Source of the DNA: a virus
DNA: 64,000 nt
IMG/VR virus record: IMGVR_UViG_3300020048_000017
Coordinates: 115,179 to 179,178 of that record
Strand: one strand, 5' to 3'
Of this stretch, positions 1-64,000 are shown one piece after another. How positions within the stretch are numbered: position 1 is the first letter of the stretch; each line of letters begins with the position of its first letter. The position numbers were made by a program, and so were the translations under genes. The notes below the pieces were generated by a model. That model was not told the origin of the DNA. It ran no database searches and saw only the letters and a list, made by a program, of their open reading frames with translations.

Positions 1-97
1 TTCCAACTTGGTAGTCTACACCTACGACCTTTATTTTATCGGACAAGCCATTGATTTTGATTTGGCCAATATTTTGAATAGAACAACTTTCACTCAT
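1..97 (-). CDS. 5' end of a tail-region protein running off the window (MSESCSIQNIGQIKINGLSDKIKVVGVDYQVG...)
   Basis: ATG at 97, open frame to base 1, co-oriented with the tail operon; not in the supplied ORF track. Confidence 0.6.
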   Translation of the reverse strand, partial: MSESCSIQNIGQIKINGLSDKIKVVGVDYQVG

Positions 98-162
98 TTA
101 AAAATACATAAACAATAATTCGACACTGTGGATAGATAATAATAGATTTCTATTAATAGCAA

Positions 163-1704
163 TTAGGTTAGAGGGGGCACGAAACCAGAAACGTTAAAAT
201 AGTCACCTTCGTTTCCATAGATTAAATCTCCAGAAAAACAACCCAAAGAATTTTGCCCAAAACCCTCTTGAATAGAACTAAGTTTAGAGAATTTGGAAAG
301 AGGAGTTCTCAATCTGTTCACGAAACACATTAAGTAATCATCATAAAAACCAGTTTGTAAAAATTTTTGAGAGGTGTGGAAAACTTCAATTTCATCATCA
401 AAATGTATCTCTACAAGTTTACCAGAAGAATTAGAGAAATTATCAGTTTGCATTACAAAATCTCCTAATTTCACAGAATAATCTATACCACTAATTAATA
501 TCGATCCATTTAAAAATAAAATAGAGTTGCCATTGCTAGGAATCGGAATAGAACCCGATACGAGATCCCCAGACGCAATTTCTTGAATACTATACGAATG
601 AGACAAGGAATCTAAAACTCCTACAGCAGATAAGTTTGAACCACTTTTTATAAACAGGTTAGAAGAATAAAGGTAGTCACTTACTTTATTTTGAAGAAAA
701 CCATCATAAAAGAAAAGAGTGTCACTAAAATTTAAAGTTTCCTGACTTCTAAAGTAACCATTTACAGCGTCAAAAAATATATTTGAATTTGGCTTTATAA
801 TTGGGTTAGCTTTAAAACCTACGCAATACAAAGACTCTACACCGGAACACGAATCATATTTAATTCCAGATTTCATGAAACCCTTCATAAAGCCAAAATC
901 GATAACAGAGGGAGTTTCGACTAAGGTATAAGATGATGAAGGACTCCAACCCGAAACGTAGCCACTTTCATTGCAATGAGCAGAACCAAAAGCAAACCCA
1001 GAGTTTTCAACGAGGGTGATCGAGTAAGGATCTCTAAAAAAACCGCTCGATAAAACTTCTAGCTGCCTAGCGTTAAGAGCTGTTCTTAATAAAACAGCCT
1101 CATCAATATATCCACTAAAGGGTTCTAGCCCCGACACCAGAGAATTTCCTATGTTTAAATTTTCGAAATTGTTTAAATTACATGAAAAAGGGAAGGACTT
1201 ACTAGAACTTTTGAGAGATAGGGATGACGGATCGTAAGAATGACAAGTAATTACATTACCTGCTTTTGTAAATCCTAATAAATTTTTATCAGAAAGTGGG
1301 AGATCGAAAGCCTCGGAATAAAGATACCCATTAGAATCTTTAGTAGTAATTAAAACATCATTTATAGAGTTAATAGAGACTACGATACCGGAACTCTTTG
1401 AAGAGTCCATTGTCGAAAAGAGAGTTTGGGGGCTATTAGAAAGTTTCTGGGACAAAAGAAACATCGACCAGTTGTTATCCCTTAGAGAGTTATAACCAGA
1501 CACGGAAATACCGCCATCTTGAAAATACCCAGAACCACTATAGTCCCAAAAGTCGGGTAGATTATTAATTCCCCCTGATAGTGAAGAATTTCCAGAGTAA
1601 ACCGGAACAAAATGCCCCGTTTCGGCAAAATTATAATGAAAGGCTAAGTCTCCAATACTTAGCCCCAACCTTTCATAAAAGAAGCCGAATCCATCCCTTG
1701 CCAT
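163..1704 (-). CDS. Tail-tip/baseplate protein with a LamG/concanavalin-like domain
   Basis: FSGYIDEAVLLRTALNARQLEVL resembles the LamG C-terminal motif; ATG at 1704 preferred to TTG at 1746 because a late promoter motif lies between them. Confidence 0.55.
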   Translation of the reverse strand: MARDGFGFFYERLGLSIGDLAFHYNFAETGHFVPVYSGNSSLSGGINNLPDFWDYSGSGYFQDGGISVSGYNSLRDNNWSMFLLSQKLSNSPQTLFSTMDSSKSSGIVVSINSINDVLITTKDSNGYLYSEAFDLPLSDKNLLGFTKAGNVITCHSYDPSSLSLKSSSKSFPFSCNLNNFENLNIGNSLVSGLEPFSGYIDEAVLLRTALNARQLEVLSSGFFRDPYSITLVENSGFAFGSAHCNESGYVSGWSPSSSYTLVETPSVIDFGFMKGFMKSGIKYDSCSGVESLYCVGFKANPIIKPNSNIFFDAVNGYFRSQETLNFSDTLFFYDGFLQNKVSDYLYSSNLFIKSGSNLSAVGVLDSLSHSYSIQEIASGDLVSGSIPIPSNGNSILFLNGSILISGIDYSVKLGDFVMQTDNFSNSSGKLVEIHFDDEIEVFHTSQKFLQTGFYDDYLMCFVNRLRTPLSKFSKLSSIQEGFGQNSLGCFSGDLIYGNEGDYFNVSGFVPPLT

Positions 1705-1725
1705 TTCCTTAAACCTTAAAATAAG

Positions 1726-1751
1726 ATACACGGAAAAGCCAGTCAAACGAA
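1726..1751 (-). promoter_or_regulatory. Putative late promoter TTC-N17-GTGTAT
   Basis: Matches the recurrent motif upstream of structural genes. Confidence 0.55.
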
Positions 1752-1757
1752 CTCTGA

Positions 1758-3380
1758 TTAGACGTAAAGCACCCCGCTAGGAAAAACTGAATTTATTTTA
1801 GAAGTCCAAGAGTATGAGAACGAAAAGCCCCTACCCTCATCTCCTATATTCTTTTCAAAAGACTGGCTGGTTAAAACAATGTCCTGTCCAGATACAAACC
1901 TAGAAGCCACTTGCTCAACCATACATTTTGTTACCACCTCTCCGGAAGCTAGAGATTCACATTTTTTGACCAAAGAGTTTCCGTTAATGGTAAATGTCGC
2001 CCTATTTAGATAATTTAAATCATAAATAGAATAATGACCCTTGCAGATAGTCGGCCTTGCTGAATATTGAGGGATCGCCGGTTTTACGTCTATAGAATAC
2101 CCAAAAGACTGTAAAGGATGAGGAGGAATTAAAGATAAGTCTAAATTCTCAAATTCCACAGATACGGTAAGTTGGCAAGAATCCTTGTTTTGAGAAACGC
2201 CGCTAGAGATAGGAGAGATTTTTAGAAACGTTCCAGAATTGTAATATTCGTTCCTTTCAGCAGCAAGTTGGTAATAGTTAAAAGAATTTGCGGCAGCTTG
2301 AAGAGCTTCCCAGCCAGCCTCGTTATTACACTTGCAATTTCCTCTCCATCCAAAATCGACTTCTATACTCGCGGTTTTAGAGGCATTTAGTTCGTCAAGA
2401 TTCATCGAAAAAGAATCTTTGAAAAAGGGATTTGGTCTAGGGTCGTCATCAAAAGAATAAGTAAAATTTATAGAATTCTCCAGAGGGTCCTCTTCAATAT
2501 TTACAGAAAGTTCTTTTGTGTTAAGTTCTCCGTCGAAAAGTTGAGAGTAGTGACCAGAGGTAATTTCATAAAAATCTAAAGTAGACATTCTAGACCTCAG
2601 AGCCCCGAGTTCAACATTATGACCCCCAATTAAAGAACCTGCCAAACTTGCTTTAACGACACCTTCTTCTGAACCAGAGTCAAAACTAGAAGAGTATCTG
2701 AGAAGGCCCTCTCCGCTAAGAACCGGATCGTAATCCCAAGTTTCAGATATAGAACACGAAGCATTAAGCCTGTCTACCGTTTGAGAAACCGTTTTTAAAA
2801 CAGAATTGGAGACTCCCCCAGAAGAGATAAAATTCGGAGCAACTAAACCCTGAAGCCCAGAATGGGCCTGACAAAAATTGATAGCATTCTGAAGCGCATC
2901 CGTTTGGCTCGCGGAAGTGTTGAAACCTTTTGCAGAGACGTCATGCGAAATAGACACTATGTCATCACCTTGTTGACTAAAGGAAAAAACATTCTGAGGA
3001 TCTAAGACTCCGTAGAAACCACTGAAGAATCCACTAGGATAAGCTTCCAACTCTATAGAGAACGGAAGGAGGTAGGAGTAGTTAGACTCTTGAAAAGAGA
3101 TACCTTTTATAAAGGTGACTGGTTGAGAATAAATAGTCTGCCCCTCTTCCTCAATTCGTAGTTCTTGGAAATTTTTTGAAAAACCAGATAGCAACAGGGC
3201 TTGTCTATTAAGCATTTCTCCAAAATTTGGACAGCCAGTTAAGATACCTTCTAAAGAGATACTTTCAGCGGTAGCCCATCTCTTTCCATACCTGACGAAA
3301 CTCTCCTTTCTGGAAAGAAGAGGAGTGGGACATAATCCAGAAAAAATCGGAATATCTCCGTAATAAATTTCAGTTCTCAT
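1758..3380 (-). CDS. Tail-tip/hub-like structural protein, paralog of the adjacent gene
   Basis: 540 aa, Ser/Gly-rich beta character, lies after the tape measure gene, internal repeated modules. Confidence 0.55.
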   Translation of the reverse strand: MRTEIYYGDIPIFSGLCPTPLLSRKESFVRYGKRWATAESISLEGILTGCPNFGEMLNRQALLLSGFSKNFQELRIEEEGQTIYSQPVTFIKGISFQESNYSYLLPFSIELEAYPSGFFSGFYGVLDPQNVFSFSQQGDDIVSISHDVSAKGFNTSASQTDALQNAINFCQAHSGLQGLVAPNFISSGGVSNSVLKTVSQTVDRLNASCSISETWDYDPVLSGEGLLRYSSSFDSGSEEGVVKASLAGSLIGGHNVELGALRSRMSTLDFYEITSGHYSQLFDGELNTKELSVNIEEDPLENSINFTYSFDDDPRPNPFFKDSFSMNLDELNASKTASIEVDFGWRGNCKCNNEAGWEALQAAANSFNYYQLAAERNEYYNSGTFLKISPISSGVSQNKDSCQLTVSVEFENLDLSLIPPHPLQSFGYSIDVKPAIPQYSARPTICKGHYSIYDLNYLNRATFTINGNSLVKKCESLASGEVVTKCMVEQVASRFVSGQDIVLTSQSFEKNIGDEGRGFSFSYSWTSKINSVFPSGVLYV

Positions 3381-5002
3381 CCGATGGTTTTATCAAATAA
3401 CTCTTTATGTTTAACGTAATTATAAGACACTTTTAAATTAAACCTTTTATCGACAGATGAGAAACTATAAGACGCATCATTTATAAATCCACAACGACCA
3501 GATTCAGGTTTTTCGAGATAGTCATACCCAAGATCTAAAAAATCATTAAGCGATGGAGTCCCCGTGGAAAGTATATTTACACTTGTGGAAATCTCTGATA
3601 GAGACGAATTCCCACTTCTACAACCCCCCACGATCTCTTCTCCAAACCCAAGAATTTTAAACGTCTGATGAAGGGCAACCCCCTCGTTAACAGATATAGA
3701 GTGTCTCACCTCGGTAAAAGGGTCGGGCACTTTGTAAGCATTATCGCAAGAATAGTCGCGAGAGTAAGAAATTTGGCCTTCTGATTCAGAATCGTTGATA
3801 GAGAATTTAATTGGAACAAATCCCGAACAACATAATTGTCCCGCACCAGAAACGATATTCGCTATTCTAGCACCAGAGTTAGTGAGCATTGACTGGTAAC
3901 AGTTCTTTGCGTTAGTATACTTTTGGTTATCAGGATACGTTCTTTTACCAAGACCTTTAATCTCAACTTTTTCAGAAATAACAGCCGCGCTAGTTGAGGA
4001 ATTAGAGACGTTGTGAGTAATTCTGGTAATACAACCTGTGGAAATTGAATTGTCGTTACTGTAAGTAACATCGTAATCGATCATCCCAACAAACTCGTTA
4101 AATGAAACGCTTTGATTTACTGGCGAATTTATTAGCGGGCACCCGATATCATCGACAAAATTATAGTTAGATAAGACCCCACTGCACCTTGAGAATGTCC
4201 CTACTATAGAGCCGTCATAGCCGATCAAGGCGGATGTTATTTTCGGGCGAGTCGCCGCAAGTATACTACCTTTTTCAGTAACTACGGTTGAGTTATTCTC
4301 TTTAGTAAGTGAGTGTGCATATTTCCAGATGAAAGGATCTCCAGATTGAAAGGCGAACTTTTCAGAAAAGGTATATGCGAAATTTATCGTATCATAAGAC
4401 TCTGAGTAAATTCTGTTTCCAGAGCTGTAATAGGAAGGGTAGAAAACCTCCAGATCAGAGATGTTCATTCCGTTACCGAAAATAATGTCCGCTATATTTT
4501 TTGCAGTCTGGGTAGGATTAGTCTCAACACCGCTTTCCAAGGACAAGTTAAGGCTTCGAGAGTATTCGAAAGTTTGATCGGCACCTTTGTTAAAATCCCA
4601 AGATTCGGAAAAGTTTTGAAGAAAATGAATATCTTCCGCTTGGATACCGCTTACACCAGAATAATATTCACCATATACGTTGAACAAGTCCAGCTTTTCA
4701 CATACTATAAAAGAGATGGAGTATTTCTTGTCCCTTACATCCACGCCTTGATCGTAATCTATATTAGTTATATAGCCCGACCCAAAAAGTTGACCATTAA
4801 GAAATATAGGCTCGTAGTCTTTTAAATACGAAACTTGAGAGTTTATTTGGTTAGTGATTCCCGAAACCCCAGAGAAATTTTGATAATCAGTAAGTCGCCC
4901 TTTAACTGAGTAATTTTTCTCTTTTCTATATGACAGAACGTCACCAAGACTTACTAAGTTTTGGTCAAAGGATAGAAGTTCTGCACATTCTATGGAGATC
5001 AT
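3377..5002 (-). CDS. Distal tail/hub-like structural protein
   Basis: 541 aa directly after the tape measure gene with ATGA overlaps; architecture similar to 1758-3380. Confidence 0.55.
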   Translation of the reverse strand: MISIECAELLSFDQNLVSLGDVLSYRKEKNYSVKGRLTDYQNFSGVSGITNQINSQVSYLKDYEPIFLNGQLFGSGYITNIDYDQGVDVRDKKYSISFIVCEKLDLFNVYGEYYSGVSGIQAEDIHFLQNFSESWDFNKGADQTFEYSRSLNLSLESGVETNPTQTAKNIADIIFGNGMNISDLEVFYPSYYSSGNRIYSESYDTINFAYTFSEKFAFQSGDPFIWKYAHSLTKENNSTVVTEKGSILAATRPKITSALIGYDGSIVGTFSRCSGVLSNYNFVDDIGCPLINSPVNQSVSFNEFVGMIDYDVTYSNDNSISTGCITRITHNVSNSSTSAAVISEKVEIKGLGKRTYPDNQKYTNAKNCYQSMLTNSGARIANIVSGAGQLCCSGFVPIKFSINDSESEGQISYSRDYSCDNAYKVPDPFTEVRHSISVNEGVALHQTFKILGFGEEIVGGCRSGNSSLSEISTSVNILSTGTPSLNDFLDLGYDYLEKPESGRCGFINDASYSFSSVDKRFNLKVSYNYVKHKELFDKTIG

Positions 5003-8000
5003 GCCGTATTAACAACCGAAGGAGCAAGTTTGTTGTTTCTGGCGAAGTTGTCGAGACCTCTTTGAAGTTGTTCTTGAAATTTAGCAAACTCAACATTAAC
5101 AAGTTTTTCAACCTCTTGATTTTGACCACCATTGAAGGAAACATTAACCTCTAAAGGTCTTCCGCCATCAAGTCTTAAAGAAGTTTGAGAAGAACCTGAG
5201 GAAGACCCTTGTTTTAGTTTTTCTATTTCTTCTTTTAGTCTGTTTAATTCAGCAGGTGTCCCGTCCTTGTTTTCGATACGATTTTGTTTTAGGTAAATAG
5301 AATCCATTACCTCTCTAGGTAGAGCTGGTTTAACAGGACTATTAGAAGGCATAGGAATTAAACTCTGCCCTTCAGACATTCTAGAAAGGTTTTCGTCAAT
5401 TAATTTAAGATCAGCCTCTAGCTCTTTTATTCTATTTTGAGCTTGAGGCTTTCTTAAAACCTTTCTGTCAATACTAATATACGGATTTATATCCTGCTTA
5501 CCTTCACTTCTATAAAGTGCCGATTCCTCCGGATACGTTTCAGGCATATTACGCGCCCATTCATCTATCTTCTCATTGATCTCATTTTGTCTTTCAGGAA
5601 TCACAGAAGTTCTATCAACTGCCACTAAGTTCCGCTTTAGATTTTTTATTTTTGTAGACAATTTCCACGCATATTCAATGAGGGCGTTATGTTGCTCTTC
5701 AGAATACTCTATTTTTTCAGGAGCACTATTAGGGTCACTTTTAGGGTCACTTTTTTCGACCGAGGCTTTTTCGCGAGCACTTTTTTGAGCGTTAATTTCC
5801 CCCAACTGCCCATCCAGATCATTAATTCTATTTAAAGTATTGGCGACTTTATCACCCTCCATTCCAAAGTTTTCTTTAACAACTCCAGCTCCAGAAAATG
5901 TATCAAAAGCAACAGGGTTTTTAACCGGATCGTTAAGCAAAGCATTTCTTTTCATAACTTGTTGGGCCGCCGCTTTTCCCAATTGAGTATCAGATGTTCC
6001 TCCAGCTCTTTTTTGAGCAGCTTCGTCGGCAGTATCTTGAATAATTCTACTCTTGCGTTCTCGCTCTTCTTTGGTGGCGTTTGCGTTAGCTATAATTTTA
6101 TTATAAGCTTCCTTACGTTTATCCTCTGGGGTCTTATATTGATCAAGAGGATTTGGAACAGCAGGAGTAGGAATTGTAGGAGCAGGAACCGCAGGAGCAG
6201 GAACCGCAGGAGTAGGAGCAGGAGCAGGAACCGCAGGAGCAGGAGTAGGAGCAGGAACCGCAGGAGTAGGAGCAGGAATTGTAGGGGCAGGAGCGGGAAT
6301 TGTAGGGGCAGGAGTAGGAATTGTAGGAGTGGGAATTGTAGGGGCAGGAGTAGTTTTGTTACCACACTCGCACGCTTGTATTTCTTTTATTAAATCAGTT
6401 AAACGCTTATTAGAAATCTCTTTTAAGATTTTAATTATTTCTTTATTTTCATTAGAATTGTCATTACTAAATTTTTGAGTGATATTTATCAATCTCGATT
6501 CTTCAGAATGACCACCGACAGGAACGACCCCTCCAGCGGCAACTTTTGAAACTTTACCTAAGCTTTTTAAATTTTGAAGACCGCCGATTCTCTTCAACAT
6601 ATCTCGGTTAAAGATAGAATCCTGACCAGATCCTTGGAAATTCTCAACTAAGAATTCGTCCGTATTTGCAGTGACTCCATTTTTTAACAACACCGGAGAA
6701 GCTGAGGGCCTAGCTCCTCCTACACCACTATTTATAAAGGATTTTTCTAATACTTTCGGCAACATTCCTCCAGCCGAAACTTTCGAGACGCTACCCATAT
6801 TTTGAAGGTTTTTAAATCCGCCAATATTACGAACCATTTCTCTATTAAAGATGGCGTCTTTTTTCGACCCTCTAAAATTCCTAACCAGATATTCGTCAGT
6901 GTTAGCAACGATGCTTTCTTTTCCGCTTCCGGTGTTAACTCCATTCAGTAAAACTGGTTTGGCGGAAGACCTAGCCCCACCAACTCCTTTAGAGATTAAA
7001 GAGCTTTCCAAATCCATTGGAAGAAATCCAGATGCAAGAGACGGCGTGGCGGGGACTTGTAGTTGGGTCCGTAATGTTCTTGTTTTTTCTATTTCCCTTT
7101 CTAAAACTTTTTCAAGTGATTCAATTTCTTTCTCTAATTCTTTAATTCTTTCTGGAGAGGCTTTAGGAGCCTTTTCAATCTTCGTATTAACACCGTAACC
7201 AGTTGCTATAGATGTAGTTTCGTCACGTTCTGCTTTCGCAGCTTCGATTCTGGAAGTTAAGTTTCTTTGACTTATAATAGAATTCGACACTTTTTCTTGA
7301 ACATTTTTTATCTTGACTTCTTCAAGAGCTTTTCTTCTTCCGCTGACCGAATTTTCAGACTCAATAAACTCATTTTGCAGGGCTCCGAATTTGTCATCGA
7401 TTGCTTGTAAGAAATCTGCGGCATCTTCTGTGTTTTGTCTTATTTGATCTTGAACATCTTTTTGCCCAGCTAGAGCAATCATTGCGTCAGCAGCTTCGCT
7501 TAAAGCGTTCTTTCCAGATTCTTTATCGATAACAGCTTCTCCGAAATCAGAAATTCCGCTTTCATCATTATCAGCCCTTACTCTAGAGATATTTTTCTCA
7601 GCTTCAGACTTTGATCCTTTTAAAAGATTGAAATCTAATACAGATTGTTTATCTTTTGATTTGGAAATTATGTCTCCTAGAGGATCTAGACTTATACTTT
7701 CGAGAGGGACTCCAGATTTTAAAGCATTTTCGATTTCCTGTGTGATTTTTTTGAAATCTTCCCTCTTAGAAACATCGCTTGGGGTTCCGCTTTTGAATTT
7801 TGAAAAATCATTTTGGAAAGAGGACCTAGCTTGTGTTGAAACTAAATTAGCTAAATCTTTAGCAGCAGTTTTTCCTTCAGGGAAAAGTTTAGATATTTGA
7901 TCTTTTGCGTCTTTACCCAGAGCTTCTTTATCTCCGCCTTTTGCAAGACCCTCTTCTAATTTTGACAAAATGGTAGTCCCCGCAGAGTCTACATCTTCTC

Positions 8001-11000
8001 TAACAAGTCCATTAGAAATCCTTTCGAGCAAATCATTAAGCCTCGCCGAGATAAGTTTTTTAGATATCTCAAAGCCCTTTTCGTTAAAAGATTGGGTAGC
8101 CTCTTTGTCTTTAGGTTTGTCACCTGATATAAATTCGTTAGCACTTAATCTGGCTTCGAAAAGCTTATTACCAGCCTCAAAAGGGTTACCCTTCGATACC
8201 GCGCCCAGCCCACCAAATAAGTTGGCAGTATTGGATTTTCTTATTCTTTCAAGGCTCGCAAATAGCTTCTCCCTTACTTTAGTAAGACTGTCTTCTAAAT
8301 CTAAACCCGTCGAAGAAACTTGTTCTATAACTTCTGCTGTGCCAATTTGTTCTTCGTTAGAGGCATCTTCAACAACGGTCATTAAACCCTTTAAGCCTAT
8401 ATCCCCATTTTTAAAATCGGAAAAAAGATCGTTAATTCCCTTAACTCTTTCTTGCAATTCCTTTTGAGAAATTCTAGCTTCGCTTCCTGACTGACCAGCC
8501 TGACTTACTAGGCTTTCTTTTAAATTAAATGTTTTAGACCTAGCTTCGTTGATAGCTTCCGCTTTAGCAACAGCAGCCTCAACAAAACTATCAGCAACAG
8601 AGTTTGCTCCAGATTCGAAATTATTGGTAGCTCTGAAAGATTTTAAAGAAAATTCTCGGTCAGCATTATTATTTAAAATTTTTGCAGAAAGGCTAACTCC
8701 TTTAGAAAAGTCTTGCAGTTTTTCTTTAGCTACAACTACAGCTTTAGCAACATCGTTTTCAGCTTCTACCCTTCTTTGGTTTATCGCTAAAGTTTTAAGA
8801 TCGAGAGCTAAAGTTTCAGCAAGAATACCTTTGCTTTGACCTAACTTTTCAGACCATTCTGCAACAGTAGTCGCGGCATTATCCAGACCAAGGCCTTTCA
8901 ATAGATCTTCAAAAGAACCCCCTTCTTGTAAGAATTTGTCTACGACAGGTTCAGCAGATATTGCGTTACTTGGACCAACCCCCCTGATTAGTTCGGAAAT
9001 GATTTCAGAAGATGCGGAGTCGTAGCCGATACCTTTTAAATTTTCGTCCTTGCCACTAAATAATCTAGAGATTTTTGTAACTCCGTCTATCCTTTGGTCG
9101 TCCAAAGTTCTGAGCAAGGCTCCGAACTCCTTTTGAGAAACTGTTTTTCTAGAAGGATCGGAAATTTCTTCGAGAGCCTTTTGGAACTCGCTAAATTGAT
9201 CTATTCCTTTGTCAGTCTCCTCTTTTGTAAACTGTCTTTCACTAATTCCAATTACTTTATTGCGAAGACCATCGTCTTTTATTTCAAATAAAGATTCTAG
9301 GGATTTAGAGGTTAACTCTTGTATAGAAGAGGAGCTGGCCCCAGATTTAATAGCATCGTTAAGTTGATTTAAAGAAGTGATATATCCACGAACAGAATTA
9401 ACCACTTCGTTAGTTGAATTTGCTTCCTCTTGAGCTTCTCTTTTTAAAGTTTCTGCCGACTTACCTACAGTAGAGTTATAGTCAACCACTCCTTTTAGGG
9501 CAATTCCCAGACCGGCAGCAGCAGCAGCGATTAAGCCGATTTGGTTAGGGAATGTAGCAAAAATTGCAGTAGCGGTAGACAGGGAGTTTGTCCAAGTTTC
9601 TATTTTTTGTTGCCCACCTTCGTCCGCCTCTTTTTTTAAAGCCTCTCCAGCTAAGGGGATTAAGAAGGACGCTCCGAAAGCTCCCATTTGACCCCTTTGT
9701 AAAGCGGCTCCGTATTTTGCAGATCTTTGAGCTTTTAGTTCTTGGGCCTTTATTTTTTCCGATCTAAGGTCATTTCTACGATTTCTTTCTGCAATTCTGG
9801 AAGAAAGCGTGTCGTTATAACCCTGAGTGCCAAAAACTGGTCTATTAGGATCTATGTTACGAGTCTGCCTTGCAGCTTGTCTTTGTAAATCCTGATTAGT
9901 TTTAAAATCCTTACGAGCTTTTTCTAACTCCTCGGCATCGAGCTTAGCATTAATAGCATCAAGTTGTGCTTTTTTAGCTCTCTTCTTTCTCAAAACATCC
10001 TCTGGGTCATCGGGGGGTTTCGGAGGAACAGGCCCTTGCATACGACCTTCGTTAATAAGATCTTGCTCGACTTGTTTTTTAATAGCTTCGTTTTGAAGTT
10101 TTAATTCAGCCTTCTTTCTAGTCTCGTCATAAGTAAGAAGTCCCGTATTTGTAGGCGCGGCGGTTCCAGCGGCAATTTTAGCCTTAGCTCTTAAAGATTC
10201 GTTTCTCTTCTTGTCCGTTTCCTCTTGGGTAAACTTCTTAAGAAGAGCAGCTTCTTCTAGTCTAGAAGACCTTTTAGCCGTAACGGCTTTCAACCTAGCT
10301 TCGTATTCAGGTGTGCCCTTAGAGGTTAACGGTAATACCCCTCCAGACCTTTTAGATCTAGCAGCTTCGAAAGCTTTCTTAGCGGCTAATATGGGTTTTT
10401 TCTCTTCTCTGGTTCGTCTGCCAAGTTCAGTAGAAACAATTTTAGACTCTTTTGAAATTCTTTCTAAAGTTTTTGCGTTAGCTTTTTCTTTTCTAGCAAG
10501 GGTTTTAACGGTAGCGTCAAAAGTTTCTTTCTGCGCTAAGAGTTTTTCTTTTTTGGCTGGCTTAAGAGCATCTGTTTTAGTAAGATTACTTAACTCCATA
10601 AAAGAGTCTTGTTCTAATTGATTAGAAATAATAGACGCTTTTTTTCTAGCAGAAGCCAAAATCTTTTGGTTTCGCTTTAACTCTTTCGCCATTAATTTAT
10701 TAGCTTCAGAGTATTCTTTTAAATTTTTAGCAAGCCCAATAGTTTCCTTTTCTACTTTAATAATACCTTTAGGGCCTCTTAATGGAACGTTTCCACCAGC
10801 TAAATTAGGGGTAAATCCACCAGCAGAAACTCTAGATACATCACCAAGGAATTTTAAATTTTTAAGCCCCCCAACGCTTCTTAACATGTCTTTATTAAAG
10901 ACTGCGTCAGCACCAGATCCGTTATAATTTTTAATTATGTATTCATCGGTATTCGCTACAATAGTTTCTTTCCCCGCACCAGTGTTAAAACCTTTCACGA

Positions 11001-12705
11001 CCACTGGCTTAGCGGAACTAGAAGCTCCCCCAACACCCTTTTTGATCATCTGGGACTCCTGATCAAAAGCTTGTGGTAAAAATCCTCCTGCGGCTCTTCT
11101 CACGGGCCTAGTGGGAATAGGTCTTCCCGTCGCAGCTCTGTTGACGTTAGTCGTCGTAGCCGCGAAGTAAGCCGCCTGTGCTCGCGTTTCCTGAGTAATC
11201 ATTTTCATGACCCTCAAAATAGCTTGAGCTTGTTGCTCTTCAGTTTTAGCGGCAGAAATAATCGCTATATGAGATTCGTTCTGACTGTTTAAAACAGCTT
11301 CAATTTGAGCTTGGGTAATTGCATATTTATTAGTGAATCCTCCAATAGCAGCAAGATCTTTAAGCGCTCCGCTAAAACCTACCGAGAAAGACTTGCCTAT
11401 TTTGAACAAGGCCCCACCTAAAAGAACAAGGGCTGGTCCAGAAATAAACTCTCCGATACCCTTCAGGAGGATTTCCCCAATACCGCCATCTTTAAACTTT
11501 TCAAATTCTGCAAAAACTGTATTTAATCCTCCTAAAATATTTCTAACTAAAGGCTCAATAGTTAAAGACCCCATCCCCGAATTAAATTGTTGGAGATTAT
11601 TCTGGGTTCTAATGAAAAGTGCGTCAAGCGTTTCGTTAAGAATAGCAGTTCTTGTAGCAGCTTGGTTAGTAGAATTATTAGCAATATTTAAAGCCCCAGC
11701 GTAAACAGAATACTCAGAACTTAAATCCGCTAAAAGAGCTTGAAGAGTGTTAACTTGATAAATACCAGCAGTAGCTTCGGTGACCGAAGATTTTTGTGAA
11801 GAGCTTAAAGTTTGGAACTTTTTAGATAAGTCTGTTAAGATATCCAGAACGGGAAGGGTATCACCCTCCAAGTTTCTCACCGCAACTCCTAGACCCTCTA
11901 AAAGATCCAAGGTCTCCGAAGACTTAGTTCTAGTAAAAATAGATTTAAGACCGTTACCAATAACCGCACCACCACGCGCAGTTCTTTCCTGAAGTGCGGT
12001 AATTATTGAAATAAGTTGGTTGAACTCAACGCCAGATTCAGCAGCGGCAGCGCCAGTTCTCTGAAGAGCATTTGCTAAGTCGTTTTCTGCAACAGCGTAT
12101 GCGGCAGAAACACTCGCAAGTCTTTCGACAGCATCTGTAGAATTTAAAGCCTCGTTTCTGAAAGTGTTAACAATAGCAGTTAAAGAAGACACTGCGTCGG
12201 CAGTGCTAATTCCAGAAAGCCTAACGAGAGTTAAAGCGTCTTTAGTTCTTACTAAAGTATCATTTAAGTTTAGACCCTGTCTGGCAAATTCGTTAGCTAC
12301 ATCTGCCGCTGCCGAGAAAGCCGTGCCAGTTTGGTTAGCTACTTGGAAAACATCTTTTTGAAACTGTTTAAAGTTTCCAGAACTAGCTTGCAAAATAGAT
12401 TGGATTTGAGCAAATGCAAGTTCAGTTTCTCTTACAGATTGAACCAGCGCTACGAAAGCTCTTTGAGTCCCGTAGATAGCAGATGAAACAGAAGCGATAG
12501 AAACAAATACTTCAGCAGACCTAGAGAGAGATTTTGATAATCTTTCACTTTGAACAGTAAGGCTAGATAGGGATCTACTTGCTTTTGAAGAACTTATAGA
12601 AAGTCCGTTGGAATTTATTTCATTTTGGAGACGCGCATACGCAGCTCTGACGTCCCTCACCATAGGGGACACATCCGCACCAATGCTTAGAATTCCGTCT
12701 GCCAT
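4999..12705 (-). CDS. Tail tape measure protein (TP901-like N-terminal core), 2568 aa
   Basis: Typical helical core (ELAFAQIQSIL..., LANALQRTGAAAAESGVEFNQLISIITALQERTARGGAVIGNGLKSIF); follows tail tube and chaperone genes. Confidence 0.92.
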   Translation of the reverse strand: MADGILSIGADVSPMVRDVRAAYARLQNEINSNGLSISSSKASRSLSSLTVQSERLSKSLSRSAEVFVSIASVSSAIYGTQRAFVALVQSVRETELAFAQIQSILQASSGNFKQFQKDVFQVANQTGTAFSAAADVANEFARQGLNLNDTLVRTKDALTLVRLSGISTADAVSSLTAIVNTFRNEALNSTDAVERLASVSAAYAVAENDLANALQRTGAAAAESGVEFNQLISIITALQERTARGGAVIGNGLKSIFTRTKSSETLDLLEGLGVAVRNLEGDTLPVLDILTDLSKKFQTLSSSQKSSVTEATAGIYQVNTLQALLADLSSEYSVYAGALNIANNSTNQAATRTAILNETLDALFIRTQNNLQQFNSGMGSLTIEPLVRNILGGLNTVFAEFEKFKDGGIGEILLKGIGEFISGPALVLLGGALFKIGKSFSVGFSGALKDLAAIGGFTNKYAITQAQIEAVLNSQNESHIAIISAAKTEEQQAQAILRVMKMITQETRAQAAYFAATTTNVNRAATGRPIPTRPVRRAAGGFLPQAFDQESQMIKKGVGGASSSAKPVVVKGFNTGAGKETIVANTDEYIIKNYNGSGADAVFNKDMLRSVGGLKNLKFLGDVSRVSAGGFTPNLAGGNVPLRGPKGIIKVEKETIGLAKNLKEYSEANKLMAKELKRNQKILASARKKASIISNQLEQDSFMELSNLTKTDALKPAKKEKLLAQKETFDATVKTLARKEKANAKTLERISKESKIVSTELGRRTREEKKPILAAKKAFEAARSKRSGGVLPLTSKGTPEYEARLKAVTAKRSSRLEEAALLKKFTQEETDKKRNESLRAKAKIAAGTAAPTNTGLLTYDETRKKAELKLQNEAIKKQVEQDLINEGRMQGPVPPKPPDDPEDVLRKKRAKKAQLDAINAKLDAEELEKARKDFKTNQDLQRQAARQTRNIDPNRPVFGTQGYNDTLSSRIAERNRRNDLRSEKIKAQELKAQRSAKYGAALQRGQMGAFGASFLIPLAGEALKKEADEGGQQKIETWTNSLSTATAIFATFPNQIGLIAAAAAGLGIALKGVVDYNSTVGKSAETLKREAQEEANSTNEVVNSVRGYITSLNQLNDAIKSGASSSSIQELTSKSLESLFEIKDDGLRNKVIGISERQFTKEETDKGIDQFSEFQKALEEISDPSRKTVSQKEFGALLRTLDDQRIDGVTKISRLFSGKDENLKGIGYDSASSEIISELIRGVGPSNAISAEPVVDKFLQEGGSFEDLLKGLGLDNAATTVAEWSEKLGQSKGILAETLALDLKTLAINQRRVEAENDVAKAVVVAKEKLQDFSKGVSLSAKILNNNADREFSLKSFRATNNFESGANSVADSFVEAAVAKAEAINEARSKTFNLKESLVSQAGQSGSEARISQKELQERVKGINDLFSDFKNGDIGLKGLMTVVEDASNEEQIGTAEVIEQVSSTGLDLEDSLTKVREKLFASLERIRKSNTANLFGGLGAVSKGNPFEAGNKLFEARLSANEFISGDKPKDKEATQSFNEKGFEISKKLISARLNDLLERISNGLVREDVDSAGTTILSKLEEGLAKGGDKEALGKDAKDQISKLFPEGKTAAKDLANLVSTQARSSFQNDFSKFKSGTPSDVSKREDFKKITQEIENALKSGVPLESISLDPLGDIISKSKDKQSVLDFNLLKGSKSEAEKNISRVRADNDESGISDFGEAVIDKESGKNALSEAADAMIALAGQKDVQDQIRQNTEDAADFLQAIDDKFGALQNEFIESENSVSGRRKALEEVKIKNVQEKVSNSIISQRNLTSRIEAAKAERDETTSIATGYGVNTKIEKAPKASPERIKELEKEIESLEKVLEREIEKTRTLRTQLQVPATPSLASGFLPMDLESSLISKGVGGARSSAKPVLLNGVNTGSGKESIVANTDEYLVRNFRGSKKDAIFNREMVRNIGGFKNLQNMGSVSKVSAGGMLPKVLEKSFINSGVGGARPSASPVLLKNGVTANTDEFLVENFQGSGQDSIFNRDMLKRIGGLQNLKSLGKVSKVAAGGVVPVGGHSEESRLINITQKFSNDNSNENKEIIKILKEISNKRLTDLIKEIQACECGNKTTPAPTIPTPTIPTPAPTIPAPAPTIPAPTPAVPAPTPAPAVPAPAPTPAVPAPAVPAPTIPTPAVPNPLDQYKTPEDKRKEAYNKIIANANATKEERERKSRIIQDTADEAAQKRAGGTSDTQLGKAAAQQVMKRNALLNDPVKNPVAFDTFSGAGVVKENFGMEGDKVANTLNRINDLDGQLGEINAQKSAREKASVEKSDPKSDPNSAPEKIEYSEEQHNALIEYAWKLSTKIKNLKRNLVAVDRTSVIPERQNEINEKIDEWARNMPETYPEESALYRSEGKQDINPYISIDRKVLRKPQAQNRIKELEADLKLIDENLSRMSEGQSLIPMPSNSPVKPALPREVMDSIYLKQNRIENKDGTPAELNRLKEEIEKLKQGSSSGSSQTSLRLDGGRPLEVNVSFNGGQNQEVEKLVNVEFAKFQEQLQRGLDNFARNNKLAPSVVNTA
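6150..6354 (-). repeat. In-frame Pro-rich tandem repeat (PAPTIP/PAPAVP units) inside the tape measure gene
   Basis: GCAGGAGTAGGA/GCAGGAACC/GGAATTGTAGG units repeated on the + strand. Confidence 0.95.
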
Positions 12706-12724
12706 ACCTTATACCTTATAGTAA

Positions 12725-12730
12725 TTACAC
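12725..12730 (-). promoter_or_regulatory. Putative late promoter core GTGTAA upstream of the tape measure gene
   Basis: GTGTAATTAC followed by TATAAGGTATAAGGT-ATG. Confidence 0.5.
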
Positions 12731-12734
12731 TTTT

Positions 12735-13706
12735 TTAACTGTGTAATCTCATTAAAGTCTCCATATCTACTATTCCATTATTATTTAGCGCCGCTTTTTT
12801 AATTTCTGAGTCCATGTCTTTAACTTCTTGACCCCCAGTTATCTGTTTGATATCATCCGCAGTTGCCCCAACTAGAGATACGTTTTGACCAGCGTCACCT
12901 ACAAACTTTTTAGAGTTTACTACTGTGTTAAACCAGTCCTCAAGCCTGTCAGGGTCCGAAGCAATATCACTAGAAGGTGATAGTTCATGACTTAACATCT
13001 GCGCGTAGTTTTTAGCATAGATATAAAGTTCTGTTTGAAAAAAAGTAAGAGTAGCCACAGGCCTTCCATAAAATTCATAAGCATTCTCGGAAAGAGAAAC
13101 TAACGTCTGGCATTCTTGGCTTAAAGCGACTTTTTTGACACCTCCACCCATAATAGGAGAAATGGTTTCATTGTAAGCGTGTATCAGTTCTGATACATCT
13201 TCTTGGTCGATATCATCATGAAGGTCTTTGTTAATATATAGATTTTTTAAATCAGAGTCTTTATAAAGGGTGTTTAAAATAAAGAAAACCTCGGACTCCT
13301 GCTTAGCGAAGAATTCCTGAGTTTTACCTATTAATTCGGCACGCTCAGATAAAAGGCTATATAATTTAGCCTTCATTTCTTTAATGTTTTGATTTATTAT
13401 TTCTTTATAAGATGGTAATAAGACATTTTTTTTAGACTCAGAAGTCCTGTTTATAGAATTTCTCAAATTTTCAATCTCATTTTCTTGAGCCTCGGACCAT
13501 ACGCTCTCTCTATACAAAAATAGTAATCGATCCGACTCTGAGTCGATACCTAACTCTTTGGCTTTTTCGAGTTCTAAATTATAAACAAAGTCGGTCTCCA
13601 TGCCATCATAGAAACCGTAATGCTTTGCGTAAATAACACAACCCTTAAATAAAAAGGGGGTCTTACCTAAGATTATAGAACTAAAGTGCTCTCGCGAGCC
13701 GCTCAT
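12735..13706 (-). CDS. Probable tail assembly chaperone (second)
   Basis: Helical 323 aa immediately upstream of the tape measure gene. Confidence 0.5.
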   Translation of the reverse strand: MSGSREHFSSIILGKTPFLFKGCVIYAKHYGFYDGMETDFVYNLELEKAKELGIDSESDRLLFLYRESVWSEAQENEIENLRNSINRTSESKKNVLLPSYKEIINQNIKEMKAKLYSLLSERAELIGKTQEFFAKQESEVFFILNTLYKDSDLKNLYINKDLHDDIDQEDVSELIHAYNETISPIMGGGVKKVALSQECQTLVSLSENAYEFYGRPVATLTFFQTELYIYAKNYAQMLSHELSPSSDIASDPDRLEDWFNTVVNSKKFVGDAGQNVSLVGATADDIKQITGGQEVKDMDSEIKKAALNNNGIVDMETLMRLHS

Positions 13707-14443
13707 TGCTTATAAAGGATCTCAAAGATCTCATCAAAATCCTCTTTGGCAGAAGCCCTTCCAACATACCACATGGATAGAACTGTAGAAGCTTTTTCAA
13801 GGATTTCCGAGTAAAAATCTTTATCCTCATCTAGAAGACTTTCGTAATAGTCATTTTTTTCTTCTACAGATTCCCCAATGAAAGGGTTTTTTTCTACACC
13901 ATCTTCTTCGATGAAGATCAGGTTGCAAATTAACCATTCAATAGTTTTATCCCTAGCTAGGTTTTCGGCAGAATTCACATAGATTTCCTCTTCTTCCGCT
14001 CTGAACTTCTCAAGAGCTTGGTGAACCTCTACAAATCTTTTGAAAGTTTCTTGGGCTTTTTCTTCGTGTTCAGCTTTCAACTTTTTAGTTTTGGCTTCTT
14101 TGGCGGAAAGTTCTTCGAATTGAACATTGCCTTGAAGGGCCGCATATTCATTAAGAAGTTTTTGACGCTCTTTTTCTTGAGCTTCCGAAAATACCCCGCC
14201 ATTTTCGTTATAAGCTTTTTTGATCATTGCGCGAGTAACGATTCCTTTTTTCATAGCATCTGAGTAAACAGAGTGATGAAAGGTTTCAATTTGCTTGCGC
14301 TCTACCCTAGATGGGTTTTTCAAAACAATCTTAACAGGAACGAGTTCCTCGACAGTTTGAACAATTTTTTTACCATCTCCTTGATCCTCGGTTTTTTCTA
14401 CCGATTTTTTTTGATTTACGTTAAACGAGTATAACTCTTTCAT
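13703..14443 (-). CDS. Probable tail assembly chaperone (first)
   Basis: Acidic coiled-coil protein between tail tube and tape measure genes. Confidence 0.5.
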   Translation of the reverse strand: MKELYSFNVNQKKSVEKTEDQGDGKKIVQTVEELVPVKIVLKNPSRVERKQIETFHHSVYSDAMKKGIVTRAMIKKAYNENGGVFSEAQEKERQKLLNEYAALQGNVQFEELSAKEAKTKKLKAEHEEKAQETFKRFVEVHQALEKFRAEEEEIYVNSAENLARDKTIEWLICNLIFIEEDGVEKNPFIGESVEEKNDYYESLLDEDKDFYSEILEKASTVLSMWYVGRASAKEDFDEIFEILYKQ

Positions 14444-14448
14444 ATCCT

Positions 14449-14730
14449 TTATCCTTTATTAAATTCACTTTCAAATTCCCTAGACAATTCGTTTGCTTTG
14501 TCTAATACCCTTTTCCTACTCCTTGACAAAAAATCTTCATTGATAGGATCATACAACTCTATGATCTTATTGACTATGTCCGCACTCTCAGGAAATTCCT
14601 CAAGAACGCTTTTTAGTTTAGACTTTCTCTCATAATTATCTTCGTCTAGATCCTCTAAGATATCTAAACAAAATTTTGCCAAGAGAATAATCTTCCTGTG
14701 CGCTGTAAAAACCCGCCAATCCTTTTCCAT
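14449..14730 (-). CDS. Hypothetical protein
   Basis: 93-aa ORF in the tail operon with AAGG upstream of ATG. Confidence 0.6.
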   Translation of the reverse strand: MEKDWRVFTAHRKIILLAKFCLDILEDLDEDNYERKSKLKSVLEEFPESADIVNKIIELYDPINEDFLSRSRKRVLDKANELSREFESEFNKG

Positions 14731-14752
14731 AATACCTTATACCTGTAATAAG

Positions 14753-14778
14753 ATACAAGAAATTAATCGTTTTGTGAA
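14753..14778 (-). promoter_or_regulatory. Putative late promoter TTC-N17-TTGTAT
   Basis: Variant of the recurrent motif. Confidence 0.45.
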
Positions 14779-14827
14779 CGAAAAAATCCGCCATAAGACG
14801 GATTCTTCGAGAAAGCTATGTAAAAGC

Positions 14828-15910
14828 TTATTGGTAATCTGCGGCGGTTTTACCAGAGATAAACAGTCCGTTAAGAAGGTCTTCTGGACCACCGATTTGT
14901 GCAGTCCAGTTCATTGTGACTGTTTGAGCAGGTCCAACACTCGAAGACCAGCTTTGAGAATCTAGCTTAGCATTCTTGATAGAGTAAACAACGGCGACGT
15001 CTCCATTACCAGCACAGCTAGGCTCTTTAAGACTTACAGACATATCGTAGCCAACATCATTACAAACAAGATTGTTCAATTTCCCAGTAGAAAGGTCACC
15101 CATTAAGGCTTCGACCTGAAGAGAGACGTTGATAGGGAAGTTAATCTCTTTAGACTTAGCGTATTTAGAGCCAAGGCACTCGATATCTTCACGCGCCAAA
15201 TCAAACGACAGAGAATAAGATTGAATACAAAGATCAGTAGCGTCTACAAGAAGCGCAGAGTTCCCGAGGGAAAGTGTGATATCACCAGCTTGAAGGGCTG
15301 TCGATTGACCAACGTTTCCAGAAACGGCAGTAGGGATAGTAAATTGCACACCTACGATAGATTGACCATTAACAGGGTTGACGGCAGGGATTGGTTGGGA
15401 TACTCCGCTTGCATAACCTTGAATATGAAGAGCTTCAATATTAACAGAAGCAGTTGGGAAAGAACCTACAGAACCTTCAGTAGAATAAGAAGCGACAAAA
15501 CCATTTCCGATACCAATAACAGAACCATTAGCAGGGCCAGAAGCGTTGCCATTAGCGTCAGAGCCAATAGGAGTCGTCAGAATAAAGTAATTTTTATCAT
15601 CTGAAGCTTTGCTTAAGAGCCCCGAAATACAAGAGACGGCTCCGTCAACATTAAACCCAAGCTTTTCTTCGTTAGCAGCATTAGTAACTAAATAAGAAAA
15701 ATCCAGAGTAACCTGAGGAGCCGAGATTTGAACTCGGTCAATAGCTGCTAGGCTCCCGAATTGATTAACGTCCTCACGATTTAAAGTGAAGTCATAGTTG
15801 ATAGATTGGACCCTGTGAAGCTGTTCAACAGCTCCTGAGTGAGAACCTGTGCTAGGAGTAGGTCCTACGAAAAGGGCTTGGGAAGGAGAGATGACGCGAA
15901 TTCTGCTCAT
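14828..15910 (-). CDS. Major tail (tube) protein
   Basis: RVQSINYDFTLNREDVNQFG...APQVTLDFSY and QSYSLSFDLAREDIECLG tube-like strands; position after neck genes. Confidence 0.8.
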   Translation of the reverse strand: MSRIRVISPSQALFVGPTPSTGSHSGAVEQLHRVQSINYDFTLNREDVNQFGSLAAIDRVQISAPQVTLDFSYLVTNAANEEKLGFNVDGAVSCISGLLSKASDDKNYFILTTPIGSDANGNASGPANGSVIGIGNGFVASYSTEGSVGSFPTASVNIEALHIQGYASGVSQPIPAVNPVNGQSIVGVQFTIPTAVSGNVGQSTALQAGDITLSLGNSALLVDATDLCIQSYSLSFDLAREDIECLGSKYAKSKEINFPINVSLQVEALMGDLSTGKLNNLVCNDVGYDMSVSLKEPSCAGNGDVAVVYSIKNAKLDSQSWSSSVGPAQTVTMNWTAQIGGPEDLLNGLFISGKTAADYQ

Positions 15911-15933
15911 AATTTAAAGATTTCTAAAGTTAA

Positions 15934-15959
15934 TTACACCAACAAATTACTGAAGAGAA
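15934..15959 (-). promoter_or_regulatory. Putative late promoter TTC-N17-GTGTAA
   Basis: Intergenic, 24 nt upstream of the tail tube ATG. Confidence 0.65.
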
Positions 15960-16757
15960 TTACTTTTTATCGTGATGTAGTTCAAAAAACAATCTACCTA
16001 TAAAGAAGTCTGGGTGCATTTTTGAAATAGAGTCGTTTTCCACTGGGTAGTAGTTAATAGCGTTAATTCTCAACAAATCGTTACTACCAGAATAAGCCTG
16101 TAATTGGTGTTCATAATTATAGCCGCCCGTTTTATAACCCCCAGAAAAATTCAGAGCGGTTTCGTTAATTACGGGAATATAACTAAACAACTTATCCATA
16201 AAGATAGAGACTACAGCGTGAAGTTTGAATTCGTCGTTAGAGTATATTAGGGCATTAAAAAAATACTTTCTAGTAATAGAGCCACCGAAAGCAAGGGGCG
16301 AAACCTGTTGCATTTCGGGCCGGATAAATATACAAGGGGCTACAATACTATTAGGAGCAAGACCCGTCATCGGAATGTTGATAGGATGAGGTCTTAATTG
16401 AGGTCTGTCTTCGAAAATAAGCTTAGCTAACGGAGAGGTAGTCATATAGATGTTAAACTCTTTAATAGCATAATTAACATTTCCAGAAGGTTTGCTTCCA
16501 AAAGTCCGACCATTTCTATAATCGATAGCTTGAACCTCAATTCCTGAAGCTGTTGGGATATTAGCCCCTGTGATACTTTGATCGTGAACCATTTGATAAA
16601 AAGGCGCTGAATAAGCCGGAACCCCGTTTAAAGATCCGCTAGGCATATTATAAAAGGGAGTAGATATGTTTATATACGCATCCCCATCTTTCAGAAGGGT
16701 GTGGTCGAACCACTCTACGAAACTATCTACAACTTTATGATCGTGTTGAGTCTTCAT
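15960..16757 (-). CDS. Probable tail terminator/completion protein
   Basis: Synteny, directly upstream of the tail tube gene. Confidence 0.45.
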   Translation of the reverse strand: MKTQHDHKVVDSFVEWFDHTLLKDGDAYINISTPFYNMPSGSLNGVPAYSAPFYQMVHDQSITGANIPTASGIEVQAIDYRNGRTFGSKPSGNVNYAIKEFNIYMTTSPLAKLIFEDRPQLRPHPINIPMTGLAPNSIVAPCIFIRPEMQQVSPLAFGGSITRKYFFNALIYSNDEFKLHAVVSIFMDKLFSYIPVINETALNFSGGYKTGGYNYEHQLQAYSGSNDLLRINAINYYPVENDSISKMHPDFFIGRLFFELHHDKK

Positions 16758-17512
16758 TAATTAAACCTAGCAGCAAGCCCAAAACTATTTAAATTCTTCT
16801 TAAAGTTATTTAAAATTTGAGTTATGTAAGGAGTAGGGGAAAACTCTCCTTCCCGAATTTCATTTTTCATTTGTAAACCTCGTTTAGAAACAGATTTCAC
16901 CATATCGTCTTTAAAGGGTAGATAATTAGAATACCCAGCAATGCCTTTTTCAACAGCAAATGGCCAAGGATTTGTCTTTTCCCAGAATAAACACAGGTTC
17001 TCCTTAGAGGCAAAGTCGGACTCGTCAGGAATTGAAACATTGAATTCAAAAATAATTAAATCGCCACTCGTTTTAAAACCTTTGTATCCCTCGAAGGTTA
17101 TATAATTATTCAAAAAATCTTCAAGATCAGAGATTGGTTTCGACCCAGCAGGGAATCCAATAAAAGAAAACAAATCTCCACCTGAGCTTAAAAACGTAGA
17201 TTTTCCAGTTGGTCCTGCTTGGATCTCTCTAGTTATGGGGTGATTTTTAAGTTCTTCGATAAGGATTTTTTTGCACTTTTCAAAAATAATTACAGGATCT
17301 TGGGAGATTTTACGACCTAGCCTGATAGCCTGTGGAGAGGTAGAAACTGTAGAAGACTTGTAACCAACTACGCCACCTCCTTGAGAAGTAGCCTTGACAG
17401 ACTTTACTTTAACAGCTTTTGGACTTACTACGGATTTAACTACATTATAGGTCGCCACAACAGGACTTATTATACTTGCCGCTATTCCTAATAATCGATC
17501 TTTTAAGCTCAT
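16757..17512 (-). CDS. Probable neck/tail completion protein
   Basis: Basic protein in the neck module; synteny only. Confidence 0.4.
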   Translation of the reverse strand: MSLKDRLLGIAASIISPVVATYNVVKSVVSPKAVKVKSVKATSQGGGVVGYKSSTVSTSPQAIRLGRKISQDPVIIFEKCKKILIEELKNHPITREIQAGPTGKSTFLSSGGDLFSFIGFPAGSKPISDLEDFLNNYITFEGYKGFKTSGDLIIFEFNVSIPDESDFASKENLCLFWEKTNPWPFAVEKGIAGYSNYLPFKDDMVKSVSKRGLQMKNEIREGEFSPTPYITQILNNFKKNLNSFGLAARFN

Positions 17513-17976
17513 TAATTTTGTTTCATTAAAGTGAATGTAAATAACTCCATATCTAAAATGCCAACTCTTCTTATGTCAGAATTGAGCCTATAAATTTCGT
17601 TAAAGAAAACAATCTTGTCGGTTTGTAATAGAAATTCATAACAGTCTTGAAGACATTGAATTTTAACAGTCCCTACACCTTGAGCCATTTTAACGCGAAT
17701 ATCAACGTCATCGGGCTGGTAAGTTAAATACTGTTGAGGAAATGTGGGGAACCAGATTCTTACTTCAAAAGATTCTTTTACTTCTTGGTAAGTAATCTGA
17801 TTAGCCCCATAAGCGGTAGAGCCCCAGTTTGAGCTATACTCGTTACCAATACTGATGATAGTTTCAGTAGGTGCTTTATACAGAGTGAATTCATGGGGTC
17901 TCTTCCAAGTGTCGAAGATATCCATCATCCTAGCCTTATAGACTTCTTTTGCAGCACTACTGATTAAATCACTCAT
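17512..17976 (-). CDS. Probable head-closure protein
   Basis: Small beta-rich protein after the adaptor gene; start taken at MSDLISS. Confidence 0.4.
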   Translation of the reverse strand: MSDLISSAAKEVYKARMMDIFDTWKRPHEFTLYKAPTETIISIGNEYSSNWGSTAYGANQITYQEVKESFEVRIWFPTFPQQYLTYQPDDVDIRVKMAQGVGTVKIQCLQDCYEFLLQTDKIVFFNEIYRLNSDIRRVGILDMELFTFTLMKQN

Positions 17977-18490
17977 ACATTGACGCAATAACGTTCCTAG
18001 CTAAAAATGTAGGAGGTAAAAACCCGTCCAGACCATCCCAAAAGACAGGGTATGTTAGAACTTGTCTTGGAAGACACTGACCTTGGTTAAAACTGTGAAT
18101 CAAATCGTTCAGACAGGACTCGCAGTCAGAAGCTAGGCCTCTATATACCTTGGCCACTTCCGATGGCGAAGACCTCGAAATAAAGCCTTGTTCGTCTCCC
18201 TGAATTCTATTCCAAGCAGAGTCTGTTAAGGAATAAGCGGAAGCGTGACGAGCGGCCCTTTTTAAGAAATAGCAATCATACATTTGAGTATAAATCGCCA
18301 TGTCGTTAGTAGCCATCTCAGGAGAGACAGCCCCGCTTACCAAATCGTATTCGGAACCTAATTTAATATTTAGAATCCCCAAGTTGTTCTCAAGCCAACA
18401 GACTACAGAACTTTGAGAGATTCCAGAGTAACCCCCACAATCAATCATTCCACTGGCCCAGCCAGTCAAGTCTGAACTAGAGAATTGCAT
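17969..18490 (-). CDS. Probable head-tail adaptor
   Basis: Helical 173 aa downstream of the capsid gene. Confidence 0.45.
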   Translation of the reverse strand: MQFSSSDLTGWASGMIDCGGYSGISQSSVVCWLENNLGILNIKLGSEYDLVSGAVSPEMATNDMAIYTQMYDCYFLKRAARHASAYSLTDSAWNRIQGDEQGFISRSSPSEVAKVYRGLASDCESCLNDLIHSFNQGQCLPRQVLTYPVFWDGLDGFLPPTFLARNVIASMYE

Positions 18491-18768
18491 TATTTAGAAG
18501 TCTTTTGAAGATTCTTTCTTTTTTCAGACAGAAGTTGCTTGTGATCGTCAACACGAACTCCTTTAGCTTGATCTCTATTAAAACATTTCTCCAAAGCTCT
18601 AATCATCATACGCCTTTCATGAGAGGGTATTAAACCTTTCTCCATGCACAGATCTTGAAGTCTAGCTTTATTTAAAGTTAATAGATAAGCAGAGAATTCG
18701 GCTTTATTATTGAAGGTCGTAGTTTTATCGGGAGCCCCCATTATCGATCTTAATGATCCAGTTTTCAT
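18490..18768 (-). CDS. Small basic protein with a SAP/HeH-like helical motif
   Basis: LNKARLQDLCMEKGL pattern; start at MKTGS after the late motif. Confidence 0.45.
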   Translation of the reverse strand: MKTGSLRSIMGAPDKTTTFNNKAEFSAYLLTLNKARLQDLCMEKGLIPSHERRMMIRALEKCFNRDQAKGVRVDDHKQLLSEKRKNLQKTSK

Positions 18769-18778
18769 ATACTTGAGC

Positions 18779-18805
18779 TTACACACAAATTAAGTGTTTT
18801 GGGAA
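18779..18805 (-). promoter_or_regulatory. Putative late promoter TTC-N18-GTGTAA
   Basis: Intergenic motif just downstream of the capsid terminator. Confidence 0.55.
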
Positions 18806-18806
18806 T

Positions 18807-18837
18807 AAAAAAAAACTCCAGTTATTAGCTGAAGTTT
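18807..18837 (-). terminator. Rho-independent terminator after the major capsid gene
   Basis: Minus strand AAACTTCAG-CTAATAA-CTGGAGTTT followed by a T run. Confidence 0.85.
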
Positions 18838-18863
18838 CTTTAAAGATTTTCTGTCAGTTCTTA

Positions 18864-19997
18864 TTAGACAATAACACCAACAAGGGCTTTATTATCAAGA
18901 ACAACACGTCCTTCTTCGAGTCTGGTATACCAGCCGACTTGTTCCTGTCTTGCAAGGAATTGGTCATCGACCTGAGTAATAACAGTTCCGTATTCGGAAG
19001 GAGAAGCCACGTCGAAGTCTCCAGTTGGTTCCGAAGCGACAACTCTGATGAAGGCATCTTGACTAAGGTCAACACCGATCACAATTTGTTGTGAGGCACC
19101 GTTAAAGGCTGGTTGAGAGCCAGAAGCAGTGTAGTAAGTGTCAAACACAGAGTTATAAGATCTTGCAACACCAAGCTCTTGAAGCATGTGAAGTCCGACA
19201 CCGAAGATCGAAGGGACTCCAGCTTGGCTGAAGAATTGCTTACGCACATCGTCAGGAAGTCCAAGGGCAGTCGATTCATCAGAGTTAGGAACCCCAATAG
19301 TGTTCATTGGTTGGTAAGCGAACGCACGGATATCTTCAAGGATCTCAGGGGAGATAAGAAGATCTGTAAGACCTTTTCTGCCTCTAAGCGAAACCGGAGT
19401 TCCGCCAGTCCAAGACGTATGAAGGCGAGTAACTTTCGTGAAGAGCTTATTAAGGTCATGAAGTTGGAATCTACCAGCAGTCGTCGCTGCGATAAGGTGG
19501 TTTAGACCATCAGCAGTTTCAGATTCAGCAAGAGCTGCAAGGATTGGAGCCCAAGCATTGTCTTCCATGTCAAGAAGAATTTCTTGAGCCATTCTTTCCA
19601 TTGCCTTTGCGACAACGTCGAGACGACCATCTTTCATGTATCTCTTAAGGAAGGACACAGCAGAGTCGAGACGATAAGTCTGGAATCTGTATTCGTCTGC
19701 CCCGTGGATAACGCTAGTAGGAAGACCCCCAGCGATAGATTGAGACCAAACACGAATGTAGTTTTCTTCAGTGTTTTCGAACATATCCAAAGGAATACTC
19801 GGAACAGTGTCAAAAGCGTATTCGCGAGTGTCATAAATCAACTCGGAAGTTGCGGCTTGTTGAAGAACTTGTTCGACAATACCACCGACTAGAGCCGCAA
19901 GGATTTCTTGAGCAGCTAAAGACTCGGCTTTTTTGCGAGAGCCAACTTTGGCCAAAAGCTCTAAATTCTCAGGGTTTTTTTCTAGTTTTACTTTCAT
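18864..19997 (-). CDS. Major capsid protein (HK97-like fold by inference)
   Basis: 377 aa after protease and decoration genes; followed by a strong terminator. Confidence 0.85.
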   Translation of the reverse strand: MKVKLEKNPENLELLAKVGSRKKAESLAAQEILAALVGGIVEQVLQQAATSELIYDTREYAFDTVPSIPLDMFENTEENYIRVWSQSIAGGLPTSVIHGADEYRFQTYRLDSAVSFLKRYMKDGRLDVVAKAMERMAQEILLDMEDNAWAPILAALAESETADGLNHLIAATTAGRFQLHDLNKLFTKVTRLHTSWTGGTPVSLRGRKGLTDLLISPEILEDIRAFAYQPMNTIGVPNSDESTALGLPDDVRKQFFSQAGVPSIFGVGLHMLQELGVARSYNSVFDTYYTASGSQPAFNGASQQIVIGVDLSQDAFIRVVASEPTGDFDVASPSEYGTVITQVDDQFLARQEQVGWYTRLEEGRVVLDNKALVGVIV

Positions 19998-20016
19998 AAA
20001 ATGTTACTTAATAGGA

Positions 20017-20583
20017 TTAAAGTTCAAGTTGGAACAGCGCGTAGCCATCAGCCCCACTTTGGGAAAGGAATGTTCCTACGACCTTGTCAAAAGAGACAGA
20101 CGCTTTATTAACAACAAGAAGTTGTCCTTCAACAGTTGGGTGCATAACTGCACCAGAACCTGCGTCTGGAGTTCCACTAAATCCGTTAATTTCGAAGATA
20201 CCTCTTGTAACAAGGGGAACGGTTTCTCCAGAAACAACGATTTGTTGTTCAGAACGGTCAAAACGAGGGCGGTAAATGTATTTTTCACCGAACTTGTTAA
20301 CTTCACGAACATCGTAAAGAAGCATACCAAAAGGCCTGTCACCACTAGCAGCAGTTTCAACCTTGTTTGGGTTAACAGCCCTCATAGATGTAGCTCTACT
20401 AGGAACTCCCTCAAGGTCTTGAAGGAATTGCATAGGGGTTGCGTCAGGATTGACGCCACCTTTCAGCTTAACGAAAGTCCCTTTGTTAACAGAAGCATCT
20501 TCGTGAGCGAAGAAGTTGATAACGTCGTGAGGAGCCACATTACGGAAAGGTTTGAGATTTGGTTTTTCAGATGTATTATACAT
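20017..20583 (-). CDS. Probable head decoration/cement protein
   Basis: 188 aa between scaffold and capsid genes; VSGETVPLVTRGIFEING motif. Confidence 0.65.
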   Translation of the reverse strand: MYNTSEKPNLKPFRNVAPHDVINFFAHEDASVNKGTFVKLKGGVNPDATPMQFLQDLEGVPSRATSMRAVNPNKVETAASGDRPFGMLLYDVREVNKFGEKYIYRPRFDRSEQQIVVSGETVPLVTRGIFEINGFSGTPDAGSGAVMHPTVEGQLLVVNKASVSFDKVVGTFLSQSGADGYALFQLEL

Positions 20584-20606
20584 GAGTTAATTCCTTGTTT
20601 AATTGA

Positions 20607-20633
20607 TTACACGGAAACTGTTCTTTTTGCGAA
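20607..20633 (-). promoter_or_regulatory. Putative late promoter TTC-N18-GTGTAA overlapping the scaffold stop codon
   Basis: GTG-TAA are the last two codons of the upstream gene. Confidence 0.55.
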
Positions 20634-22109
20634 AGAATTTTTATATTTCGCAAAATCATTTTCTGAACTTTCTTGTTCTTGAGAGTTCGGAACGTCTTCT
20701 TGAGAAGATGCTTTGGCGAGGGCTTTAGAAGTGTTAGGAACTTCTTTTTCAGAAGCTTTAGCAGCAACTAGTTTTCCGAAGTCACCAAGCCAAGCTTGAA
20801 AGTCTTCGTCAGATAGATCGCGAATTTGCTTAGCGACAATCTGCCTTTGTTCATCACTGATTTCAAACTTCTCGTCGAGAGTTTCCATTCTTTCGTTGAA
20901 AGAAGCTTGCTTCTCCATCGATTCTTTAGCAGCAGATACTTCCTGAAGAGTTTTTTCAATTTCAGTTACTTTACTTTCCAGTTCAGTAACTTTTTTGGTC
21001 TTTTCTTCAAGATCAGCTTCCTTAGCTTTAATTTCTTGTTCCTTAGAAGAGATCTCAAGGGCCTTCGCGTCTTCAAACGCTTTAAGCTCACCAGATTTAA
21101 CAGTAAGCTGTTCCTTGATAAAATCACGGACTTCGCTCGCAGTTACCTCTTTAAGAGCATCTTCTGTGATATCAGTAATGTCTTTAATTTTCATACGTCT
21201 TTTTGTAGTTACAGTGATATTTTCTTTTTGTGAAATCTCTTTAATAATTTCTTCTTTAAGTTGAGCTTTTATTTCTTCTCTTTCGTCAGAAGATATATAA
21301 ACTACATTATTCTCAGTAAGATCTTGTTCTTCAGAGCTATAGCTTCTGGTCTTTTTACTAGAGTCGGATAGATCTTCAACTTCCAAACCTTTAACATCTG
21401 CTGCTGGGGTAAATGTAAAACCAACACCAGCAGGTAGTAGACTCCCAGTTACAATTTGATAGACAGGAGTCCCGTCTTTCATAAACCCAGATCCTTGTTC
21501 ATCTTTAAGATAAGCAGAAAGTTCTTTAACTTGTTTGTCATCCCTAATGATTTCCGCATCTGCGAGCCTTTTAGAACCTAAGGCTATGACGTATTCGTCA
21601 AACAGAATTTCCCAAGAAGCGCTAATAGAATTATACCAATAATCACCCTTGTTAGATGATCTCTTTATAAGATCTGCGTAATAAGCATCAGCTCTTTTAT
21701 AGACAACTCCTCCGAGAGCCATATTAAACGGCATTAGATCCCTTGAATATTTTGGGGTAATTTTGGAAATAATTTTATTCTCACCAAATGTTGAAAACCC
21801 TGCATTAGTAGCATGACCAATAATATAGGAAGATTGATGCTCAATATTAAAAGGCTTGTGAAGGAAGTTGCCCATACAAGCATCTGCATCACTGCCTAGA
21901 ATCCCATGTCCGTTAGAATTAACTAGATTTGCAACAGCTACGTTAAAAGAAACTTTGAGAAGGTCGTCATTACCCTGCTTAATGTCAGGGAACAAGGTTT
22001 TTAAAGATTCAAGAGACGAAGCTTTGATTAGCTTATCTTCTTCTTCTTCATTTAGTGGCTCAAAATTTACGGAAGCTGTCAGCTTAAGAGGTCTTTGCTC
22101 GATCTTCAT
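20607..22109 (-). CDS. Prohead protease fused to an acidic coiled-coil scaffold
   Basis: KPFNIEH...IIGH, SASWEILF and GVGFTFTPAADV protease-type motifs; E/K-rich C-terminal coil. Confidence 0.75.
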   Translation of the reverse strand: MKIEQRPLKLTASVNFEPLNEEEEDKLIKASSLESLKTLFPDIKQGNDDLLKVSFNVAVANLVNSNGHGILGSDADACMGNFLHKPFNIEHQSSYIIGHATNAGFSTFGENKIISKITPKYSRDLMPFNMALGGVVYKRADAYYADLIKRSSNKGDYWYNSISASWEILFDEYVIALGSKRLADAEIIRDDKQVKELSAYLKDEQGSGFMKDGTPVYQIVTGSLLPAGVGFTFTPAADVKGLEVEDLSDSSKKTRSYSSEEQDLTENNVVYISSDEREEIKAQLKEEIIKEISQKENITVTTKRRMKIKDITDITEDALKEVTASEVRDFIKEQLTVKSGELKAFEDAKALEISSKEQEIKAKEADLEEKTKKVTELESKVTEIEKTLQEVSAAKESMEKQASFNERMETLDEKFEISDEQRQIVAKQIRDLSDEDFQAWLGDFGKLVAAKASEKEVPNTSKALAKASSQEDVPNSQEQESSENDFAKYKNSFAKRTVSV

Positions 22110-22120
22110 ATTTAATAGTT

Positions 22121-22126
22121 ATACAC
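22121..22126 (-). promoter_or_regulatory. Putative late promoter core GTGTAT
   Basis: Intergenic, 11 nt before the protease ATG. Confidence 0.5.
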
Positions 22127-23046
22127 TAAATTAAGTAAGCAAAGAGAACATTTTCTATTTTTTCTTTCCATTTTTTATCGTCGTATTTAATTTCGAGAAT
22201 GGTTAGTCCATTATTTTTACAATAATCTCTCTTTATTTGGTCTCGTTTTTGAATACCTTTGAAGTTTTTGAGACCGCCCCACTTTTTGACGGGTTTGTAG
22301 TGTTGGGCTCCCTGAAACTCTATTAAAAAGGGGCCTAAGTAAAAATCGAATTTTAAAGGTTTTTGATCCCTACAATTTGCGAACCAGTGTTGTTCTACAA
22401 AGGGTGCATCGACACTTTTTAAAAAATTTCGAACTTTATTTTCACCAAATGAAGAACTACATTGTGGGCAACCACAACGACCAGTCAGGTGACTATCTGG
22501 GGTTATTTTGAAATCTCCATGTTTTTCGCAAGTTATGATGACCTTTTTTCTTGCGGTTTTGTAATCAACCTTTTCATAAGAATATAAATCTCCATGCAAA
22601 ATTTTACATTTAGCAAGGAAGTCTTGTTGAGACCTCCTCTGGGAATCATGAACAACTTTCATGCTACACTTTCGACATCCGTAACCGTTTAAAAAATGAG
22701 ACTTGGGGATTTGCCAAAAGGACCCATGAATGGGGCAAATTATCTCAATCTTTGTTTTGGCGTTTATATAATTACTTTTACTGTAATCGAATCGGTCCCC
22801 ATGTTTTTCTTTAGATTTTTCCACAAAGGTTTCTTTTGAATAAAGAGTCCACCTTGGGGAGCATGAAGGGCAACCTTGCCCGCCTAGATGTTTTTGGGCA
22901 GTTTGTCTAAACTCTCCATGAACCGGACAAATTATGGACACCTTTCCCGAAGCCGTTCTATAACTAGAATCTACATAGGAAAACTTCCCTCCGTGAACTT
23001 TGTTAGATCGTTTTAAAAAATCTTCAAAAGGTAACGGTAATGTCAT
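22126..23046 (-). mobile_element. Free-standing homing-endonuclease-like gene: three Zn-ribbon repeats (CPxHGxF...GCxxC) plus a C-terminal PD-(D/E)XK-like domain
   Basis: CPVHGEF, CPIHGSF, CEKHGDF repeats; FDFYLGPFLIEFQGAQHY motif; ATG at 23046 overlaps the endolysin stop (ATGA). Confidence 0.75.
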
Positions 23047-23828
23047 ATAACAATTGTGCCGTTTGCCAAGACCGGCTGAGTTAGATCCCAATTGTTTTTT
23101 TTCATAGCATCTATCAAACAGTCCATTCTGTAAACAGTAGAACGAAGCACCTTCGTATTATGACTTGCTAACCAAGCTTTACGGACCCTTACGTATTCGG
23201 AAACCCACTTCTTTTCGTCACCGCCCCTTAGTGGAGTCATTTCTTTAAATCTAGATCTTAGAAAAGCAAGAATGCTACCCGAATGGAGGTGGCTATCCAC
23301 TGAGCAAAGCATAGAAAGAGGGTGAGTAAACTTGTTGTCGTTGAAAAATTTCAGGGCAGGAATCCAATACTTATCCTCAAAAACTTTGTCCTGAACTTTT
23401 TTCATGACGGAATCGCCGCAAGCTCTTTTTAGTAGGTCTGTGAAAGCCTTATTCCCATATAGCGAAGGAGTTTTACCCACCCTGCCAACGTATTGTTGAA
23501 AGTCTTTGGAGAAAGACCCTCTAGCATTAGCGTAAGCTTCCACAACTTTAACAAGGTTTCCGAACTCTGTAAAACCTCTACCGAGAGTAATTTGTTTAAT
23601 TCCATTTGGACCATCGTAATAGAAAAACAACGAATCGTAATTAGTAACGATAGATCCCGTCTCAAAAATATTAATAACTTTTAAGATCTTTTCTTTTTGG
23701 AGGGCGTCTTGAAGAAGGGTTTCTGGAAAAATAATTGGAGAGTCCATAATATGGGTCTCTTCTATAAAGATTTTAGGTTCCTCTTTTTTAAAGAAGTTAA
23801 AGATTTTGGAAAAGTCAATCATCGCCAC
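23043..23828 (-). CDS. Endolysin candidate, chitosanase (GH46)-like lysozyme fold
   Basis: INIFETGS...YDGPNGIKQITLGRGFT and MKKVQDKVFEDKYWIPA motifs; next to holin-like and lipoprotein genes. Confidence 0.7.
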   Translation of the reverse strand: MAMIDFSKIFNFFKKEEPKIFIEETHIMDSPIIFPETLLQDALQKEKILKVINIFETGSIVTNYDSLFFYYDGPNGIKQITLGRGFTEFGNLVKVVEAYANARGSFSKDFQQYVGRVGKTPSLYGNKAFTDLLKRACGDSVMKKVQDKVFEDKYWIPALKFFNDNKFTHPLSMLCSVDSHLHSGSILAFLRSRFKEMTPLRGGDEKKWVSEYVRVRKAWLASHNTKVLRSTVYRMDCLIDAMKKNNWDLTQPVLANGTIVI

Positions 23829-24160
23829 CCCTCCTTGTTTCTTTGATTTAACGTTGCGAATTTAACCATATACTGTTGAGGTAGATAATAATTAGGAGGA
23901 TCAATGATTAGGCCTTCCCCTTTTTCCAACACGGGAACTAAAGAGTAACCATACTTATTGCTGAGAGACACATATCTCTTGGCGGCGCTTTCAGAAATAT
24001 GCCAGCCTTTAGGAGTGAAGTCGTAAACTCCGGCATTTTGTTCGTTTCCATCGAAACTAACTTCTGTATTCGTAATACGATCTGGAACAACTTGCAAAGT
24101 GCTACAGGAGAACAGAGAACTACTCAGAAATAAGATCGCGCATTTTGTCAATACCTTCAT
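23819..24160 (-). CDS. Lipoprotein, o-spanin candidate
   Basis: Signal peptide with lipobox-like LFSC; overlaps the upstream membrane ORF. Confidence 0.5.
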   Translation of the reverse strand: MKVLTKCAILFLSSSLFSCSTLQVVPDRITNTEVSFDGNEQNAGVYDFTPKGWHISESAAKRYVSLSNKYGYSLVPVLEKGEGLIIDPPNYYLPQQYMVKFATLNQRNKEGWR

Positions 24161-24332
24161 TTTTCGTTTCTGGGTTAGCAGCCATTCTAGCAGCAGCTTC
24201 GGCTTCGTCTTGAATATCGGATTCTCTTTTAGATGTCTCTCTCAAAACGTTTTCTTTGGAATAGCGTTTAGTAATCAGCTTCTCAAAGACACCGAAGAAT
24301 TGAAGGACGACAGTTAATATTCCAGACCACAT
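24120..24332 (-). CDS. Small membrane-anchored protein, i-spanin candidate
   Basis: N-terminal hydrophobic helix followed by a charged helix. Confidence 0.4.
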   Translation of the reverse strand: MWSGILTVVLQFFGVFEKLITKRYSKENVLRETSKRESDIQDEAEAAARMAANPETKNEGIDKMRDLISE

Positions 24333-24619
24333 TACATTCCAACACGTTTCTTAGCTTCTAAAGTAGCAGCCTCTTGACCACCAGTAACCCTCTTATCCTT
24401 GGCTAAAACAGCAAAAGAACCACCTGCTATAACCATTGAGATCTTTGCAAACAGTTCAAGGTAGAGTTCCAAAGTATCAGGGAGAAAATCGATAGCCTCT
24501 GGAGTAGTTAAAATAAAACCAGCGAGCACGGCGATAATACCAGAAGTGGTAGTCCTCCAGTTAACGCCGACGAATTTGACCATAAAGTCATGGAACAGAA
24601 TATATAATTTTTCTAGCAT
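24332..24619 (-). CDS. Holin candidate (two transmembrane segments)
   Basis: NWRTTTSGIIAVLAGFIL...AVLAKD holin-like pattern with a basic C-terminus. Confidence 0.6.
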   Translation of the reverse strand: MLEKLYILFHDFMVKFVGVNWRTTTSGIIAVLAGFILTTPEAIDFLPDTLELYLELFAKISMVIAGGSFAVLAKDKRVTGGQEAATLEAKKRVGM

Positions 24620-24641
24620 GGAAAATCTCCTATATTAAGGA

Positions 24642-24667
24642 TTACACCTTATTAGACTGACCATGAA
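24642..24667 (-). promoter_or_regulatory. Putative late promoter TTC-N17-GTGTAA for the lysis cassette
   Basis: Motif followed by AGGAGA RBS and the holin ATG. Confidence 0.6.
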
Positions 24668-26552
24668 ATAAAATAGCTGCCTGAAATATGGGAATGTTAT
24701 GTTCTCCAGAAATCTCTAGGATCTCATCAGAAACATTTATATTCTTCTTGGCTGAGATGTAGTTTTTAGCGCTCTTTTCCCAATTCTTTATTTTTTCCGA
24801 AACAACGATTGACTCTACGAATTGAAAAGCCTGATCTTTCTTAGATTGGCTTAAACGCTTAACTCCGAAGTATTCTTTGAACTCAGCCTCGACTACAGGG
24901 ATAAGTTCGTTGATCTTATCGTAAACGGACTTCAGGTCAGAGAAGTTGTAAGAAGCGCTAGATTTCTTTTTGCTATCTTTTATAGAAACGTTGGAACTAG
25001 GCTTATTAGTTTTATTGGGAGCTTTTGGAGCTTTGGTTCCCGAAGGTCTACCTGCTACACCAGCGGCAGGTTCTTTAGATCCTCCAATCAAAGGCTCATA
25101 CAAACCTTTATCTCTAAGTTTTTTAAAATTCCGTTGAGAAGTTTCGGACTTTTCTGGCTCAGGCAGTAATCCTGATTCAGAGATTTTAAAGAATTCTTCG
25201 GCAGTAAGGAATCCGATTTCAGCAAGTCTGGTATAGACTCTAAGAAGTTGAGATTTGTCTTCTAGATCGATTTTTTCGAACACAGGAGTGGGGACTTTTT
25301 CAAATCCTAGTGTTTCCGCAATTCTTTCCATTTCAGGAATTAGGAATTTATCTTTGAAGATTCTGCGGGCTTCATTAAGCCTTTCTAGGAAAACTTTAAT
25401 TTTAATAATAGTGTTGGAAAACTTTTGATCAGTGTCGAAGAAGATGTTCATCATCCCTTGCGCAATATCCTGATTGACCGCAGCATACTTTTCTTTACCT
25501 AGAATCTTGTTTAAATCAGGAACGATAAAGTCACCTTTGGTAGTATAATCCGCGATAATAACGCGACCGACGCTCTCACTCGCGAATAATTCTTGCATAG
25601 CAGCTAGGGAGTTCTTATCGGTCCCACCATCCTCTTTTTTAGCACCCATCGTCATCAGAAGAATAATATAGTCAGTAGTCTTTGAGATGGCAAGATCGGC
25701 TTTTTTAAACTCTAATTTCAAATTAATGTCAGCCAATACAGGGTAGAAAAAAGGCACAGTAAGAGCCTCGTAGTCTTGCTTCTTCGCAAAAACGGGCACC
25801 AATTTATCTTCAGGAATTTGGACAGAGATATCTCCCCCTCCCTTTTTAATCATTTCCTGATCCCTTGGGGAAAAGCTTTTTAAAAGTTGCCTATCCTGAG
25901 CGGTCTTAGGATTCTTAAGGCGAGCAATTTCGTAGTTATTCAAAATTTTTGAATAAGAAGGATTCAGAAACGAAGAAGCTCCGTTACATTTCATGGAACA
26001 CGGATCTAGAAGAGCGTATCTTACAGGGATCTCTTTACCTAATAAATAACTAGCCCCAGAATCCAACACATCTTCTGTGCCAAACCTGTGAGTCATTCTA
26101 TAGAAAAAGACGTTAGTAGACCTATTGTGCTCCCTGAAGAACTGATCGGCAATATCGTATTTGTTGATCTTCTTATACCAACTCGTAAAAAACTCGACAG
26201 CCTTCTCATCAGCCCCTTGAAAATGAATAGGAGAGTTCGAAAACTCTGTCATTATCTCAATAGTGTTTTTAAAAATAGGAACATTATGATAAGCTTTTTG
26301 ACACAGCTCAATACAGTCCTTTGCAGAAACTCCTGATTCGGAAACCTTTAAAGGATTTTTTAAAGACCTAATATTAGAAAGGGAATTAAACCCATGGTCC
26401 TTACCCTCCGTTGCTACCATTCTTTCCCCAGTTCTAGAAGCGACTACGGTTTTTCTTTTTTCCCCCATGGGGACGGATAGAGGCTCTGCAAAAAGGTTAA
26501 TCTCATCATGAGGTTCTTCTTTAGCAACTATTTCTTTCTTAGGTCTACCCAT
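24642..26552 (-). CDS. Portal protein
   Basis: 636 aa directly after the large terminase; CQKAYHNVPIFKNTIEIMTEFS motif. Confidence 0.85.
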   Translation of the reverse strand: MGRPKKEIVAKEEPHDEINLFAEPLSVPMGEKRKTVVASRTGERMVATEGKDHGFNSLSNIRSLKNPLKVSESGVSAKDCIELCQKAYHNVPIFKNTIEIMTEFSNSPIHFQGADEKAVEFFTSWYKKINKYDIADQFFREHNRSTNVFFYRMTHRFGTEDVLDSGASYLLGKEIPVRYALLDPCSMKCNGASSFLNPSYSKILNNYEIARLKNPKTAQDRQLLKSFSPRDQEMIKKGGGDISVQIPEDKLVPVFAKKQDYEALTVPFFYPVLADINLKLEFKKADLAISKTTDYIILLMTMGAKKEDGGTDKNSLAAMQELFASESVGRVIIADYTTKGDFIVPDLNKILGKEKYAAVNQDIAQGMMNIFFDTDQKFSNTIIKIKVFLERLNEARRIFKDKFLIPEMERIAETLGFEKVPTPVFEKIDLEDKSQLLRVYTRLAEIGFLTAEEFFKISESGLLPEPEKSETSQRNFKKLRDKGLYEPLIGGSKEPAAGVAGRPSGTKAPKAPNKTNKPSSNVSIKDSKKKSSASYNFSDLKSVYDKINELIPVVEAEFKEYFGVKRLSQSKKDQAFQFVESIVVSEKIKNWEKSAKNYISAKKNINVSDEILEISGEHNIPIFQAAILFHGQSNKV

Positions 26553-26563
26553 AATAAAGATAT

Positions 26564-26589
26564 ATACCCTTAACCGTAGCTTCTGGGAA
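26564..26589 (-). promoter_or_regulatory. Putative late promoter TTC-N17-GGGTAT
   Basis: Variant motif upstream of the portal ATG. Confidence 0.4.
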
Positions 26590-28444
26590 GAAAAAATGTG
26601 TTATTTTCTTCTGCGGGAGCATCGTTCATATCGAAATAACATTTTAAGGCCCAGTTAGCTAATAATAAAACAGAGTAAGAGTCCTTTCTCGCTTTATCTG
26701 GAGAGGTAGATTTTCTGAGGTTATTAGGTAAATCGAAGGTCTGACCACCTGTAGGATTGGTAGAAACAACGATCATAGAACACTGAGTCTTAGTAAGGTC
26801 TACAATATATTCTTGGTTATCGATGAACTCCGCTTGTTTTTGAGCCGGATTTTGGGGCATATTGCCTTCTAGGTCATAATCGATATCTTCAATAGGCACA
26901 TTTTGCTTTAACTGCTTGGAGTGCTCGTCTTCGATACCATGAACTGAAGAGGCGAACATGATACGCTTTTTCTCGATGCAATTCTGTAAAGATTCATTAG
27001 CTGCCCTGATCCATTTGGTTGCAAATTTCTGAGCGTGGCAAATTTTACCAGAACCTAAGTCATATTCAGCTTTAGAGTTTCTAACACCAGCTTGATAGTC
27101 TTCGTTTTCAAAATCATGCTCGAAGAACTCTAATTTGAAATTCTTAAACTCTGGAAATTCCTGAGCATCTTGAAGAAACTTGGGTCCACCAGCATTATCC
27201 ACAATTACGTAAACGATATTGAAATTATCAAAAAGATATTTTAAATACCTTGTCCTCGCACGCAGGTTACTTTTAGCAACGGCATACCCATGAACCAGAA
27301 CACCTTTTCGAGTATCTTCATAGATCTCAACTACGGACATTGCAAAGTGGTCAGAAGAGTCAGCATCACTATAGTTGGGATCAATTGCTAAGATATACTT
27401 CTTCTCTTTATCTCCGACAATTTTAGTTGTAGGTCTTATCCCAGTAGGAATAGTAGCTTCTTGCATCTTCCTAGAAGAGAAGAATCCTCCGGAGTCATCG
27501 GTAAACTGAGCACCAAGCTCTCTTTGAAGTTGCTGCTCGGACATCGAGCCTTCAAGTTCTTTTACTAGTTGCGGGTCATAAAGTCCTTCTGGAGCAACCT
27601 GATAAGCCAATTGCATAACGCAGTGAGAAACCCCTGAAAACTTCTCGCCCTTTTTATCTGTAGTGTTGATTATCTTGAATATGTATTCGGAATACATCTC
27701 ATAGAGGTAATCAAAAGTATAACTTGCAGAAGTTAGCCCGATAATCTTTGGAGGGTCTGGCAAAAGCATTCTATACTCTTCTTCAGTAACCAATCCCTCT
27801 CTTAGAAGCTTCATTGCTCGCCCAGTTGCGTGAGGGTCGATACTAACGATAAGGAACGGCTTCAAGACCTCATTAATAACCTTGTCATCTAAAAGCAAAA
27901 GCTCATCAATGACCATGACGTTAAAACGATATCCACGAATTTTATCTCCAGCACCAAGGGGAAGGGCCATAATAACTGACGCCCCAATATTCATTTCCCA
28001 AGCGTCAGCGTTGTGTTTAATGTTCTTTCGGTTGTCTCCAATGCACTGTCTCAAAAACTCACCTTCTTTAGAGTTGGCAAAGTCTTCGATTTTCTTAAAC
28101 ATCATCCGAGCTTGACGGAAAGTCTTCGAAACAATAGCTATCTTAACACCTTGGTTAAAAATAGCATACAACATACAAAACAAAGAGCCGATGTAAGATT
28201 TGCCGAGACCACGGGAGCAGATAGCCAAAAAGTTGTTCCTTTGGAACATGGCTTTAATCATCATCTGTTGGAACGGGAATAACTTCACGCCTACAAGCAA
28301 CCTAACCGCAAAGGTTGGGTTGTTTCTTAGAAACTCGATAAGTGTAATTTTAGCTTCCCTGTCTTTCAAAGTCCCTTCTAACGTAAGCAGTCTATCGTTT
28401 ACGTTTTCGGTTCCTTTACGGTAGTGTAGTCCCTTTTCCCACAT
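26570..28444 (-). CDS. terL: Terminase large subunit
   Basis: Walker A-like SRGLGKS, Walker B VMVIDE, RNase H-like nuclease ILAIDP...DHFA and KDSYS. Confidence 0.93.
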   Translation of the reverse strand: MWEKGLHYRKGTENVNDRLLTLEGTLKDREAKITLIEFLRNNPTFAVRLLVGVKLFPFQQMMIKAMFQRNNFLAICSRGLGKSYIGSLFCMLYAIFNQGVKIAIVSKTFRQARMMFKKIEDFANSKEGEFLRQCIGDNRKNIKHNADAWEMNIGASVIMALPLGAGDKIRGYRFNVMVIDELLLLDDKVINEVLKPFLIVSIDPHATGRAMKLLREGLVTEEEYRMLLPDPPKIIGLTSASYTFDYLYEMYSEYIFKIINTTDKKGEKFSGVSHCVMQLAYQVAPEGLYDPQLVKELEGSMSEQQLQRELGAQFTDDSGGFFSSRKMQEATIPTGIRPTTKIVGDKEKKYILAIDPNYSDADSSDHFAMSVVEIYEDTRKGVLVHGYAVAKSNLRARTRYLKYLFDNFNIVYVIVDNAGGPKFLQDAQEFPEFKNFKLEFFEHDFENEDYQAGVRNSKAEYDLGSGKICHAQKFATKWIRAANESLQNCIEKKRIMFASSVHGIEDEHSKQLKQNVPIEDIDYDLEGNMPQNPAQKQAEFIDNQEYIVDLTKTQCSMIVVSTNPTGGQTFDLPNNLRKSTSPDKARKDSYSVLLLANWALKCYFDMNDAPAEENNTFFLPRSYG

Positions 28445-29337
28445 TAGAATTGATTGGTATCGTGTAGATATTGAAGGTCGGTAGTTTTAGCCAACTCCCC
28501 AATGCCTAATATTTTTTTAAGGATTTCTCCAAAGTCGCGGCCCTTTTTAATAAAAAGAAACTGACAGTTATCAAATTGCTGCATAAAGTCACACATTTTG
28601 CTTAAGGCTGAAAAACCACAGCTTCTACCGCCCGCGTGAGGATTCTTCCAAGAAGCCACTGCTTCAAAATCAGAGTCACAAACTATTACAAGAAATAGCC
28701 CCAATTCCTCTGCTCTCTTAAGTTCTCTTTCAAATCTATCAAAATTATCTTTTCTAGAGAATGTTCCTATGAAGTCATCTAAAGACTTCCGTTCTACGAA
28801 AACGCCATTAAAGTCACAGTAAGTAGTATAGTCTCCAACCTCAAGTTTTTCGACCCTATCAGTGAATACAGGTAATTGTTCGCGAGTGTCTGTGACAATA
28901 TCTACATCTTTTATATACGATATATCCCTGTTAGTGAGTCTCGGGCTTAAACCTATTCCATCACAGAATTGATAGTAACTACCAAAGATTTTATCTAAAC
29001 CAATAATAGAGGGGATTTTTTTGCATCGCAGCTCGGCCTGAGTAGGGGCCTTTTGAAATAATTTGTTTGAAAAGTAGGCTCTTGCCACCTGTCGAGCTTC
29101 TTCGTTACCGCTTGATGCTTTATCTTTATACCAGCACAAAGTATTTTCTTTAGAATTAAATTGCGCCGCAAAATATTGATTGAAATCTTTATACTCTATG
29201 ACCGAGTGATCCCAAAGATCAAATCTAGGGAAAAAGGTTTCATAATATTGCTTTTGAGTCTTGTCGCAACATTTCTTAAAGTGCCTATGAAACTTATTTC
29301 TAGTATCAAAGGATTTCTGACAAACTTTACATTCCAT
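28444..29337 (-). CDS. Zn-finger plus ERCC4/XPF-like nuclease
   Basis: CKVC...HFKKC N-terminus; VTDTREQ...GDYT...VERKSLDDFIGTF ERCC4 motif. Confidence 0.7.
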   Translation of the reverse strand: MECKVCQKSFDTRNKFHRHFKKCCDKTQKQYYETFFPRFDLWDHSVIEYKDFNQYFAAQFNSKENTLCWYKDKASSGNEEARQVARAYFSNKLFQKAPTQAELRCKKIPSIIGLDKIFGSYYQFCDGIGLSPRLTNRDISYIKDVDIVTDTREQLPVFTDRVEKLEVGDYTTYCDFNGVFVERKSLDDFIGTFSRKDNFDRFERELKRAEELGLFLVIVCDSDFEAVASWKNPHAGGRSCGFSALSKMCDFMQQFDNCQFLFIKKGRDFGEILKKILGIGELAKTTDLQYLHDTNQF

Positions 29338-30421
29338 CCGTTATTTCTTCTTGGCTAATTCCGTAAATAGACGCAATAACAGACTCTTCGTCCTCAAGTC
29401 TATTCATTTCGTTTTTAACGGCGGTTTCCGTAACTTTAGCAACTAGTATAGCTTTTCTTCTAGTCTCTTCTTCTTTCCAGATATCAACTAGGGAAAGGAT
29501 GGATTTATTCGCGTCCGTTTGAGCCCTTAGTCTTTCAGACCTGTTACTACTTAAAGATTTCTGCAAAGACTGGATACGTTTAACGCACTGATCAAGCTCT
29601 GTAGATTTTTTTCCATAAGCTTCCGTTAGGGTCATCTTAAGACTGGCGTCCTCGTCTTGAACGCTATTCATAATTTCATTATCTAAAATAACGAGATGCT
29701 TTTGAATTCTTTTTTCAAGAACATAGTGATACGCTAGAGAGACGCAAGATTGCAAGTCTTCAGCATTCATATCAAGCTTGTTGTAAGCGGAGGCTATAAA
29801 TTCGTTTTCGAACAAAGCCCTCTCGTCTTCAGAGGTGATCGAATTTATAAGGCTTAAAAACCGCGAATTAGAGAGGAAGGACTTTAAGTTTGCCACTTTC
29901 CTCATTTGAGATGTAGCCAAATTATCTTCCCTGAAATCAGCACTGGGATCGGAAGCATTTATCTTCGCTACTATAGAGGAGTCTTTTTTAGGAGGAACAT
30001 AGTCCTTAATCCCCGTGTCGTTGTCCATTGAAAAGGACCCAAGACCTAGTATTCTGACAAACTTTTCTACAGTTTTAACTTCCCTACTCAAGGGCGCTAG
30101 GGTGGAATCATTAAAGACTGCGCGAGCCATATCAATAGGCCTCATTAAAGATGCGTTTTTTCGAATATACTTTTGAGCGTCTTCGACAAGATCCACCGTG
30201 GGAGAATCCCGCTTCAGTTTGTCTACAAACTTTCGAACAGTATTATACTTTTCACTTCTAGCTACGATAGAAGGATCATCGTAAATTTCAATAGAGATCT
30301 GAACCAAACTAACTCCCTCCTCAAGTCTCTTTTTTATCAAAAGCTGCTGGTCTTCACTAAGCCCATAGTCGTGCTGATTGAAAAATTCTTCCAAGGACTT
30401 GATAATGGGAAACTCGCTCAT
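29327..30421 (-). CDS. Hypothetical helical protein, possible small terminase or packaging factor
   Basis: 364 aa with HTH-like N-terminus and coiled coils, two genes upstream of terL. Confidence 0.35.
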   Translation of the reverse strand: MSEFPIIKSLEEFFNQHDYGLSEDQQLLIKKRLEEGVSLVQISIEIYDDPSIVARSEKYNTVRKFVDKLKRDSPTVDLVEDAQKYIRKNASLMRPIDMARAVFNDSTLAPLSREVKTVEKFVRILGLGSFSMDNDTGIKDYVPPKKDSSIVAKINASDPSADFREDNLATSQMRKVANLKSFLSNSRFLSLINSITSEDERALFENEFIASAYNKLDMNAEDLQSCVSLAYHYVLEKRIQKHLVILDNEIMNSVQDEDASLKMTLTEAYGKKSTELDQCVKRIQSLQKSLSSNRSERLRAQTDANKSILSLVDIWKEEETRRKAILVAKVTETAVKNEMNRLEDEESVIASIYGISQEEITDGM

Positions 30422-31107
30422 TCGAAAAATATTTCTTTATCTTCAAGGATTTTTTTGGCGGTATCTATAATCTTTTTCTTGATGTTATAGATTTGTTTAT
30501 ACCCAGCTTTTCTTCCAGACTCAGATGTGGTAAAGCCTAGATGGTTAGCGACCTCTTCTTCGGAAGAACCCTCTAAGAACAGAAGCTTAAACACTAGGTA
30601 GTTACTTTTCGATAAGGTTTTTTTTAGTTCTACGTCAAACCTTGCAATAGACTCTTCAAAATTATAATTCTCGAAGTCTCCAGACAGAGAAAAGCTAACG
30701 GCTTCATCTGGATTATCTATAGAAGATGGCAGTCTTAATTCATAACCATTTTTCTTGCTTCTTTCCCAAGCTGCGTAAGTTGGGCATTCAGAGGATTTCT
30801 CGCCAGAAGGAGTCCAAGAACATAACCCAACTCCTTGATTCATTGGACACCTATTACACGGAGGTGCTAAGTTGCCATAGTTGTTTCTAACTATATTTCG
30901 GATCTGATTAGTTATAACCGTATTTAGCCAGTTCTTAAAAGGTCGACTTTGATCCCAGAGATGCCACTTATCATTTAGGTGGATCTTAAGAATTTGACTT
31001 ACGTCGTCAAAATCGATATGCGTAATGGAATTAATTTGCCATTTATTACGCCTTTTAGCGATCTCCTCTTCGATGGTCGGAAGACATTCTTCAAAAGTTT
31101 TGCTCAT
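30418..31107 (-). CDS. Phage RNA polymerase sigma factor (ECF/sigma70-like), probable late sigma
   Basis: Region 2 (DFDDVSQILKIHL...FKNWLNTVITNQIRNIVR) and region 4 HTH (FLEGSSEEEVANHLG); Cys-rich insert between them. Confidence 0.8.
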   Translation of the reverse strand: MSKTFEECLPTIEEEIAKRRNKWQINSITHIDFDDVSQILKIHLNDKWHLWDQSRPFKNWLNTVITNQIRNIVRNNYGNLAPPCNRCPMNQGVGLCSWTPSGEKSSECPTYAAWERSKKNGYELRLPSSIDNPDEAVSFSLSGDFENYNFEESIARFDVELKKTLSKSNYLVFKLLFLEGSSEEEVANHLGFTTSESGRKAGYKQIYNIKKKIIDTAKKILEDKEIFFE

Positions 31108-31559
31108 AGATCTTTAAAAGATTCTGGGTTTTCAGACTTAAGAAGAGACCCAATAGAACCTACGGAACCATTGTTGGCTTCGATCTGAACTTTTAATTTT
31201 CGAGGCTTATGTATATCAAAGAACTCTTCGTCGTCTTCATCATAGTCTTCGTCCTCGTCTGGTTCGGATATAGGGAGTTTAACGCCTCTTCTTTCAGCAA
31301 GAAGAGCTAATCTTCTTTCTTGGCGAGGGTCTACTGGTTTGGGAGTAGGTTTAAGAGCTGGTTTAGAAACTACAAGTGGAGGTTTTACAGAAACTCCCGA
31401 AGCTTGGGTAAAAGCTGAAAAAGGTGTCTTACATTTTGAGCAAGAATCTGGCTTTTTACCCGAGTAGGTATTTTTGGCCGCACAAGTTTGACAATAGATT
31501 ACTGGCATAGCTAAGTTGTTGTTACACATCTTAGTATGTTTCGTGAAACTAATGTTCAA
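31104..31559 (-). CDS. Zn-ribbon protein with an acidic tract
   Basis: CQTC...CSKC and DEDEDYDEDDEE; start uncertain. Confidence 0.55.
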   Translation of the reverse strand: MNISFTKHTKMCNNNLAMPVIYCQTCAAKNTYSGKKPDSCSKCKTPFSAFTQASGVSVKPPLVVSKPALKPTPKPVDPRQERRLALLAERRGVKLPISEPDEDEDYDEDDEEFFDIHKPRKLKVQIEANNGSVGSIGSLLKSENPESFKDL

Positions 31560-31563
31560 ATAT

Positions 31564-32271
31564 TTATCGTAAACTTTCCAGTTTTTCTACAATAAATTTA
31601 ACTAGATCCGAACGTAGAATGTCTTCTATACCGAATTCAAAAGATCTAATTCCGAAGTTTTGAGACTCTTCACAGGAAAATAAGTCTAGCATAGGTCTGA
31701 ATCCAGATTTATTTTTACCTATATCAACCTGTCTTTCATCACCACAGATAAAAACCTTATTGAAGTCACCAAGTCTAGTTAGCAACGTTTGCATTTCAGC
31801 AAAGTTAGCATTCTGACTCTCATCCACGATAATTCCTTTATTAGTAAAATGAGCGCCACGCAAGAAGTTAAAAGGCATAGCTTTAACTAACTCATTTTTC
31901 TTCAAGTATTCTATCGAGTTCTTGTTCAAGAACTCTGACAACTTATCTTCTAAAGGCATCATGTAAGGTGCGAACTTTTCTTCTTTATCACCTTTTAGGA
32001 AACCCATTGAGTTAGAGGAACTTTCCACAATAGACCGAACATAAATAATAGAATCGATCTTGCCAGCCTTAAGCATGTTTAAGCAATGATAAACAGCTAA
32101 GAAGCTTTTGGAAACCCCAGCGGGTCCGTTGACAAACATAATTTTTGTATCTTTGTCTTCAGCAATCTCGTTGAACTCCAATTGCCTTTCAGTCCAAGGA
32201 AAGTCGCTTTTAATATTGATGTTGTCCGCCTTTGGGATGGACCTGTCTTTGAAAACGTATTTCTTTCCCAT
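31564..32271 (-). CDS. phoH: PhoH family ATPase
   Basis: GPAGVSKS, MPFNFLRG, IIVDESQN, RLG...GDERQVD motifs. Confidence 0.92.
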   Translation of the reverse strand: MGKKYVFKDRSIPKADNINIKSDFPWTERQLEFNEIAEDKDTKIMFVNGPAGVSKSFLAVYHCLNMLKAGKIDSIIYVRSIVESSSNSMGFLKGDKEEKFAPYMMPLEDKLSEFLNKNSIEYLKKNELVKAMPFNFLRGAHFTNKGIIVDESQNANFAEMQTLLTRLGDFNKVFICGDERQVDIGKNKSGFRPMLDLFSCEESQNFGIRSFEFGIEDILRSDLVKFIVEKLESLR

Positions 32272-32272
32272 G

Positions 32273-32410
32273 TTATCCTAAAGATAATTTTTCTCTAAGT
32301 TTAGCTTTAGCAACTTTTTTTGCCTTTGCTTTTAGCTCTTTTAGCCTTTTTAGATTTTCCTTAGGATCAGTCGAGCCCTGAAGCTCTTTCTTGTCTTTTT
32401 CTTTTTGCAT
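32273..32410 (-). CDS. 45-aa Lys/Ala-rich basic peptide (MQKEKDKKELQGSTDPKENLKRLKELKAKAKKVAKAKLREKLSLG)
   Basis: Frame fills the gap before phoH and stops 1 nt before its ATG; absent from the ORF track. Confidence 0.4.
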   Translation of the reverse strand: MQKEKDKKELQGSTDPKENLKRLKELKAKAKKVAKAKLREKLSLG

Positions 32411-32633
32411 AAGCTCTTTTGTATTCTTTAACTTTTTCAGCGTTTTCTTTTTGCCAATTCAAAACTTGTTCAGTTTTCTGTTTAGATTTAGAAGCGTAAT
32501 TAGCACTATTCAACTCCGAGATACATCGTTTACAAAATCTTTTCTTGCCGTCTGGCGATTTAGTGTCCGTTCCGAACTTATCTAAAGAAAAGAACTCGAA
32601 ACATTTACCACACTCTTTTAAATTCTTTTCCAT
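32367..32633 (-). CDS. Orphan Zn-finger protein resembling the N-terminus of phage HNH/endonuclease VII proteins, with no nuclease domain
   Basis: CGKC...DGKKRFCKRC followed by a basic helix. Confidence 0.55.
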   Translation of the reverse strand: MEKNLKECGKCFEFFSLDKFGTDTKSPDGKKRFCKRCISELNSANYASKSKQKTEQVLNWQKENAEKVKEYKRAYAKRKRQERASGLD

Positions 32634-33172
32634 AACGACTTTTTGTAAGAAGCATCTATATTAATATACACCTTATTATGTTTGGAATCTATCCATAAAA
32701 CTCCTTCAGTAATTACTCCATTACCCGAAGTATCATTTTCATCATCAAGCTTAGTGGGAGCAAAGGAGTATTCGAAAATATCTTCCTCACCAGAGTTAAT
32801 AAGTTCCCAAGCTTCTTCTTTTTTAAAGACTGTTCCTTCTACTTCATTGACCCAAAATAAACCCTCTTCATTAATTCTTGGGTCTTTATTTGAAAATATA
32901 ATTGGCAAGTTTCTCTTAGAACAAACTTCTTCCCACTTATGAGTAAAAATAAAACATTTATTAAAAGGGTCTAATAGGACGACTTTTCCGCAAGGAGCTT
33001 TTTCGGGAAGGGTTATACAGACTTCGTCAGCTTTGAGCCAATCGGAGACCTCAGAAGGGTGAGCGTCCGTTTTAAAGGCTAGACAAAAATAAAGAAAAGA
33101 CTTTAAAGAAATAATATCTCCAAATTCATAAAACGAATCGGCTCGCCAATCTTGCATATCATAGATATACAC
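32618..33172 (-). CDS. Hypothetical protein (real start probably ATG 33157)
   Basis: First gene of the late block; the GTG start coincides with the late promoter core GTGTAT. Confidence 0.55.
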   Translation of the reverse strand: MYIYDMQDWRADSFYEFGDIISLKSFLYFCLAFKTDAHPSEVSDWLKADEVCITLPEKAPCGKVVLLDPFNKCFIFTHKWEEVCSKRNLPIIFSNKDPRINEEGLFWVNEVEGTVFKKEEAWELINSGEEDIFEYSFAPTKLDDENDTSGNGVITEGVLWIDSKHNKVYINIDASYKKSLWKRI

Positions 33173-33228
33173 GGAATCTACAAAGTGTGATCAGGAAAGA
33201 CAATCTTGCAGAATTTTACAAAAAACAT

Positions 33229-33257
33229 TTGACAAAAGAGTGTAGGGGGTCTAGGAT
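33229..33257 (+). promoter_or_regulatory. Sigma70-type early promoter TTGACA-N17-TAGGAT, back-to-back with the late block
   Basis: Located at the strand switch. Confidence 0.7.
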
Positions 33258-33275
33258 ACAGAAATTATAGAAATT

Positions 33276-33512
33276 ATGGACAAGCGAAGAAAAGTGGAAT
33301 TTCCATTTAGAACGGACGAGGGGGACGATTTGAGAATCTCTGGATATCTTGTAGACTCAGCCTATGAGACTTATTTTGACTTTAAGGAAGCGTTTTCAGA
33401 AGACGATCCTACGACATTTTTTAATGAAGACGACCTTTCAGAAAATGATTTAGAGAAATTGGTAGACGCAGCAGAAGACTTTTTAGAAAATGATGACCTC
33501 TACAGAGATTAA
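33276..33512 (+). CDS. Acidic hypothetical protein
   Basis: 78-aa ORF, first gene after the promoter. Confidence 0.65.
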   Translation: MDKRRKVEFPFRTDEGDDLRISGYLVDSAYETYFDFKEAFSEDDPTTFFNEDDLSENDLEKLVDAAEDFLENDDLYRD

Positions 33513-33732
33513 ACAACCCTTAAGCGAATTTTGCCTCTACTTAAGAGGAGATATTCCCAGTTTGGACCAAAAGGTCCAATCGTCTTTAAATTATTGCACG
33601 GCAATTCTCGAAGAAGCTGTTGCAATTCTAGAATTAGTGGAGACTTTCGAGGTCAATGGTAGTGAAGTCTTTTTAGAAGCGTTTATCAAACACTGGGAAA
33701 ACCAAATGAAAGAGATGATCGATGCGCTTTAA
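33490..33732 (+). CDS. Hypothetical protein
   Basis: 80-aa overlapping ORF. Confidence 0.55.
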   Translation: MMTSTEIKQPLSEFCLYLRGDIPSLDQKVQSSLNYCTAILEEAVAILELVETFEVNGSEVFLEAFIKHWENQMKEMIDAL

Positions 33733-34108
33733 TTTTTATGGAGGAGCCGGAAGCGGAAAGTCTACAGCGGCAGCTTGGACGTTTTCGCACATGAAAACAG
33801 AGGGTTATAATGTTGAACTCGTTTTAGAGTATATTAAAACTTGGGCCTATTTAAATAGAAACGTTCAAAGCTTTGATCAAGTATATATCTTGTCTAAACA
33901 ACTTCACTCTGAAGATCGATTAATTTACAGCGGTGTTAAGAATCTAGTGACGGACTGCCCGATAGACCTTTCTCATATTTATTCCACTTATTATAAGAAT
34001 CCTCACGAAATATCAGAGCCATTAAAAACTTTAGCCGATTATTTCGATACGAGGTTCCCTTTAATCAACATTTTTTTAAAAAGAGAAGATAAAGAATATA
34101 AAAAATAG
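33722..34108 (+). CDS. P-loop NTPase (NadR/AAA_28-like), probably C-terminally truncated
   Basis: GGAGSGKST Walker A; ELVLEYIK and LVTDCPI motifs; ends abruptly at KREDKEYKK*. Confidence 0.7.
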   Translation: MRFNFYGGAGSGKSTAAAWTFSHMKTEGYNVELVLEYIKTWAYLNRNVQSFDQVYILSKQLHSEDRLIYSGVKNLVTDCPIDLSHIYSTYYKNPHEISEPLKTLADYFDTRFPLINIFLKREDKEYKK

Positions 34109-34326
34109 CGCCGCACAAATCAAATTCAGGAATAAATCTTAAAAACGGTAATTATTCAGGTCAAAATGCTATCCCCGCCAAACTTACTAATCTTCAAACG
34201 GGTGAAACATTCGAAGGAAAAAGCTTTAATGAGTTAACAAGTAAAGCGGGGCTATATAAAGGGGCTATAAACAGGATTAAAAACATTAAAAACCACAAAA
34301 AATGGAAACTAGAAATTTTAAAATAA
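34102..34326 (+). pseudogene. Start-less remnant resembling a NUMOD1-type DNA-binding tail of a homing endonuclease
   Basis: Open frame ...LTNLQTGETFEGKSFNELTSKAGLYKGAINRIKNIKNHKKWKLEILK*, bounded upstream by TAA, no ATG. Confidence 0.45.
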
Positions 34327-34399
34327 CATTCTGCTCGACAAGGGTGGCAATCAGAACAATTAATTTAAACGAAAACAAAAGAGACGCGAGGGTAAAGAA

Positions 34400-34867
34400 A
34401 TGACAACACTTTTAATAATTTTAGCTTCGGGACCGCTCTCTTTCATTATAGGATACTGTCTAGGATCTTTAAAGAAGGTTAAAGTTGAAACAATCTCAGA
34501 ATCAGAAACCATTTTAGAAGACTTTGATCCATTGTCCCTAGTCAGAGAAAATAAAACTCTAAAAAGAGATTGTGAGGTTTTTGAGAAAGGTTTTAAAGAG
34601 TTGCGGACTTCTCATAAATTCCTCTCTTCGAAGTTCGAATTATTGCAAAAGGCCGCAAGAGAAAATAATCAAAGCTTTATAATTTACGAACTACAAAGAA
34701 TGAATTACGAAGAAGATAAAAAACCCACCATAATTGCAGTGTCTGGGTTTCACACCCCAATTTCTTCTTTTGCTTACCACGCTAAAGAAATAAACAACGG
34801 ATACTCAACAGCAATTATATATGAAAAGCCCCAACTGTCTCCTAATAGGGAAGAGATTTATTATTAA
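34400..34867 (+). CDS. Membrane-anchored coiled-coil hypothetical protein
   Basis: N-terminal hydrophobic segment. Confidence 0.6.
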   Translation: MTTLLIILASGPLSFIIGYCLGSLKKVKVETISESETILEDFDPLSLVRENKTLKRDCEVFEKGFKELRTSHKFLSSKFELLQKAARENNQSFIIYELQRMNYEEDKKPTIIAVSGFHTPISSFAYHAKEINNGYSTAIIYEKPQLSPNREEIYY

Positions 34868-34871
34868 ATTA

Positions 34872-35594
34872 TTAAATTACCAATTTGGATAGTCTAAAAG
34901 TGGCCGATCCCGAAGACATAAAAAGTCCATGACCATAAAAAGAGCCACCACCAAAAACGACGCACACATTTAGCGGTTTAACTAAAAATTCTCTAAATCT
35001 TTTTGTGACCGCAGCGTTATAGTTTCCCTTTTTGCCAAAAACAGAGAGTCATTGATCCGGCTTAAAAGGAATTTTAATAGTATGCGCCCCTCTGACCATT
35101 TCGATACCCTGTATTCCAAACCATCGATTAAATTCCCCCTCCATTGAATTATGGAGCATCACTCGGGGTGTTGCCCAAATTTCTAGACTCAGTCTTATAC
35201 TCAAAGTGAGCGTTCGGTGTCGCGGAAATAGTCGCGGTCATAATGACACTGGAATTACTCGGGGTCTTAGACCCTTTAAAAAGGTCATATTTATCCTCGG
35301 TCATCGCATAGCTAACGACAGAACCCTTTTTTGGCATATTAAAAAACCATCCAGTCCCATTATGTTTTGGGGTGTCTGGTATTTTTAAACCATACTGGAA
35401 TTCCCAGTTTTCTTTTGCGTAATCTATTAAGAATCTATTTTTTTAGGGACAAGCTTTAAGAGTTCCTCGATGTGGCCATTAATTTCTAACCAGCCTTCCC
35501 TACTGCCGTTTTGAACAATTTGGACAAGGAAAGAGGGGTGCAAAATTTGATTTAAAAATAAAATGGCAGCGATTTGTTCTTTCGTTATTTCCAT
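34872..35594 (-). pseudogene. Disrupted gene with two frameshifts and one nonsense codon
   Basis: ATG 35594; frame break at A7 (35438-35444); second break near 35150-35160; in-frame TGA at 35049-35051 within KPDQ*LSVFGKKG; ends VVFGGGSFYGHGLFMSSGSATFRLSKLVI*. Confidence 0.65.
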
Positions 35595-35595
35595 A

Positions 35596-35877
35596 TTAAA
35601 ATAGTTTAGATTCTACTTCTGCGATTAAAGCAATTCTAGCTTCGTAAGGTAGGTTTTTTGAAGCGTCAACAAGCCTTTGGGCAGAATTCTTAAAAAGAAG
35701 CTCAACCTTATCATTAATAATATTATTTACAATAGTCTCAAAATATTGAGATTCTGAGAGTTTTTGCTCTTCAAACTCCTCTTTAGTAAGTTTTGATTTA
35801 AGAAGATTATTATACTCTTCTAAAAGAGTATCCGCCGCCGCCTGTTGTTCTGTATTTAAGTTTATTGATATATTCAT
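35596..35877 (-). CDS. Small helical protein, possible fibre chaperone
   Basis: MNISINLNTEQQ... directly after the fibre-like gene. Confidence 0.5.
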   Translation of the reverse strand: MNISINLNTEQQAAADTLLEEYNNLLKSKLTKEEFEEQKLSESQYFETIVNNIINDKVELLFKNSAQRLVDASKNLPYEARIALIAEVESKLF

Positions 35878-35882
35878 TATAG

Positions 35883-37412
35883 TTAAGTCGTTGGGAAGGT
35901 TGTAACTGTTTGCGATAAACTCCACTCAGAGCGGTTCTCATAACAATAACTCGCATGAGACCTCCATCTGATCCAATAGGTAGTTTCTGGACTTAAGCTT
36001 AAAATAGTAATTGAAAAATCTGGAGTAGAATTATCAACAGTGCTGGAACCCCATGTATGCCAAGTAGAATCGTCCAAAGAGAATTGGACCTCGACAGAAT
36101 AATTAGCTCGGATACTGTTAGAACTTAACAAAATCAAAGTAGTTGAGTAAGCATCTGTGTAACCGAAGCTAGAAAAACTATTAGACGGTGGAGTTATTAA
36201 ATTCAAGTCAAAAGCCGCCGTCCATAAAGGTCCATTATTCGATGGATCAAAGACTGCGGAACTTAATTTATTACCAGATAAATGGGTATACCCATTTACA
36301 GAAAGCCCGCTCTTTACTTCCGAAAGGGCTCCCTCATTCCCTATCTCCACAGCCCCGTCACCATTAGAGCCAGACCCACCTTTAAGTATCAATTTCGCCC
36401 CAGTTCCAGTAGAAACATCGTGAGCCTTGATTGTTTGGGTTGTTGGAGTAGTGGCGTGGTTAGCCCCAAATTGAAATATACCAACACCAACAGGACTAAA
36501 CGTGTTATTAATAGTTCCTACAGATCTATTCGTAGAAAAATCTCCCCAAGTAATTTTTCCACCATAAGTATCTAAAATATGAAATCCGTCCACATGACGA
36601 AACAAAATCTGTGCAGTATTTGTATATTTAAATATTAAATTATTATCATAATGAAATAATCCGTTACCCTCTCCACAAGAAACGGAAGGGTTAGAGAAAT
36701 CCCCCGATGAAGACGCTGAAATATTTGAAACTATTAATGGTGAGTTTGCGTTATTAGCAGCATTTCTCAAAGACCACAAGCCATTAGAGTCTACGGTAAT
36801 TCTTCCTCGCAAATACATAATCAAAGCACTTGCGGCTTCGGCTTGATAACCTTGAAATTCAAATTCGTTAGCACTTCCAGACCTGAATTGCATTTTACCG
36901 TCCCCTGCATAAATCACTCCAGTAAGAAGATTTGTAAAAACCAGCTCGTCAACAGTGGTCTGTCCAGCTTTTGTGACCTTAAATTTACTAGTTCCATCAA
37001 CCTGCAAATCTAATAATAAACTTGCCGCATTACTAGCAGTATCAGTTACATTTAATTTAAATGCAGTTGGAGTTCCTGACGTACTCCAAGTTCCCGCTAA
37101 ATCTACAAGACTTTGAGCGTTAGAACCTGTTAACGAGAACCCAGAAAACGCTAAGAGAGCAGTGTTCGCATTAGGAGCAGAAATGGTTAATTTTTTTAAT
37201 AAAGCTTCGGAGCTAACTTCTACAGCCCCAATATCACTTGGACTCAAAACGTCGCTGCCACCTACGGCATGGTTAGTTTTATGCGCGTTTACAGGTAGGG
37301 TTTCGATTTCAACCCTTATCTCTTTCGAGCCATCTTCTGCATAGCCCACTACGAAGTCCCCCCCAGAAGGAGTTGCTTCTAAATCGAATTCTGTAAAATT
37401 TTTCTTAGCCAT
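35883..37412 (-). CDS. Tail-fibre/virion appendage-like protein with an FN3-like C-terminal domain
   Basis: Gly/Ser/Thr-rich beta repeats; LSPETTYWIRWRS...SEWS FN3-like end; behind a late-type promoter. Confidence 0.6.
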   Translation of the reverse strand: MAKKNFTEFDLEATPSGGDFVVGYAEDGSKEIRVEIETLPVNAHKTNHAVGGSDVLSPSDIGAVEVSSEALLKKLTISAPNANTALLAFSGFSLTGSNAQSLVDLAGTWSTSGTPTAFKLNVTDTASNAASLLLDLQVDGTSKFKVTKAGQTTVDELVFTNLLTGVIYAGDGKMQFRSGSANEFEFQGYQAEAASALIMYLRGRITVDSNGLWSLRNAANNANSPLIVSNISASSSGDFSNPSVSCGEGNGLFHYDNNLIFKYTNTAQILFRHVDGFHILDTYGGKITWGDFSTNRSVGTINNTFSPVGVGIFQFGANHATTPTTQTIKAHDVSTGTGAKLILKGGSGSNGDGAVEIGNEGALSEVKSGLSVNGYTHLSGNKLSSAVFDPSNNGPLWTAAFDLNLITPPSNSFSSFGYTDAYSTTLILLSSNSIRANYSVEVQFSLDDSTWHTWGSSTVDNSTPDFSITILSLSPETTYWIRWRSHASYCYENRSEWSLSQTVTTFPTT

Positions 37413-37726
37413 TAGATTAATATTAGGTCAGAGCCGTCGATAGTTTCAATGTGACCCCCATTGATTCCTTTAATATGGAAATTAGCATGGTTAGGAATCT
37501 CAGAAATAAAAGGCCTGAGACCAGCATCGTAAGGAGAAAACATTAATTCTGACCTGTTAAATAACATACACTTTTTATTAAACTCTCGCCCAATATGATT
37601 GTGAAACATTGAAAACTCCCAAGGATCAGAAGTTGTATTCCATCCGAAATCCTCGATTTGCTCTTTCCAACCTTCTAAATCCTCAGAAGAGACAATTTGG
37701 TGAAGCCTGTTATTAAAAGTGTGCAT
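37412..37726 (-). CDS. Hypothetical protein
   Basis: 104-aa first gene of the inverted cassette. Confidence 0.6.
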   Translation of the reverse strand: MHTFNNRLHQIVSSEDLEGWKEQIEDFGWNTTSDPWEFSMFHNHIGREFNKKCMLFNRSELMFSPYDAGLRPFISEIPNHANFHIKGINGGHIETIDGSDLILI

Positions 37727-37736
37727 CCTAATCTGA

Positions 37737-37763
37737 TTACACTAAAAGAGGTCTAAGGCCGAA
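37737..37763 (-). promoter_or_regulatory. Putative late promoter TTC-N18-GTGTAA driving the inverted cassette
   Basis: Motif 10 nt upstream of the ATG at 37726. Confidence 0.65.
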
Positions 37764-37812
37764 AATCCAAAAAAATAATTTGACTTCCTTGAAAAATGTG
37801 AGAAAGTGCGGT

Positions 37813-38487
37813 ATGATTACAGTTTACGGAGGGGCTCTTTACGCTCCAAATGTCGCGGATAGCGAAAAATTAGAAGAGGAATGTCTCAAACTTGACTGGT
37901 TGACAAAAAGAACTGCCAGACACGAATACTTCATGTCCCAAACTCCAACCGAGTATTCTTACGGAAACAAATCTCTCGGGGATGAGTCTTACATTTCCAT
38001 GCCTTTTACTACAGAGGTTAAAAATCTGATGTTCTGGTTGAACCAAGATTTGGGCGCGAATTTTAATGGGTGCTTTTTAAATAAATACGACACTGAAAAA
38101 CAACACCTTGGCTGGCACGCTGATGATTTTGAGGGAATGGACCCTAGCCAACCTATCGCAGTTGTTTCATTAGGAGCTGAGAGAGAAATTTGGCTAAAGA
38201 GAAAATACGAACCTTGCCAAACGTGCGGGGGATCTAAAAAGATTGACGCAGGAATTCTATTTGGGGGAGAATATATTAGCAAAGTAACCTGTCCTCGTTG
38301 CGAAGGTAACGGAGACTCAGAGAACTTTGTCAAAGGATTGTTACCTCAAGAAAATCGAATTCTCTTGGAAAGAGGCTCTCTATTTGTAATGCCTAAAGGT
38401 TTCCAAGATACTTATTTCCACAGAATCCCAAAACACGACAGACCGTGCGGCTGGAGAATTAGTTTAACCTTTAGATCTTTTTTATGA
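37813..38487 (+). CDS. alkB: AlkB-like 2OG-Fe(II) dioxygenase with an inserted DnaJ-type Zn finger
   Basis: FNGCFLNKY...HLGWHADD (HxD), HRIPK...RISLTFR; CQTCGG and CPRCEGNG insert. Confidence 0.88.
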   Translation: MITVYGGALYAPNVADSEKLEEECLKLDWLTKRTARHEYFMSQTPTEYSYGNKSLGDESYISMPFTTEVKNLMFWLNQDLGANFNGCFLNKYDTEKQHLGWHADDFEGMDPSQPIAVVSLGAEREIWLKRKYEPCQTCGGSKKIDAGILFGGEYISKVTCPRCEGNGDSENFVKGLLPQENRILLERGSLFVMPKGFQDTYFHRIPKHDRPCGWRISLTFRSFL

Positions 38488-39056
38488 AATATACAAAAGC
38501 TCAATACGAAGACTTTTTAGAATACGCAAACCAATGCTCTAAGGCTTATAGGTATCGGGAGATTTGCGAGCCCATTTTAAATAACCCTTTGATTTGGAAA
38601 ACTTCGGGGTCAGGAAGTCCCGAGAAACACCACTATGGAGATTATGGTCTAGCGGTCCATACTAAAGAAGTTATTGGATTAAGCTTGCTCGCTGCTAAAA
38701 TTTACCCAGCAGTAGATAAGGGAGAGTTGTTTCTTTCCGCGTTGTTTCATGATGTTGGAAAACAATGGGACTACGAAAGGCGAGAAGACGGTTCTTGGAC
38801 CCATTCCGCGCACGCAAGGAACATTCATCACATTTCTCGAAGCTGTTGGATCTGGAGAGACTGTGCTAAAAATTACGTATCTGAAGAAGTTCGCGATAGG
38901 GTTTCCCATAATATTTTAGCCCATCACGGTTGTCGCCAATGGGGGTCTCCGATTAGCCCTAATACTAAAGAAGCATTTATCTTACACCACTCAGATTCTA
39001 TTTCAGCTAGGGTCGCTGATAACCATAACGGAAAAGATCACATTCCACCTACATGA
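38484..39056 (+). CDS. HD-domain phosphohydrolase (YhaM-like HD domain)
   Basis: HHY...LAVHT, FHDVGK, ILAHHG, ILHHSDSISAR. Confidence 0.85.
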   Translation: MKYTKAQYEDFLEYANQCSKAYRYREICEPILNNPLIWKTSGSGSPEKHHYGDYGLAVHTKEVIGLSLLAAKIYPAVDKGELFLSALFHDVGKQWDYERREDGSWTHSAHARNIHHISRSCWIWRDCAKNYVSEEVRDRVSHNILAHHGCRQWGSPISPNTKEAFILHHSDSISARVADNHNGKDHIPPT

Positions 39057-39084
39057 AAGATAATGTTAAATGTTATAAATATAA

Positions 39085-40200
39085 ATGAAATCAAGAATGA
39101 ATTCAAGAAGAGCTGTAGTTACGGGCGCGAACGGGCAAGATGGAAACCTCATGATAAAATACCTTTTGCAGAATACCAAACTGGAAATTGTTGGGACAGT
39201 CAGGAGAACCAGCCAACCTTTCGAGAATCCATTTAAAGGCGAGTCGAGAGTTAAAATTGCTTACTGCGACCTATTAGATAGCCACTCAGTTACCGAATTG
39301 ATCAAAAACAAAAAGCCGGATTATTTCATTAACTTTGCCGGTCTATCCTTTGTTCCTGATTCGTTCAACGTTCCTGAGCAAACTATTGAGGTAAACTCTA
39401 TTGGGGTTATTCATATCTTAGAGGCTATTCGCCAATTCGCAAAAGACTGTCACTTCTTCAACGCCTCTAGTAGCGAAATCTACGGGAATTCAAAAGAAGA
39501 CATCCAAACAATCGACACAACTTCTAGCCCAAGCTCTATTTATGGAGTTTCTAAAAACGCAGCAAAAGAATTAACCAAAGTTTACAGAGATACCTATGGG
39601 CTATATTCTGTGACTGGAGTTTTGTTTAATCACGAAAGCCCCTTTCGGACTAAAAATTATGTTTCCAGAAAAATCACAAGCGAAGTCGCTAGAATAAAAA
39701 AGGAAGTAGATAGGGGATCGAAAATCTCATACATGGAGATTGGTAATGTCAATGCTCAAAAAGACTGGAGTCATTCTAAGGATTTTATGGACGGGATTTG
39801 GCGCATGTTGAATCAAAAGAAATTTGCAGCAGAAACTTTTCGAGAAAAATACCATGGCTTCTGCGACATGAGGTTTTCCGACTCTTGGAAACCTTCTGAT
39901 TATATCTTAGCAAGTGGAGAAACTCATTCGGTAAGAGAATTCATTTCCGAGGCTTTTGAAGTCGCCGATTTAGAATTAAACTATTGGACAGGAAGTGATC
40001 TTACAGAGACTCTATCTCTTTACCATATTAGAAGAGCCATTCCCGTCGTTAAAATCAGCCAAAAATTTTACAGACCTTATCAAAACCCTCTTAAAGGAGA
40101 TAGCACCCCTATCAGAGAACAGCTTGGCTGGAAACCTAAAGTTTCCTTTAGCGACCTTGTAAGAGAAATGGTTGAGAATGATATTCGGCTCTTAAATTAA
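39085..40200 (+). CDS. gmd: GDP-mannose 4,6-dehydratase
   Basis: VTGANGQDG, NASSSEIYG, YGVSK, LFNHESP, KDWSH motifs. Confidence 0.92.
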   Translation: MKSRMNSRRAVVTGANGQDGNLMIKYLLQNTKLEIVGTVRRTSQPFENPFKGESRVKIAYCDLLDSHSVTELIKNKKPDYFINFAGLSFVPDSFNVPEQTIEVNSIGVIHILEAIRQFAKDCHFFNASSSEIYGNSKEDIQTIDTTSSPSSIYGVSKNAAKELTKVYRDTYGLYSVTGVLFNHESPFRTKNYVSRKITSEVARIKKEVDRGSKISYMEIGNVNAQKDWSHSKDFMDGIWRMLNQKKFAAETFREKYHGFCDMRFSDSWKPSDYILASGETHSVREFISEAFEVADLELNYWTGSDLTETLSLYHIRRAIPVVKISQKFYRPYQNPLKGDSTPIREQLGWKPKVSFSDLVREMVENDIRLLN

Positions 40201-40211
40201 TAAAAATTCAA

Positions 40212-41315
40212 ATGAAAATCGCACACTTATATAAAAAGAACTCGAAAGGCGCGGCTCAGGAATGGTCCATGCACGTAGATGGAAATACTTTCTGGGCTGA
40301 GTATGGTCTGGTAGGAGGTAAGGTTCAAGCCGACACTCCAACGATCTGTGAGGGTAAAAATATTGGGAAAAAGAACGAAACAGCTCCGGAAGCACAGGCT
40401 CTCGCAGAAGCCGAAAGCAAGGTTAAAAAGCAGAGAGATAAGGGTTATGACGAGACTCTTTCTGACAGAACCTTTACAGCTATGCTCTCTCACGAATTTG
40501 GAAAGCACGGTCACAAACTCCCCGAGGGAGTTTTGGTATCTCCAAAGCTGGATGGGGTAAGATCCATTTTTACTAAAGACGGAGCCTTCTCAAGAAATCA
40601 TAAGGAATTTATTTCCGCAAAATTCATTAATGAGGATCTTAAAAAATTGTTTGAGAAATATCCAGACATGGTTATAGATGGAGAAATTTATAACCACGCT
40701 TTTAAGGATGACTTCAATAAGATCATTTCTCTTGTTAAAAAGTCTGTAAAAATTACGGAAGAAGACTGGAAAGATATCTCCGAACATCTCCAATTACATG
40801 TGTTCGATTTTTATTTCCCCGACTCCCCTAATTCGGGATTCATAGCAAGAAATGCTATTGGGAAGACCTTTTTAAAGGAAGAACTTGGTGATAAATCCCG
40901 CATTAAGATAGTGGCTCAGGAGTATATTAGCAAACTCGCAGTAGATACAAAGCACGAAGAATATCTTCAGCTTGGTTACGAAGGGATTATGTTAAGAGAT
41001 CCGCATTCTCCTTATGAATTTAAAAGATCTTACTATCTTCAAAAATACAAAAACTTTGTTGACGAAGAATTTAAAATCGTAGGTCTCGAAGAGGGTAAGG
41101 GTAATTGGGCTGGAAAGTGCATGGCGATTATCTTTCATAACGAAGAAGGCAAGGAGTTCAAAGCGACCCCAAAAGGGACCGAAGAATATCGTGAAAAACT
41201 TCTGCTTGACAAAGATAAGATCTGTGGTAAAGTGGCGACAGTTAAATATCAAAACAGAACACCAGATAACGCTCCAAGATTTGGAGTAGTAACAGCAGTA
41301 AGAGATTATGAATAA
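40212..41315 (+). CDS. ATP-dependent DNA ligase with an N-terminal WGR-like domain
   Basis: SPKLDGVR (KxDG), IDGEIY, EGIMLR, YEFKRS..LQKYK, OB domain. Confidence 0.92.
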   Translation: MKIAHLYKKNSKGAAQEWSMHVDGNTFWAEYGLVGGKVQADTPTICEGKNIGKKNETAPEAQALAEAESKVKKQRDKGYDETLSDRTFTAMLSHEFGKHGHKLPEGVLVSPKLDGVRSIFTKDGAFSRNHKEFISAKFINEDLKKLFEKYPDMVIDGEIYNHAFKDDFNKIISLVKKSVKITEEDWKDISEHLQLHVFDFYFPDSPNSGFIARNAIGKTFLKEELGDKSRIKIVAQEYISKLAVDTKHEEYLQLGYEGIMLRDPHSPYEFKRSYYLQKYKNFVDEEFKIVGLEEGKGNWAGKCMAIIFHNEEGKEFKATPKGTEEYREKLLLDKDKICGKVATVKYQNRTPDNAPRFGVVTAVRDYE

Positions 41316-41586
41316 AATTAAACAGTTCATCAAAAGTAAAATAGATGCAGTTTCTCTTCGCGGAGAATACGAATGGCTTGTAGCGAGAGCTAAAGAAGAA
41401 GGTCGGGACCCCAAATGGGGAACGTTTGAAGAATTTCTTTACGAACCCCTTCCTAAAGGTTCCGGAGAGCCAAGTGCTGAACAAGTTCAGGAAAAGGCAG
41501 ATCGGATGAAAGCTCATTATGCAGAATCTCCGCTTCCTTGGTATTCGGCAACAACTTACAAGGGGCTTGTCCAAAAGTTTAAATGA
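41308..41586 (+). CDS. Hypothetical protein
   Basis: 92-aa coupled ORF. Confidence 0.6.
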   Translation: MNKIKQFIKSKIDAVSLRGEYEWLVARAKEEGRDPKWGTFEEFLYEPLPKGSGEPSAEQVQEKADRMKAHYAESPLPWYSATTYKGLVQKFK

Positions 41587-41831
41587 TTCAAAAAGTCGAA
41601 TCTAAAGTAGACACTCTTTTAATAGAAAACTTTAAGAAATATAAAAGGGAGAAACTTCTTCGAGAAGCTAAAGTTTATCAAACCAGAAAAAGACTCCGAA
41701 AGATTTATTGCCACACAATATATTTGGTGGGAGCGTTTTTATTTTTCGGAATGATACTTTCGGGAGTTTTCATTTTAGTTGTAGGTGCTTCCAAAGAGGT
41801 AAGAGTAAAAATTACAAATTTAGAAAAATGA
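41583..41831 (+). CDS. Small membrane protein
   Basis: One long hydrophobic segment; ATGA overlaps on both sides. Confidence 0.55.
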   Translation: MIQKVESKVDTLLIENFKKYKREKLLREAKVYQTRKRLRKIYCHTIYLVGAFLFFGMILSGVFILVVGASKEVRVKITNLEK

Positions 41832-43081
41832 GCAAAATTACTGAATCAGTCACTCTTATTTTCGTAGAAGCTGACGCAAATTCAAACAAAGTTTGGAACG
41901 CAGACCTTTACGAAGATGGAAAAGTCTATTGTTCTTGGGGCAGGGTTGGCAACTCTAATCTTCAGAGTAAGACCTTCTCTGGTGGCAAATCGTATCTTAA
42001 CAAAAAAGTCGCGGAGAAAAAGAAAAAGGGCTACGTAGAAGCAAAAACGATTAAAGAGAATACTGTTAAGGTGGTTTCTGACGTTCATAACATCGCCAAG
42101 ACCCAAATTGAAGTCGAATGCGCCCTTGCTCAAAAATTGGTAGACAGGCTAGTGAAAGCTAATATCCATCAGATTACGGCTAACTCCCAAATTACCTTTA
42201 ATCAATCCAGCGGGATTTTACAAACCCCTCTGGGGGTGGTTACCCAAGAAGGCATTTCGGAAGCGAATTTAATTCTTGCTGATATTAATAGAATCGTTGG
42301 TCAGGCGGGGAGCCCCAAGTTCTACAACAGGGTTAATGAATTCCTTCGGATTGTCCCTCAAAACGTGGGAAAAACAGTGAAAAGTTTTATTGATGTAAAC
42401 TTCTCAACTCCCGAGGGCATTAAAAAGCAACTAGATCTTTTGGAGTCTCTGGAAGTTAGTTATCAAACGATGCAAACTCAGACACAACCAAAAACTGGGG
42501 ACACTAAGATTGAAAAAGTTTTCGACGTAGAGGTAAAACTTCTAGAAAACGATCAAGAATTCAAACGACTGAAGGATAGGTTCTACGACTCAAAAAAGTC
42601 GATGCACAATTACAACAACGTCCACGTAGCAAACATCTACGAGGTAGACATTCGCGAAATGACCAAAAATTTCGACAAAGGAAATATAGGAAATCATCGT
42701 GAGTATTACCATGGAACAGGTATTGCTAATTGCCTTAGCATTTTTAAGTCTGGACTTAAAGTATCCCCGCCTTCCACTGCCGCGATTGCGGGCAAGCTTT
42801 TCGGTTCGGGTGCGTATGGCGCAGATTGCTCTAGCAAGAGCCTCGGTTATTCGCTAGGACGTTGGGGACAAGGAGCTTCTAACGATGGAGCTTGGCTGTT
42901 TGTTTGCGACTTTGCGATGGGGAAATCCTATGAGCCTAACACTTATGGAATTCGAGGGGTTCCTGCGGGTTATGACAGTTGCACTGCGTGGGCCAAGAAA
43001 ACAGGACTTCATAACAATGAGTTTATTGTTTACAAAAATCATCAAATTAAAATTAAGTATCTAATTGAGTGTTCGGCATGA
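41828..43081 (+). CDS. Poly(ADP-ribose) polymerase-like ADP-ribosyltransferase with a WGR domain
   Basis: WGRVG; YHGT, GKLFGSGAYGADCSSKSLGY and NEFIVY give the H-Y-E triad; ATG 41828 overlaps the upstream stop. Confidence 0.88.
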   Translation: MSKITESVTLIFVEADANSNKVWNADLYEDGKVYCSWGRVGNSNLQSKTFSGGKSYLNKKVAEKKKKGYVEAKTIKENTVKVVSDVHNIAKTQIEVECALAQKLVDRLVKANIHQITANSQITFNQSSGILQTPLGVVTQEGISEANLILADINRIVGQAGSPKFYNRVNEFLRIVPQNVGKTVKSFIDVNFSTPEGIKKQLDLLESLEVSYQTMQTQTQPKTGDTKIEKVFDVEVKLLENDQEFKRLKDRFYDSKKSMHNYNNVHVANIYEVDIREMTKNFDKGNIGNHREYYHGTGIANCLSIFKSGLKVSPPSTAAIAGKLFGSGAYGADCSSKSLGYSLGRWGQGASNDGAWLFVCDFAMGKSYEPNTYGIRGVPAGYDSCTAWAKKTGLHNNEFIVYKNHQIKIKYLIECSA

Positions 43082-43263
43082 GCAAAGAAGAAAACGAAGA
43101 ATTTTGGTCTGGCTGCTCGGAAGTTCTAGCTAAGCACCTAATGAAAATTGCCGAGGAAGATGGTGATTCAGAGTTTCGAAAAAAGTTTGACAAAGCTTGG
43201 GACGAGATTATAGTGAAGGGCCGAAAGATGAAAACTAGGCAAAAATCCGTAGAGGAAGTATAA
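43078..43263 (+). CDS. Hypothetical protein
   Basis: ATGA-coupled small ORF. Confidence 0.5.
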   Translation: MSKEENEEFWSGCSEVLAKHLMKIAEEDGDSEFRKKFDKAWDEIIVKGRKMKTRQKSVEEV

Positions 43264-43598
43264 TGAAATTCGAACTAGTTGAAATTTTGAAATGGTATGA
43301 CGGGGCTCCAGAACTTTTCCTTTTAGAAGACTGCTTCGGGGGGTTTTATCTGGGATATTACTATGAAACCAATACAGACGTTGCGGTTCCTTATGAATCT
43401 TTTCTGGTTGTAAATGTTGATATCTCTGAATTTGTAGATATAAAATATAAAAACCTTCCTGTTTTAAATTGTTTCGAGAAGTCTTATGATCGATTTTTTT
43501 ATAAAATGACGACCACCTCGAACACGGTATCTTTTAAAGATTTATTCCTTTGTGAGATTACTCCAAATATGTTTCCTCCGATATCTTATACTTTATGA
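43263..43598 (+). CDS. Hypothetical protein
   Basis: 111-aa coupled ORF. Confidence 0.6.
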   Translation: MKFELVEILKWYDGAPELFLLEDCFGGFYLGYYYETNTDVAVPYESFLVVNVDISEFVDIKYKNLPVLNCFEKSYDRFFYKMTTTSNTVSFKDLFLCEITPNMFPPISYTL

Positions 43599-44353
43599 GT
43601 CGAATGTCTCGCTTTATTGAGCAGAGTAGGTGCCCATACTGTATGTCTGCAATTAGCCCTACTAATTATAGTGATTATCACAAAGGCGGAAAATGCACCC
43701 GAAGAACGACATATTATCAACAAATTCCCTTGACAATACAACAAATTATGCTAACATACTTTATGCAACCAACACAACAAACGCTAGAAGATGCCATTAA
43801 AGGTATCACAGAGGTCTTTCTTTCCGAGGAAGAAACATTTTCCATTTATGGAATCACACTCTCTTTGAGGGATTTGATCAACCAAGGGTGGATTCGAATT
43901 GACGGTCTAACAGCCGCAAGAAAACCTATCGACGCTGAAGATGATTCTTCGATGCTAGTGGATAGTCAGGAACTGCCTCATAGCTTGGTCCGCGAAACTT
44001 TTAACAGGCTTTATCAAAATGGAGATCTTGATTGCGCAGTCAATAGCAGAGGTAAGTTTACAACTTATGGAGATCCTTTCAAGGTCTATCCAGTTACGAA
44101 TGTTTCCCCTCCGACCACTCCCTACCCACAAGTAACCTCTCCGTTCGTTACCAAACCTTCCGTTGATGAACTGACCGACAAGATTGTTTCCTATCTTCAG
44201 AATAAGGGTGAAGCAACTCTTAAGCAAATTCAATCCCGCCTTAAAACTAAAGGCATCACCTGTAAGGATATCGGAGACGCTCTTAATAAAGTTTCTGAAG
44301 TTGTCCTTGAGGCAAAAAGCGATCTTTCTAAATTCGTAGCCAAAATTAAGTAA
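43595..44353 (+). CDS. Hypothetical protein with a C-terminal winged-helix-like domain; alternative leaderless start at 43763
   Basis: DELTDKIVSYLQNKGEATLKQIQSRL wHTH pattern; internal promoter at 43730. Confidence 0.6.
   Translation: MSRMSRFIEQSRCPYCMSAISPTNYSDYHKGGKCTRRTTYYQQIPLTIQQIMLTYFMQPTQQTLEDAIKGITEVFLSEEETFSIYGITLSLRDLINQGWIRIDGLTAARKPIDAEDDSSMLVDSQELPHSLVRETFNRLYQNGDLDCAVNSRGKFTTYGDPFKVYPVTNVSPPTTPYPQVTSPFVTKPSVDELTDKIVSYLQNKGEATLKQIQSRLKTKGITCKDIGDALNKVSEVVLEAKSDLSKFVAKIK
43730..43757 (+). promoter_or_regulatory. Early promoter TTGACA-N16-TAACAT
   Basis: In-frame ATG 5 nt after the -10 element. Confidence 0.65.
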
Positions 44354-45093
44354 TGTTTAAAAGAATCGCAAATCTATTCAGGGGTTTTCTAGGTCTGTTT
44401 ATTTCAGGTCTTGAAAGCAAAAATTCCGAAGCTCTTCTTGAGAACGAAAAGGAAAATCTTCGGACCCAGATAGCTCAATACAACCAAGGTTTGGCGGCTC
44501 ACGCGGGCATCTGCGAGAAGCTTAAAAGTCAAGTTGATAAGCAAGAGTCCGAAGTTAAAAATCTAACGGCTAAAGCGGGCGCTCACCTTAAGGCGGGTAA
44601 CCGAAAGCTCGCGGGCGAGTATGCCCTAAGACTTCAGAAGCTCAAAGAAGATCTGGAAGATAACAAGACTCAACTTTCGGAATCAGAAGCTTCTTACGAA
44701 GAGCTAAAGCGTGCTAGAGACCTCGCAGTTACTACAGCAAAGGACAAAATCGAACAACTCGGAAGGGGTATCAACGAAACCAAAATCGCCAAAGCTACCG
44801 CCGAAATGAACGAAATGGCGGCTGGACTGATTAGCAGTATTGGTAGCTCTGGGGACACTCTTAATAGACTGGAAGAATCTATCACAGAAGAAAAAGAGAA
44901 AGCTAAGGGTAGGGCTCGGGTAGCTAAAGACTCTATCAACACGACTGACCTCGTAGCGATGGAGGGTGAACGCAAAGCCCTTGAAGAAATGGCTCTTGCA
45001 GAATTTGCCGCAGAAGCAGGAATTGTTGTTGACAAAGAAGAAAATGATGATAGTGTTCTAAACACTGAAGAAGTTTCTTCGAAACAAATGTAA
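44353..45093 (+). CDS. PspA/IM30 family protein
   Basis: MFKRIANLFRG start, long coiled coil, GDTLNRLEESI..KAKGRA pattern. Confidence 0.82.
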   Translation: MFKRIANLFRGFLGLFISGLESKNSEALLENEKENLRTQIAQYNQGLAAHAGICEKLKSQVDKQESEVKNLTAKAGAHLKAGNRKLAGEYALRLQKLKEDLEDNKTQLSESEASYEELKRARDLAVTTAKDKIEQLGRGINETKIAKATAEMNEMAAGLISSIGSSGDTLNRLEESITEEKEKAKGRARVAKDSINTTDLVAMEGERKALEEMALAEFAAEAGIVVDKEENDDSVLNTEEVSSKQM

Positions 45094-45171
45094 CCAAGTT
45101 ATAAAAGAACACGGGATAACATTAATCGTAGGAGACCTAACGGAACTTTTGTCGTTCGTAAAAAATCTAAG

Positions 45172-45199
45172 TTGACAATCCCAACTTTAGGTGTATATT
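45172..45199 (+). promoter_or_regulatory. Early promoter TTGACA-N16-TATATT
   Basis: tRNA-Ala starts 5 nt after the -10 element. Confidence 0.75.
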
Positions 45200-45204
45200 C
45201 ATAC

Positions 45205-45277
45205 GGGTCTATAGCTTAATTGGTGAAGCGTCGGTTTTGCAAATCGAAGATTGCAAGTTCAAGTCTTGTTAGATCCA
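45205..45277 (+). tRNA. tRNA-Ala(TGC)
   Basis: Full cloverleaf, G3:U70 pair, A73. Confidence 0.9.
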
Positions 45278-45290
45278 GTCAATTTCAAAC

Positions 45291-45362
45291 TGGGATTTAG
45301 TGTAACGGTAGCACAACAGGTTTTGAGCCTGTCAGGTAAGGGTTCGAAACCCTTAGTCCCTA
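45291..45362 (+). tRNA. tRNA-Gln(TTG)
   Basis: Full cloverleaf, loop TT-TTG-AG; 1:72 mismatch. Confidence 0.88.
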
Positions 45363-45420
45363 TAATTTAAAAATCCCTAACCCGTCGTTAGGATAATCCA
45401 AACCAACTCAAGGTATACTC

Positions 45421-46560
45421 ATGGACAATCAGCTTTTTATTCCACAAAAACTTAAAGTGGGCTTTCAACTTCGCAAAGACACATACTCCGGAAAACTTGG
45501 CTATGTGATTTACTGGGACAACAAAGGAAAACTCCGAAAAGAAACCTCTTGGAACTCTTGGTGTCACAAACCAGACGATAAAAAGCCAAGTGAATACGAC
45601 TACGAAGCAAGAAAGTATATTCAAACCAACGAGACTTGGGGAGACGCAGTTGCCCCGATGGAGATTACTAACGAGCCTTTAGAAGGGTTCGTCTTAAATA
45701 AAGACGTAGGTGGTAGCAGACGTTCTTATGGCTGGGACGCAAGAATGGAAAAGGTAAGGGTTTTTGATCCGAGAGGTTTCGAAATTGAGATTTCTATTCC
45801 AAACCTTCTTTATATCCTACAGGAGTGTTCGTCCATCAAAGGGAAAGGTCTTAACGGAGAGTTCGTTTATTCGTGGTCCGGACCAGAATTGGTTCTACTT
45901 CCGGTGGGTTCTGAGGAGCACAAACTTTCGCTTAACTTCTCGGAAATTCAAGGTAAAAAGATTAGTCTTAAGGACCTAAAGGTGGGATATAATTACCTCA
46001 ACAAAAAGGAAGAAACCCTTTGTTATGTAGGTCGCGAAAACTTCGTAAGAATCCCTGACTACTATTTTGTAAAAGTTTCTAAAGAGCATATCTTCTGGAA
46101 CTTCAATACCAAACAGTTTACCAGCAATTCGGACCTAGCTCAGGAACTTGGACTAAACCAAAACTTCGGAGAAGTGACGGACATTTTCAATGAAACTTGG
46201 CACGGTAGTGATGTAGTTAGTTTCGAATTAGGTTCGGTCATCCGCAGGGACGCAGCGAGCAATGCAAGTTATTATTTCACAGGTAGAAATAATTGGCTAG
46301 AGAATGAGGGATTCATGGAAGAAGGTGGCGAGATTTTTTATTACAACTTATATTATGATTCCCTTAAAGAAGGCAAGGTAACTTCCGGTTCCGAATTCAA
46401 AGTCTCGAAACTTAAGAGTTGCGATCAACAAAGAATTGAAGTAAAGAATGGTTTCGACCCCTTCCACAAAGGAGTTCTGAAACTATCAAATGGCCAGACT
46501 ATCGAAATGCCCCTTGCGTTCAACAAAAGAGACGAAATTAACAAAATAAATAAAGTATAA
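45421..46560 (+). CDS. Phage hypothetical protein
   Basis: 379-aa ORF, no recognisable catalytic motif. Confidence 0.75.
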   Translation: MDNQLFIPQKLKVGFQLRKDTYSGKLGYVIYWDNKGKLRKETSWNSWCHKPDDKKPSEYDYEARKYIQTNETWGDAVAPMEITNEPLEGFVLNKDVGGSRRSYGWDARMEKVRVFDPRGFEIEISIPNLLYILQECSSIKGKGLNGEFVYSWSGPELVLLPVGSEEHKLSLNFSEIQGKKISLKDLKVGYNYLNKKEETLCYVGRENFVRIPDYYFVKVSKEHIFWNFNTKQFTSNSDLAQELGLNQNFGEVTDIFNETWHGSDVVSFELGSVIRRDAASNASYYFTGRNNWLENEGFMEEGGEIFYYNLYYDSLKEGKVTSGSEFKVSKLKSCDQQRIEVKNGFDPFHKGVLKLSNGQTIEMPLAFNKRDEINKINKV

Positions 46561-46561
46561 T

Positions 46562-47002
46562 ATGGAAGAGCAGGATCAACTCATTAAAAATCTGATGGAA
46601 AAAGCCTCAAAGAAAGAGGCGGAAATTGGGAAAATTCAAAATTACTCAAACCAAACGAATCTCTCTTTTCCCCTAGAGCGAGGAACCGCGAAAGGCTCTG
46701 TTAACCTAAATGTCGTAAATAACGCAGAGACATTGGTAGAACTTACAGCGATACTACTAAAGGAATCAGAAGCTTGTTCTGAAGCGGCTAAACTTTTAGG
46801 GGTCTCTTATGATTTTTCATGGGGAGGTTTTGAAAAACGGGAGTGGCTAGACGACATTCGGAATAGGATTGACACGATCAACCTTCGTAAGAAAAAAGCT
46901 GAACTTAAGGAAATCAAGGACGTTCTTAATAGCCTTCTCAGCCCAGAAGCGAAGAAGATGAAACAACTTGAAGAGATAGCAAAGCGTTTGGATGACAACT
47001 AA
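46562..47002 (+). CDS. Coiled-coil hypothetical protein
   Basis: 146-aa coupled ORF. Confidence 0.7.
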   Translation: MEEQDQLIKNLMEKASKKEAEIGKIQNYSNQTNLSFPLERGTAKGSVNLNVVNNAETLVELTAILLKESEACSEAAKLLGVSYDFSWGGFEKREWLDDIRNRIDTINLRKKKAELKEIKDVLNSLLSPEAKKMKQLEEIAKRLDDN

Positions 47003-47855
47003 GTATAAATACGGCTCCCCCGAATACCTGATAGAGGAGGCTAAAAAGGAGCTAGACAAAGCTCTAGTTCTAGTCTTAGCACACAAGCAGGAATTCGGAG
47101 AAGCGCAGCCTCTTGAAGACTTTAAAACTTCTCTGAGAAACTTGGAGTATTATTATTCTTACGGTTATTACCGCCCAACCTTCGATAAAGGTAATAAGGA
47201 TCATATAGAAAAAGCTTTCGAAAAAGCGAAAGCCGCCGCAGAAGAGGAGCTAAAATTTATCGAGGGAATTAAAGAAAGAAATGCCCCGAAAATTGAAGCC
47301 AACAAAAAGTTAAGAGAGAACATTTCTAAAATAATGACTCTCGCGGGAATCGGGGAAACTTTTTCAAAATGGGAAAAACCCCCTCGTAAAAAGAACTTCG
47401 AATCTGTAAAGTATTCGAGCGGATACACTCAGGACCTTCAAAGGGTAGCCCCAATAGTTTGTAATGCCGTTACTTGGACCGGAAGAGTTAAAGATATTCT
47501 TCAAGGTTATATAGACACTCGGAAAAAGCTTATAGCAGATATCGAAAAGGCGGAAAAAGAAAAGGCCTCTAAAGATACTGAGCTTCTTAAATTAGCGGCA
47601 GCTATTAATTTAGCCAAAGAATTTGGTATAGAATATAAAGACAATGACGAGCTTTTAGAAAAAGTAAACAGCGCAGCTCAAGTTAAATGGATCTCTGAGA
47701 ACTATCCATACGATACTCATTTAGAGGGAGGTTGTCAGGAATGTGAGTCTTGGAGCGTTGGCGATCCACGATGTGAGTGCGGCAACAGGAGAATTTATCT
47801 AGAGGTTGAAGGAGATTTTTTAACAGGCTACTCGGCTTATCCAGTAGCTTACTAA
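46992..47855 (+). CDS. Hypothetical protein with a C-terminal Cys cluster
   Basis: CQECESW...RCECGNRR. Confidence 0.7.
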   Translation: MTTKYKYGSPEYLIEEAKKELDKALVLVLAHKQEFGEAQPLEDFKTSLRNLEYYYSYGYYRPTFDKGNKDHIEKAFEKAKAAAEEELKFIEGIKERNAPKIEANKKLRENISKIMTLAGIGETFSKWEKPPRKKNFESVKYSSGYTQDLQRVAPIVCNAVTWTGRVKDILQGYIDTRKKLIADIEKAEKEKASKDTELLKLAAAINLAKEFGIEYKDNDELLEKVNSAAQVKWISENYPYDTHLEGGCQECESWSVGDPRCECGNRRIYLEVEGDFLTGYSAYPVAY

Positions 47856-47924
47856 TGGTGGGTGGCGAAATTGGTAAACGCTCTGGGGCACCAGACTTTG
47901 TAGGTTCGAATCCTACCCCGTCCA
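47856..47924 (+). tRNA. Truncated tRNA-like element (69 nt) with a 4-nt anticodon-arm loop
   Basis: Leu-type D arm GGCGAAATTGGTAAACGC, hairpin TCTGG-GGCA-CCAGA, canonical T arm GTAGG-TTCGAAT-CCTAC. Confidence 0.6.
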
Positions 47925-47933
47925 TATTTTAAT

Positions 47934-48359
47934 ATGATTGAATTAAAAACAAAAATTAACTCTTACTCCTGTCGAACAGAAGTTCACGACATATTCTGTA
48001 ATTGGAATAATTGGAGAACTCATGGGAACCCTCAGCAGAGGGTTGAATTTGAGTCTAAAAACGGACACAAGGCTTCGTTCGAATTTAATGGACACTTACC
48101 TTTGGAGGGTAGTCATGATACTACGTATTTTATTACAATAGAAACCGAAAAAGAAAGGGACAAAAGGTTGAACGAAGTTAAGGTCCAAACGATATCTATT
48201 TTTGGTTGTGCCCGTTGTGGAAAAACTCATAAGGACTTAGAAATCAAAAAACTTTCCAATTCAGACTTTTCTCACTGGGCTCAATGCCCTACTAACGGTG
48301 AACCCATTTTGGTTAAATTCGAAACGACAGAAGAAGAGATTTGCGACACGATCCCATGA
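47934..48359 (+). CDS. Hypothetical protein with a C-terminal Zn ribbon
   Basis: CARCGKTH...CPTNG. Confidence 0.6.
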   Translation: MIELKTKINSYSCRTEVHDIFCNWNNWRTHGNPQQRVEFESKNGHKASFEFNGHLPLEGSHDTTYFITIETEKERDKRLNEVKVQTISIFGCARCGKTHKDLEIKKLSNSDFSHWAQCPTNGEPILVKFETTEEEICDTIP

Positions 48360-48814
48360 GATATTTAGAAGCCCCAAATTATTTGCACGACCACCTTTAT
48401 AAGAGGAGTGTGTTTTTGGCAGGAAGTATTACCGGAGCGGTAAATTGGCAAAGAAATATGGCCAATTGGGTTTTGGAATGTACCGACTTACAAGTTTTCA
48501 ACCCTCGTCGAAAAAACTTTAACGTAGAGGACGATCTTGATCGCGAGCAAATAGCTTGGGAAGATTATCACTTAAATGTGGCAAATTTAATTATCTTCTG
48601 GTTTTCTAGCGAAACGGTAGCTCCGATAACTCTTTTCGAATTAGGTAAGCATATTAATAAAGATATCATTGTGGGCAGTCATTTAGATTACCCGAGACGA
48701 AATGATTTGGAAATTCAGTTAAATATCGCTCGCCCTGACCTTAAAATTGTATATTCGCCTTGCGATGTTCAAACAGAAATTTTTAATTGGAACGAGCGGC
48801 AAAAGTGGGGCTAA
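48356..48814 (+). CDS. Nucleoside 2-deoxyribosyltransferase-like protein
   Basis: SVFLAGSITG..NWQ, VFNPRR, EQIAWE, PITLFELG. Confidence 0.8.
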   Translation: MRYLEAPNYLHDHLYKRSVFLAGSITGAVNWQRNMANWVLECTDLQVFNPRRKNFNVEDDLDREQIAWEDYHLNVANLIIFWFSSETVAPITLFELGKHINKDIIVGSHLDYPRRNDLEIQLNIARPDLKIVYSPCDVQTEIFNWNERQKWG

Positions 48815-49134
48815 TGATAATTGAAATTCCAGACTTTGATGAAATCGTTAACGTCAGATTTTTAGAACCTGTCTCAGTTGAGATTTGGCCTCACGGGTCT
48901 GAGGTGGATTACTATTGGGACTTTGGGATGCGGGATTTTCTGGACGAAGATTGGTTTATGCTTAAAGACTACAAATCAACTAAAGATAAAGTTATTAGAA
49001 TGTGCCAGTTCGATATAGCTCACGCATTCGGGCATATAGAAGAAGACCCAAATTACACGCACAAACATTGGGCTTTAAAAGGGTGGCTTAAGGATAGATT
49101 GAAATTTTACGAACCTGAGGAAGATTTCTCTTGA
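48814..49134 (+). CDS. Hypothetical protein
   Basis: TAATG coupling to the upstream gene. Confidence 0.55.
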   Translation: MIIEIPDFDEIVNVRFLEPVSVEIWPHGSEVDYYWDFGMRDFLDEDWFMLKDYKSTKDKVIRMCQFDIAHAFGHIEEDPNYTHKHWALKGWLKDRLKFYEPEEDFS

Positions 49135-49158
49135 CAATTCCAAATTCTAGTGTATAAT
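49131..49158 (+). promoter_or_regulatory. Early promoter TTGACA-N16-TATAAT of the Tyr-Phe-Arg tRNA operon
   Basis: Consensus hexamers. Confidence 0.8.
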
Positions 49159-49163
49159 ACAGT

Positions 49164-49193
49164 ATGACTTTCGTCCGATATCGATTTAGCTAA
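49164..49193 (+). CDS. Leaderless leader peptide MTFVRYRFS
   Basis: ATG 5 nt after the -10 element; followed by a hairpin at 49193-49219. Confidence 0.45.
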   Translation: MTFVRYRFS

Positions 49194-49224
49194 CTCAAGC
49201 GGGAACTTCTCGCTTGAGTATTTC

Positions 49225-49314
49225 GCGAGATGTTCCTTTCTGCGGATTGTAACCCCGCTGTCTTTAAATAAGTAAGGAAGTTGACGAGGGGCGCGATACC
49301 TCCATCTTGCACCA
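49225..49314 (+). tRNA. Non-canonical tRNA-Tyr(GTA) lacking a D arm
   Basis: Acceptor GCGAGAT/ATCTTGC, A73, CCA; anticodon arm GCGGA-TTGTAAC-CCCGC; TTCCTT/AAGGAA long-range pairing. Confidence 0.7.
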
Positions 49315-49323
49315 AATTTCAAA

Positions 49324-49401
49324 GGCTTCTTGGTGTAGTAGGTTGTTGCACGCGGGACTGAAAATCCCGAGGCTGGGGTTCGATTCCCTGAGTGGCCACC
49401 A
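49324..49401 (+). tRNA. tRNA-Phe(GAA)
   Basis: Cloverleaf, CGGGA-CTGAAAA-TCCCG, encoded CCA. Confidence 0.9.
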
Positions 49402-49409
49402 TTTTAAAA

Positions 49410-49494
49410 GAGTCCCTAAGCCTACCTCCGCTACGAACGGAGTCTCTTTAAACTAGGGCAAGGAAGAGTGCCAGTTCAATTCTGGGGGGACTTA
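49410..49494 (+). tRNA. Non-canonical tRNA-Arg(ACG) lacking a D arm
   Basis: Acceptor GAGTCCC/GGGACTT; CTCCG-CTACGAA-CGGAG; T arm CCAG-TTCAATT-CTGG; CCTA/TAGG long-range pairing. Confidence 0.7.
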
Positions 49495-49500
49495 TTTTTT

Positions 49501-49836
49501 ATGTATTTTCAATTCAGATCAAATCTTAAAGCTGCGGGTTCTAGAGAGTGGAGTTTCTTACTTTCTAGTAATCCGCGTTTTTTGTATTGGGTGTTTATCG
49601 ATAAAAACTTGATAGTCCCGTTGAGATTGGAGGCAATGTCAACCCTTATAAAAAGAGGACTACTTCAAGATAAACATTTAAGCAGAGTTTTGCACGTTTT
49701 AAAAGACGAGGATTGGGATATCAGAAGGTGGGGCTTATTAATTCTTTTTAAGCTTGGTAAGTTTTCGGGGCAGCTATCGAAAGATTCCGATTGGAAAGTT
49801 CGAAAATTCTCAGAATATCTCTTGACAAAAGTCTGA
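49501..49836 (+). CDS. Helical (HEAT-like) hypothetical protein
   Basis: Repeated DEDWDIRRW / KDSDWKVRKF motifs. Confidence 0.5.
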   Translation: MYFQFRSNLKAAGSREWSFLLSSNPRFLYWVFIDKNLIVPLRLEAMSTLIKRGLLQDKHLSRVLHVLKDEDWDIRRWGLLILFKLGKFSGQLSKDSDWKVRKFSEYLLTKV

Positions 49837-49849
49837 ATAGTGCTATAAT
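49822..49849 (+). promoter_or_regulatory. Early promoter TTGACA-N16-TATAAT (leaderless)
   Basis: ATG at 49855, 5 nt after the -10 element. Confidence 0.8.
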
Positions 49850-49854
49850 GCGAC

Positions 49855-50145
49855 ATGAGATTCAAGACAAGGGCAGATTACGCAAATCCAGATACTCGCA
49901 GAATGTTAGCAGAATTTCTGTCAAATACTATTGAAGGCCGCGATCACCCCGAAGTTCCATATAAGCCCAACGATAACGACGATTATTACTGGACCTTAGA
50001 CTCAAATAACAACTGGAAAGTCAAATTCTACCACGAAGATCCATATAGTTTTGAGATCATTCACCGTTACCAAGGCGGGGCTAATAAATATGAGGAAGCT
50101 TTGGCTGGGTGGTTGGAATATAAACTTGGAGTTGAAAGAGTATGA
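49855..50145 (+). CDS. Hypothetical protein
   Basis: 96-aa ORF behind a promoter. Confidence 0.65.
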   Translation: MRFKTRADYANPDTRRMLAEFLSNTIEGRDHPEVPYKPNDNDDYYWTLDSNNNWKVKFYHEDPYSFEIIHRYQGGANKYEEALAGWLEYKLGVERV

Positions 50146-50900
50146 TTTTTGGATCAACAGCAATAAAACATTTCTATCCTGATTTCAGAAACCCTAAAGA
50201 TCTAGACGTAATGACTCAAGAGCCCCTGATGACAAGGGAGGAAGAACATTATTGGGTTCCAGAATATGAAGATTTAATCAAAGCTTCTAAAAACAAGGAG
50301 TTTCTAGATCCCGATCTAATCTTGACGCTGAAGGCTAGTCACGCAGGTTGGAATATTCATTGGCAAAAAACAATGTTTGATATTCTCTTTCTTAAAGGGA
50401 AAGGCTTAGAAATAAACGAACCATTGTATAATAAATTGACGAAAGCTTGGAGAAAGCTGCATGGTAAAAAATCAGCCCCACTAAAAGGCAAAACCGCTGA
50501 TGAGTTTTTTGACGATTATGTCCCAAGACAATATGTTCATGACGACATTCATAAAGTCGTGGCTTATTATGACGAACCTCTTTATTTTAGAATCCTCAAA
50601 TCCGAAGATTCGGTAGATTGCTCGGAAGAAAAGTTTAACGAATTATCTCTAGAAGATAGGGTCAAGCTTGCGAAAGAAGAGATCTTCGTTACCGCATTGG
50701 AAAGATGGATGATTCCAGACCCTTCGTATAGCGCAGGGAGAGCTTACCAAGCATCTCTTAAGAAATTCGTCACAACGATGAGTTCTGGCTGGATGACATA
50801 CTTTTTGATTGACAACTTTGGTTTGTTGTGTCATAATACTGAAAAATACGTGGAAAAATTTAAACAAAAAGAACATGAGTGCAGAAGAAGTGAAAATTGA
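50142..50900 (+). CDS. Phage protein with a nucleotidyltransferase-like GS...DLD motif
   Basis: IFGSTAIKHFYPDFRNPKDLDV; function is inference only. Confidence 0.5.
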   Translation: MIFGSTAIKHFYPDFRNPKDLDVMTQEPLMTREEEHYWVPEYEDLIKASKNKEFLDPDLILTLKASHAGWNIHWQKTMFDILFLKGKGLEINEPLYNKLTKAWRKLHGKKSAPLKGKTADEFFDDYVPRQYVHDDIHKVVAYYDEPLYFRILKSEDSVDCSEEKFNELSLEDRVKLAKEEIFVTALERWMIPDPSYSAGRAYQASLKKFVTTMSSGWMTYFLIDNFGLLCHNTEKYVEKFKQKEHECRRSEN

Positions 50901-51198
50901 AGGTTTCGAGCCGAATCTCGAAAATATGGAGAAAATGCTAACCCCTGATATAGACTATATGGCCAAAGAATTTAAATGGGGCAAGTCTTATGAAATTAAC
51001 GGTTGGCTTTTAGAAAACGTAGAAAATTATGGAGGAGAAGGTCAAGGCGATGACTACTGGGTTGTCGTCAAAGCATCTAAAGACGACCAAGTTTCTTATT
51101 GGAAATTTTACGGTTGGTATGCCTCTCACCAAGGGGGCGAGCTTGAAAGCGTGGTCGAAGTTAAACCTGTAGAAAAACTTGTAACTGTTTGGAAATGA
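50875..51198 (+). CDS. Hypothetical protein, related to the C-terminus of the next gene
   Basis: YWKFYGWYASHQGG vs YFKVEGYKNSYGG; both end EVKPVEK/SKVEKKV..I.VW. Confidence 0.6.
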   Translation: MSAEEVKIEGFEPNLENMEKMLTPDIDYMAKEFKWGKSYEINGWLLENVENYGGEGQGDDYWVVVKASKDDQVSYWKFYGWYASHQGGELESVVEVKPVEKLVTVWK

Positions 51199-51698
51199 CA
51201 AAGACTCAATATTTAAAATCAAAAGCTCTTGCGGGAGAGCTTGACGATCTAGCTAAAACCAAAGAAGTTAAAGACTATTTAGTAGCAAAGGCCGCTAAAG
51301 AACAATTGGATCGATTAAGCCCAAAAGACCTAATGGACCTTGGTGTTTTCAAACAACCAGCTTTTGCTGCTACCGAACAAAGAATAAAAGAACTTTTTGT
51401 AAATAAGTCGGCTAGGTTTTTAGATGTTTATGGAAGGGAATTCACTCCAGATTTATTGTTTGAATACAGTATGTGGCATTTCGGAGAAAACGTAGTAGAC
51501 GTTGTTGATATTTATCATTCAGAATCGTATTCCGAAGACGATACGGAAGCGTATGCGATTTTAAAAGTTTCTAATAAAAAAGATTCGCTCTATTTTAAAG
51601 TAGAAGGCTATAAAAATTCTTACGGAGGTTTTCGTATGAACAGCGTCTCGAAAGTCGAGAAGAAGGTCAAAAAAATCGAAGTGTGGGAAAAATCGTAA
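51195..51698 (+). CDS. Hypothetical protein
   Basis: ATGA-coupled ORF. Confidence 0.65.
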   Translation: MTKTQYLKSKALAGELDDLAKTKEVKDYLVAKAAKEQLDRLSPKDLMDLGVFKQPAFAATEQRIKELFVNKSARFLDVYGREFTPDLLFEYSMWHFGENVVDVVDIYHSESYSEDDTEAYAILKVSNKKDSLYFKVEGYKNSYGGFRMNSVSKVEKKVKKIEVWEKS

Positions 51699-51706
51699 AA
51701 AAGTCC

Positions 51707-51734
51707 TTGACATTCTTCAAAAATCGTGTATACT
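51707..51734 (+). promoter_or_regulatory. Early promoter TTGACA-N16-TATACT
   Basis: tRNA-Met starts 5 nt after the -10 element. Confidence 0.8.
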
Positions 51735-51739
51735 TTTCT

Positions 51740-51811
51740 TGCGGGGTGTAGCAGTGGTAGCTAAACTCCCTCATAAGGAGAAGGTCCCGAGTTCGATCCT
51801 CGGTCCCGCAA
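51740..51811 (+). tRNA. tRNA with CAT anticodon (Met; Ile2 not excluded)
   Basis: Cloverleaf with an initiator-like body but no three G-C pairs in the anticodon stem. Confidence 0.85.
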
Positions 51812-51830
51812 TAACTTTCAAAAACAAAAA

Positions 51831-51906
51831 TATCCGTAGGGGAGGAACATAATTTCCTTAGTAGCATTAGAGCTATCAAAACCGAGAATCACGGGCGCGG
51901 ATACCA
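51831..51906 (+). ncRNA. 76-nt CCA-ended tRNA-like RNA of unknown identity
   Basis: TATCCGT/GCGGATA closing stem, three internal hairpins, CCA and the array spacer ATTTAAA. Confidence 0.55.
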
Positions 51907-51918
51907 ATTTAAAAAAAA

Positions 51919-51992
51919 AGAGTGGTCGTCTAATAGTTAGGACTTCGGTAATAAGCCGAATAATCTAGGTGCAACTCCTAGTCACTCTGCCA
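51919..51992 (+). tRNA. Atypical tRNA with a 5-nt anticodon loop (AATAA)
   Basis: Intact acceptor, D and T stems, G73, CCA. Confidence 0.65.
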
Positions 51993-52000
51993 ATTTCAAA

Positions 52001-52120
52001 ATGCACCCTTACAAGCAATATACCTTCATTAAAGACGCTGGATGCTTGGTCGATTTCGACCGAGGCCAAGCCCTCTTTGACGCCTACCTTAAAGTTCGGT
52101 ATGGTCGAGAGCGATGGTGA
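52001..52120 (+). CDS. 39-aa ORF inside the tRNA array (or a structured RNA)
   Basis: MHPYKQYTFIKDAGCLVDFDRGQALFDAYLKVRYGRERW exactly fills the gap between tRNAs. Confidence 0.4.
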   Translation: MHPYKQYTFIKDAGCLVDFDRGQALFDAYLKVRYGRERW

Positions 52121-52128
52121 ATATTTTT

Positions 52129-52205
52129 GGGGTGGTCGTCTAAATGTTAGGACCCGTGGTCGTCAGGACTGCGTAATGGAGGTTAGAATCCTCCCTGCCC
52201 CGCCA
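52129..52205 (+). tRNA. Atypical tRNA-Asp(GTC)-like with a 9-nt anticodon loop
   Basis: Loop TCGTCAGGA, G73, CCA, T loop TTAGAAT. Confidence 0.65.
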
Positions 52206-52210
52206 ATTTA

Positions 52211-52285
52211 TGGGTAATCGTCTAAGTATGAGGACGCAGGGCATTTGGTCCTGAAATCTAGGATGCAAGGCCTAGTTACCCACCA
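52211..52285 (+). tRNA. Atypical tRNA (Gln-like acceptor U1-A72/G2-C71/G3-C70; loop CATTTGG)
   Basis: Cloverleaf with an 8-nt T loop ATGCAAGG; identity ambiguous (TTT or shifted TTG). Confidence 0.6.
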
Positions 52286-52291
52286 ATTTAA

Positions 52292-52367
52292 GGGGTATTG
52301 GTGTATGTAGTTAACACACGGGCCTTTCAAGCTCGCGAAACCGGAGCATATCCGGTATACCCTACCA
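52292..52367 (+). tRNA. tRNA-Glu(TTC)
   Basis: CGGGC-CTTTCAA-GCTCG; T loop AGCATAT; CCA. Confidence 0.82.
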
Positions 52368-52377
52368 ATTTCAAAAC

Positions 52378-52453
52378 ATCGGGTTAGTAATAACGGTAAA
52401 ACGCAGGTCTCCAAAACCTTGAGATCTCAGTTCGAGTCTGAGACCCCTTGCCA
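52378..52453 (+). tRNA. tRNA-Trp(CCA) with weakened acceptor and D stems
   Basis: AGGT-CTCCAAA-ACCT, canonical T arm, G73, CCA; two acceptor mismatches. Confidence 0.75.
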
Positions 52454-52460
52454 AATTTCT

Positions 52461-52489
52461 AGGGAGCGGAATTTTCCGCTCCCTTTTTG
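52461..52489 (+). terminator. Rho-independent terminator ending the tRNA array
   Basis: AGGGAGCGGA-ATTT-TCCGCTCCCT followed by a T run. Confidence 0.92.
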
Positions 52490-52517
52490 TTGACAACCTC
52501 GATAAATGTGGTAATGT
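52490..52517 (+). promoter_or_regulatory. Early promoter TTGACA-N16-TAATGT
   Basis: Immediately after the terminator. Confidence 0.65.
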
Positions 52518-52530
52518 GCTAAACAATTTT

Positions 52531-53049
52531 ATGACAATCAAAGAACTGATAAAAGACGAAGCGGCGCATCTAGATTTCGTCTGGTTTTTAATTGAGGCGA
52601 AAGATGGAGATATTTGGAAAAAAGAAGACCTTCCAAAACTAGAGCCGTTTTTTAAGTATTCGAAAGGCGACAGAAAAAGGTTAATGACCCCAGAAGAATC
52701 AGCCGCTTTCGATTTTTACGACAAGTGCTCTAAAGAATACGCTAACCTCAGAACCGAAGCACGCAACGCTTTAGGGGCTTTTGATATAGAACAAATCGCA
52801 GAATTTTTCGGCTTAGAGGAAATCGAAATGAATTGTTGGGACTATGACGAAGATGGGAACGATATTGACGAGGACGGAAATATCATTCCTCCGACTTCAA
52901 GAAAGACTATCAAGGTTGCTAAATGGTTTCTAGAAGAATATTCTTATCCATTAATTATTGTCGGGGCTATTGATTCCGGCTGGGATAGATCGGGAGATTT
53001 TAAAATGGCTTGTATCGATTTCGTTTGCCTGTCGGACTTTTCCGCTTGA
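52531..53049 (+). CDS. Acidic hypothetical protein
   Basis: ORF behind a promoter. Confidence 0.65.
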   Translation: MTIKELIKDEAAHLDFVWFLIEAKDGDIWKKEDLPKLEPFFKYSKGDRKRLMTPEESAAFDFYDKCSKEYANLRTEARNALGAFDIEQIAEFFGLEEIEMNCWDYDEDGNDIDEDGNIIPPTSRKTIKVAKWFLEEYSYPLIIVGAIDSGWDRSGDFKMACIDFVCLSDFSA

Positions 53050-53073
53050 CAAAAGCAATTCATCTGTTATAGT
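53046..53073 (+). promoter_or_regulatory. Early promoter TTGACA-N16-TATAGT (leaderless)
   Basis: ATG at 53080, 6 nt after the -10 element. Confidence 0.75.
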
Positions 53074-53079
53074 GTCGAG

Positions 53080-53601
53080 ATGATTAAAGAGATTCAAAAA
53101 CTAAAACGGTATCAGGAGCGAAAGAAAGTTCTTCTTGATTGTCATTGGTTAGACATGACTTTCGTCAACATTCTTTTCTTTAGCCCCCTTGTTTTCTTAG
53201 CTTGGATCTTAGGTGTCCCATATTGGTATTCGCTAGGAGGGTTGGTAATTTTCTCTTTAATCCTTTCTCTAATATTTTTCGCTCCTCTTCGTTTTCAAGA
53301 GGATTATGTGCTTGGGTTGCACGAAATGTGTAAGGACGATAGTAATTTCTATAGGTTGTTCGAAAGCTTGTCTAAAAATCTAAAAACAAACGAGTATATA
53401 GAATCCCTAGTTTCGTTAACTCTCAATTCCGCAGGCAGGGCTTATTTTAATAACAAAAAATTAGAAAATAGCTATGACCTAAACACGCCTTTAAGAGAAG
53501 ATATTCGGGAAACCCTAACCGCAGCAGCCGAAAAACTCTACGAGAGAAGAGAAAGTGGAGAGTATAAAGAAAATTTGGAACTATTAAAATTCAGTCTATG
53601 A
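53080..53601 (+). CDS. Membrane protein (two TM segments)
   Basis: Hydrophobic hairpin at residues ~25-70. Confidence 0.65.
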   Translation: MIKEIQKLKRYQERKKVLLDCHWLDMTFVNILFFSPLVFLAWILGVPYWYSLGGLVIFSLILSLIFFAPLRFQEDYVLGLHEMCKDDSNFYRLFESLSKNLKTNEYIESLVSLTLNSAGRAYFNNKKLENSYDLNTPLREDIRETLTAAAEKLYERRESGEYKENLELLKFSL

Positions 53602-54020
53602 TCGATTTTATTCAAAAACATTTCTGCCTTGGAATTATTATCAAATTGGTAGTCTTTCTCATATCTGGGGTTTACTTTTCTGTTACCGGACAGGAAAAAA
53701 TCTTAGGCGAAAAAGAAGTGGTTAGAGAGTTCGTAATAGAACCGATGTATGAAGAAAGTTCCTCTAAAAAGAAAATCGAGGACGCGGAAAGAGTGTCTCT
53801 TTTTGTCAAAAGGGAAGAAAGTTTTGAATACGTAGAACTTTCTCTTGATTCAGTAAGAATTCAGTGGGGCGAGGCTAAGTATGTTGAAATTGCCCAGATG
53901 TATAAACTCAAAGGTAAAATGAGAAAAGGCGACAATAGTAACTATTATACCCCGAGTAGCGTAGAAATAACAATTATCGTTCCTAAGGAAGAAATTAATA
54001 AATACCTTGTATTCAAATGA
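53598..54020 (+). CDS. Membrane-anchored hypothetical protein
   Basis: N-terminal TM segment; ATGA coupling. Confidence 0.6.
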   Translation: MIDFIQKHFCLGIIIKLVVFLISGVYFSVTGQEKILGEKEVVREFVIEPMYEESSSKKKIEDAERVSLFVKREESFEYVELSLDSVRIQWGEAKYVEIAQMYKLKGKMRKGDNSNYYTPSSVEITIIVPKEEINKYLVFK

Positions 54021-54343
54021 AAATTTACGTAAGTGATACAGAAATCGTAGAAAACACTAAGGAACAAATTCTTTCAGTGTTAGGGCTTTCTGACGAACAG
54101 CTAGGGGAGGCGACTGAAAAAATGTTCGCTTCAAGAGAAAGAATTTTAAATAGTTATATAAGCGATTATCGCATGAGCAGAATTAATATTTATGTCGATG
54201 ATAAATTAGTTGTGGGTTTTTCCGTCGAACTTCCAGATCGAGACGAAGAAAGTTTTGAGAAAGAGTTGGGAGAAGCTTTGATTAGCGGGGCTAATATGTT
54301 AACCGCCTCTAAAGTAAAAGGCTTTCCTATTGCAGACCTATGA
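54017..54343 (+). CDS. Hypothetical protein
   Basis: ATGA coupling. Confidence 0.6.
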   Translation: MKIYVSDTEIVENTKEQILSVLGLSDEQLGEATEKMFASRERILNSYISDYRMSRINIYVDDKLVVGFSVELPDRDEESFEKELGEALISGANMLTASKVKGFPIADL

Positions 54344-54507
54344 AAGATCAATGGATTAAATTCTGTTGTTGGTTAGGTTTCCATAAACTAGGACCTTCAT
54401 ACTCTTCCAAAATCGAGATCTTGGAAGCTGAGAGAGGGACTTCCACCTTCAGTTCGGAGAGATTGTGTGTATTGCAGAGCAACTGTCTTCTGCGGACTTT
54501 CGAATGA
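54340..54507 (+). CDS. 55-aa Cys/His-containing small protein
   Basis: MKDQWIKFCCWLGFHKLG...; ATGA overlaps on both sides; below the ORF-track cutoff. Confidence 0.5.
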   Translation: MKDQWIKFCCWLGFHKLGPSYSSKIEILEAERGTSTFSSERLCVLQSNCLLRTFE

Positions 54508-55493
54508 AACTTTTAAATAGAGACTCCTTCAGAGAATCAGTGTTCTCTCGGGATGGTAAGTGCGTCTGGTGCGGAAATCCTTACCAAGATGCTCATCATT
54601 TAATTGAGCGCCGATTATTCGAAGACGGGGGTTACTATCTAGATAACGGAGTTAGTTTATGCGGTCCATGCCACTTAAAGGCTGAATCTACAGAAATAAG
54701 CCCTAAAGAGCTTCGCCTAGCAGCAGGTATCAATACTATCGTTTTACCTGAGCATCTAGCTGCGAACACGGACTACGATAAGTGGGGCAATCAAATTATC
54801 GGCAATTATAGAATCAAAGGGGAGCTTTTTGATGACGAATCTGTGCAGAAGGTTATTAAAGACTTTACACACTTGTTTATTGACAGAATTAAGTATCCCA
54901 GAACCTTCCACTTACCTTGGTCTAAAACTAGTGGTGACGACAAAAGGCTTCAAGACACTTCTTGTTTCGAAGGAGTTGAAGTTGTAGTCTTGGAAAAGAT
55001 GGACGGCGAAAATACCACCATTTACAAAGACTGCATTCACGCGAGGTCCGTAAATAGCAAAGTGAACGCAACTCGCTCTTGGGTTGCTCAGCTACAAGCT
55101 AATATCGCAGACTCAATTCCTGAGGGTTTTAGAATCTGTGGGGAGAATTTATTTGCGCGACATACCGTTCCTTACGAGGAATTAGAATCGTACTTTTTAG
55201 TTTTTAGCATTTGGGACGGCATGAAATGTTTGTCTTGGAAAGACACTAAAGAATATTGTGACCTATTAGGATTAAAGACTGTTCCAGAAATCTTTGAAGG
55301 AACTTTTACTGAAGATATTAAAAACCTAAAAGTTAGAGAAGACCAAGAAGGTTATGTAGTTCGAAAATCGGGCGAGTTCTATTATAAGGACTTTAAAACA
55401 AGTGTCGCGAAATACGTTTCTCCGACATTTATTATTCCGGACGAACACTGGACTGAAGGACCTCTGGTAAAAAATCAACTCAAGAAAATATGA
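54504..55493 (+). CDS. HNH-domain / RNA ligase (Rnl2-like) fusion
   Basis: CVWC...AHHLIER...NGVSLCGPCH; KYPRTFHL, EKMDGENTT (KxDG), GENL, EGYVVR, AKYV. Confidence 0.82.
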   Translation: MKLLNRDSFRESVFSRDGKCVWCGNPYQDAHHLIERRLFEDGGYYLDNGVSLCGPCHLKAESTEISPKELRLAAGINTIVLPEHLAANTDYDKWGNQIIGNYRIKGELFDDESVQKVIKDFTHLFIDRIKYPRTFHLPWSKTSGDDKRLQDTSCFEGVEVVVLEKMDGENTTIYKDCIHARSVNSKVNATRSWVAQLQANIADSIPEGFRICGENLFARHTVPYEELESYFLVFSIWDGMKCLSWKDTKEYCDLLGLKTVPEIFEGTFTEDIKNLKVREDQEGYVVRKSGEFYYKDFKTSVAKYVSPTFIIPDEHWTEGPLVKNQLKKI

Positions 55494-55720
55494 CAAAGAA
55501 AAAGCTTTTAGAAAACATTTATTTTGCGGCACTCCATTTGAAGAAGCTGAACACCTTGTTAGCAAACGATTTGTTAAGAGACGATGTGTCGAGAGCTAGG
55601 GCCGAAGGGGCTCTGGAGGCTTACGGATATATCGAACTAATGATTTTGCGCAACGATTCAATTGGCTCGACAGATTATAAAAAGGTGTTTGACATGAAAG
55701 AAAACTGTCCAGACCTCTGA
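55490..55720 (+). CDS. Hypothetical protein
   Basis: ATGA coupling. Confidence 0.55.
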   Translation: MTKKKLLENIYFAALHLKKLNTLLANDLLRDDVSRARAEGALEAYGYIELMILRNDSIGSTDYKKVFDMKENCPDL

Positions 55721-55728
55721 AAAAGCTC

Positions 55729-55756
55729 TTGACAAAATTCCAGAGTGAGTTATATT
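55729..55756 (+). promoter_or_regulatory. Early promoter TTGACA-N16-TATATT
   Basis: First of two tandem promoters upstream of the third tRNA operon. Confidence 0.7.
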
Positions 55757-55857
55757 AACCTCTCAACCAATTTCAACAAAAGCTTTAGATTTTAAGTGAC
55801 ACTAGACGACCCATAAATTAACACAATCGGAATTCCTCAAAAATCTAAAAAAATCAG

Positions 55858-55885
55858 TTGACAAATTTCACATTTCAGTTATACT
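55858..55885 (+). promoter_or_regulatory. Early promoter TTGACA-N16-TATACT
   Basis: Second tandem promoter. Confidence 0.75.
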
Positions 55886-55907
55886 ACTGTATTCAATTTT
55901 ACTTCAC

Positions 55908-56057
55908 ATGAAGCCAGATACCAACATCACACATTCCAGTAATCCCTCGGGGAACGGAATCGTCGTGCTCAAACCGTAAATTAACGGGGTATCTAGAAAA
56001 GTCCTAATCAGGCATCAATAAAATCTACGATACCCTACAACATAGGAGGATTTTATT
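55908..56057 (+). promoter_or_regulatory. Attenuator-like leader: 23-aa peptide MKPDTNITHSSNPSGNGIVVLKP (55908-55979) plus alternative helices
   Basis: AGATACC/GGTATCT, GGGTATCTAG/CTACGATACCC and CCTA/TAGG with AATAAAATCT/GGATTTTATT are mutually exclusive pairings. Confidence 0.55.
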
Positions 56058-56076
56058 ACAATTTAAAAAAACAAAA

Positions 56077-56163
56077 CTGGTTGTAGCTCAGTCTGGTCAG
56101 AGCAGGCGCTTTGGATGCGTCAGGCCCAACGGGATCTCAGAGGTTCGAATCCTCTCAACCAGA
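56077..56163 (+). tRNA. tRNA-Pro(TGG) with a 17-nt variable arm
   Basis: C1-G72, A73, GGCGC-TTTGGAT-GCGTC, variable hairpin CCC-AAC-GGG, canonical T arm. Confidence 0.85.
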
Positions 56164-56170
56164 TCCAATT

Positions 56171-56196
56171 TTCACCTATCCGATACTTTTGTGTAA
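56171..56196 (+). promoter_or_regulatory. Late-type promoter TTC-N17-GTGTAA in front of the endonuclease
   Basis: Same motif as in the structural operon, 9 nt before the ATG. Confidence 0.6.
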
Positions 56197-56205
56197 TACT
56201 TTCTT

Positions 56206-57210
56206 ATGGAGGATATTAAACGAATTGTCGGAGAGTCTAAAAGTTTCGGAGATTTTTTTAGAGCTATAGGAAAAAAGTCTTATAGCGGTCAACAAAAATT
56301 AAAATACCAAAAACTTTTAAAAGATAATAATATAGATTTTGACCACTTTGAAACAAACGGGGCAAGTAAATTAAGAAAGTATGAAAAGATAACTAAAACA
56401 TGCCCACAGTGCGGCGAATCTTTCGAAACACAAAATGGTCACCCAAAAGAACTTTCGACATGTTCCCGACAATGCTCAAATATCTATTTTTCTTCAAAAA
56501 GAACTACAGAGGAAGCTAAATCAAATATCTCCAAAGGTCTTTTAAAATATTTTGGAAATACAGCCAAAACAAAAACAACTAACCAAACTAATAAAAAACC
56601 CCCGTCTGTAAGAAAAATAATAAACTGTGCAGTATGCCAAAAGAGTTTTAAACAAAAGGAAGATAGGCACAAATGTTGCTCGAAATTATGTGGGCAGGTT
56701 CTTCAATTTGGGTTTGCTCCGCTCTCAAAAATAGAAGTTATTGATGGAATTTTAGAATTAGAAAAAACTGGAGACTGGCAACAAAGAAAGGCCCCAACAA
56801 AGCTTTTAAGCGGGGCAAAAACGCATTTCGGAAGTTGGAACAAAGCTATTAAAGCCGCAGGGCTCAAACCAAATGATTCAAAATTCAAAAGAGTAAGAAT
56901 AAAGTGCATAGATGGAGATATAGTAGATAGCCTTTCTGAAAGAACAATTGACGAATTTCTTTTTAATAAAAATATAGCCCACACTATCCACAAGAAATAC
57001 CCAAATTCAAATAAAAGATACGATTTCTATTTGCCCGATTTTGATACCTATGTAGAATATTTTGGATTAACAGGAGACGAAGCTTACGATATAGCCACAG
57101 AAGAGAAGATTAAATTTTGCGAAGACAATGATCTAAAATTGATAGCAATTTACCCAACTGACATTTACCCAACACATAACCTCGAACAAATTTTCAAAGA
57201 CATTATTTAG
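56206..57210 (+). mobile_element. Homing-endonuclease-like gene (Zn fingers plus C-terminal PD-(D/E)XK-like domain) inserted in the tRNA array
   Basis: CPQCG...CSRQC, CAVC...CCSKLC; DSLSERTIDEFL...YDFYLPDFDTYVEYFG. Confidence 0.75.
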
Positions 57211-57214
57211 AAAC

Positions 57215-57285
57215 GGATCATAAGTTTTAAAGTGAAACAAGGCTCTTTTAAAGCCTAGAAGAAGGCGCGATACCTTCATGGTCCA
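57215..57285 (+). tRNA. tRNA-Lys(TTT)
   Basis: AGGCT-CTTTTAA-AGCCT; T loop CGCGATA. Confidence 0.78.
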
Positions 57286-57298
57286 TCAACTTACAAAT

Positions 57299-57373
57299 TC
57301 CTCGTAATGCACAGAGTGTGCAGCCGCCCTGTTAAGGCGTGCGAGCTTGGGGCGGTGCCAAGACGGGGAGCCA
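57299..57373 (+). tRNA. tRNA-Asn(GTT)
   Basis: CGCC-CTGTTAA-GGCG, G73, CCA; T loop GGCGGTG. Confidence 0.8.
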
Positions 57374-57382
57374 ATTTTAATT

Positions 57383-57589
57383 ATGAACACACAAATAGCA
57401 AAACTAAAAGCGGAAGTTCTTAACGGAGCAAATCGGGAAAAAGCACTAGCAGAGCTAATTGCTATTTGCGAGCACGAAGCATTTGACAAAGGTGTTGAGT
57501 ATGCTACAGTTGCTCAAATGGAAGTTCAGAAGAGAATCAAAAATTTCAAAAGAGAAAGGAAATTATCTGAGCCAGTAATGGCTTGGTAA
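57383..57589 (+). CDS. Small helical protein within the tRNA array
   Basis: MNTQIAKLKAEVL..., fills the gap between tRNA-Asn and tRNA-Leu. Confidence 0.6.
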   Translation: MNTQIAKLKAEVLNGANREKALAELIAICEHEAFDKGVEYATVAQMEVQKRIKNFKRERKLSEPVMAW

Positions 57590-57595
57590 ACAAAT

Positions 57596-57676
57596 GCGGG
57601 AGTGGCGTAATGGTAGCCGCGTGGGATTTAGAATCCCATGTCGAAAGGCGTAGGGGTTCGAGTCCCCTCTCCCGTA
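57596..57676 (+). tRNA. tRNA-Leu(TAG)
   Basis: Class II cloverleaf, TGGGA-TTTAGAA-TCCCA, A73. Confidence 0.92.
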
Positions 57677-57699
57677 TCAAAAATTTAACAAAACAAAAT

Positions 57700-57788
57700 G
57701 GAGGGTAGCACCCTTGGTGGGTAACGAGGCTTGAACCCTCGGCGAGGTCAGAGATGGCCTCAGAACTCGATATTCTTACTCTCTTCCA
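57700..57788 (+). tRNA. tRNA-Ser(TGA) with an atypical T arm and U73
   Basis: CGAGG-CTTGAAC-CCTCG, long variable arm GAGGTC/GGCCTC, CCA. Confidence 0.75.
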
Positions 57789-57871
57789 ATTTTAGATCGA
57801 GAAACAAAACAAACAACAAAATGTGACGGTTCGATTCCCTACACTTCTTTAATTTTAACAACAACTTAAAA

Positions 57872-57948
57872 TCCTTACTTGGTGTAATTGGCGAGCATCC
57901 GATCCTGTGAAGATCGTGGAGAGAGTTCGAGGCTCTCAGAAGGAACCA
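57872..57948 (+). tRNA. tRNA with GTG anticodon (His) lacking G-1/C73
   Basis: CGATC-CTGTGAA-GATCG; acceptor with a bulged A; A73; CCA. Confidence 0.78.
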
Positions 57949-57959
57949 AATTTATAAAA

Positions 57960-58033
57960 GTCGGTTTGGCGTAATAGTAGCGTAGGAGTTTTCCAAACTT
58001 CTGGCGAGGGGGCGGAACCCTCAACCGATACCA
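57960..58033 (+). tRNA. tRNA-Gly(TCC)
   Basis: GGAGT-TTTCCAA-ACTTC; T loop GGCGGAA; A73; CCA. Confidence 0.8.
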
Positions 58034-58042
58034 AATTTTAAT

Positions 58043-58115
58043 GCCCTCAAAGCTTTTATTAGATGAAGTTCCGCCTTGTAAGCGGAGGAAACCGGCGCAC
58101 TACCGGATGAGGGCT
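58043..58115 (+). tRNA. tRNA-Thr(TGT)
   Basis: GCCCTCA/TGAGGGC; TCCGC-CTTGTAA-GCGGA; T loop CGCACTA. Confidence 0.8.
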
Positions 58116-58135
58116 TCACTTTTTATTATTTTTGC

Positions 58136-58163
58136 TTGACAAAATCCCAGCTTGTGCTATAAT
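58136..58163 (+). promoter_or_regulatory. Early promoter TTGACA-N16-TATAAT (leaderless)
   Basis: ATG at 58169, 5 nt after the -10 element. Confidence 0.8.
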
Positions 58164-58168
58164 GGGTC

Positions 58169-58501
58169 ATGCACAAATTCAAACTTATTGCGGTCGCCGT
58201 TGCGATCCTATCGACCCTTCTCGGAATTCTGACGTTTCCTTACTGGTCAGCCGAAACAATTTCTATCACGGTAACGGACAAGGAGCGGGCTCCATCTAAT
58301 AAAGGTGGTTTTTACATGGTGTTTTCTAAAGAGGAAACTCTTCGTAACGAAGACGTTCGTCGTTACCTTAAGTTCAATTCATCTGACCTTCAAGGAAAAC
58401 TTGAGATCGGGAAAACTTATAAAGTTAAAGTATACGGCTGGAGAGTCCCAATGTTTTCTAAATACCGCAATCTAGTTAAAGTTTATGAAAATAGTAAATA
58501 A
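58169..58501 (+). CDS. Membrane-anchored OB-like phage protein (DUF1523-like)
   Basis: N-terminal TM; TVTDKER...FNSSDLQGKL...YGWRVP. Confidence 0.6.
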   Translation: MHKFKLIAVAVAILSTLLGILTFPYWSAETISITVTDKERAPSNKGGFYMVFSKEETLRNEDVRRYLKFNSSDLQGKLEIGKTYKVKVYGWRVPMFSKYRNLVKVYENSK

Positions 58502-58931
58502 AAACATTTTTGACGCCTTCGAAACTGGCGAAATTCAAATCCTTGCTCATTGTGCGAATTGCCAGTGTGTTATGGGCGCGGGAATTGCCAAAGATATCAA
58601 AGAGCGATATAACGAAGCTTACGAGGCAGATCTAGCTACGGGTAGAACGGGAGATAAATTGGGTTCGTTGAGTTTTGCAAAAATTAACAGGCAATACATT
58701 GTCAACCTTTACGCTCAGCTAAATTATGGCCGCGACAAGAGACAGGTCAATTACGAAGCACTAGCGACCTCTCTAGAGAAGCTTTGTAACGGCAAAGACA
58801 AAAGCCTAGTGATCGGCTTTCCTTTTCAGTTGGGGTGCGTCAATGCTGGTGGAAATTGGGAGATTGTCAAAACGATAATCGAACAAACTATGAAGCAATA
58901 CGGAAGGGAAGGAAACTTTTACAAGATCTAA
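58485..58931 (+). CDS. Macrodomain (ADP-ribose binding/hydrolase) protein
   Basis: NIFDA...AHCANCQCVMGAGIAKDI, IVNLYAQ, GFPFQLGCVNAGGNW. Confidence 0.85.
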   Translation: MKIVNKNIFDAFETGEIQILAHCANCQCVMGAGIAKDIKERYNEAYEADLATGRTGDKLGSLSFAKINRQYIVNLYAQLNYGRDKRQVNYEALATSLEKLCNGKDKSLVIGFPFQLGCVNAGGNWEIVKTIIEQTMKQYGREGNFYKI

Positions 58932-58947
58932 AAGGTCTCACAATTGA

Positions 58948-59160
58948 ATGATAAAGTTTAAAAATTACCAATCTGTCGAATATAAACTCCCAAGCGACTT
59001 TAAAATAAGAGAAGGGGTTATTAGAGGTCAGGCTGATACTGGTCATGCTGTAATAGGCGTTACTTATATCGTAGAAGATCGTTCCGGAGATTTCCCGAAC
59101 GAAACTTATCCATATTCTTGTCTTGCGGTCTCCGAAATTCATATAAGATCAAATGAGTGA
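58948..59160 (+). CDS. Hypothetical protein (SH3-like beta pattern)
   Basis: 70-aa ORF. Confidence 0.55.
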   Translation: MIKFKNYQSVEYKLPSDFKIREGVIRGQADTGHAVIGVTYIVEDRSGDFPNETYPYSCLAVSEIHIRSNE

Positions 59161-59383
59161 TTTAATTTCAAAACAATTCGTTTGTAACGATTGTGGCCCA
59201 ATTTCATTTTTTGTAATCTTAACAAAAGATAAAGCTAAAGATCATAAACACGTTTGTTTTTGGTGCGGAGGAACCAATGTGGCTGGAACGGGGCTCGAAG
59301 AAGTTATAGAAGGTAATGAAATTGTTACTTATTTTAACAACTCCGAAATTAAAAGAAGGCGAAAACGAGATCGTATAGCATGA
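59153..59383 (+). CDS. Zn-ribbon protein
   Basis: CNDC...CFWC. Confidence 0.55.
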   Translation: MSDLISKQFVCNDCGPISFFVILTKDKAKDHKHVCFWCGGTNVAGTGLEEVIEGNEIVTYFNNSEIKRRRKRDRIA

Positions 59384-59757
59384 AACATTTTAAACAACTC
59401 CTAATAGTAAGAGAATCCGAGTTCGAAGAGTTCGAACAAAAGTGGCAAGCTTTTGAAGATCATATTTGGGAAGTTTTTAAGAAGTATCTTAAGGATTTCA
59501 AGATTAATTTCAACGGTCCCGAGGACTGGGAAGAGGAAAATGACGGAATTGAGTTCAGAGGCACCGATGTTTGTCGGGGCTGTTACGATTCAATGAGTCT
59601 TACTATTCCCTATAAGTTTTTTATAGACTACGATGAAGCAAGCTCTGAACTACTAGGTGAAATGAAAGAAAAAGATAAACAAGATGTGGCCCGAGAGATA
59701 GAGCGGAAAAGAGCCGAAATTGAAAGACTCAACCAGCAAATTGCGAACTTATCATGA
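59380..59757 (+). CDS. Hypothetical protein
   Basis: ATGA coupling. Confidence 0.6.
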   Translation: MKHFKQLLIVRESEFEEFEQKWQAFEDHIWEVFKKYLKDFKINFNGPEDWEEENDGIEFRGTDVCRGCYDSMSLTIPYKFFIDYDEASSELLGEMKEKDKQDVAREIERKRAEIERLNQQIANLS

Positions 59758-60158
59758 GAACTCTTAAATTTAGAGCTTGGAACATCGTCCAGAAAAGATG
59801 GGAAAAAAAATTGTGCCTTTATTTTGATGATGGCAAAATTGGAGACTGTTCAGAATGTTTTCACAACGAGGAAGATTCCTCCTCGTATGTTGTGCAGCAA
59901 TCCACAGGAGTTCTCAATGATTATTATCAAGAAATTTACGAAGGGGACATTGTTACCTTTTCAGTTGATCATGGCGAACCCAGAGGTGTTATCGAATACG
60001 CAGCAACAATTACGTGGCTTAGAACAGGATTTATAGCTATTCTTCATAAAGAGATGACTATGAATAACAGCTTGATACAAGACAAAGTAAACATTAATAG
60101 AGACATGTTTGTGGTCGGCAATATTTTTGAAAACCCAGAGTTAATCGTGGAGTTATGA
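59754..60158 (+). CDS. YopX family protein 1
   Basis: LKFRAWN...QSTG...EIYEGDIV...VVGNIFENPEL. Confidence 0.85.
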   Translation: MRTLKFRAWNIVQKRWEKKLCLYFDDGKIGDCSECFHNEEDSSSYVVQQSTGVLNDYYQEIYEGDIVTFSVDHGEPRGVIEYAATITWLRTGFIAILHKEMTMNNSLIQDKVNINRDMFVVGNIFENPELIVEL

Positions 60159-60499
60159 GAGAACTAAAATTTAGGGTTTGGGATTATTATAATCGCCGAT
60201 TTATTGACGAACCTATCGACTGTGTAGCTATTCTAGGAATGTCCGCGTTTCCGCAAGAAGTAAATTTCGGTTTGGCTCAATTTGAAATACAACAATACTC
60301 AGGAGAGAAAGATAAGTTTGGTAAAGAAATTTACGAAGGGGATATTATCATTTTCAAAGAGCCGTTTGATACATATTGGATTCCTGTAGAATTTAAAAAT
60401 GGAGCCTTTGGATTTACTTTTTTCGGAACTTTTAATTGGCTGAATGCCAAGTTAATAGAGGTTGTTGGAAATATATTCGAAAACCCCGAACTACTATGA
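60155..60499 (+). CDS. YopX family protein 2
   Basis: LKFRVWD...QYSGEKDKFGKEIYEGDII...EVVGNIFENPELL. Confidence 0.85.
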   Translation: MRELKFRVWDYYNRRFIDEPIDCVAILGMSAFPQEVNFGLAQFEIQQYSGEKDKFGKEIYEGDIIIFKEPFDTYWIPVEFKNGAFGFTFFGTFNWLNAKLIEVVGNIFENPELL

Positions 60500-60699
60500 A
60501 ACAAAAAGTCTTCGTAATATTTGGAATTCCAATTTCGTTCGCTTTCAGCCATGATGGTTGGTGGGTGATTGACAAAAAGGGCTATAAAAACATTCTGTAT
60601 TTTAGTCTAATTAAAACGCCCGATTTAGAAAGTAAAGAATTCATCCTTAGGCTTATAGCCGGAGTTTTTCGAGTCGAGATATTATGCAAAGAGAATTAA
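60496..60699 (+). CDS. Hypothetical protein
   Basis: ATGA-coupled start at MKQKVF. Confidence 0.5.
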   Translation: MKQKVFVIFGIPISFAFSHDGWWVIDKKGYKNILYFSLIKTPDLESKEFILRLIAGVFRVEILCKEN

Positions 60700-61091
60700 A
60701 ATTTAGAGCGTGGGATAATCTCAAGAAAGAATGGCTAATGGGCTACCAATACGGTAACAGAGGTTTCTCTCTAATTGGGGAGCTTATGGCTTGTAGCGAA
60801 TGGCAAGCGGTTTTGTGCGATATGGTTCGCGGAGATTTCGGTGAACATGGTGAACACTTAATTGTCCAGCAGTTCACAGGACTAAAAGATAAAAACGGGA
60901 AAGAAGTTTATGAGGGCGACATTATTTTAGGATTCATGTCTTCTGACGGATTTAAACATGTTGCCCCCGTAGAATGGACAGGATTCGGGTGGTCGGCGGT
61001 TTCTCGACAAGGAAACAATATGATTATCTGGCTTGAGTCAGATTTTGAAGTCATCGGAAACATTAACGAAAACCCTGAACTATTAGTATGA
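60684..61091 (+). CDS. YopX family protein 3
   Basis: LKFRAWD...QFTGLKDKNGKEVYEGDII...EVIGNINENPELL. Confidence 0.88.
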   Translation: MQRELKFRAWDNLKKEWLMGYQYGNRGFSLIGELMACSEWQAVLCDMVRGDFGEHGEHLIVQQFTGLKDKNGKEVYEGDIILGFMSSDGFKHVAPVEWTGFGWSAVSRQGNNMIIWLESDFEVIGNINENPELLV

Positions 61092-61378
61092 ACATTAATC
61101 AAATAGCCATGGGTGCAAAGCCTGATCCATTCAAATTCGAAATTAAAAGTTTAGAACATGTTTTTGGTAGCACTATCATTATTGCTAACTACGGAGGATT
61201 GACTTTCGAAGGAGATAAGCTAATGGTTCTTCAAGGCGTCTTTAACAAAGAAGATTTTACAACTTTAGACCCGCATTTTCTAAACGAAGAGTATCCAGTT
61301 TATGCTAGTTTTCAACCAACTAAAGAAGGTCTAGAACTAGCTAGGCATCTGGCTAGAATTAAGGATTTTATAAAATGA
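61088..61378 (+). CDS. Hypothetical protein
   Basis: ATGA coupling. Confidence 0.6.
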   Translation: MNINQIAMGAKPDPFKFEIKSLEHVFGSTIIIANYGGLTFEGDKLMVLQGVFNKEDFTTLDPHFLNEEYPVYASFQPTKEGLELARHLARIKDFIK

Positions 61379-61587
61379 TTACATTAATTATAAAACATGA
61401 TGACGGAGAAAGAGAGATTTTTCTCAAAGCTAAAAATATGCGGGAATTGATCGACGAGAAATTACCAGATAGCTTGCCAAATTTGATCGCCGACCTCCCA
61501 TTACTTAGGCAAACCCAACGTTTCCAAAAAGACCCTCATGGAGAGGAAAATAAAGAAAGAAAAAGTGGTTGGTATTACTATCTATGA
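61375..61587 (+). CDS. Hypothetical protein
   Basis: ATGA coupling. Confidence 0.55.
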   Translation: MITLIIKHDDGEREIFLKAKNMRELIDEKLPDSLPNLIADLPLLRQTQRFQKDPHGEENKERKSGWYYYL

Positions 61588-61829
61588 AAATGAAAGTCCA
61601 AATTCCATTAGATATAGAGCTAACCGAACAACAAGTTCGAGACATTGTTAGAAAGTTCCTTAGGGATAAATACAATTTAAAAAGCGACTTCGACGGAGCG
61701 AGGTATGTCGAAAAGAATGCTATCTGGGAAATTAAGAATGATGCTCGCGGAAAAGAAATGAGCAGGACTTCCTATGGAGCTAGTGCTGGCGAAATCGCGG
61801 CCCAGATAATTTTAGATTCAATGACATGA
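61584..61829 (+). CDS. Hypothetical protein
   Basis: ATGA coupling. Confidence 0.55.
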   Translation: MKMKVQIPLDIELTEQQVRDIVRKFLRDKYNLKSDFDGARYVEKNAIWEIKNDARGKEMSRTSYGASAGEIAAQIILDSMT

Positions 61830-62065
61830 TTAACCAAGAGGTCGTTGAAAAACTTAAAGAACTTTTAGTAGACGAGACCTTGTTATTAATGAGGTCTTTT
61901 CAATGTAAGTCAACAGGGTATTTGTTTGTATCTAAAAGAGGCAACGAACATGCTCCGTTTAGGATGGGTGGATACTGTCCTAGAGACGGAGTTTATGATT
62001 GCTTTATCGCTTTCGGGGATTTTGAGGCGGCTAAAAATTTGATAAATGCACTTGACTTAGGCTAA
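61826..62065 (+). CDS. Hypothetical protein
   Basis: ATGA coupling. Confidence 0.55.
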   Translation: MINQEVVEKLKELLVDETLLLMRSFQCKSTGYLFVSKRGNEHAPFRMGGYCPRDGVYDCFIAFGDFEAAKNLINALDLG

Positions 62066-62079
62066 ACTTGTGTTACATT
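62052..62079 (+). promoter_or_regulatory. Early promoter TTGACT-N16-TACATT (leaderless)
   Basis: ATG at 62085, 5 nt after the -10 element. Confidence 0.65.
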
Positions 62080-62084
62080 CCGCT

Positions 62085-62291
62085 ATGCAATATCTATATT
62101 ACCCCGTCGTTGGAGCCTTTTATGTCCTTAGGGCTGTTTTCTCCACCTTTGCTTTTGTCACTTTTCTAGTGGGACTTGCTTGTGAAGCTATTCTTTCGGT
62201 CTTCGACAATGATCAGACTAATGACTTCTTCGATAACACTCCTGCAAAATTAAAAGAATATTTCAATGCTGCCCCTTCCGAAGATAACTAA
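62085..62291 (+). CDS. Small membrane protein
   Basis: Hydrophobic N-terminal half. Confidence 0.55.
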   Translation: MQYLYYPVVGAFYVLRAVFSTFAFVTFLVGLACEAILSVFDNDQTNDFFDNTPAKLKEYFNAAPSEDN

Positions 62292-62541
62292 AAAGTGGGA
62301 CTGCGAATGGGAGATCCTCGAACGTGAGGGTGACTACGCAATCATTAAGCAAACTGGAGGCGGGGTTAATTTCAATGTGGTAAAGATCCTCAAAGCTCCA
62401 GCCTCCACTATCGGAGGCAACGTAATTCCCGCTAAAGAAAAGATCCCTACCGATTCTAAGTGGGGAACCTATGCGTGGAATTACTTAACGCTGGAAAAAG
62501 CGCAAGAAAAATTCGAAGAATGCAAAAAGAAGAACTCTTAA
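62266..62541 (+). CDS. Hypothetical protein
   Basis: 91-aa ORF. Confidence 0.55.
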   Translation: MLPLPKITKKWDCEWEILEREGDYAIIKQTGGGVNFNVVKILKAPASTIGGNVIPAKEKIPTDSKWGTYAWNYLTLEKAQEKFEECKKKNS

Positions 62542-62741
62542 AAATCGTAGACTGCGACCTGACCGCCGACAAAACGGCACAAGTTCTTCTTGGTGGCGAT
62601 TTTGAAATCACTGGATTTGTCTTAAAAAGCAAGAAATACAAAAAGAAATGTATAATCAATCAGTCCGCAGTCAGATGGCTTGACGACGACGAAATGTATT
62701 GGTTGATGCAAGTTTCAGATTCACCAATTTTCAAAAAGTAA
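62520..62741 (+). CDS. Hypothetical protein
   Basis: Start taken at MQKEE. Confidence 0.5.
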   Translation: MQKEELLKIVDCDLTADKTAQVLLGGDFEITGFVLKSKKYKKKCIINQSAVRWLDDDEMYWLMQVSDSPIFKK

Positions 62742-62983
62742 TGAGTATTGTATTTCTAATTCTGGCTTGGATAACCTTAGCTAGGTTTGTATCCACACTT
62801 CCCGTTAAAACCCAACAGTGGATAGATAGATTGTGGGCGGGCTTATTAAGCGGACTTGTCGTCTATTGGACTTTTATGTTTTGTATTGGGGAGCCTCAAA
62901 CCAGCGTTATTAGTTACGTAGGAGTTTTACTTGGGGCCATATTTTTTATGGTTATTTCTAAAGATGAAAAAGCTTATTTATAA
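62741..62983 (+). CDS. Small membrane protein (three TM segments)
   Basis: TAATG coupling; hydrophobic. Confidence 0.55.
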   Translation: MSIVFLILAWITLARFVSTLPVKTQQWIDRLWAGLLSGLVVYWTFMFCIGEPQTSVISYVGVLLGAIFFMVISKDEKAYL

Positions 62984-63260
62984 AGACGAGGTTTATTATT
63001 ATAAACATTCTAGACAAGGGGGCCTTTTTGGACTCTCTTCGGCAAAAGTCTTCATAGAAAGGGATAACTTTTTCAAATACATAAAGAGGTATAAAAAAAT
63101 TGGAGAATACGAGAGTGTGCTTTTTCAAGATGTGACAAAAGAGGCTATATTAATTAGAATCGTTAATAAATATTTAAAAAAACGAAGACCAAAGAAAGCT
63201 GACCAAGCAAAACCCTTGATAATAGATCGCTCTCCGGAGATAGAAGCCCTTTACAAATGA
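62964..63260 (+). CDS. Basic hypothetical protein
   Basis: Start taken at MKKLIY. Confidence 0.5.
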   Translation: MKKLIYKDEVYYYKHSRQGGLFGLSSAKVFIERDNFFKYIKRYKKIGEYESVLFQDVTKEAILIRIVNKYLKKRRPKKADQAKPLIIDRSPEIEALYK

Positions 63261-63583
63261 GTGAAAACGTAAGAGTTACCGGCAAGCTCGTCCAAAAAGA
63301 TATGGACGAGAAAACGTTCGAAGCCTTCATGAGATACAAGGGGTTTCAATCTAAACCCGATTATTTCGATACTTGGGAAGAGTTTTGCAGAAATGAGTGT
63401 GAGGAGTTCGTTTCGATCAACGGAAAATTTTACCGAATTGAGAACTTGACATATCATGACCCTTATGATACGGTATGCAACTTATCTAGCGACTTAGAGT
63501 TCGACTGTATGTATTATAACGGAGGCACCTGTTGGTCGGAACTCGTAGCCAAAAAATTAAATGAAAATCAAGAAGTTAATTAA
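63257..63583 (+). CDS. Hypothetical protein
   Basis: ATGA coupling. Confidence 0.6.
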   Translation: MSENVRVTGKLVQKDMDEKTFEAFMRYKGFQSKPDYFDTWEEFCRNECEEFVSINGKFYRIENLTYHDPYDTVCNLSSDLEFDCMYYNGGTCWSELVAKKLNENQEVN

Positions 63584-63746
63584 AAAACTTTCCGAATTAG
63601 ATCAGGAACTGGAAGTATGGATTTCCATCGATGCAGAGGGGAACGGGTTCGACAAGGTCGAAGATATCCTTGTCGCAAAAATTAATAAATACGGTGAACC
63701 AAATTTTGAATCTAAGAAACCCAACGCAGTAGTATTTTGGCCATGA
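63561..63746 (+). CDS. Small hypothetical protein
   Basis: MKIKKLIKKLSELDQELEV... common phage pattern. Confidence 0.55.
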   Translation: MKIKKLIKKLSELDQELEVWISIDAEGNGFDKVEDILVAKINKYGEPNFESKKPNAVVFWP

Positions 63747-64000
63747 GAAGTTATAAACCAAACAAAAAGCAAAAAGAAGTGATCCTTAAATTTAAAATAT
63801 TTAGTCAAAAAGAAAACAGACCCCTTACAGATAGCGAGGTAGCACATCTTCGCTTAGCCATTTTTACAAATGGAAAAGTTTATAGCGGGACTTACGACTG
63901 TATCGTGGATGGTTATGAAGTTTTTCAATTCACTAATAATCTAGACGCCAACGGAGAAGAAGTCTATGATGGAGACCTTCTTTACGATAAGTCCTCGATA
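63743..64000 (+). CDS. YopX-like protein 4, partial (runs off the window)
   Basis: LKFKIFS...FQFTNNLDANGEEVYDGDLL; ATGA overlap; not in the ORF track. Confidence 0.65.
   Translation, partial: MRSYKPNKKQKEVILKFKIFSQKENRPLTDSEVAHLRLAIFTNGKVYSGTYDCIVDGYEVFQFTNNLDANGEEVYDGDLLYDKSSI

Follow-up and report, generated by a model that had tools for sequence, protein, structure and literature searches.

A predicted leaderless mini-ORF rich in Phe, Tyr and Arg codons before a phage tRNA operon: a candidate codon-sensing leader with a two-state RNA read-out

Why phages carry tRNA genes, and how these genes are controlled, is an old open question. It is raised in a concrete form by a locus of an uncultured phage in which a nine-codon open reading frame (ORF) and a hairpin precede three RNAs with Tyr, Phe and Arg anticodons. 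The window analyzed here is the final 64 kb of the 179,178-bp IMG/VR virus record IMGVR_UViG_3300020048_000017, a record with direct terminal repeats. The initial annotation of this DNA proposed that the mini-ORF spells out the tRNAs of its own operon and that the adjoining hairpin acts as an attenuator. Both proposals were examined by comparison with related sequences and by RNA folding. The elements of the locus are as follows.

49131 to 49158, plus strand: sigma-70-type consensus promoter (TTGACA, 16-nt spacer, TATAAT; 12 of 12 matches), with predicted +1 at 49164
49164 to 49193, plus strand: predicted leaderless mini-ORF of 9 sense codons and TAA (49191-49193), encoding MTFVRYRFS; the codons proposed to be regulatory are those for Phe at positions 3 and 8, for Tyr at 6, and for Arg at 5 and 7 (CGA in both cases)
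49193 to 49219, plus strand: leader hairpin 1:2, with arms 49193-49204 and 49208-49219, adjoining the stop codon
49201 to 49237, plus strand: alternative hairpin 2:3, pairing 49201-49206 with 49232-49237 and 49208-49213 with 49225-49230
49225 to 49314, plus strand: Tyr(GUA) tRNA-like RNA lacking a D hairpin; its ACCA 3' end is encoded, and it comes first among the RNA products of the transcript
49324 to 49401, plus strand: canonical tRNA-Phe(GAA), called by ARAGORN and by Rfam RF00005 (53.8 bits)
49410 to 49494, plus strand: Arg(ACG) tRNA-like RNA lacking a D hairpin; no relative shows a change in its anticodon loop
49501 to 49836, plus strand: 111-aa ORF starting 6 nt past the Arg-like RNA and lacking a promoter of its own

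Judged from this arrangement, the 111-aa ORF probably lies on the same transcript as the tRNA operon, the next consensus promoter being found at 49822.

Relatives of the locus were reached via protein neighbors and are all metagenomic contigs: L003 (L004 and L005 have the same sequence), L007, L011 and L012. A DNA search of cultured phages with 801 nt of the locus gave zero matches. The terminase relatives among cultured phages are at most 26% identical, and therefore no cultured relative was available for comparison. Exact-pattern scans of IMG/VR, from which the window's own record may have been withheld, gave no hits with patterns taken from the hairpin, the Arg-like RNA or the mini-ORF (two forms); a scan of prokaryote genomes for the promoter followed by the mini-ORF gave none either. 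Among more distant homologues of the neighboring deoxyribosyltransferase (L013-L021), both synteny and the leader are absent wherever DNA was available.

The start of the transcript is predicted from a promoter of a kind that is common in this phage. The -35 box TTGACA (49131-49136) and the -10 box TATAAT (49153-49158) are separated by 16 nt, and a further 5 nt lead to the ATG at 49164, as originally described. Approximately 65 near-perfect TTGACA-N16-TATAnT promoters occur genome-wide, with examples in the window at 49822-49857, 58136-58171 and 43730-43765. At 37 promoters of the genome an ATG stands exactly 5 nt past the -10 box; 36 of these open ORFs of at least 37 aa (median 97), and the nine-codon mini-ORF is the sole short case. 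Its predicted +1 thus falls on the ATG itself, 5 nt past a consensus -10 box, as for the 36 longer ORFs. The tRNA-Ala gene begins at the same promoter distance as the mini-ORF ATG and the tRNA-Met gene within a nucleotide of it, as expected if transcription starts there. Analogy with these other promoters of the genome makes the ATG of the mini-ORF a plausible start, the start site itself being predicted. Promoter and ATG are found at the identical place in L003, L007, L011 and L012. More generally, the promoter pattern suggests that the phage appears to run largely on leaderless transcripts, and most of its early genes seem to be expressed as leaderless mRNAs. At the promoters of the Ala (45172-45205) and Met (51707-51741) tRNAs, the tRNA 5' end lies at or within a nucleotide of the predicted +1; tRNAs starting there would require no RNase P removal of a 5' leader.

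The codon content of the mini-ORF agrees with the RNAs that it precedes. The earlier count of five of eight codons matching the downstream tRNAs (TTC, TTT, TAT and CGA twice) is correct: five of the eight codons after the ATG fall within the set TTY, TAY and CGT/CGC/CGA (binomial P 0.0005-0.0013), and among 892 short ORFs of the genome, 3 attain a share this high. In L007, seven of ten codons belong to the Phe/Tyr/Arg set (P ~1e-5 to 5e-5). The conserved residue types, Phe, Tyr and Arg, are those of the three downstream anticodons, with a chance of 1 in 1140 for a random trio. These figures for codon enrichment and trio match are post hoc, and independent backing comes from conservation. The peptides of the window and its relatives are given below.

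Window and L011: MTFVRYRFS
L003: MTFNRYRFR
L012: MNFRRYRFR
L007: MIFIRYRYRFM

Thus, the mini-ORF is kept in four sequence variants in five contigs, always with its start at the predicted +1 and its stop beside the hairpin. Comparison of ORF codons with operon tRNAs across related phages, the check proposed at the outset, showed the Phe, Tyr and Arg codons retained in all four variants. Only two of the 15 alignment columns of these codons are variable, both at third positions and both synonymous, whereas six of the nine columns of the other three sense codons vary and the amino acid is altered at each of these codons. The contrast in variable columns gives a Fisher P of 0.02, for four variants from one fairly narrow lineage. 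The length difference of L007 results from a 6-nt in-frame insertion that brings in a further Tyr codon and a further Arg codon, both from this set. In the same contig the stop codon is changed from TAA to TGA, and the distance between stop and hairpin is held at 0-2 nt in all lineages, even with the ORF two codons longer. The conserved Arg positions use CGA or CGT exclusively, which account for 10% and 9% of the Arg codons of the phage, versus 44% for AGA; AGA and CGG are confined to the freely varying positions of the mini-ORF.

Regulatory codons of a translated leader would be expected to leave just such a substitution pattern, which an RNA motif alone could hardly produce. As in trpL, a short leader ORF is enriched in codons cognate to the product of the operon, its translation being predicted. 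The comparative data accordingly favor one half of the original proposal, a codon-sensing leader matched to the tRNAs of its own operon, and a codon-sensing leader is the likely reading of the aligned sequences; the other half, the hairpin as an attenuator-terminator, was not supported. Some constraint could also act on DNA or RNA, since an 8-bp palindrome inside the mini-ORF (49176-49183) is invariant. Its role as a repeated operator was ruled out by its genome count (3 copies versus 2.3 expected).

Hairpin 1:2 has 12 bp, including one G-U, and a 3-nt loop; the final A of the stop codon takes part in the first pair. The hairpin folds at -18.2 kcal/mol (z = -7.8 relative to shuffled sequences). 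That a 12-bp hairpin adjoins the stop and is followed by ATTT holds as first reported. A post-stop hairpin is present in every lineage, with sequences in L003 and L012 that differ from that of the window. What follows it in the window is ATTTC, not a U-tract, and a terminator scan of 49193-49224 called no terminator. Three T residues follow the hairpin in the window, L011 and L007, and L012 and L003 have no T-run. More broadly, U-tracts are absent after both 1:2 and 2:3 in L012 and L003, and after 2:3 in L007. Hairpin 2:3 was likewise rejected as a terminator, its TTTCT tail being confined to the window and L011. The leader thus lacks the intrinsic terminator with U-tract of the trpL type. A search of the leader against Rfam at E<=10 gave zero matches, T-box included.

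The three RNAs downstream are all real, as the initial annotation had it, but tRNA-Phe alone is of the standard kind; the RNAs for Tyr and Arg are D-arm-less. Neither of these two was called by ARAGORN (default or relaxed) or by Rfam RF00005 at E<=10. They depart from the canonical cloverleaf, with only 9-10 nt between the acceptor and anticodon stems. In the Tyr element, an acceptor stem of 8 bp is combined with a GUA anticodon loop and a T-type hairpin; the ACCA end is encoded, and the consensus fold contains 22 pairs, 11 of them with compensatory double changes. The Arg element carries ACG in its anticodon loop and shows covariation in three helices: the anticodon stem, the T stem, and a helix that the short D strand forms with the variable loop. 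It was found in L003, L011, L012 and L019; the L019 copy ends in CCA. Acceptor stem, 7-nt loop with U33 and purine 37, T-type hairpin, CCA and covariation together mark both elements as tRNA-like, and the alignments indicate that they are real structured D-arm-less RNAs.

Several side observations concern these genes. The Arg-like RNA is ~94% identical between the window (49410-49500) and L003 (11045-11135), and the adjacent tRNA-Phe only ~70%; two L003 changes break acceptor pairs of the Arg-like RNA, and the constraint on its body is unusual. In L007, the tRNA after the Tyr-like RNA (905-963) has the anticodon loop AAA rather than GAA, an uncertain call in a low-coverage contig that ends inside the gene. 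L003 has a canonical class II tRNA-Tyr(GTA) in the corresponding place instead of the D-arm-less RNA (L003:10461-11033), with a PDDEXK_5 ORF (10546-10938) between the Tyr and Phe genes; from this gene order, the replacement looks like a mobile-endonuclease-associated event. D-arm-less Arg or Tyr RNAs also occur without a leader ORF in more distant phages (L019:2425-2515 and L022:1185-1275, minus strand), and the leader is therefore an add-on of this lineage.

The leader hairpin and the first of these RNAs are connected by the alternative hairpin 2:3. In it, the 5' acceptor strand of the Tyr RNA, over its full length, and the strand that follows are paired with the loop and 3' arm of hairpin 1:2. 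Its formation is incompatible with hairpin 1:2 and, within the Tyr tRNA-like RNA, with the acceptor stem and the helix after it. Calculated energies of the two hairpins are as follows.

Window: 1:2, -18.2 kcal/mol; 2:3, -17.2 kcal/mol
L007: 1:2, -15.0 kcal/mol; 2:3, -15.2 kcal/mol
L012: 1:2, -19.2 kcal/mol; 2:3, -20.1 kcal/mol
L003: 1:2, -17.2 kcal/mol; 2:3, -14.9 kcal/mol

Two mutually exclusive structures that share a strand are thus near iso-energetic in four lineages and, as in trpL, are predicted in silico to be set by the position of the ribosome. An equivalent alternative hairpin is present in L011 too. The z-scores of hairpin 2:3 range from -2.7 to -4.9 across lineages; for the window z is -4.9, and none of 200 shuffled sequences was as good. 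The hairpin is weakest in L003, where 5 of 200 shuffles were as good; in that contig segment 3 belongs to a plain hairpin that precedes the tRNA, and the canonical tRNA-Tyr follows 45 nt beyond. The paired sequences differ between lineages, and therefore segments 1, 2 and 3 (the acceptor 5' strand) have changed together with the acceptor 3' strand. Hairpin 2:3 was assessed by per-sequence folds and not by column-wise pair counts, because its helices slip by one register in the MAFFT alignment.

With nt 1-37 masked, corresponding to the footprint of a terminating ribosome, the minimum free energy (MFE) structure is hairpin 2:3 in every lineage. With a mask ending at nt 31, as for a ribosome further upstream, full-length transcripts retain hairpin 1:2 and the tRNA fold. 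Without a ribosome, hairpin 1:2 plus the folded tRNA is optimal in the window by ~10 kcal/mol. Within this folding model, sequestration of the acceptor strand by the alternative hairpin is a predicted property of the lineages carrying a D-arm-less Tyr tRNA.

The spacing of codons and hairpin bears on which ribosomes could act on this equilibrium. Distances from the A site to the hairpin are 14-23 nt for Phe3, Arg5 and Tyr6, 11 nt for Arg7, 8 nt for Phe8 and 2 nt for the stop codon, and a ribosome unwinds roughly 9-11 nt beyond its A-site codon. Therefore, only a ribosome that finishes the ORF is expected to open most of hairpin 1:2. This differs from trpL, in which a stalled ribosome covers segment 1; here the codons lie 8-23 nt upstream and only the terminating ribosome covers that segment. 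The polarity of the regulation was at first considered unreadable from sequence, but the placement of the alternative hairpin on the Tyr acceptor strand makes it readable by inference.

We consider it quite possible, although somewhat short of probable, that the translated leaderless mini-ORF senses the decoding of Phe, Tyr and Arg codons and that a two-state RNA, not a terminator, serves as the read-out in a negative feedback. In this model the Phe (TTY), Tyr (TAY) and Arg (CGA/CGT) codons would gauge decoding served by Tyr-GUA, Phe-GAA and Arg-ACG (read as ICG). When these tRNAs are plentiful, a fast ribosome would reach the stop codon and unwind most of hairpin 1:2; hairpin 2:3 could then arise while the 3' half of the tRNA has yet to be transcribed, and the acceptor stem would stay unclosed and the tRNA unmatured. 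When they are scarce, a ribosome waiting at a Phe, Tyr or Arg codon for its tRNA would halt before the hairpin, and absence of a ribosome would have the same effect. Hairpin 1:2 would be preserved, and the tRNA would fold and be processed. The net result would be more maturation of the phage tRNAs under scarcity of the same tRNAs, and the phage would probably tune tRNA maturation to the speed of ribosome decoding at those codons. The start site, translation, timing, polarity, maturation as the regulated step and the unmatured state of the trapped precursor all enter the model as inferred terms.

The model has weak points of its own. The switch directly touches the Tyr RNA alone, and conservation of the Phe and Arg codons needs an extra assumption, for instance about what becomes of the entire precursor. 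At Phe8, a stalled ribosome would itself unwind 2-4 bp of hairpin 1:2, leaving the polarity unclean for that codon. The trapped state is ~10 kcal/mol less stable in the window and the effect must therefore be kinetic, which requires ribosomes to load in the 2-4 s that transcription of 150 nt takes. In addition, segment 3 of L003 lies outside any tRNA, and the more distant phages do without a leader ORF for their D-arm-less Tyr or Arg RNAs.

The main alternative, which we rate as unlikely, is an untranslated leader whose hairpins serve co-transcriptional folding, 5'-end protection or RNase processing, with the ATG supplied by the promoter cassette and the ORF incidental. A stop within nine codons of an ATG is expected in ~45% of cases as calculated from sequence composition, the other tRNA promoters of the phage have no ORF at all, and distant relatives carry the same tRNA-like RNAs without the mini-ORF. 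The invariant palindrome, together with a 14-nt near-identity in three variants, could also represent an RNA or DNA motif. Such a leader leaves unexplained why changes in the Phe, Tyr and Arg codons are all synonymous next to scrambled codons, why the insertion is in frame and consists of two codons of the same set, and why a stop was replaced by a stop at a constant hairpin distance. The conserved residues also coincide with the three downstream anticodons, and the palindrome is not a repeated operator. A translated sensor with some other output or polarity is also unlikely in our judgment, about as much so as the untranslated leader: late stalls at Arg or Phe might drive hairpin 2:3, or the two states might direct RNase cleavage, Rho or how stable the entire precursor is, with its Phe and Arg RNAs and its 111-aa ORF. 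It would accommodate the finding that with 31 nt masked hairpin 2:3 is already the MFE structure of short nascent transcripts in three lineages, as well as the persistence of the switch in L003, whose segment 3 falls outside the tRNA; that Phe and Arg codons are conserved also suggests control beyond the Tyr RNA. However, at four of the five regulatory codons a stalled ribosome would be too distant to touch the hairpin, the conserved spacer of one codon and the stop place only a terminating ribosome on it, and sequestration of an acceptor strand can only be unproductive for that tRNA.

Classical transcription attenuation, in which hairpin 1:2 and ATTT form an intrinsic terminator dependent on the ribosome of the leader ORF, is the reading that the initial annotation had attached to the hairpin, and we regard it as very improbable. 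It draws on a GC-rich 12-bp hairpin directly after a leader ORF and on the three T residues in the window, L011 and L007. Against it, the hairpin went uncalled in the terminator scan, the T tail is not conserved, no lineage has a U-tract, and the conserved alternative partner is a tRNA acceptor strand and not an antiterminator upstream of a terminator. The sign of the feedback would also be wrong: a ribosome stalled upstream leaves the hairpin intact and with this geometry favors termination, so a terminator would lower tRNA output just when tRNAs are scarce. Least credible of all is that the nine-residue aromatic and cationic peptide is itself a product or an arrest peptide and matches the tRNAs by coincidence. 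Very short cis-acting leader peptides are known from the cat and erm leaders, Arg-Tyr-Arg resembles the positive-X-positive stalling motif of macrolide-dependent leader peptides, and the core Phe-x-Arg-Tyr-Arg-Phe is conserved at the amino acid level. The anticodon match would then have to be a chance event of the rarity given above. Moreover, rare CGA and CGT are retained at the conserved Arg positions although AGA is usual in the phage, which points to codon identity and not residue identity.

When compared with known systems, the proposed ribosome-actuated switch shares most with the attenuators of amino acid operons. Like trpL, pheL, hisL, thrL and ilvL (PMC1183508, PMC3082878), it has a very short leader ORF rich in codons cognate to what the operon supplies, and as in thrL and ilvL (PMC1183508, PMC3082878) several amino acids are sampled at once. 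In both cases ribosome position would select between mutually exclusive hairpins. However, those attenuators control biosynthetic enzymes and this locus tRNAs, and in contrast to them it is predicted to be leaderless and has neither a Shine-Dalgarno sequence nor a U-tract terminator. The regulatory codons lie inside segment 1 in amino acid operon attenuators but upstream of it here, and the position of their 3:4 hairpin is taken by a tRNA acceptor stem, so that the output would be RNA folding and maturation and not termination. A similar likeness exists to the translational attenuation of ermC, cat and cmlA, where a ribosome on the leader peptide remodels alternative hairpins and hides or exposes an RNA segment without termination; there, a ribosome-binding site is hidden and the stall is induced by a drug, whereas here the segment would be the Tyr 5' acceptor strand and the stall would reflect tRNA supply. 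The synthetic RNase P riboswitch also uses an upstream element with two pairings around a tRNA 5' end and controls 5' maturation, although it is designed, ligand-driven and sequesters a single-stranded leader, while the present element would be natural, ribosome-driven and directed at the acceptor strand (PMC7897497). T-box riboswitches are alike in coupling expression to the state of a specific tRNA via alternative RNA structures. They differ in that uncharged tRNA is bound directly, independently of any translation, and in their targets, which are aminoacyl-tRNA synthetase genes and genes related to them. In the open-access literature, no natural case of a leader peptide controlling tRNA genes was found, although absence there is not proof.

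Two further elements of the genome were noted in this context. At 54465-55493, in the tRNA region and ~5 kb downstream of the leader locus, a gene encodes a protein of 342 aa that matches HNH at its N terminus and, strongly, RNA ligase (phrog_24030, 6.6e-110). Its placement inside the tRNA region suggests possible tRNA repair and fits a phage dealing with tRNA damage. Together with published work on phage tRNAs and defenses that target tRNAs (PMC10264068, PMC11555353), it provides context, and no more than that, for the possible link to host anticodon nucleases raised in the initial annotation. The leader before the tRNA-Pro array (55885-56060, promoter 55858) is 100% identical to L003 over ~150 nt, with flanks at ~80%; it contains a 23-codon ORF that is not leaderless, and it behaves like a conserved structured RNA. 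It was rejected as an independent test, since its complete identity to L003 makes it uninformative on codon-level selection.

Phage tRNAs can rescue infection when host defenses destroy specific tRNAs (PMC10264068, PMC11555353, PMC11464382). In its full form, which we advance only tentatively, our proposal is that of a natural switch in which the decoding speed of a mini-ORF, without any stop to transcription, decides whether the first, non-canonical tRNA closes its acceptor stem and matures; the phage would thereby autoregulate its tRNA supply, and its tRNAs may replace host tRNAs lost to defense nucleases. If true, the leader ORF would be a built-in gauge of tRNA sufficiency that samples the codons of its own operon's tRNAs, and it would be the first findable case of leader-peptide control applied to tRNA genes. 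Approximately 75 nt would hold both the sensor and a two-state switch aimed at the tRNA's own acceptor strand. An output at the level of folding and maturation would follow a principle so far known to be realized only in synthetic RNase P riboswitches (PMC7897497). The locus also links three unusual traits of one phage, namely its apparently pervasive leaderless expression, tRNAs predicted to start at +1, and D-arm-less tRNAs.

Follow-up and report, generated by a model that had tools for sequence, protein, structure and literature searches.

Two genes of a phage genome probably encode working elongator tRNAs, a tRNA-Tyr(GUA) and a tRNA-Arg(ACG, read as ICG), with a secondary structure that is not a cloverleaf. 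They lie on the plus strand (as do all window features below) at 49225..49314 and 49410..49494 of the window, a stretch of 64,000 nucleotides from record IMGVR_UViG_3300020048_000017, and flank an ordinary tRNA-Phe(GAA) (49324..49401), which is identified by both ARAGORN and Rfam RF00005 (53.8 bits), as the preliminary description of this DNA had stated. Except in organelles, tRNAs are regarded as universally having the cloverleaf and its D hairpin. The D stem-loop is absent from both elements: in every orthologue the acceptor and anticodon stems are only 9-11 nt apart, and no such spacer forms a hairpin. The acceptor, anticodon (7-nt loop, U33, A37) and T arms claimed for both elements, as well as the short spacer of 9-10 nt, can be seen in the sequence. 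The layout had been thought undescribed, and no published account of a tRNA without a D hairpin but with such a variable-arm pairing was found in the literature.

As had been anticipated, standard scanners miss these genes. ARAGORN reported neither of them in its standard, intron or mitochondrial modes, and RF00005 matched neither, even when a 500-nt slice was searched at E <= 10. The possibility of an intron was dismissed, because ARAGORN with introns gave no match and no segment was found whose excision restores a cloverleaf. Relatives were recovered solely via protein-anchored look-ups of two upstream genes, which added three Tyr and six Arg sequences from related uncultured phages; the comparisons below therefore use a small and phylogenetically narrow sample, 4 Tyr and 7 Arg sequences that all belong to a single group. 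Four further protein-anchored look-ups led to loci without Tyr or Arg element genes. MAFFT could align neither Tyr with Arg nor the Arg subgroups with each other (indels were misplaced), and gap-free subgroup alignments together with one cross-subgroup hand alignment were therefore used for Arg.

Helices of the Tyr and Arg elements

The tRNA-Tyr(GUA) gene, which was delimited from the sequence and the orthologue alignment A3 (n=4), is 90 nt long with an encoded ACCA. Read as GCGAGAT/ATCTTGC followed by ACCA, its acceptor leaves 10 nt before the anticodon stem, while the full 5' strand of 8 nt (49225..49232) pairs with 49303-49310 in the 3' end of the gene (49303..49314), which also holds the discriminator A (49311) and the encoded CCA (49312-14). 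Acceptor pairs 1-7 are paired in 100% of the cells of alignment A3, with two pairs double-changed, and the eighth is G-C in three of the four sequences and A-U in the other. The anticodon arm (49242..49258; stem 49242-46/49254-58) carries the loop TTGTAAC with GTA at 49249-51, U33 and A37; three of its five stem pairs are double-changed, and the loop consensus across orthologues is YUGUAAM. Across the four Tyr sequences there is no variation in GUA, A37, G1-C72, A73 or the encoded CCA. The T arm (49288..49302) consists of a 4-bp stem, GGGG/CCTC, with two double-changed pairs, and a non-canonical loop, CGCGATA, and the orthologous loops ATCGAAC and AGCGTTA are likewise without the usual T-psi-C consensus.

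In place of the D arm, the Tyr element has a strand, TTCCTTTC (49233..49240; core 49235-49240), which pairs with GTAAGGAA (49272..49279) inside the loop closed by a further helix, helix B. This pairing is hereafter called helix A, and its first two nucleotides, 49233-34, may be a linker outside the core. The register given earlier, TTCCTT 49233-38 with AAGGAA 49274-79, is correct, and the orthologues keep the helix: four of its eight pairs are double-changed and 90.6% of cells are paired (alignment A3, n=4), with U-A, C-G and G-C variants at alignment columns 13/51. It is also predicted unprompted by RNAalifold from the orthologue alignment. Taken over all helices, 92.9% of the cells of alignment A3 are paired vs 81.2% in shuffles, with 11 double-changed pairs and none of 500 shuffles matching, and a control with slid partners gave 43-51%.

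The tRNA-Arg(ACG) gene is 85 nt long, ends on a discriminator A without an encoded CCA, and was compared across seven orthologous sequences. Its acceptor, GAGTCCC/GGGACTT, is followed by 9 nt before the anticodon stem, and the variable region is 27 nt. The 8-nt 5' strand (49410..49417) pairs with 49486-49493, which forms the 3' end (49486..49494) together with the discriminator at 49494. Over the eight pairs 94.6% of cells are paired and four pairs are double-changed (n=7), the eighth pair being G-C in 4/7, U·G in 2/7 and unpaired in 1/7. CCA is encoded in the Arg copies of loci L145 and L147, not in that of the window. The anticodon arm (49426..49442) reads CTCCG, loop CTACGAA, CGGAG, with ACG at 49433-35; the loop CUACGAA is invariant in 7/7, while four of the five stem pairs are double-changed. 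Together with the invariant positions of Tyr, this points to selection on the features that serve decoding and identity. A T arm at 49471..49485 has a 4-bp stem, CCAG/CTGG, and canonical loops (TTCAATT in the window, TTCGAAT among orthologues); 95.8% of its stem cells are paired, with three pairs double-changed (n=7).

Helix A of the Arg element is formed by GCCT (49420..49423) and GGGC (49456..49459), the latter directly 3' of a conserved AAACTA. The pairing proposed before, CCTA 49421-24 with TAGG 49454-57, is indeed complementary, but its register is not the conserved one: it was rejected for a C×A mismatch in L143, where the shifted GCCT/GGGC register is fully paired. In orthologues the helix becomes GUCC/GGAC (L143), GACU/AGUC (L144), CCUUA/UGAGG (L145) and CCAUA/UAUGG (L149). 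Its pairs 1-4 are formed in all seven sequences, each with two to three pair types. Across the family 91.4% of cells are paired vs 63.4% in shuffles, none of 2000 shuffles matches, and four of five pairs are double-changed (n=7). The gap-free subgroups agree: in A7 all five helices are 100% paired with seven double changes and 0/500 shuffles matching, and in A6 helix A is 100% paired and includes a C-G to U-A change.

The difference between the Tyr and Arg sequences had itself been read as natural covariation. That comparison is invalid, since the columns are non-homologous and the Arg register was off. The expected homologues with covarying pairs between the short 5' strand and the variable-arm strand were nevertheless found (Tyr n=4, Arg n=7), and they carry compensatory changes within the Tyr and within the Arg orthologues. 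Judged on these alignments, the pairing of helix A exceeds chance, because compensatory changes in the orthologues preserve it, and its compensatory support is about equal to that of the anticodon stem in both genes. Single-sequence minimum-free-energy folds often favour other structures, which is true of the ordinary tRNA-Phe too.

These helices bear directly on the reading that both genes are decaying pseudogenes whose D arms were deleted and whose pairings arose by chance. Rejection by the standard finders would fit decay, as would an apparent degenerate remnant of the Tyr element that lies upstream of an ordinary tRNA-Tyr in L129. Decay would, however, be expected to accumulate unpaired changes, whereas five helices are kept by compensatory changes across lineages with almost completely different stems, and the layout is common to two anticodons and to phages whose neighbouring proteins are only ~50-65% identical. 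We therefore consider pseudogenes extremely improbable and close to refuted.

In both genes the acceptor branch joins an acceptor stem of 8 bp to a T stem of 4 bp (8/4), a configuration absent from the preliminary description. A 7/5 branch was rejected; most sequences show a mismatch where it would need a fifth T-stem pair. Both variable regions also share the motif noticed earlier, TCTTTAAA...AAGGAAG, and CTTTAAA(N3-12)AAGGAAG occurs at just two sites in the 179-kb genome, which are the Tyr and Arg elements. A GG resembling G18G19 had been claimed for both variable arms. It holds for Arg, where the AAGG linker (49460..49463) contains a GG (49462-63) that is invariant in 7/7 sequences and whose role may be that of G18-G19; the Tyr GG is part of helix A and varies, reading GATGAG in L132.

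Helix B and the proposed fold

Helix B crosses helix A, and it is on this helix that the proposed pseudoknot depends. In Tyr it consists of GTC (49260..49262) and GAC (49283..49285), three pairs which are invariant in 4/4 sequences and thus neither backed nor refuted by covariation; a fourth pair is possible in L144. In Arg it is formed by CTCTT (49444..49448) and AAGAG (49464..49468), of which three core pairs are kept. The cores GTC...GAC and CTC...GAG are present in every complete sequence of both families. Taken together, the alignments give helix B, on which the pseudoknot claimed at the outset depends, modest support, below that of helix A.

Both genes could alternatively be functional tRNAs in which helices A and B do not form simultaneously. 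This would leave a nested fold without a pseudoknot, namely a lengthened anticodon hairpin that bulges widely on its 3' side. The invariance and short length of the Tyr helix B would be compatible with this, and Arg helix B barely exceeds its shuffles (80% vs 74% of cells paired; 76/2000 shuffles reach that), its pairs 4-5 are unpaired in three sequences, its outer pairs being open in the L145 group, and a local alternative hairpin, GCG...CGU, could replace it in L145-L149. Furthermore, a second Arg(ACG) family without a D hairpin, found in IMG/VR (TAKCCNN ... GGTAACTGGA), shows a local hairpin in its variable region and no evident crossing stem. Against the nested fold are the retention of the two cores in all complete sequences and two independent compensatory changes which fall exactly on helix B, namely U-A to A-U in L144 and C-G to U-A in L149. 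We thus regard the nested fold as unlikely, though the most plausible of the alternatives, and lean towards helices A and B forming together as a pseudoknot core.

From the observed helices and their conservation we infer an L-shaped molecule of the following kind. The 8-bp acceptor stem, stacked on the 4-bp T stem, would retain the usual 12-bp acceptor branch. After a linker of 2-3 nt, the next 4-8 nt would serve, without any hairpin, as the 5' strand of helix A; their partner strand would lie beyond the anticodon arm, within the long variable region. With the 5-bp anticodon stem, helix A would share a continuous 5' strand and build an anticodon branch of ~10-12 base-pair layers, close to what the D and anticodon stems provide in an ordinary tRNA. 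Helix B (3-5 bp) would close off the variable region so that it encloses the 3' strand of helix A. A promoter at 49131 would presumably drive transcription of a leader-Tyr-Phe-Arg unit; the RNAs would be processed as other tRNAs are and charged by the TyrRS and ArgRS of the host, and A34 of the Arg RNA would be deaminated by the host TadA before decoding.

Genomic context and relatives

The promoter of the unit (49131..49158) is of the sigma-70 type, with TTGACA, a 16-nt spacer and TATAAT (12/12 consensus matches), and is kept in loci L129, L132, L143 and L144. Between it and the tRNAs, as context rather than part of them, lies a leader ORF encoding MTFVRYRFS, followed by a hairpin (49164..49219). 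Four relatives encode MTFNRYRFR, MIFIRYRYRFM, MTFVRYRFS and MNFRRYRFR; the pattern F-x-R-Y-R-F is kept in five lineages, and the leader is rich in Phe, Arg and Tyr codons. ARAGORN found no second Arg(ACG) or Tyr(GTA) gene in the genome. In L129, an ordinary tRNA-Tyr(GUA) (10461-10542) is located beside a PD-(D/E)XK gene, between the leader and tRNA-Phe, which is expected if the non-cloverleaf gene does the job of tRNA-Tyr. The promoter, the leader and the finding of no other Arg(ACG) or Tyr(GTA) gene support expression and a decoding role, and the intact anticodon loops, the consensus promoter and the codon-matched leader similarly argue for working tRNAs. For charging and ribosomal decoding the evidence is indirect and consists of the conserved identity nucleotides, the promoter, the leader and the replacement of the Tyr slot in L129.

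The same context has to be weighed for structured tRNA mimics that do not decode, acting as decoys for anticodon nucleases or tRNA-modifying enzymes, or as regulatory RNAs of the tRNA operon. Such mimics might be suspected because conservation is highest in the anticodon loops, as a nuclease decoy would need, because some acceptor or T arms are weakened (two A×G mismatches in the acceptor stem of the L129 Arg copy; no recognisable T arm in that of L143), and because the phage carries an RNA ligase gene inside its tRNA region, which fits a conflict over tRNA cleavage. An anticodon-nuclease decoy, however, would need neither a covarying acceptor nor the invariant G1-C72, A73 and encoded CCA of Tyr. 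The preservation of the 12-bp acceptor branch as 8/4, the ordinary tRNA-Tyr in the L129 slot, the finding of no other Arg(ACG) or Tyr(GTA) gene and the leader rich in matching codons also speak against mimicry, which appears to us improbable, though less so than decay. Working tRNAs remain our preferred reading.

Searches beyond the protein-anchored loci were also carried out. In IMG/VR, the shared variable-arm motif (TCTTTAAA N3-10 AAGGAAG) gave chance matches only, and patterns based on the acceptor or on the anticodon plus motif gave chance matches or an unrelated protein-coding family in IMG/VR, JGI metagenomes and GTDB genomes. blastn of the region and the elements vs GenBank phages returned nothing relevant. 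Terminase-based relatives held no such genes; RF00005 gave zero tRNA matches in four of the five records searched, and one such relative, G005 (complete, 191 kb), has three ordinary tRNAs only.

Comparison with known tRNAs and significance

The Tyr element resembles a class II tRNA-Tyr(GUA) of the RF00005 cloverleaf type, such as that of L129, in its GUA anticodon, U33, A37, G1-C72, A73 and encoded CCA, its long variable region, its length of ~85-90 nt and its operon slot, which the ordinary gene occupies in the related phage. Unlike that tRNA, it has no D stem-loop, and the second strand of its D-like helix is supplied by the variable-arm loop; its branch is 8/4 rather than 7/5, its T loop is without T-psi-C, and it is missed by RF00005 and ARAGORN. 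The Arg element shares with canonical class I tRNA-Arg(ACG/ICG) the anticodon loop CUACGAA, a canonical T loop and, in the window copy, the discriminator A. This loop is the same as that of E. coli tRNA-Arg2, which is recognised by TadA. In class I tRNA-Arg, A20 sits in a D hairpin and the variable loop measures 5 nt, whereas in the phage Arg element 9 nt stand where the D arm would be, and a variable region of 27 nt pairs back to them.

The second Arg(ACG) family from IMG/VR is alike in having a short strand in place of the D hairpin and a complementary strand after the anticodon arm, and in being missed by the finders. It differs in that there is no detectable sequence relationship, its branch is 7/5 and it is without a crossing stem. 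The D-armless tRNAs of mitochondria, for example metazoan tRNA-Ser(AGY) and the armless tRNAs of nematodes, also have no D hairpin, but these organellar tRNAs are shrunken: a short loop replaces the arm, and a long variable arm is missing. The phage RNAs, in contrast, are of full length (85-90 nt), and the helix is rebuilt by a covarying long-range partner. In a review of mitochondrial tRNAs (PMC7609411), the words 'pseudoknot' and 'phage' are absent.

According to a previous study (Mukai et al. 2017, PMC5389517), 8/4 and 9/3 tRNAs comprise allo-tRNAs, with (8/4) tRNA-Ser and tRNA-His found in bacteria and phages; allo-tRNAs are cloverleaves whose D stem-loop has a long stem and a tetraloop, and the identities of the 8/4 and 9/3 tRNAs are Ser, His, Cys or Sec. 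The elements described here share with the 8/4 tRNAs (PMC5389517) an 8-bp acceptor, a 4-bp T stem, a long variable arm and an occurrence in phage tRNA clusters, and differ from them in having no D hairpin and in their Tyr and Arg identities.

Our leading guess for why the layout is kept is that it makes a poor substrate for the host nucleases which cut tRNAs in phage defence. More tentatively, and with more doubt than confidence, it is speculated that phages keep under selection a second working tRNA fold (no D hairpin, a pseudoknotted variable-arm core and an 8/4 branch), which would persist as it removes the surfaces seen by host tRNA-cutting nucleases or toxins and yet is accepted by synthetases, EF-Tu and the ribosome. 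If this were true, the variable-arm motif shared by Tyr and Arg would mean that one scaffold has been re-used for a second amino-acid identity.

Should the two RNAs prove to be charged and to decode, a tRNA core that is wired differently would be acceptable to the ribosome as well as to bacterial synthetases, EF-Tu, RNase P and TadA, and such a core would be a natural scaffold for orthogonal tRNAs. The numbers of tRNA genes counted in phage genomes would be systematically too low, because ARAGORN and Rfam both miss genes of this kind. Moreover, the two genes would then provide a concrete and testable case of phages possibly shielding their tRNAs from host tRNA-targeting immunity.

Two tRNA-sized genes without a D hairpin

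The window covers the last 64 kb of an uncultured phage's genome, which is 179 kb long and has direct terminal repeats. At 49131-49500, a sigma-70-type promoter (12/12 consensus matches) precedes a leader ORF and its hairpin; three genes of tRNA size come next, and then the following ORF begins. The central gene (49324-49401) is an ordinary tRNA-Phe(GAA), found by ARAGORN and by Rfam (RF00005, 53.8 bits). As the preliminary description had claimed, it is flanked by two genes without a D arm, Tyr(GTA) at 49225-49314 and Arg(ACG) at 49410-49494, in which just 9-10 nt occupy the D-arm position, compared with the ~17 nt expected. The Tyr gene reads GCGAGAT GTTCCTTTCT GCGGA TTGTAAC CCCGC, then 28 nt, a T arm and ATCTTGC ACCA, while the Arg gene reads GAGTCCC TAAGCCTAC CTCCG CTACGAA CGGAG, then 27 nt, a T arm (loop TTCAATT) and GGGACTT A. 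That standard finders would miss them was borne out: ARAGORN reported neither gene, whether run in its standard or mitochondrial mode or with introns allowed, and Rfam also missed both, even when a 500-nt slice was searched with the cutoff relaxed to E <= 10.

The two variable regions share CTTTAAA(N3-12)AAGGAAG, which is absent elsewhere in the genome, and more broadly T-S-TCT-WW-AAA...AAGGAAG (49261-49280 in Tyr, 49445-49466 in Arg). The shared motif is kept in the orthologues, as TGTCTWWAAANAAG (Tyr) and TCTYWNWAAACTA (Arg), and suggests that the two scaffolds reflect common descent or the same structural requirement.

Other members of the tRNA arrays are also odd, and several are low-scoring or missed by ARAGORN or Rfam (51831-51906, 51919-52285, 56077-58115). 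Non-TTC T loops were noted in the arrays; one of them, CGCGATA, recurs in the T arm of the Tyr gene. A 76-nt RNA (51831-51906) ends in CCA without a tRNA consensus and has a homologue in the related locus L143 (about 7094-7170). ARAGORN additionally reports a tRNA with anticodon CTA (labelled Pyl) outside the window (G000:C1:62666-62737) and in another relative (L144:10888-10960), which could act in amber suppression or point to recoding of a stop codon. An ORF inside the tRNA region (54465-55493) carries an HNH domain and an RNA ligase domain (PF09414), which would fit a phage that repairs cleaved tRNAs.

Compensatory changes in orthologues

DNA pattern scans and blastn for orthologues returned nothing useful. 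Orthologues were recovered via look-ups anchored on two upstream proteins, one of 106 aa and unknown function, the other resembling a nucleoside 2-deoxyribosyltransferase; these look-ups led to syntenic contigs in ENA, Logan and JGI assemblies. The Tyr gene was found in L143 (one base off the window), L132 and L144, and the Arg gene in L129 (= L130, L131), L143, L144, L145, L147 (= L148) and L149 (= L150). The Arg genes of L145, L147 and L149 were found by a purpose-written descriptor scanner, for which Markov-chain shuffles of the genome gave a background of 2-5 hits each; on real data, it returned exactly these genes plus chance-level hits of unconserved position and context, except for one common to the window genome and its close relative L143.

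In a MAFFT alignment of the four Tyr sequences (A3, one gap), 92.9% of cells were paired under the proposed structure, compared with 81.2% in shuffles, and 11 pairs had both sides changed, a result matched by 0 of 500 shuffles. Sliding the partners by 1-3 columns reduced pairing to 43-51%. Helix A, in which the short 5' strand in place of the D arm pairs with a strand inside the long variable region, spans 49233-40 with 49272-79; both sides changed in four of its eight pairs, and one of these four is seen as U-A, C-G and G-C. Its strands are TTCCTTTC/GTAAGGAA in the window, CTCATC/GATGAG in L132 and TTCCGAAC/GTTCGGAA in L144. With this alignment as sole input, RNAalifold predicted helix A and also extended the acceptor stem by pairing 49232 with 49303; this eighth pair is A-U in one sequence and G-C in the other three. 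The acceptor branch is therefore made of an 8-bp acceptor stem and a 4-bp T stem (8/4) rather than 7/5. Helix B, a short variable-region stem crossing helix A (GTC 49260-62 with GAC 49283-85), is invariant among the four Tyr sequences and is thus neither supported nor refuted by these data.

Since MAFFT misplaces indels between the Arg subgroups, gap-free subgroups were relied on first. In the window, L129 and L143 sequences (A6), helix A (GCCT 49420-23 with GGGC 49456-59) is 100% paired, with changes from C-G to U-A and from U.G to C-G. In L145, L147 and L149 (A7), all five helices are 100% paired and seven pairs have both sides changed (one in helix A, one in helix B), which 0 of 500 shuffles matched. 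In a hand-made alignment of all seven Arg sequences, helix A reached 91.4% pairing versus 63.4% in shuffles (0/2000), with both sides changed in four of five pairs, comparable to the anticodon stem (97.1% paired, four of five pairs changed). The evidence for helix B (CTCTT 49444-48 with AAGAG 49464-68) is modest: its 3-bp core is conserved with two compensatory changes, and 80% pairing versus 74% in shuffles was reached by 76 of 2000 shuffles. At the eighth acceptor position, four sequences have G-C and two have U.G, and L143 has no pair there.

The core proposal of the preliminary description, that the D strand pairs with the variable region, is therefore supported, because helix A is kept by compensatory changes in both Tyr and Arg orthologues. 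For Arg, the pairing stood while its register shifted: CCTA 49421-24 with TAGG 49454-57 makes a C x A mismatch in L143 and is thus not the conserved register. In the Arg copy of L129, the acceptor stem contains two A x G mismatches. The L143 Arg gene (L143:6747-6835) keeps acceptor, helix A and anticodon arm with compensatory changes, and has a stemless stretch of ~14-15 nt, TTAAAATACACAAC(T), instead of a recognisable T arm; judged from its sequence, it would be either a truncated pseudogene or a version also lacking the T arm.

A proposed non-cloverleaf core

From the 5' end, the model begins with an 8-bp acceptor stem, a linker of 2-3 nt, the 5' strand of helix A and 1-2 nt, then the anticodon arm and 1 nt. 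Next come the 5' strand of helix B, an A-rich segment (AAACUA in Arg) and the 3' strand of helix A; a short linker, in which Arg has an invariant GG, separates the latter from the 3' strand of helix B. The RNA ends with 2-3 nt, a T arm with a 4-bp stem and the second strand of the acceptor stem. The 5' strands of helix A and of the anticodon stem are continuous, and the two helices could stack to give a branch of the usual length; both RNAs may be L-shaped. Helix B crosses helix A, so that simultaneous formation of the two would make the core a pseudoknot. We consider helix A very probably real, while the chance that helix B forms together with it is put somewhat above even. A GG resembling G18-G19 had been proposed for both genes; this may hold for Arg, which combines canonical T loops with the invariant GG that could stand for G18-G19, but not for Tyr, which has neither. 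Folding of single sequences was not decisive: the proposed nested structures were 1.5 to 10 kcal/mol less stable than the minimum-free-energy fold, helix A appeared in the minimum-free-energy folds of ArgL149 and TyrL144, and the ordinary tRNA-Phe was likewise misfolded in silico.

The 8/4 configuration has precedents, some of them in phages, but those tRNAs retain a D stem-loop (PMC5389517), unlike the window genes. Mitochondrial tRNAs without a D arm are also known; a 2020 review on non-canonical tRNAs is silent on pseudoknots and on phages (PMC7609411). In agreement with the earlier statement that no described class with this fold was known to its author, a full-text literature search found no description of a layout combining D-hairpin loss with variable-arm pairing. 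The observation is real, with the Arg register corrected and the 8/4 feature added, and we rate the genes as tRNAs with a non-cloverleaf core that is probably pseudoknotted.

Function and distribution

Anticodon loops are conserved in the Tyr and Arg orthologues while stems change. Tyr orthologues keep G1-C72, A73 and CCA, which with the anticodon form the bacterial TyrRS identity set, and the Arg anticodon loop matches the one that TadA recognises. Elsewhere in the genome, ARAGORN detected neither a Tyr(GTA) nor an Arg(ACG) gene. Directly after the promoter, a nine-codon leaderless mini-ORF with a hairpin (49164-49219) encodes MTFVRYRFS; it recurs in L129 (about 10352-10400), L132 (about 740-800), L143 (about 6513-6570) and L144 (about 5294-5350), and the peptides of the five lineages (MTFVRYRFS, MTFNRYRFR, MIFIRYRYRFM, MTFVRYRFS and MNFRRYRFR) share the core F-x-R-Y-R-F. 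Its codons are largely Phe, Arg and Tyr, and the hairpin precedes the Tyr-Phe-Arg tRNA genes. The leader looks like an attenuator sensing the amino acids of the downstream tRNAs. In L129, the Tyr slot between leader and tRNA-Phe (L129:10380-10940) holds an ordinary class II tRNA-Tyr(GUA) (10461-10542) adjoined by a PD-(D/E)XK_5 gene (10546-10938). The upstream stretch GCGG...TTTGTAATCGCCGC appears to be left over from a broken non-cloverleaf Tyr gene, which suggests replacement by a mobile endonuclease cassette.

Loop conservation, the Tyr identity set, the TadA-type loop, the consensus promoter, the leader peptide, the lack of another Tyr(GTA) or Arg(ACG) gene among the ARAGORN calls and the L129 slot all argue for working tRNAs, while the acceptor mismatches of the L129 Arg copy and the absence of a recognisable T arm in L143 count against it. 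On balance, both genes are likely to be working tRNAs with helix A.

A structural scan of IMG/VR (CTACGAA, 32-44 nt, GGTTCGAATCC) returned 64 loci, of which 38 (L190, L192, L223, L249 and 34 others within L189-L252), representing 22 distinct sequences, form the acceptor, anticodon and T arms perfectly or nearly so, with just 7-8 nt (TAKCCNN) between acceptor and anticodon stems and a conserved GGTAACTGGA after the anticodon arm. For 21 of these sequences, RNAalifold showed that the stems of all three arms covary heavily. Unlike the window Arg gene, to which it is unrelated in sequence, this second, widespread Arg(ACG) family is 7/5, and no crossing stem was seen in it. Arg(ACG) tRNAs of non-cloverleaf form therefore also occur outside the phage group of the window.

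Follow-up and report, generated by a model that had tools for sequence, protein, structure and literature searches.

A candidate multivalent leader-peptide attenuator upstream of a tRNA array in an uncultured freshwater phage

The described systems closest to the locus reported here are attenuators in which the translation of a short leader decides the fate of the transcript. In the four-region model of trpL, helices 1:2 and 3:4 are set against helix 2:3, the stop codon of the leader ORF lies just upstream of region 2, and transcripts are expected to terminate whether the leader is left untranslated or is translated to its end. The attenuators of ilvGMEDA (Ile/Leu/Val) and thr (Thr/Ile) carry a promoter-proximal short ORF that names several amino acids, and ribosome stalling selects between exclusive helices before a U-rich stop. 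The pheM leader of pheST senses codon decoding capacity and regulates a component of the translation apparatus. T-box riboswitches also sense the status of tRNA and choose between a terminator and an antiterminator. In mycobacteria, leaderless poly-Cys short ORFs were reported to be cysteine-responsive attenuators (bioRxiv 10.1101/834739); there a very short ORF at the 5' end of the transcript sets downstream expression through its codon content. All of these traits have an observed or proposed counterpart in the phage described below, the mycobacterial ORFs being nearest to a second leader of the same phage, at 49164. No description of leader-peptide control of tRNA genes was found in the full-text literature searched.

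The locus lies in the last 64 kb of a 179,178-bp genome of an uncultured virus with direct terminal repeats, recovered from aquatic metagenomes; "the window" denotes this whole 64,000-nucleotide stretch, and the phage is an uncultured freshwater one. Several tRNA blocks are present in the genome, and the early region holds many near-consensus sigma-70-type promoters with a 16-nt spacer. A promoter of this type at 55858 is followed by a 23-codon ORF, a structured RNA segment and a block of tRNA genes. The reading preferred here is that the leader at 55908 is a multivalent ribosome-mediated (leader-peptide) attenuator of this tRNA array, to which a probability of roughly 0.6 is given. The transcription unit consists of the following features.

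55858..55885, + strand: sigma-70-type promoter, TTGACA-16-TATACT, kept in the homologues that extend that far
55908..55979, + strand: leader ORF, from ATG 55908 to TAA 55979, 23 codons and TAA, with identical start, frame, length and stop in four lineages
56077..56163, + strand: tRNA-Pro(TGG), 87 nt, long variable arm (ARAGORN default and Rfam)
56206..57210, + strand: HNH or homing-endonuclease-like ORF between tRNA-Pro and tRNA-Lys, an insertion
57215..57285, + strand: tRNA-Lys(TTT), non-canonical D and T loops (ARAGORN -ps90)
57299..57373, + strand: tRNA-Asn(GTT), non-canonical (ARAGORN -ps80 and mitochondrial mode)
57383..57589, + strand: conserved 68-aa ORF inside the array, holding a promoter-like motif at 57483-57510
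57595..57678, + strand: tRNA-Leu(TAG) (default ARAGORN and Rfam)
57700..57784, + strand: tRNA-Ser(TGA), long acceptor stem (tRNA-Sec-like match, 25.9 bits)
57828..57850, + strand: remnant of the 3' end of tRNA-Ser(GCT), a deletion mark (alignment to L093)
57872..57948, + strand: tRNA-His(GTG) (default ARAGORN)
57960..58033, + strand: tRNA-Gly(TCC) (Rfam; ARAGORN -ps90)
58043..58115, + strand: tRNA-Thr(TGT), non-canonical, end of the unit (ARAGORN mitochondrial mode)

A first-pass annotation, made from the sequence alone, had already placed the promoter, the ORF, eight tRNA genes and three helices (1:2, 2:3 and 3:4) at this locus, and all of these held. Five of the eight tRNAs are non-canonical and low-scoring: default ARAGORN accepts no more than Pro, Leu and His, and Rfam no more than Pro, Leu and Gly. 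The Lys, Asn and Thr tRNAs, with atypical D and T loops, are detected only under relaxed settings. The homologues of the weak tRNAs score well in related phages; for tRNA-Ser(TGA) they reach 35-36 bits, compared with 25.9 bits in the window. The HNH-like ORF is missing at that site in two relatives (L091 and L093), and a fragment of it remains in a third (L100). The next strong promoter stands past the array, at 58136, which is why tRNA-Thr is taken as the end of the unit. The promoter-like motif at 57483-57510 is conserved in all relatives and could independently drive the distal tRNAs, its promoter activity being inferred only from its sequence, and this counts against the preferred reading; were it strong, only Pro-Lys-Asn would be left under the control of the leader. 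Its conservation may merely follow from that of the coding sequence around it.

From the spacing of the promoter, the transcription start is inferred to lie near 55891. The leader ORF has no Shine-Dalgarno sequence. This is ordinary here, because the genes of this phage generally lack one: a Shine-Dalgarno-like motif was found upstream of 13.5% of the long ORFs, against a background of 15.9% at random positions. Translation of the leader ORF is an inference. An invariant GGAGGA further downstream (56045-50) was considered as a Shine-Dalgarno site and rejected, as it precedes no ORF and such sites are not in use in this phage.

Among deposited phages (INPHARED search) there was no close relative, and the matches were to tRNA only. 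Protein searches for close relatives with the RNA ligase (best match 57%) and with the HNH ORF gave none, the large terminase gave a match of 79% identity that was only a 22-kb fragment without a tRNA array, and the loci found through homologues of a 76-aa ORF upstream all lacked the leader. Scans of the viral_contigs and metagenome_contigs collections with tRNA-Pro, with exact leader words and with a degenerate leader pattern returned no match. It is likely that these collections omit the leader-bearing JGI contigs, since homologues of the 57383-57589 ORF did lead to such contigs. Eight distinct leader sequences were thus available. They fall into four lineages (the window with L091 and L093; L102 with L103; L097 with L100 and L101; and L099), with nucleotide identities to the window of 66-95%. 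A relative was also found from freshwater-run contigs: over the leader block (55825-56042) it has 5 differences in 218 positions, compared with a divergence of 14-16% in the flanking coding DNA, and contigs of the same population (runs X2-X4) have a leader without any difference. No paralogue of the leader was found in the genome or in the other collected loci.

In all homologues the ATG, the frame, the 23 codons and the position of the stop are kept (for example L097:5435-5506, L099:401-472 and L102:498-569). This is the sole frame open in all three distinct peptide types tested; the other two frames hold stops. Seven substitutions within lineages could be counted in the ORF, of which six are synonymous third-position changes and one is Val to Ile (P of about 0.003 if 28% of random changes are synonymous, by our own count). 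Between lineages, about half of the residues differ. The conserved ones, His-Ser and Gly-Asn-Gly-Ile, are encoded on the two strands of a helix inside the ORF, while the variable ones remain within the set of amino acids served by the array. Because the retained residues fall on helix strands, RNA structure is likely to explain this deep conservation better than a functional peptide would. Conserved residues on helices together with variable ones within the set are likewise probably what is to be expected of a sensor and not of a functional peptide.

The central claim of the first-pass annotation was that the peptide samples exactly the eight amino acids of the downstream tRNAs, with 17 of its 22 non-Met residues in this set and all eight present. 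The count held, but its significance against chance is only moderate, as 0.6% of the 22-residue windows in long ORFs and 1.5% of the six-frame windows do as well. On its own the match is not compelling; it becomes strong only together with the arrays of the relatives. In L091, L093 and L106 the array reads Pro-Lys-Asn-Leu-Ser-Asp-Val-Ile-Ser-His-Gly-Thr, and the shorter contigs L099-L101 show the same order over the extent they cover. In these arrays the small ORF stands between Asn and Leu(TAG), Ser(TGA) precedes Asp, Ser(GCT) follows Ile, and various ORFs have been inserted. Neither Infernal nor ARAGORN -ps90 found a tRNA for Asp, Val, Ile or Ser(GCT) in the genome of the window; ARAGORN in mitochondrial mode gave a few low-confidence Val and Ile calls over the whole genome. 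Positions 57828-57886 of the window align at 87% to L093 2405-2465, which comprises the 3' end of Ser(GCT) and the spacer before His. A deletion in the lineage of the window has therefore taken out Asp-Val-Ile together with the 5' portion of Ser(GCT).

Measured against the eleven amino acids of this ancestral twelve-tRNA array, the window peptide matches at every one of its 22 residues and 22 codons, so that "exactly the eight" was only partly right and the eleven are the better description. The five residues that appeared as mismatches (one Asp, two Ile and two Val) and an AGT serine codon are precisely those served by the tRNAs lost from the window. The leader thus "predicted" tRNAs that are present in relatives and lost from this genome; the chance that the three mismatch types would be the three types added by the relatives is 1 in 220 (our own combinatorics, 3 of the 12 remaining types). 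This hit is independent, the arrays of the relatives having been unavailable to the first-pass annotation. The two other peptide types have 21 of 22 residues in the set, the single miss being an Arg at the last sense codon, and each of the three peptide types contains all eleven amino acids, with 1-3 scattered codons for each and none of the runs seen in the trp, his or leu leaders, which counts against the attenuator reading. A score of 22/22 is reached by 1.6-2.1e-4 of the 22-residue windows of the genome, and among its 491 short ATG ORFs (18-30 codons) the leader is the only one wholly inside the set. By dinucleotide shuffling, p = 5.8e-4 for the window peptide (1.5e-4 when all eleven types are also required) and 4e-3 and 3e-3 for the other two types. 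The first-pass annotation had held that its reading would be refuted if peptide composition were uncorrelated with tRNA content in homologous loci; the comparison has now been made and was passed, more strongly than claimed.

It may be observed separately that the window leader retains its Asp, Ile, Val and AGT codons despite the loss of the matching tRNAs; that the codons have not tracked this loss is a point against the attenuator reading.

The RNA elements of the leader are listed below.

55916..55922, + strand: region 1, AGATACC, in codons 3-5; 7 bp with region 2, 100% paired in 8 sequences
55933..55960, + strand: ORF-internal helix, ATTCC (55933-37) with GGAAT (55956-60), capped by a small CCC/GGG hairpin; the helix is invariant
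55986..55996, + strand: region 2, GGGGTATCTAG, with region 1 or region 3 as alternative partners
56002..56008, + strand: 5' strand of a long-range helix, partner 56047-56053; 8 pairs, 93% paired
56017..56057, + strand: terminal hairpin 3:4, consisting of an A-tract, CCTA-loop-TAGG, GGAGGA (56045-50) and a U-rich tract (56051-57); GGAGGA is invariant in all homologues
56025..56035, + strand: region 3, CTACGATACCC, forming the antiterminator with region 2 or using its CC to pair with region 4

Region 1 finds its partner in GGTATCT (55988-94), and the whole 23-codon ORF lies within the loop closed by this helix 1:2. The stop codon is separated from region 2 by 6-7 nt in all homologues (6 nt in the window). 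In L099, helix 1:2 shows one compensatory change from A-U to U-A, and the apical hairpin of the ORF-internal helix is CCU/AGG where the window has CCC/GGG. The long-range helix has five pairs with one-sided compatible changes and one pair changed on both sides. Region 3 varies by lineage (GATACCC versus GTGCCCC in clade B) and still pairs with the invariant region 2 (GGGGTAT); its C-run also pairs with the invariant GGAGGA to make the terminal hairpin. The finer elements of that hairpin are the A-tract at 56017-26, CCTA at 56034-37 with TAGG at 56043-46, and the U-tract, here delimited as 56048-57.

For the leader, at about 55891-56076, the folding energy is -34.6 kcal/mol (z = -2.7); its minimum-energy structure contains helix 1:2 and the terminal hairpin, and helix 2:3 forms once the 5' part is left out of the fold. 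Three helices (1:2, the ORF-internal helix and 56002-08/56047-53) are supported by RNAalifold and by pair counts: across the homologues, 97.4% of the helix cells are paired, compared with 26-63% when the partners are slid. The covariation itself is thin, with two pairs changed on both sides in only four lineages. The attenuator layout proposed in the first-pass annotation held in its conserved frame, length and stop, in the covariation of 1:2 and in the persistence of the alternative pairings. A cmscan of 55700-58200 with E values up to 10 returned only tRNA matches and noise, and none of them on 55891-56076; the Trp_leader, His_leader, Thr_leader, Leu_leader and T-box models gave no match at the leader. 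The possibility that the leader is a decayed tRNA or a tRNA-like pseudogene was rejected, as no cloverleaf was found in 55891-56076 even with relaxed ARAGORN.

The switch was followed by folding six homologues with a 30-nt ribosome mask, a check that the first-pass annotation had proposed. Without a mask, helix 1:2 and the terminal hairpin form. When the mask was placed at codon 5, region 2 turned to region 3 and the terminal hairpin was lost in all six homologues; when it was placed on the stop codon, the terminal hairpin returned. The mutually exclusive arrangement of 1:2 and 3:4 against 2:3 is thus conserved, as far as computation can show it. With masks at codons 15 or 20, helix 1:2 is still formally possible, and in nested folds a stall past about codon 10 leaves region 2 unfreed. 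Because the late masks still permit 1:2, the idea that every codon acts as a sensor remains no more than a possibility, resting on the steric argument that a 70S ribosome in the loop would block 1:2.

A weak part of the design is the terminator, as had been remarked in the first-pass annotation. The core 3:4 stem amounts to -2.6 kcal/mol in the window and at best -3.7 kcal/mol elsewhere, or -6 to -9.6 kcal/mol with its A/U extension (-7.0 in the window), compared with -19.6 kcal/mol for a real terminator elsewhere in the phage. Most homologues have a U-rich tail; in L100 and L101 the 12 nt that follow the hairpin hold no more than 4 U. Immediately after the start codon, a 38-nt stretch of the ORF contains 12-14 C and 3-5 G in all homologues.

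The leader at 55908 does not stand alone. The first-pass annotation had pointed to a parallel case at 49164, and this held. Of the eight sense codons of the leader at 49164-49193, five are for Phe, Tyr and Arg; a hairpin of -18.2 kcal/mol follows, and then Tyr(GTA)-like, Phe and Arg(ACG)-like tRNAs. The ORF starts 5 nt after the -10 box, its stop codon abuts the strong hairpin, and no antiterminator was found at this leader. Its homologue (L106:7560-7589) keeps the Arg-Tyr-Arg-Phe core and is followed by a covarying hairpin, with arms that are different yet complementary, and by Tyr, Phe and Arg(ACG)-like tRNAs.

Further cases came from a blind screen of 62 small ATG ORFs at most 300 nt upstream of tRNA arrays in the collected loci, most of which had been gathered for an unrelated reason (as neighbours of RNA ligases). 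The two top ORFs belong to unrelated large phages. In L017:8096-8155, 16 of 18 residues fall in the six-amino-acid set of the array (Phe, Asp, Ile, Glu, Arg, His) and all six are present (p = 7.6e-7); in L010:3563-3613, 12 of 15 residues fall in a five-amino-acid set (Trp, Arg, Asn, Phe, Ile), again with all present (p = 5e-5). Each of the two ORFs is followed by a strong G+C-rich hairpin and a T run. The end of the ORF is complementary to the 5' arm of the hairpin (-22.4 kcal/mol in L017 and -17.7 kcal/mol in L010), and this helix is in the minimum-energy fold of the transcript cut before the 3' arm. By these folds, both have a plain antiterminator/terminator design, in which a ribosome that reaches the stop would favour termination. 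When the amino-acid sets were permuted among the 23 arrays outside the family of the window, the median best p was 0.026, and a p as low as that observed arose in 3% of the permutations, which is roughly as often as the permutation leaves a set at the locus it came from.

Under the attenuator reading, the leader would act as a transcriptional gate between the promoter at 55858 and the tRNA array. Without a ribosome, helix 1:2 and/or 3:4 with its U-rich tail would form, and most transcripts would end before tRNA-Pro. A fast ribosome that has arrived at the stop codon would cover region 2, which lies 6 nt downstream; helix 1:2 and/or the terminal hairpin would again form, with the same termination as the outcome. 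A ribosome held at any codon of the ORF, because the tRNA is scarce or uncharged, would keep region 1 from closing on region 2. The freed region 2 would then pair with region 3, the terminal hairpin would not form and RNA polymerase would continue into the tRNA genes. The tRNA set would accordingly be made when the decoding of exactly those codons is slow. Premature termination, its mode (intrinsic or factor-dependent), the trigger and the extent of the controlled unit are inferred and not shown. The sequencing runs listed for this DNA are DNA metagenomes only, with no RNA run among them, and no host has been identified; both count against the reading.

Four other explanations were weighed. 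The one closest to the preferred reading keeps the coupling to translation and replaces the weak 3:4 hairpin by Rho-dependent termination, or by processing or decay of the leader-tRNA precursor. In the Rho variant, the C-rich, G-poor 5' half of the ORF would be a loading site that a stalled ribosome covers; the logic would be the same (slow decoding, more tRNA) and only the molecular step would differ. The core hairpin is indeed far too weak for an efficient intrinsic terminator, the base composition of the first 38 nt of the ORF is shared by all homologues, and tnaC and mgtA-type leaders work by a route of the Rho-dependent type. Against it, neither a Rho gene nor a host is known, the terminal hairpin with its A-tract, GGAGGA and U-rich tract is conserved in all lineages, and the L017 and L010 examples have plain strong intrinsic terminators. 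This alternative is considered unlikely. An inverted coupling like that of pyrBI, in which a ribosome following closely prevents the hairpin so that fast decoding gives more tRNA, is less probable still. The layout at 49164 fits it, with a stop that abuts a strong hairpin and no antiterminator found. At 55908, however, the stop is separated from regions 3 and 4 by region 2, and 2:3 forms when the ORF is occupied, as in the trp type; moreover, positive feedback on tRNA supply would bring no obvious benefit.

The remaining two alternatives deny the leader its role as a sensor. The segment could be a structured non-coding RNA, either a stable small RNA transcribed and processed along with the tRNAs or an element for processing or stability, with the ORF as an untranslated by-product. 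The stable fold (z = -2.7), the conserved helices, the position of the conserved "residues" on helix strands and the missing Shine-Dalgarno sequence speak for this, and the T4 tRNA cluster carries stable RNAs of unknown function. It is nonetheless improbable: the open frame, the start and the stop are kept in four lineages while the other frames carry stops, six of the seven recent changes are synonymous, the absence of a Shine-Dalgarno sequence is the rule for the genes of this phage, and an amino-acid and codon content confined to the array is left unexplained. The ORF could also encode a 23-residue peptide that is itself functional, and have a weak terminator of its own; the agreement with the array would then be a coincidence or a by-product of local codon usage. 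The conserved ORF with mostly synonymous recent changes agrees with this, and a trans activity is known for some attenuator leader peptides (peTrpL, PMC7298713). From lineage to lineage, however, about half of the residues change, and the conserved ones sit on RNA helices; a composition confined to the set with all eleven types present would not be expected, and the same codon matching recurs in unrelated peptides of unrelated phages. This explanation is regarded as very unlikely.

A bolder reading, which could equally well prove right or wrong, is that these leaders form an undescribed class of phage regulators, namely multivalent leader attenuators that read decoding capacity for each tRNA species of the array. 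With the same even odds, an array would be switched on only when the tRNA supply of the host fails, be it through host shut-off, starvation or an anticodon-nuclease defence, and the leader at 55908 would be the broadest of them, covering 11 amino acids and 12 tRNAs in 22 codons, with its entire ORF inside the anti-antiterminator loop. The first-pass annotation had inferred a phage circuit that senses the depletion of several tRNAs; the comparison of relatives supports this, while a host nuclease as the trigger and a stop near 56055 are inferences only. Why large phages carry tRNA arrays is an open question, for which compensation of codon usage, replacement of host tRNAs and escape from tRNA-cleaving defences have been proposed. 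If the proposed control is real, the arrays would be demand-driven replacement sets, the trigger could be tested directly with reporters, and classical attenuation, at home in amino-acid biosynthesis, would reach as far as the translation apparatus. A leader's codon content could also define functional tRNA operons in uncultured phages and flag non-canonical tRNAs that standard tools miss.

Set beside the known systems, the phage leader departs from each of them in a definite way. T-boxes bind uncharged tRNA directly and need no translation, whereas this leader has neither T-box nor specifier motifs and no Rfam match. The mycobacterial poly-Cys ORFs respond to a single amino acid in a bacterial host and act on protein-coding targets, unlike the phage leaders. 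The target of pheM is a synthetase gene, and one amino acid is read; here it is a whole block of tRNA genes. The ilv and thr attenuators control biosynthetic enzymes through runs of codons, whereas the phage leader stands before tRNAs and names eleven amino acids with 1-3 scattered codons each; compared with them, it also has a weak terminator, is carried by a phage and is not matched in Rfam. The four-region layout is that of trpL, from which the leader differs in lacking tandem regulatory codons, in a 3:4 stem of only 4 bp with an A/U extension, and in placing the whole ORF within the loop of helix 1:2, so that any codon could in principle sense.

The tRNAs for Asp, Val, Ile and Ser(GCT) have been lost from the window phage but are retained by all of its relatives, and the leader at 55908 still retains codons for these lost tRNAs. 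The deletion is marked at window 57828-57850, where the leftover 3' end of tRNA-Ser(GCT) is found. Several of the tRNAs that are present have an unusual structure.

Window 56077-56163, 57215-57373 and 58043-58115, and L097:5901-5987 (L097, a relative's contig with a homologue of this leader): unusual tRNAs.

A long variable arm was found in the window tRNA-Pro, and also in the tRNA-Asn of one relative. The GG and TTC signatures are missing from the D and T loops of the window tRNA-Lys, -Asn and -Thr (one such T loop reads CGCGATA), and these tRNAs therefore escape standard tools. Separately, in one lineage (L097:5590-5722) the leader is separated from the canonical tRNA-Pro by an extra stretch of 130 nt, which includes another tRNA-Pro(TGG)-like cloverleaf, itself aberrant.

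The array also carries protein-coding sequence.

Window 56206-57210: HNH/homing-endonuclease-like ORF, between tRNA-Pro and tRNA-Lys.

L091 and L093 lack this ORF and L100 has a fragment of it, all three being relatives' contigs with homologues of the leader. The relatives' arrays hold other endonuclease ORFs (HNH, PD-(D/E)XK) at differing places. This pattern resembles mobile insertion. Within the conserved 68-aa ORF of the array, a promoter-like motif (TTGACA, 16 nt, TACAGT; window 57483-57510) occupies an identical position in every relative. An internal promoter for the distal tRNAs is one possibility; alternatively, the motif could be mere coding sequence.

Upstream of the leader promoter (window 55729-55857), a second strong promoter lies at 55729. 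Directly 3' of it is a fragment similar to the 3' end of tRNA-Pro (~55759-55770), followed by a conserved inverted repeat at ~55786-55850, TTTAGATTTT ... AAAATCTAAA. Both fragment and repeat are retained in relatives, some of which have insertions of 55-250 nt at the matching region. One such insertion includes a small ORF (L093:507-670).

The window has a second leader, with a homologue in L106, a relative's contig.

Window 49164-49220 and L106:7560-7612: second leader, 9-codon ORF.

An Arg-Tyr-Arg-Phe core is kept in both, as is a covarying hairpin, and the downstream tRNAs are Tyr, Phe and Arg(ACG). The hairpin directly adjoins the stop codon and no antiterminator was seen, so the regulatory logic may differ from that of the leader at 55908. 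The 9-codon ORF starts 5 nt after the -10 box. Across the whole genome, several early genes are leaderless, starting 5-6 nt past the -10 box, and Shine-Dalgarno enrichment is absent from the phage's genes. The promoters nonetheless have a near-perfect sigma-70 consensus, and this could hint at an unusual host.

Codon-matched leaders were also found upstream of tRNA arrays in phages unrelated to the window.

L017:8096-8216 (IMGVR_UViG_3300031957_002643, 335 kb, a jumbo phage): small-ORF locus.
L010:3509-3680 (IMGVR_UViG_3300020576_006930, 139 kb): leader locus.

In L017, 16 of the 18 post-start residues are Arg, Glu, His, Phe, Asp or Ile, and the downstream array reads Phe-Asp-Ile-Glu-Glu-Arg-His-Arg. 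The ORF is followed by a strong terminator (8185-8212 and a T run), and the end of the ORF is complementary to the terminator's 5' arm (-22.4 kcal/mol). The L010 locus is ordered as promoter, 16-codon ORF, strong terminator (3641-3668, then a T run) and tRNA array. Its ORF is enriched in Asn, Arg, Trp, Phe and Ile, the array is Trp-Arg-Arg-Asn-Phe-Arg-Ile-Arg, and the Gly codons that close the ORF form the antiterminator strand (-17.7 kcal/mol).
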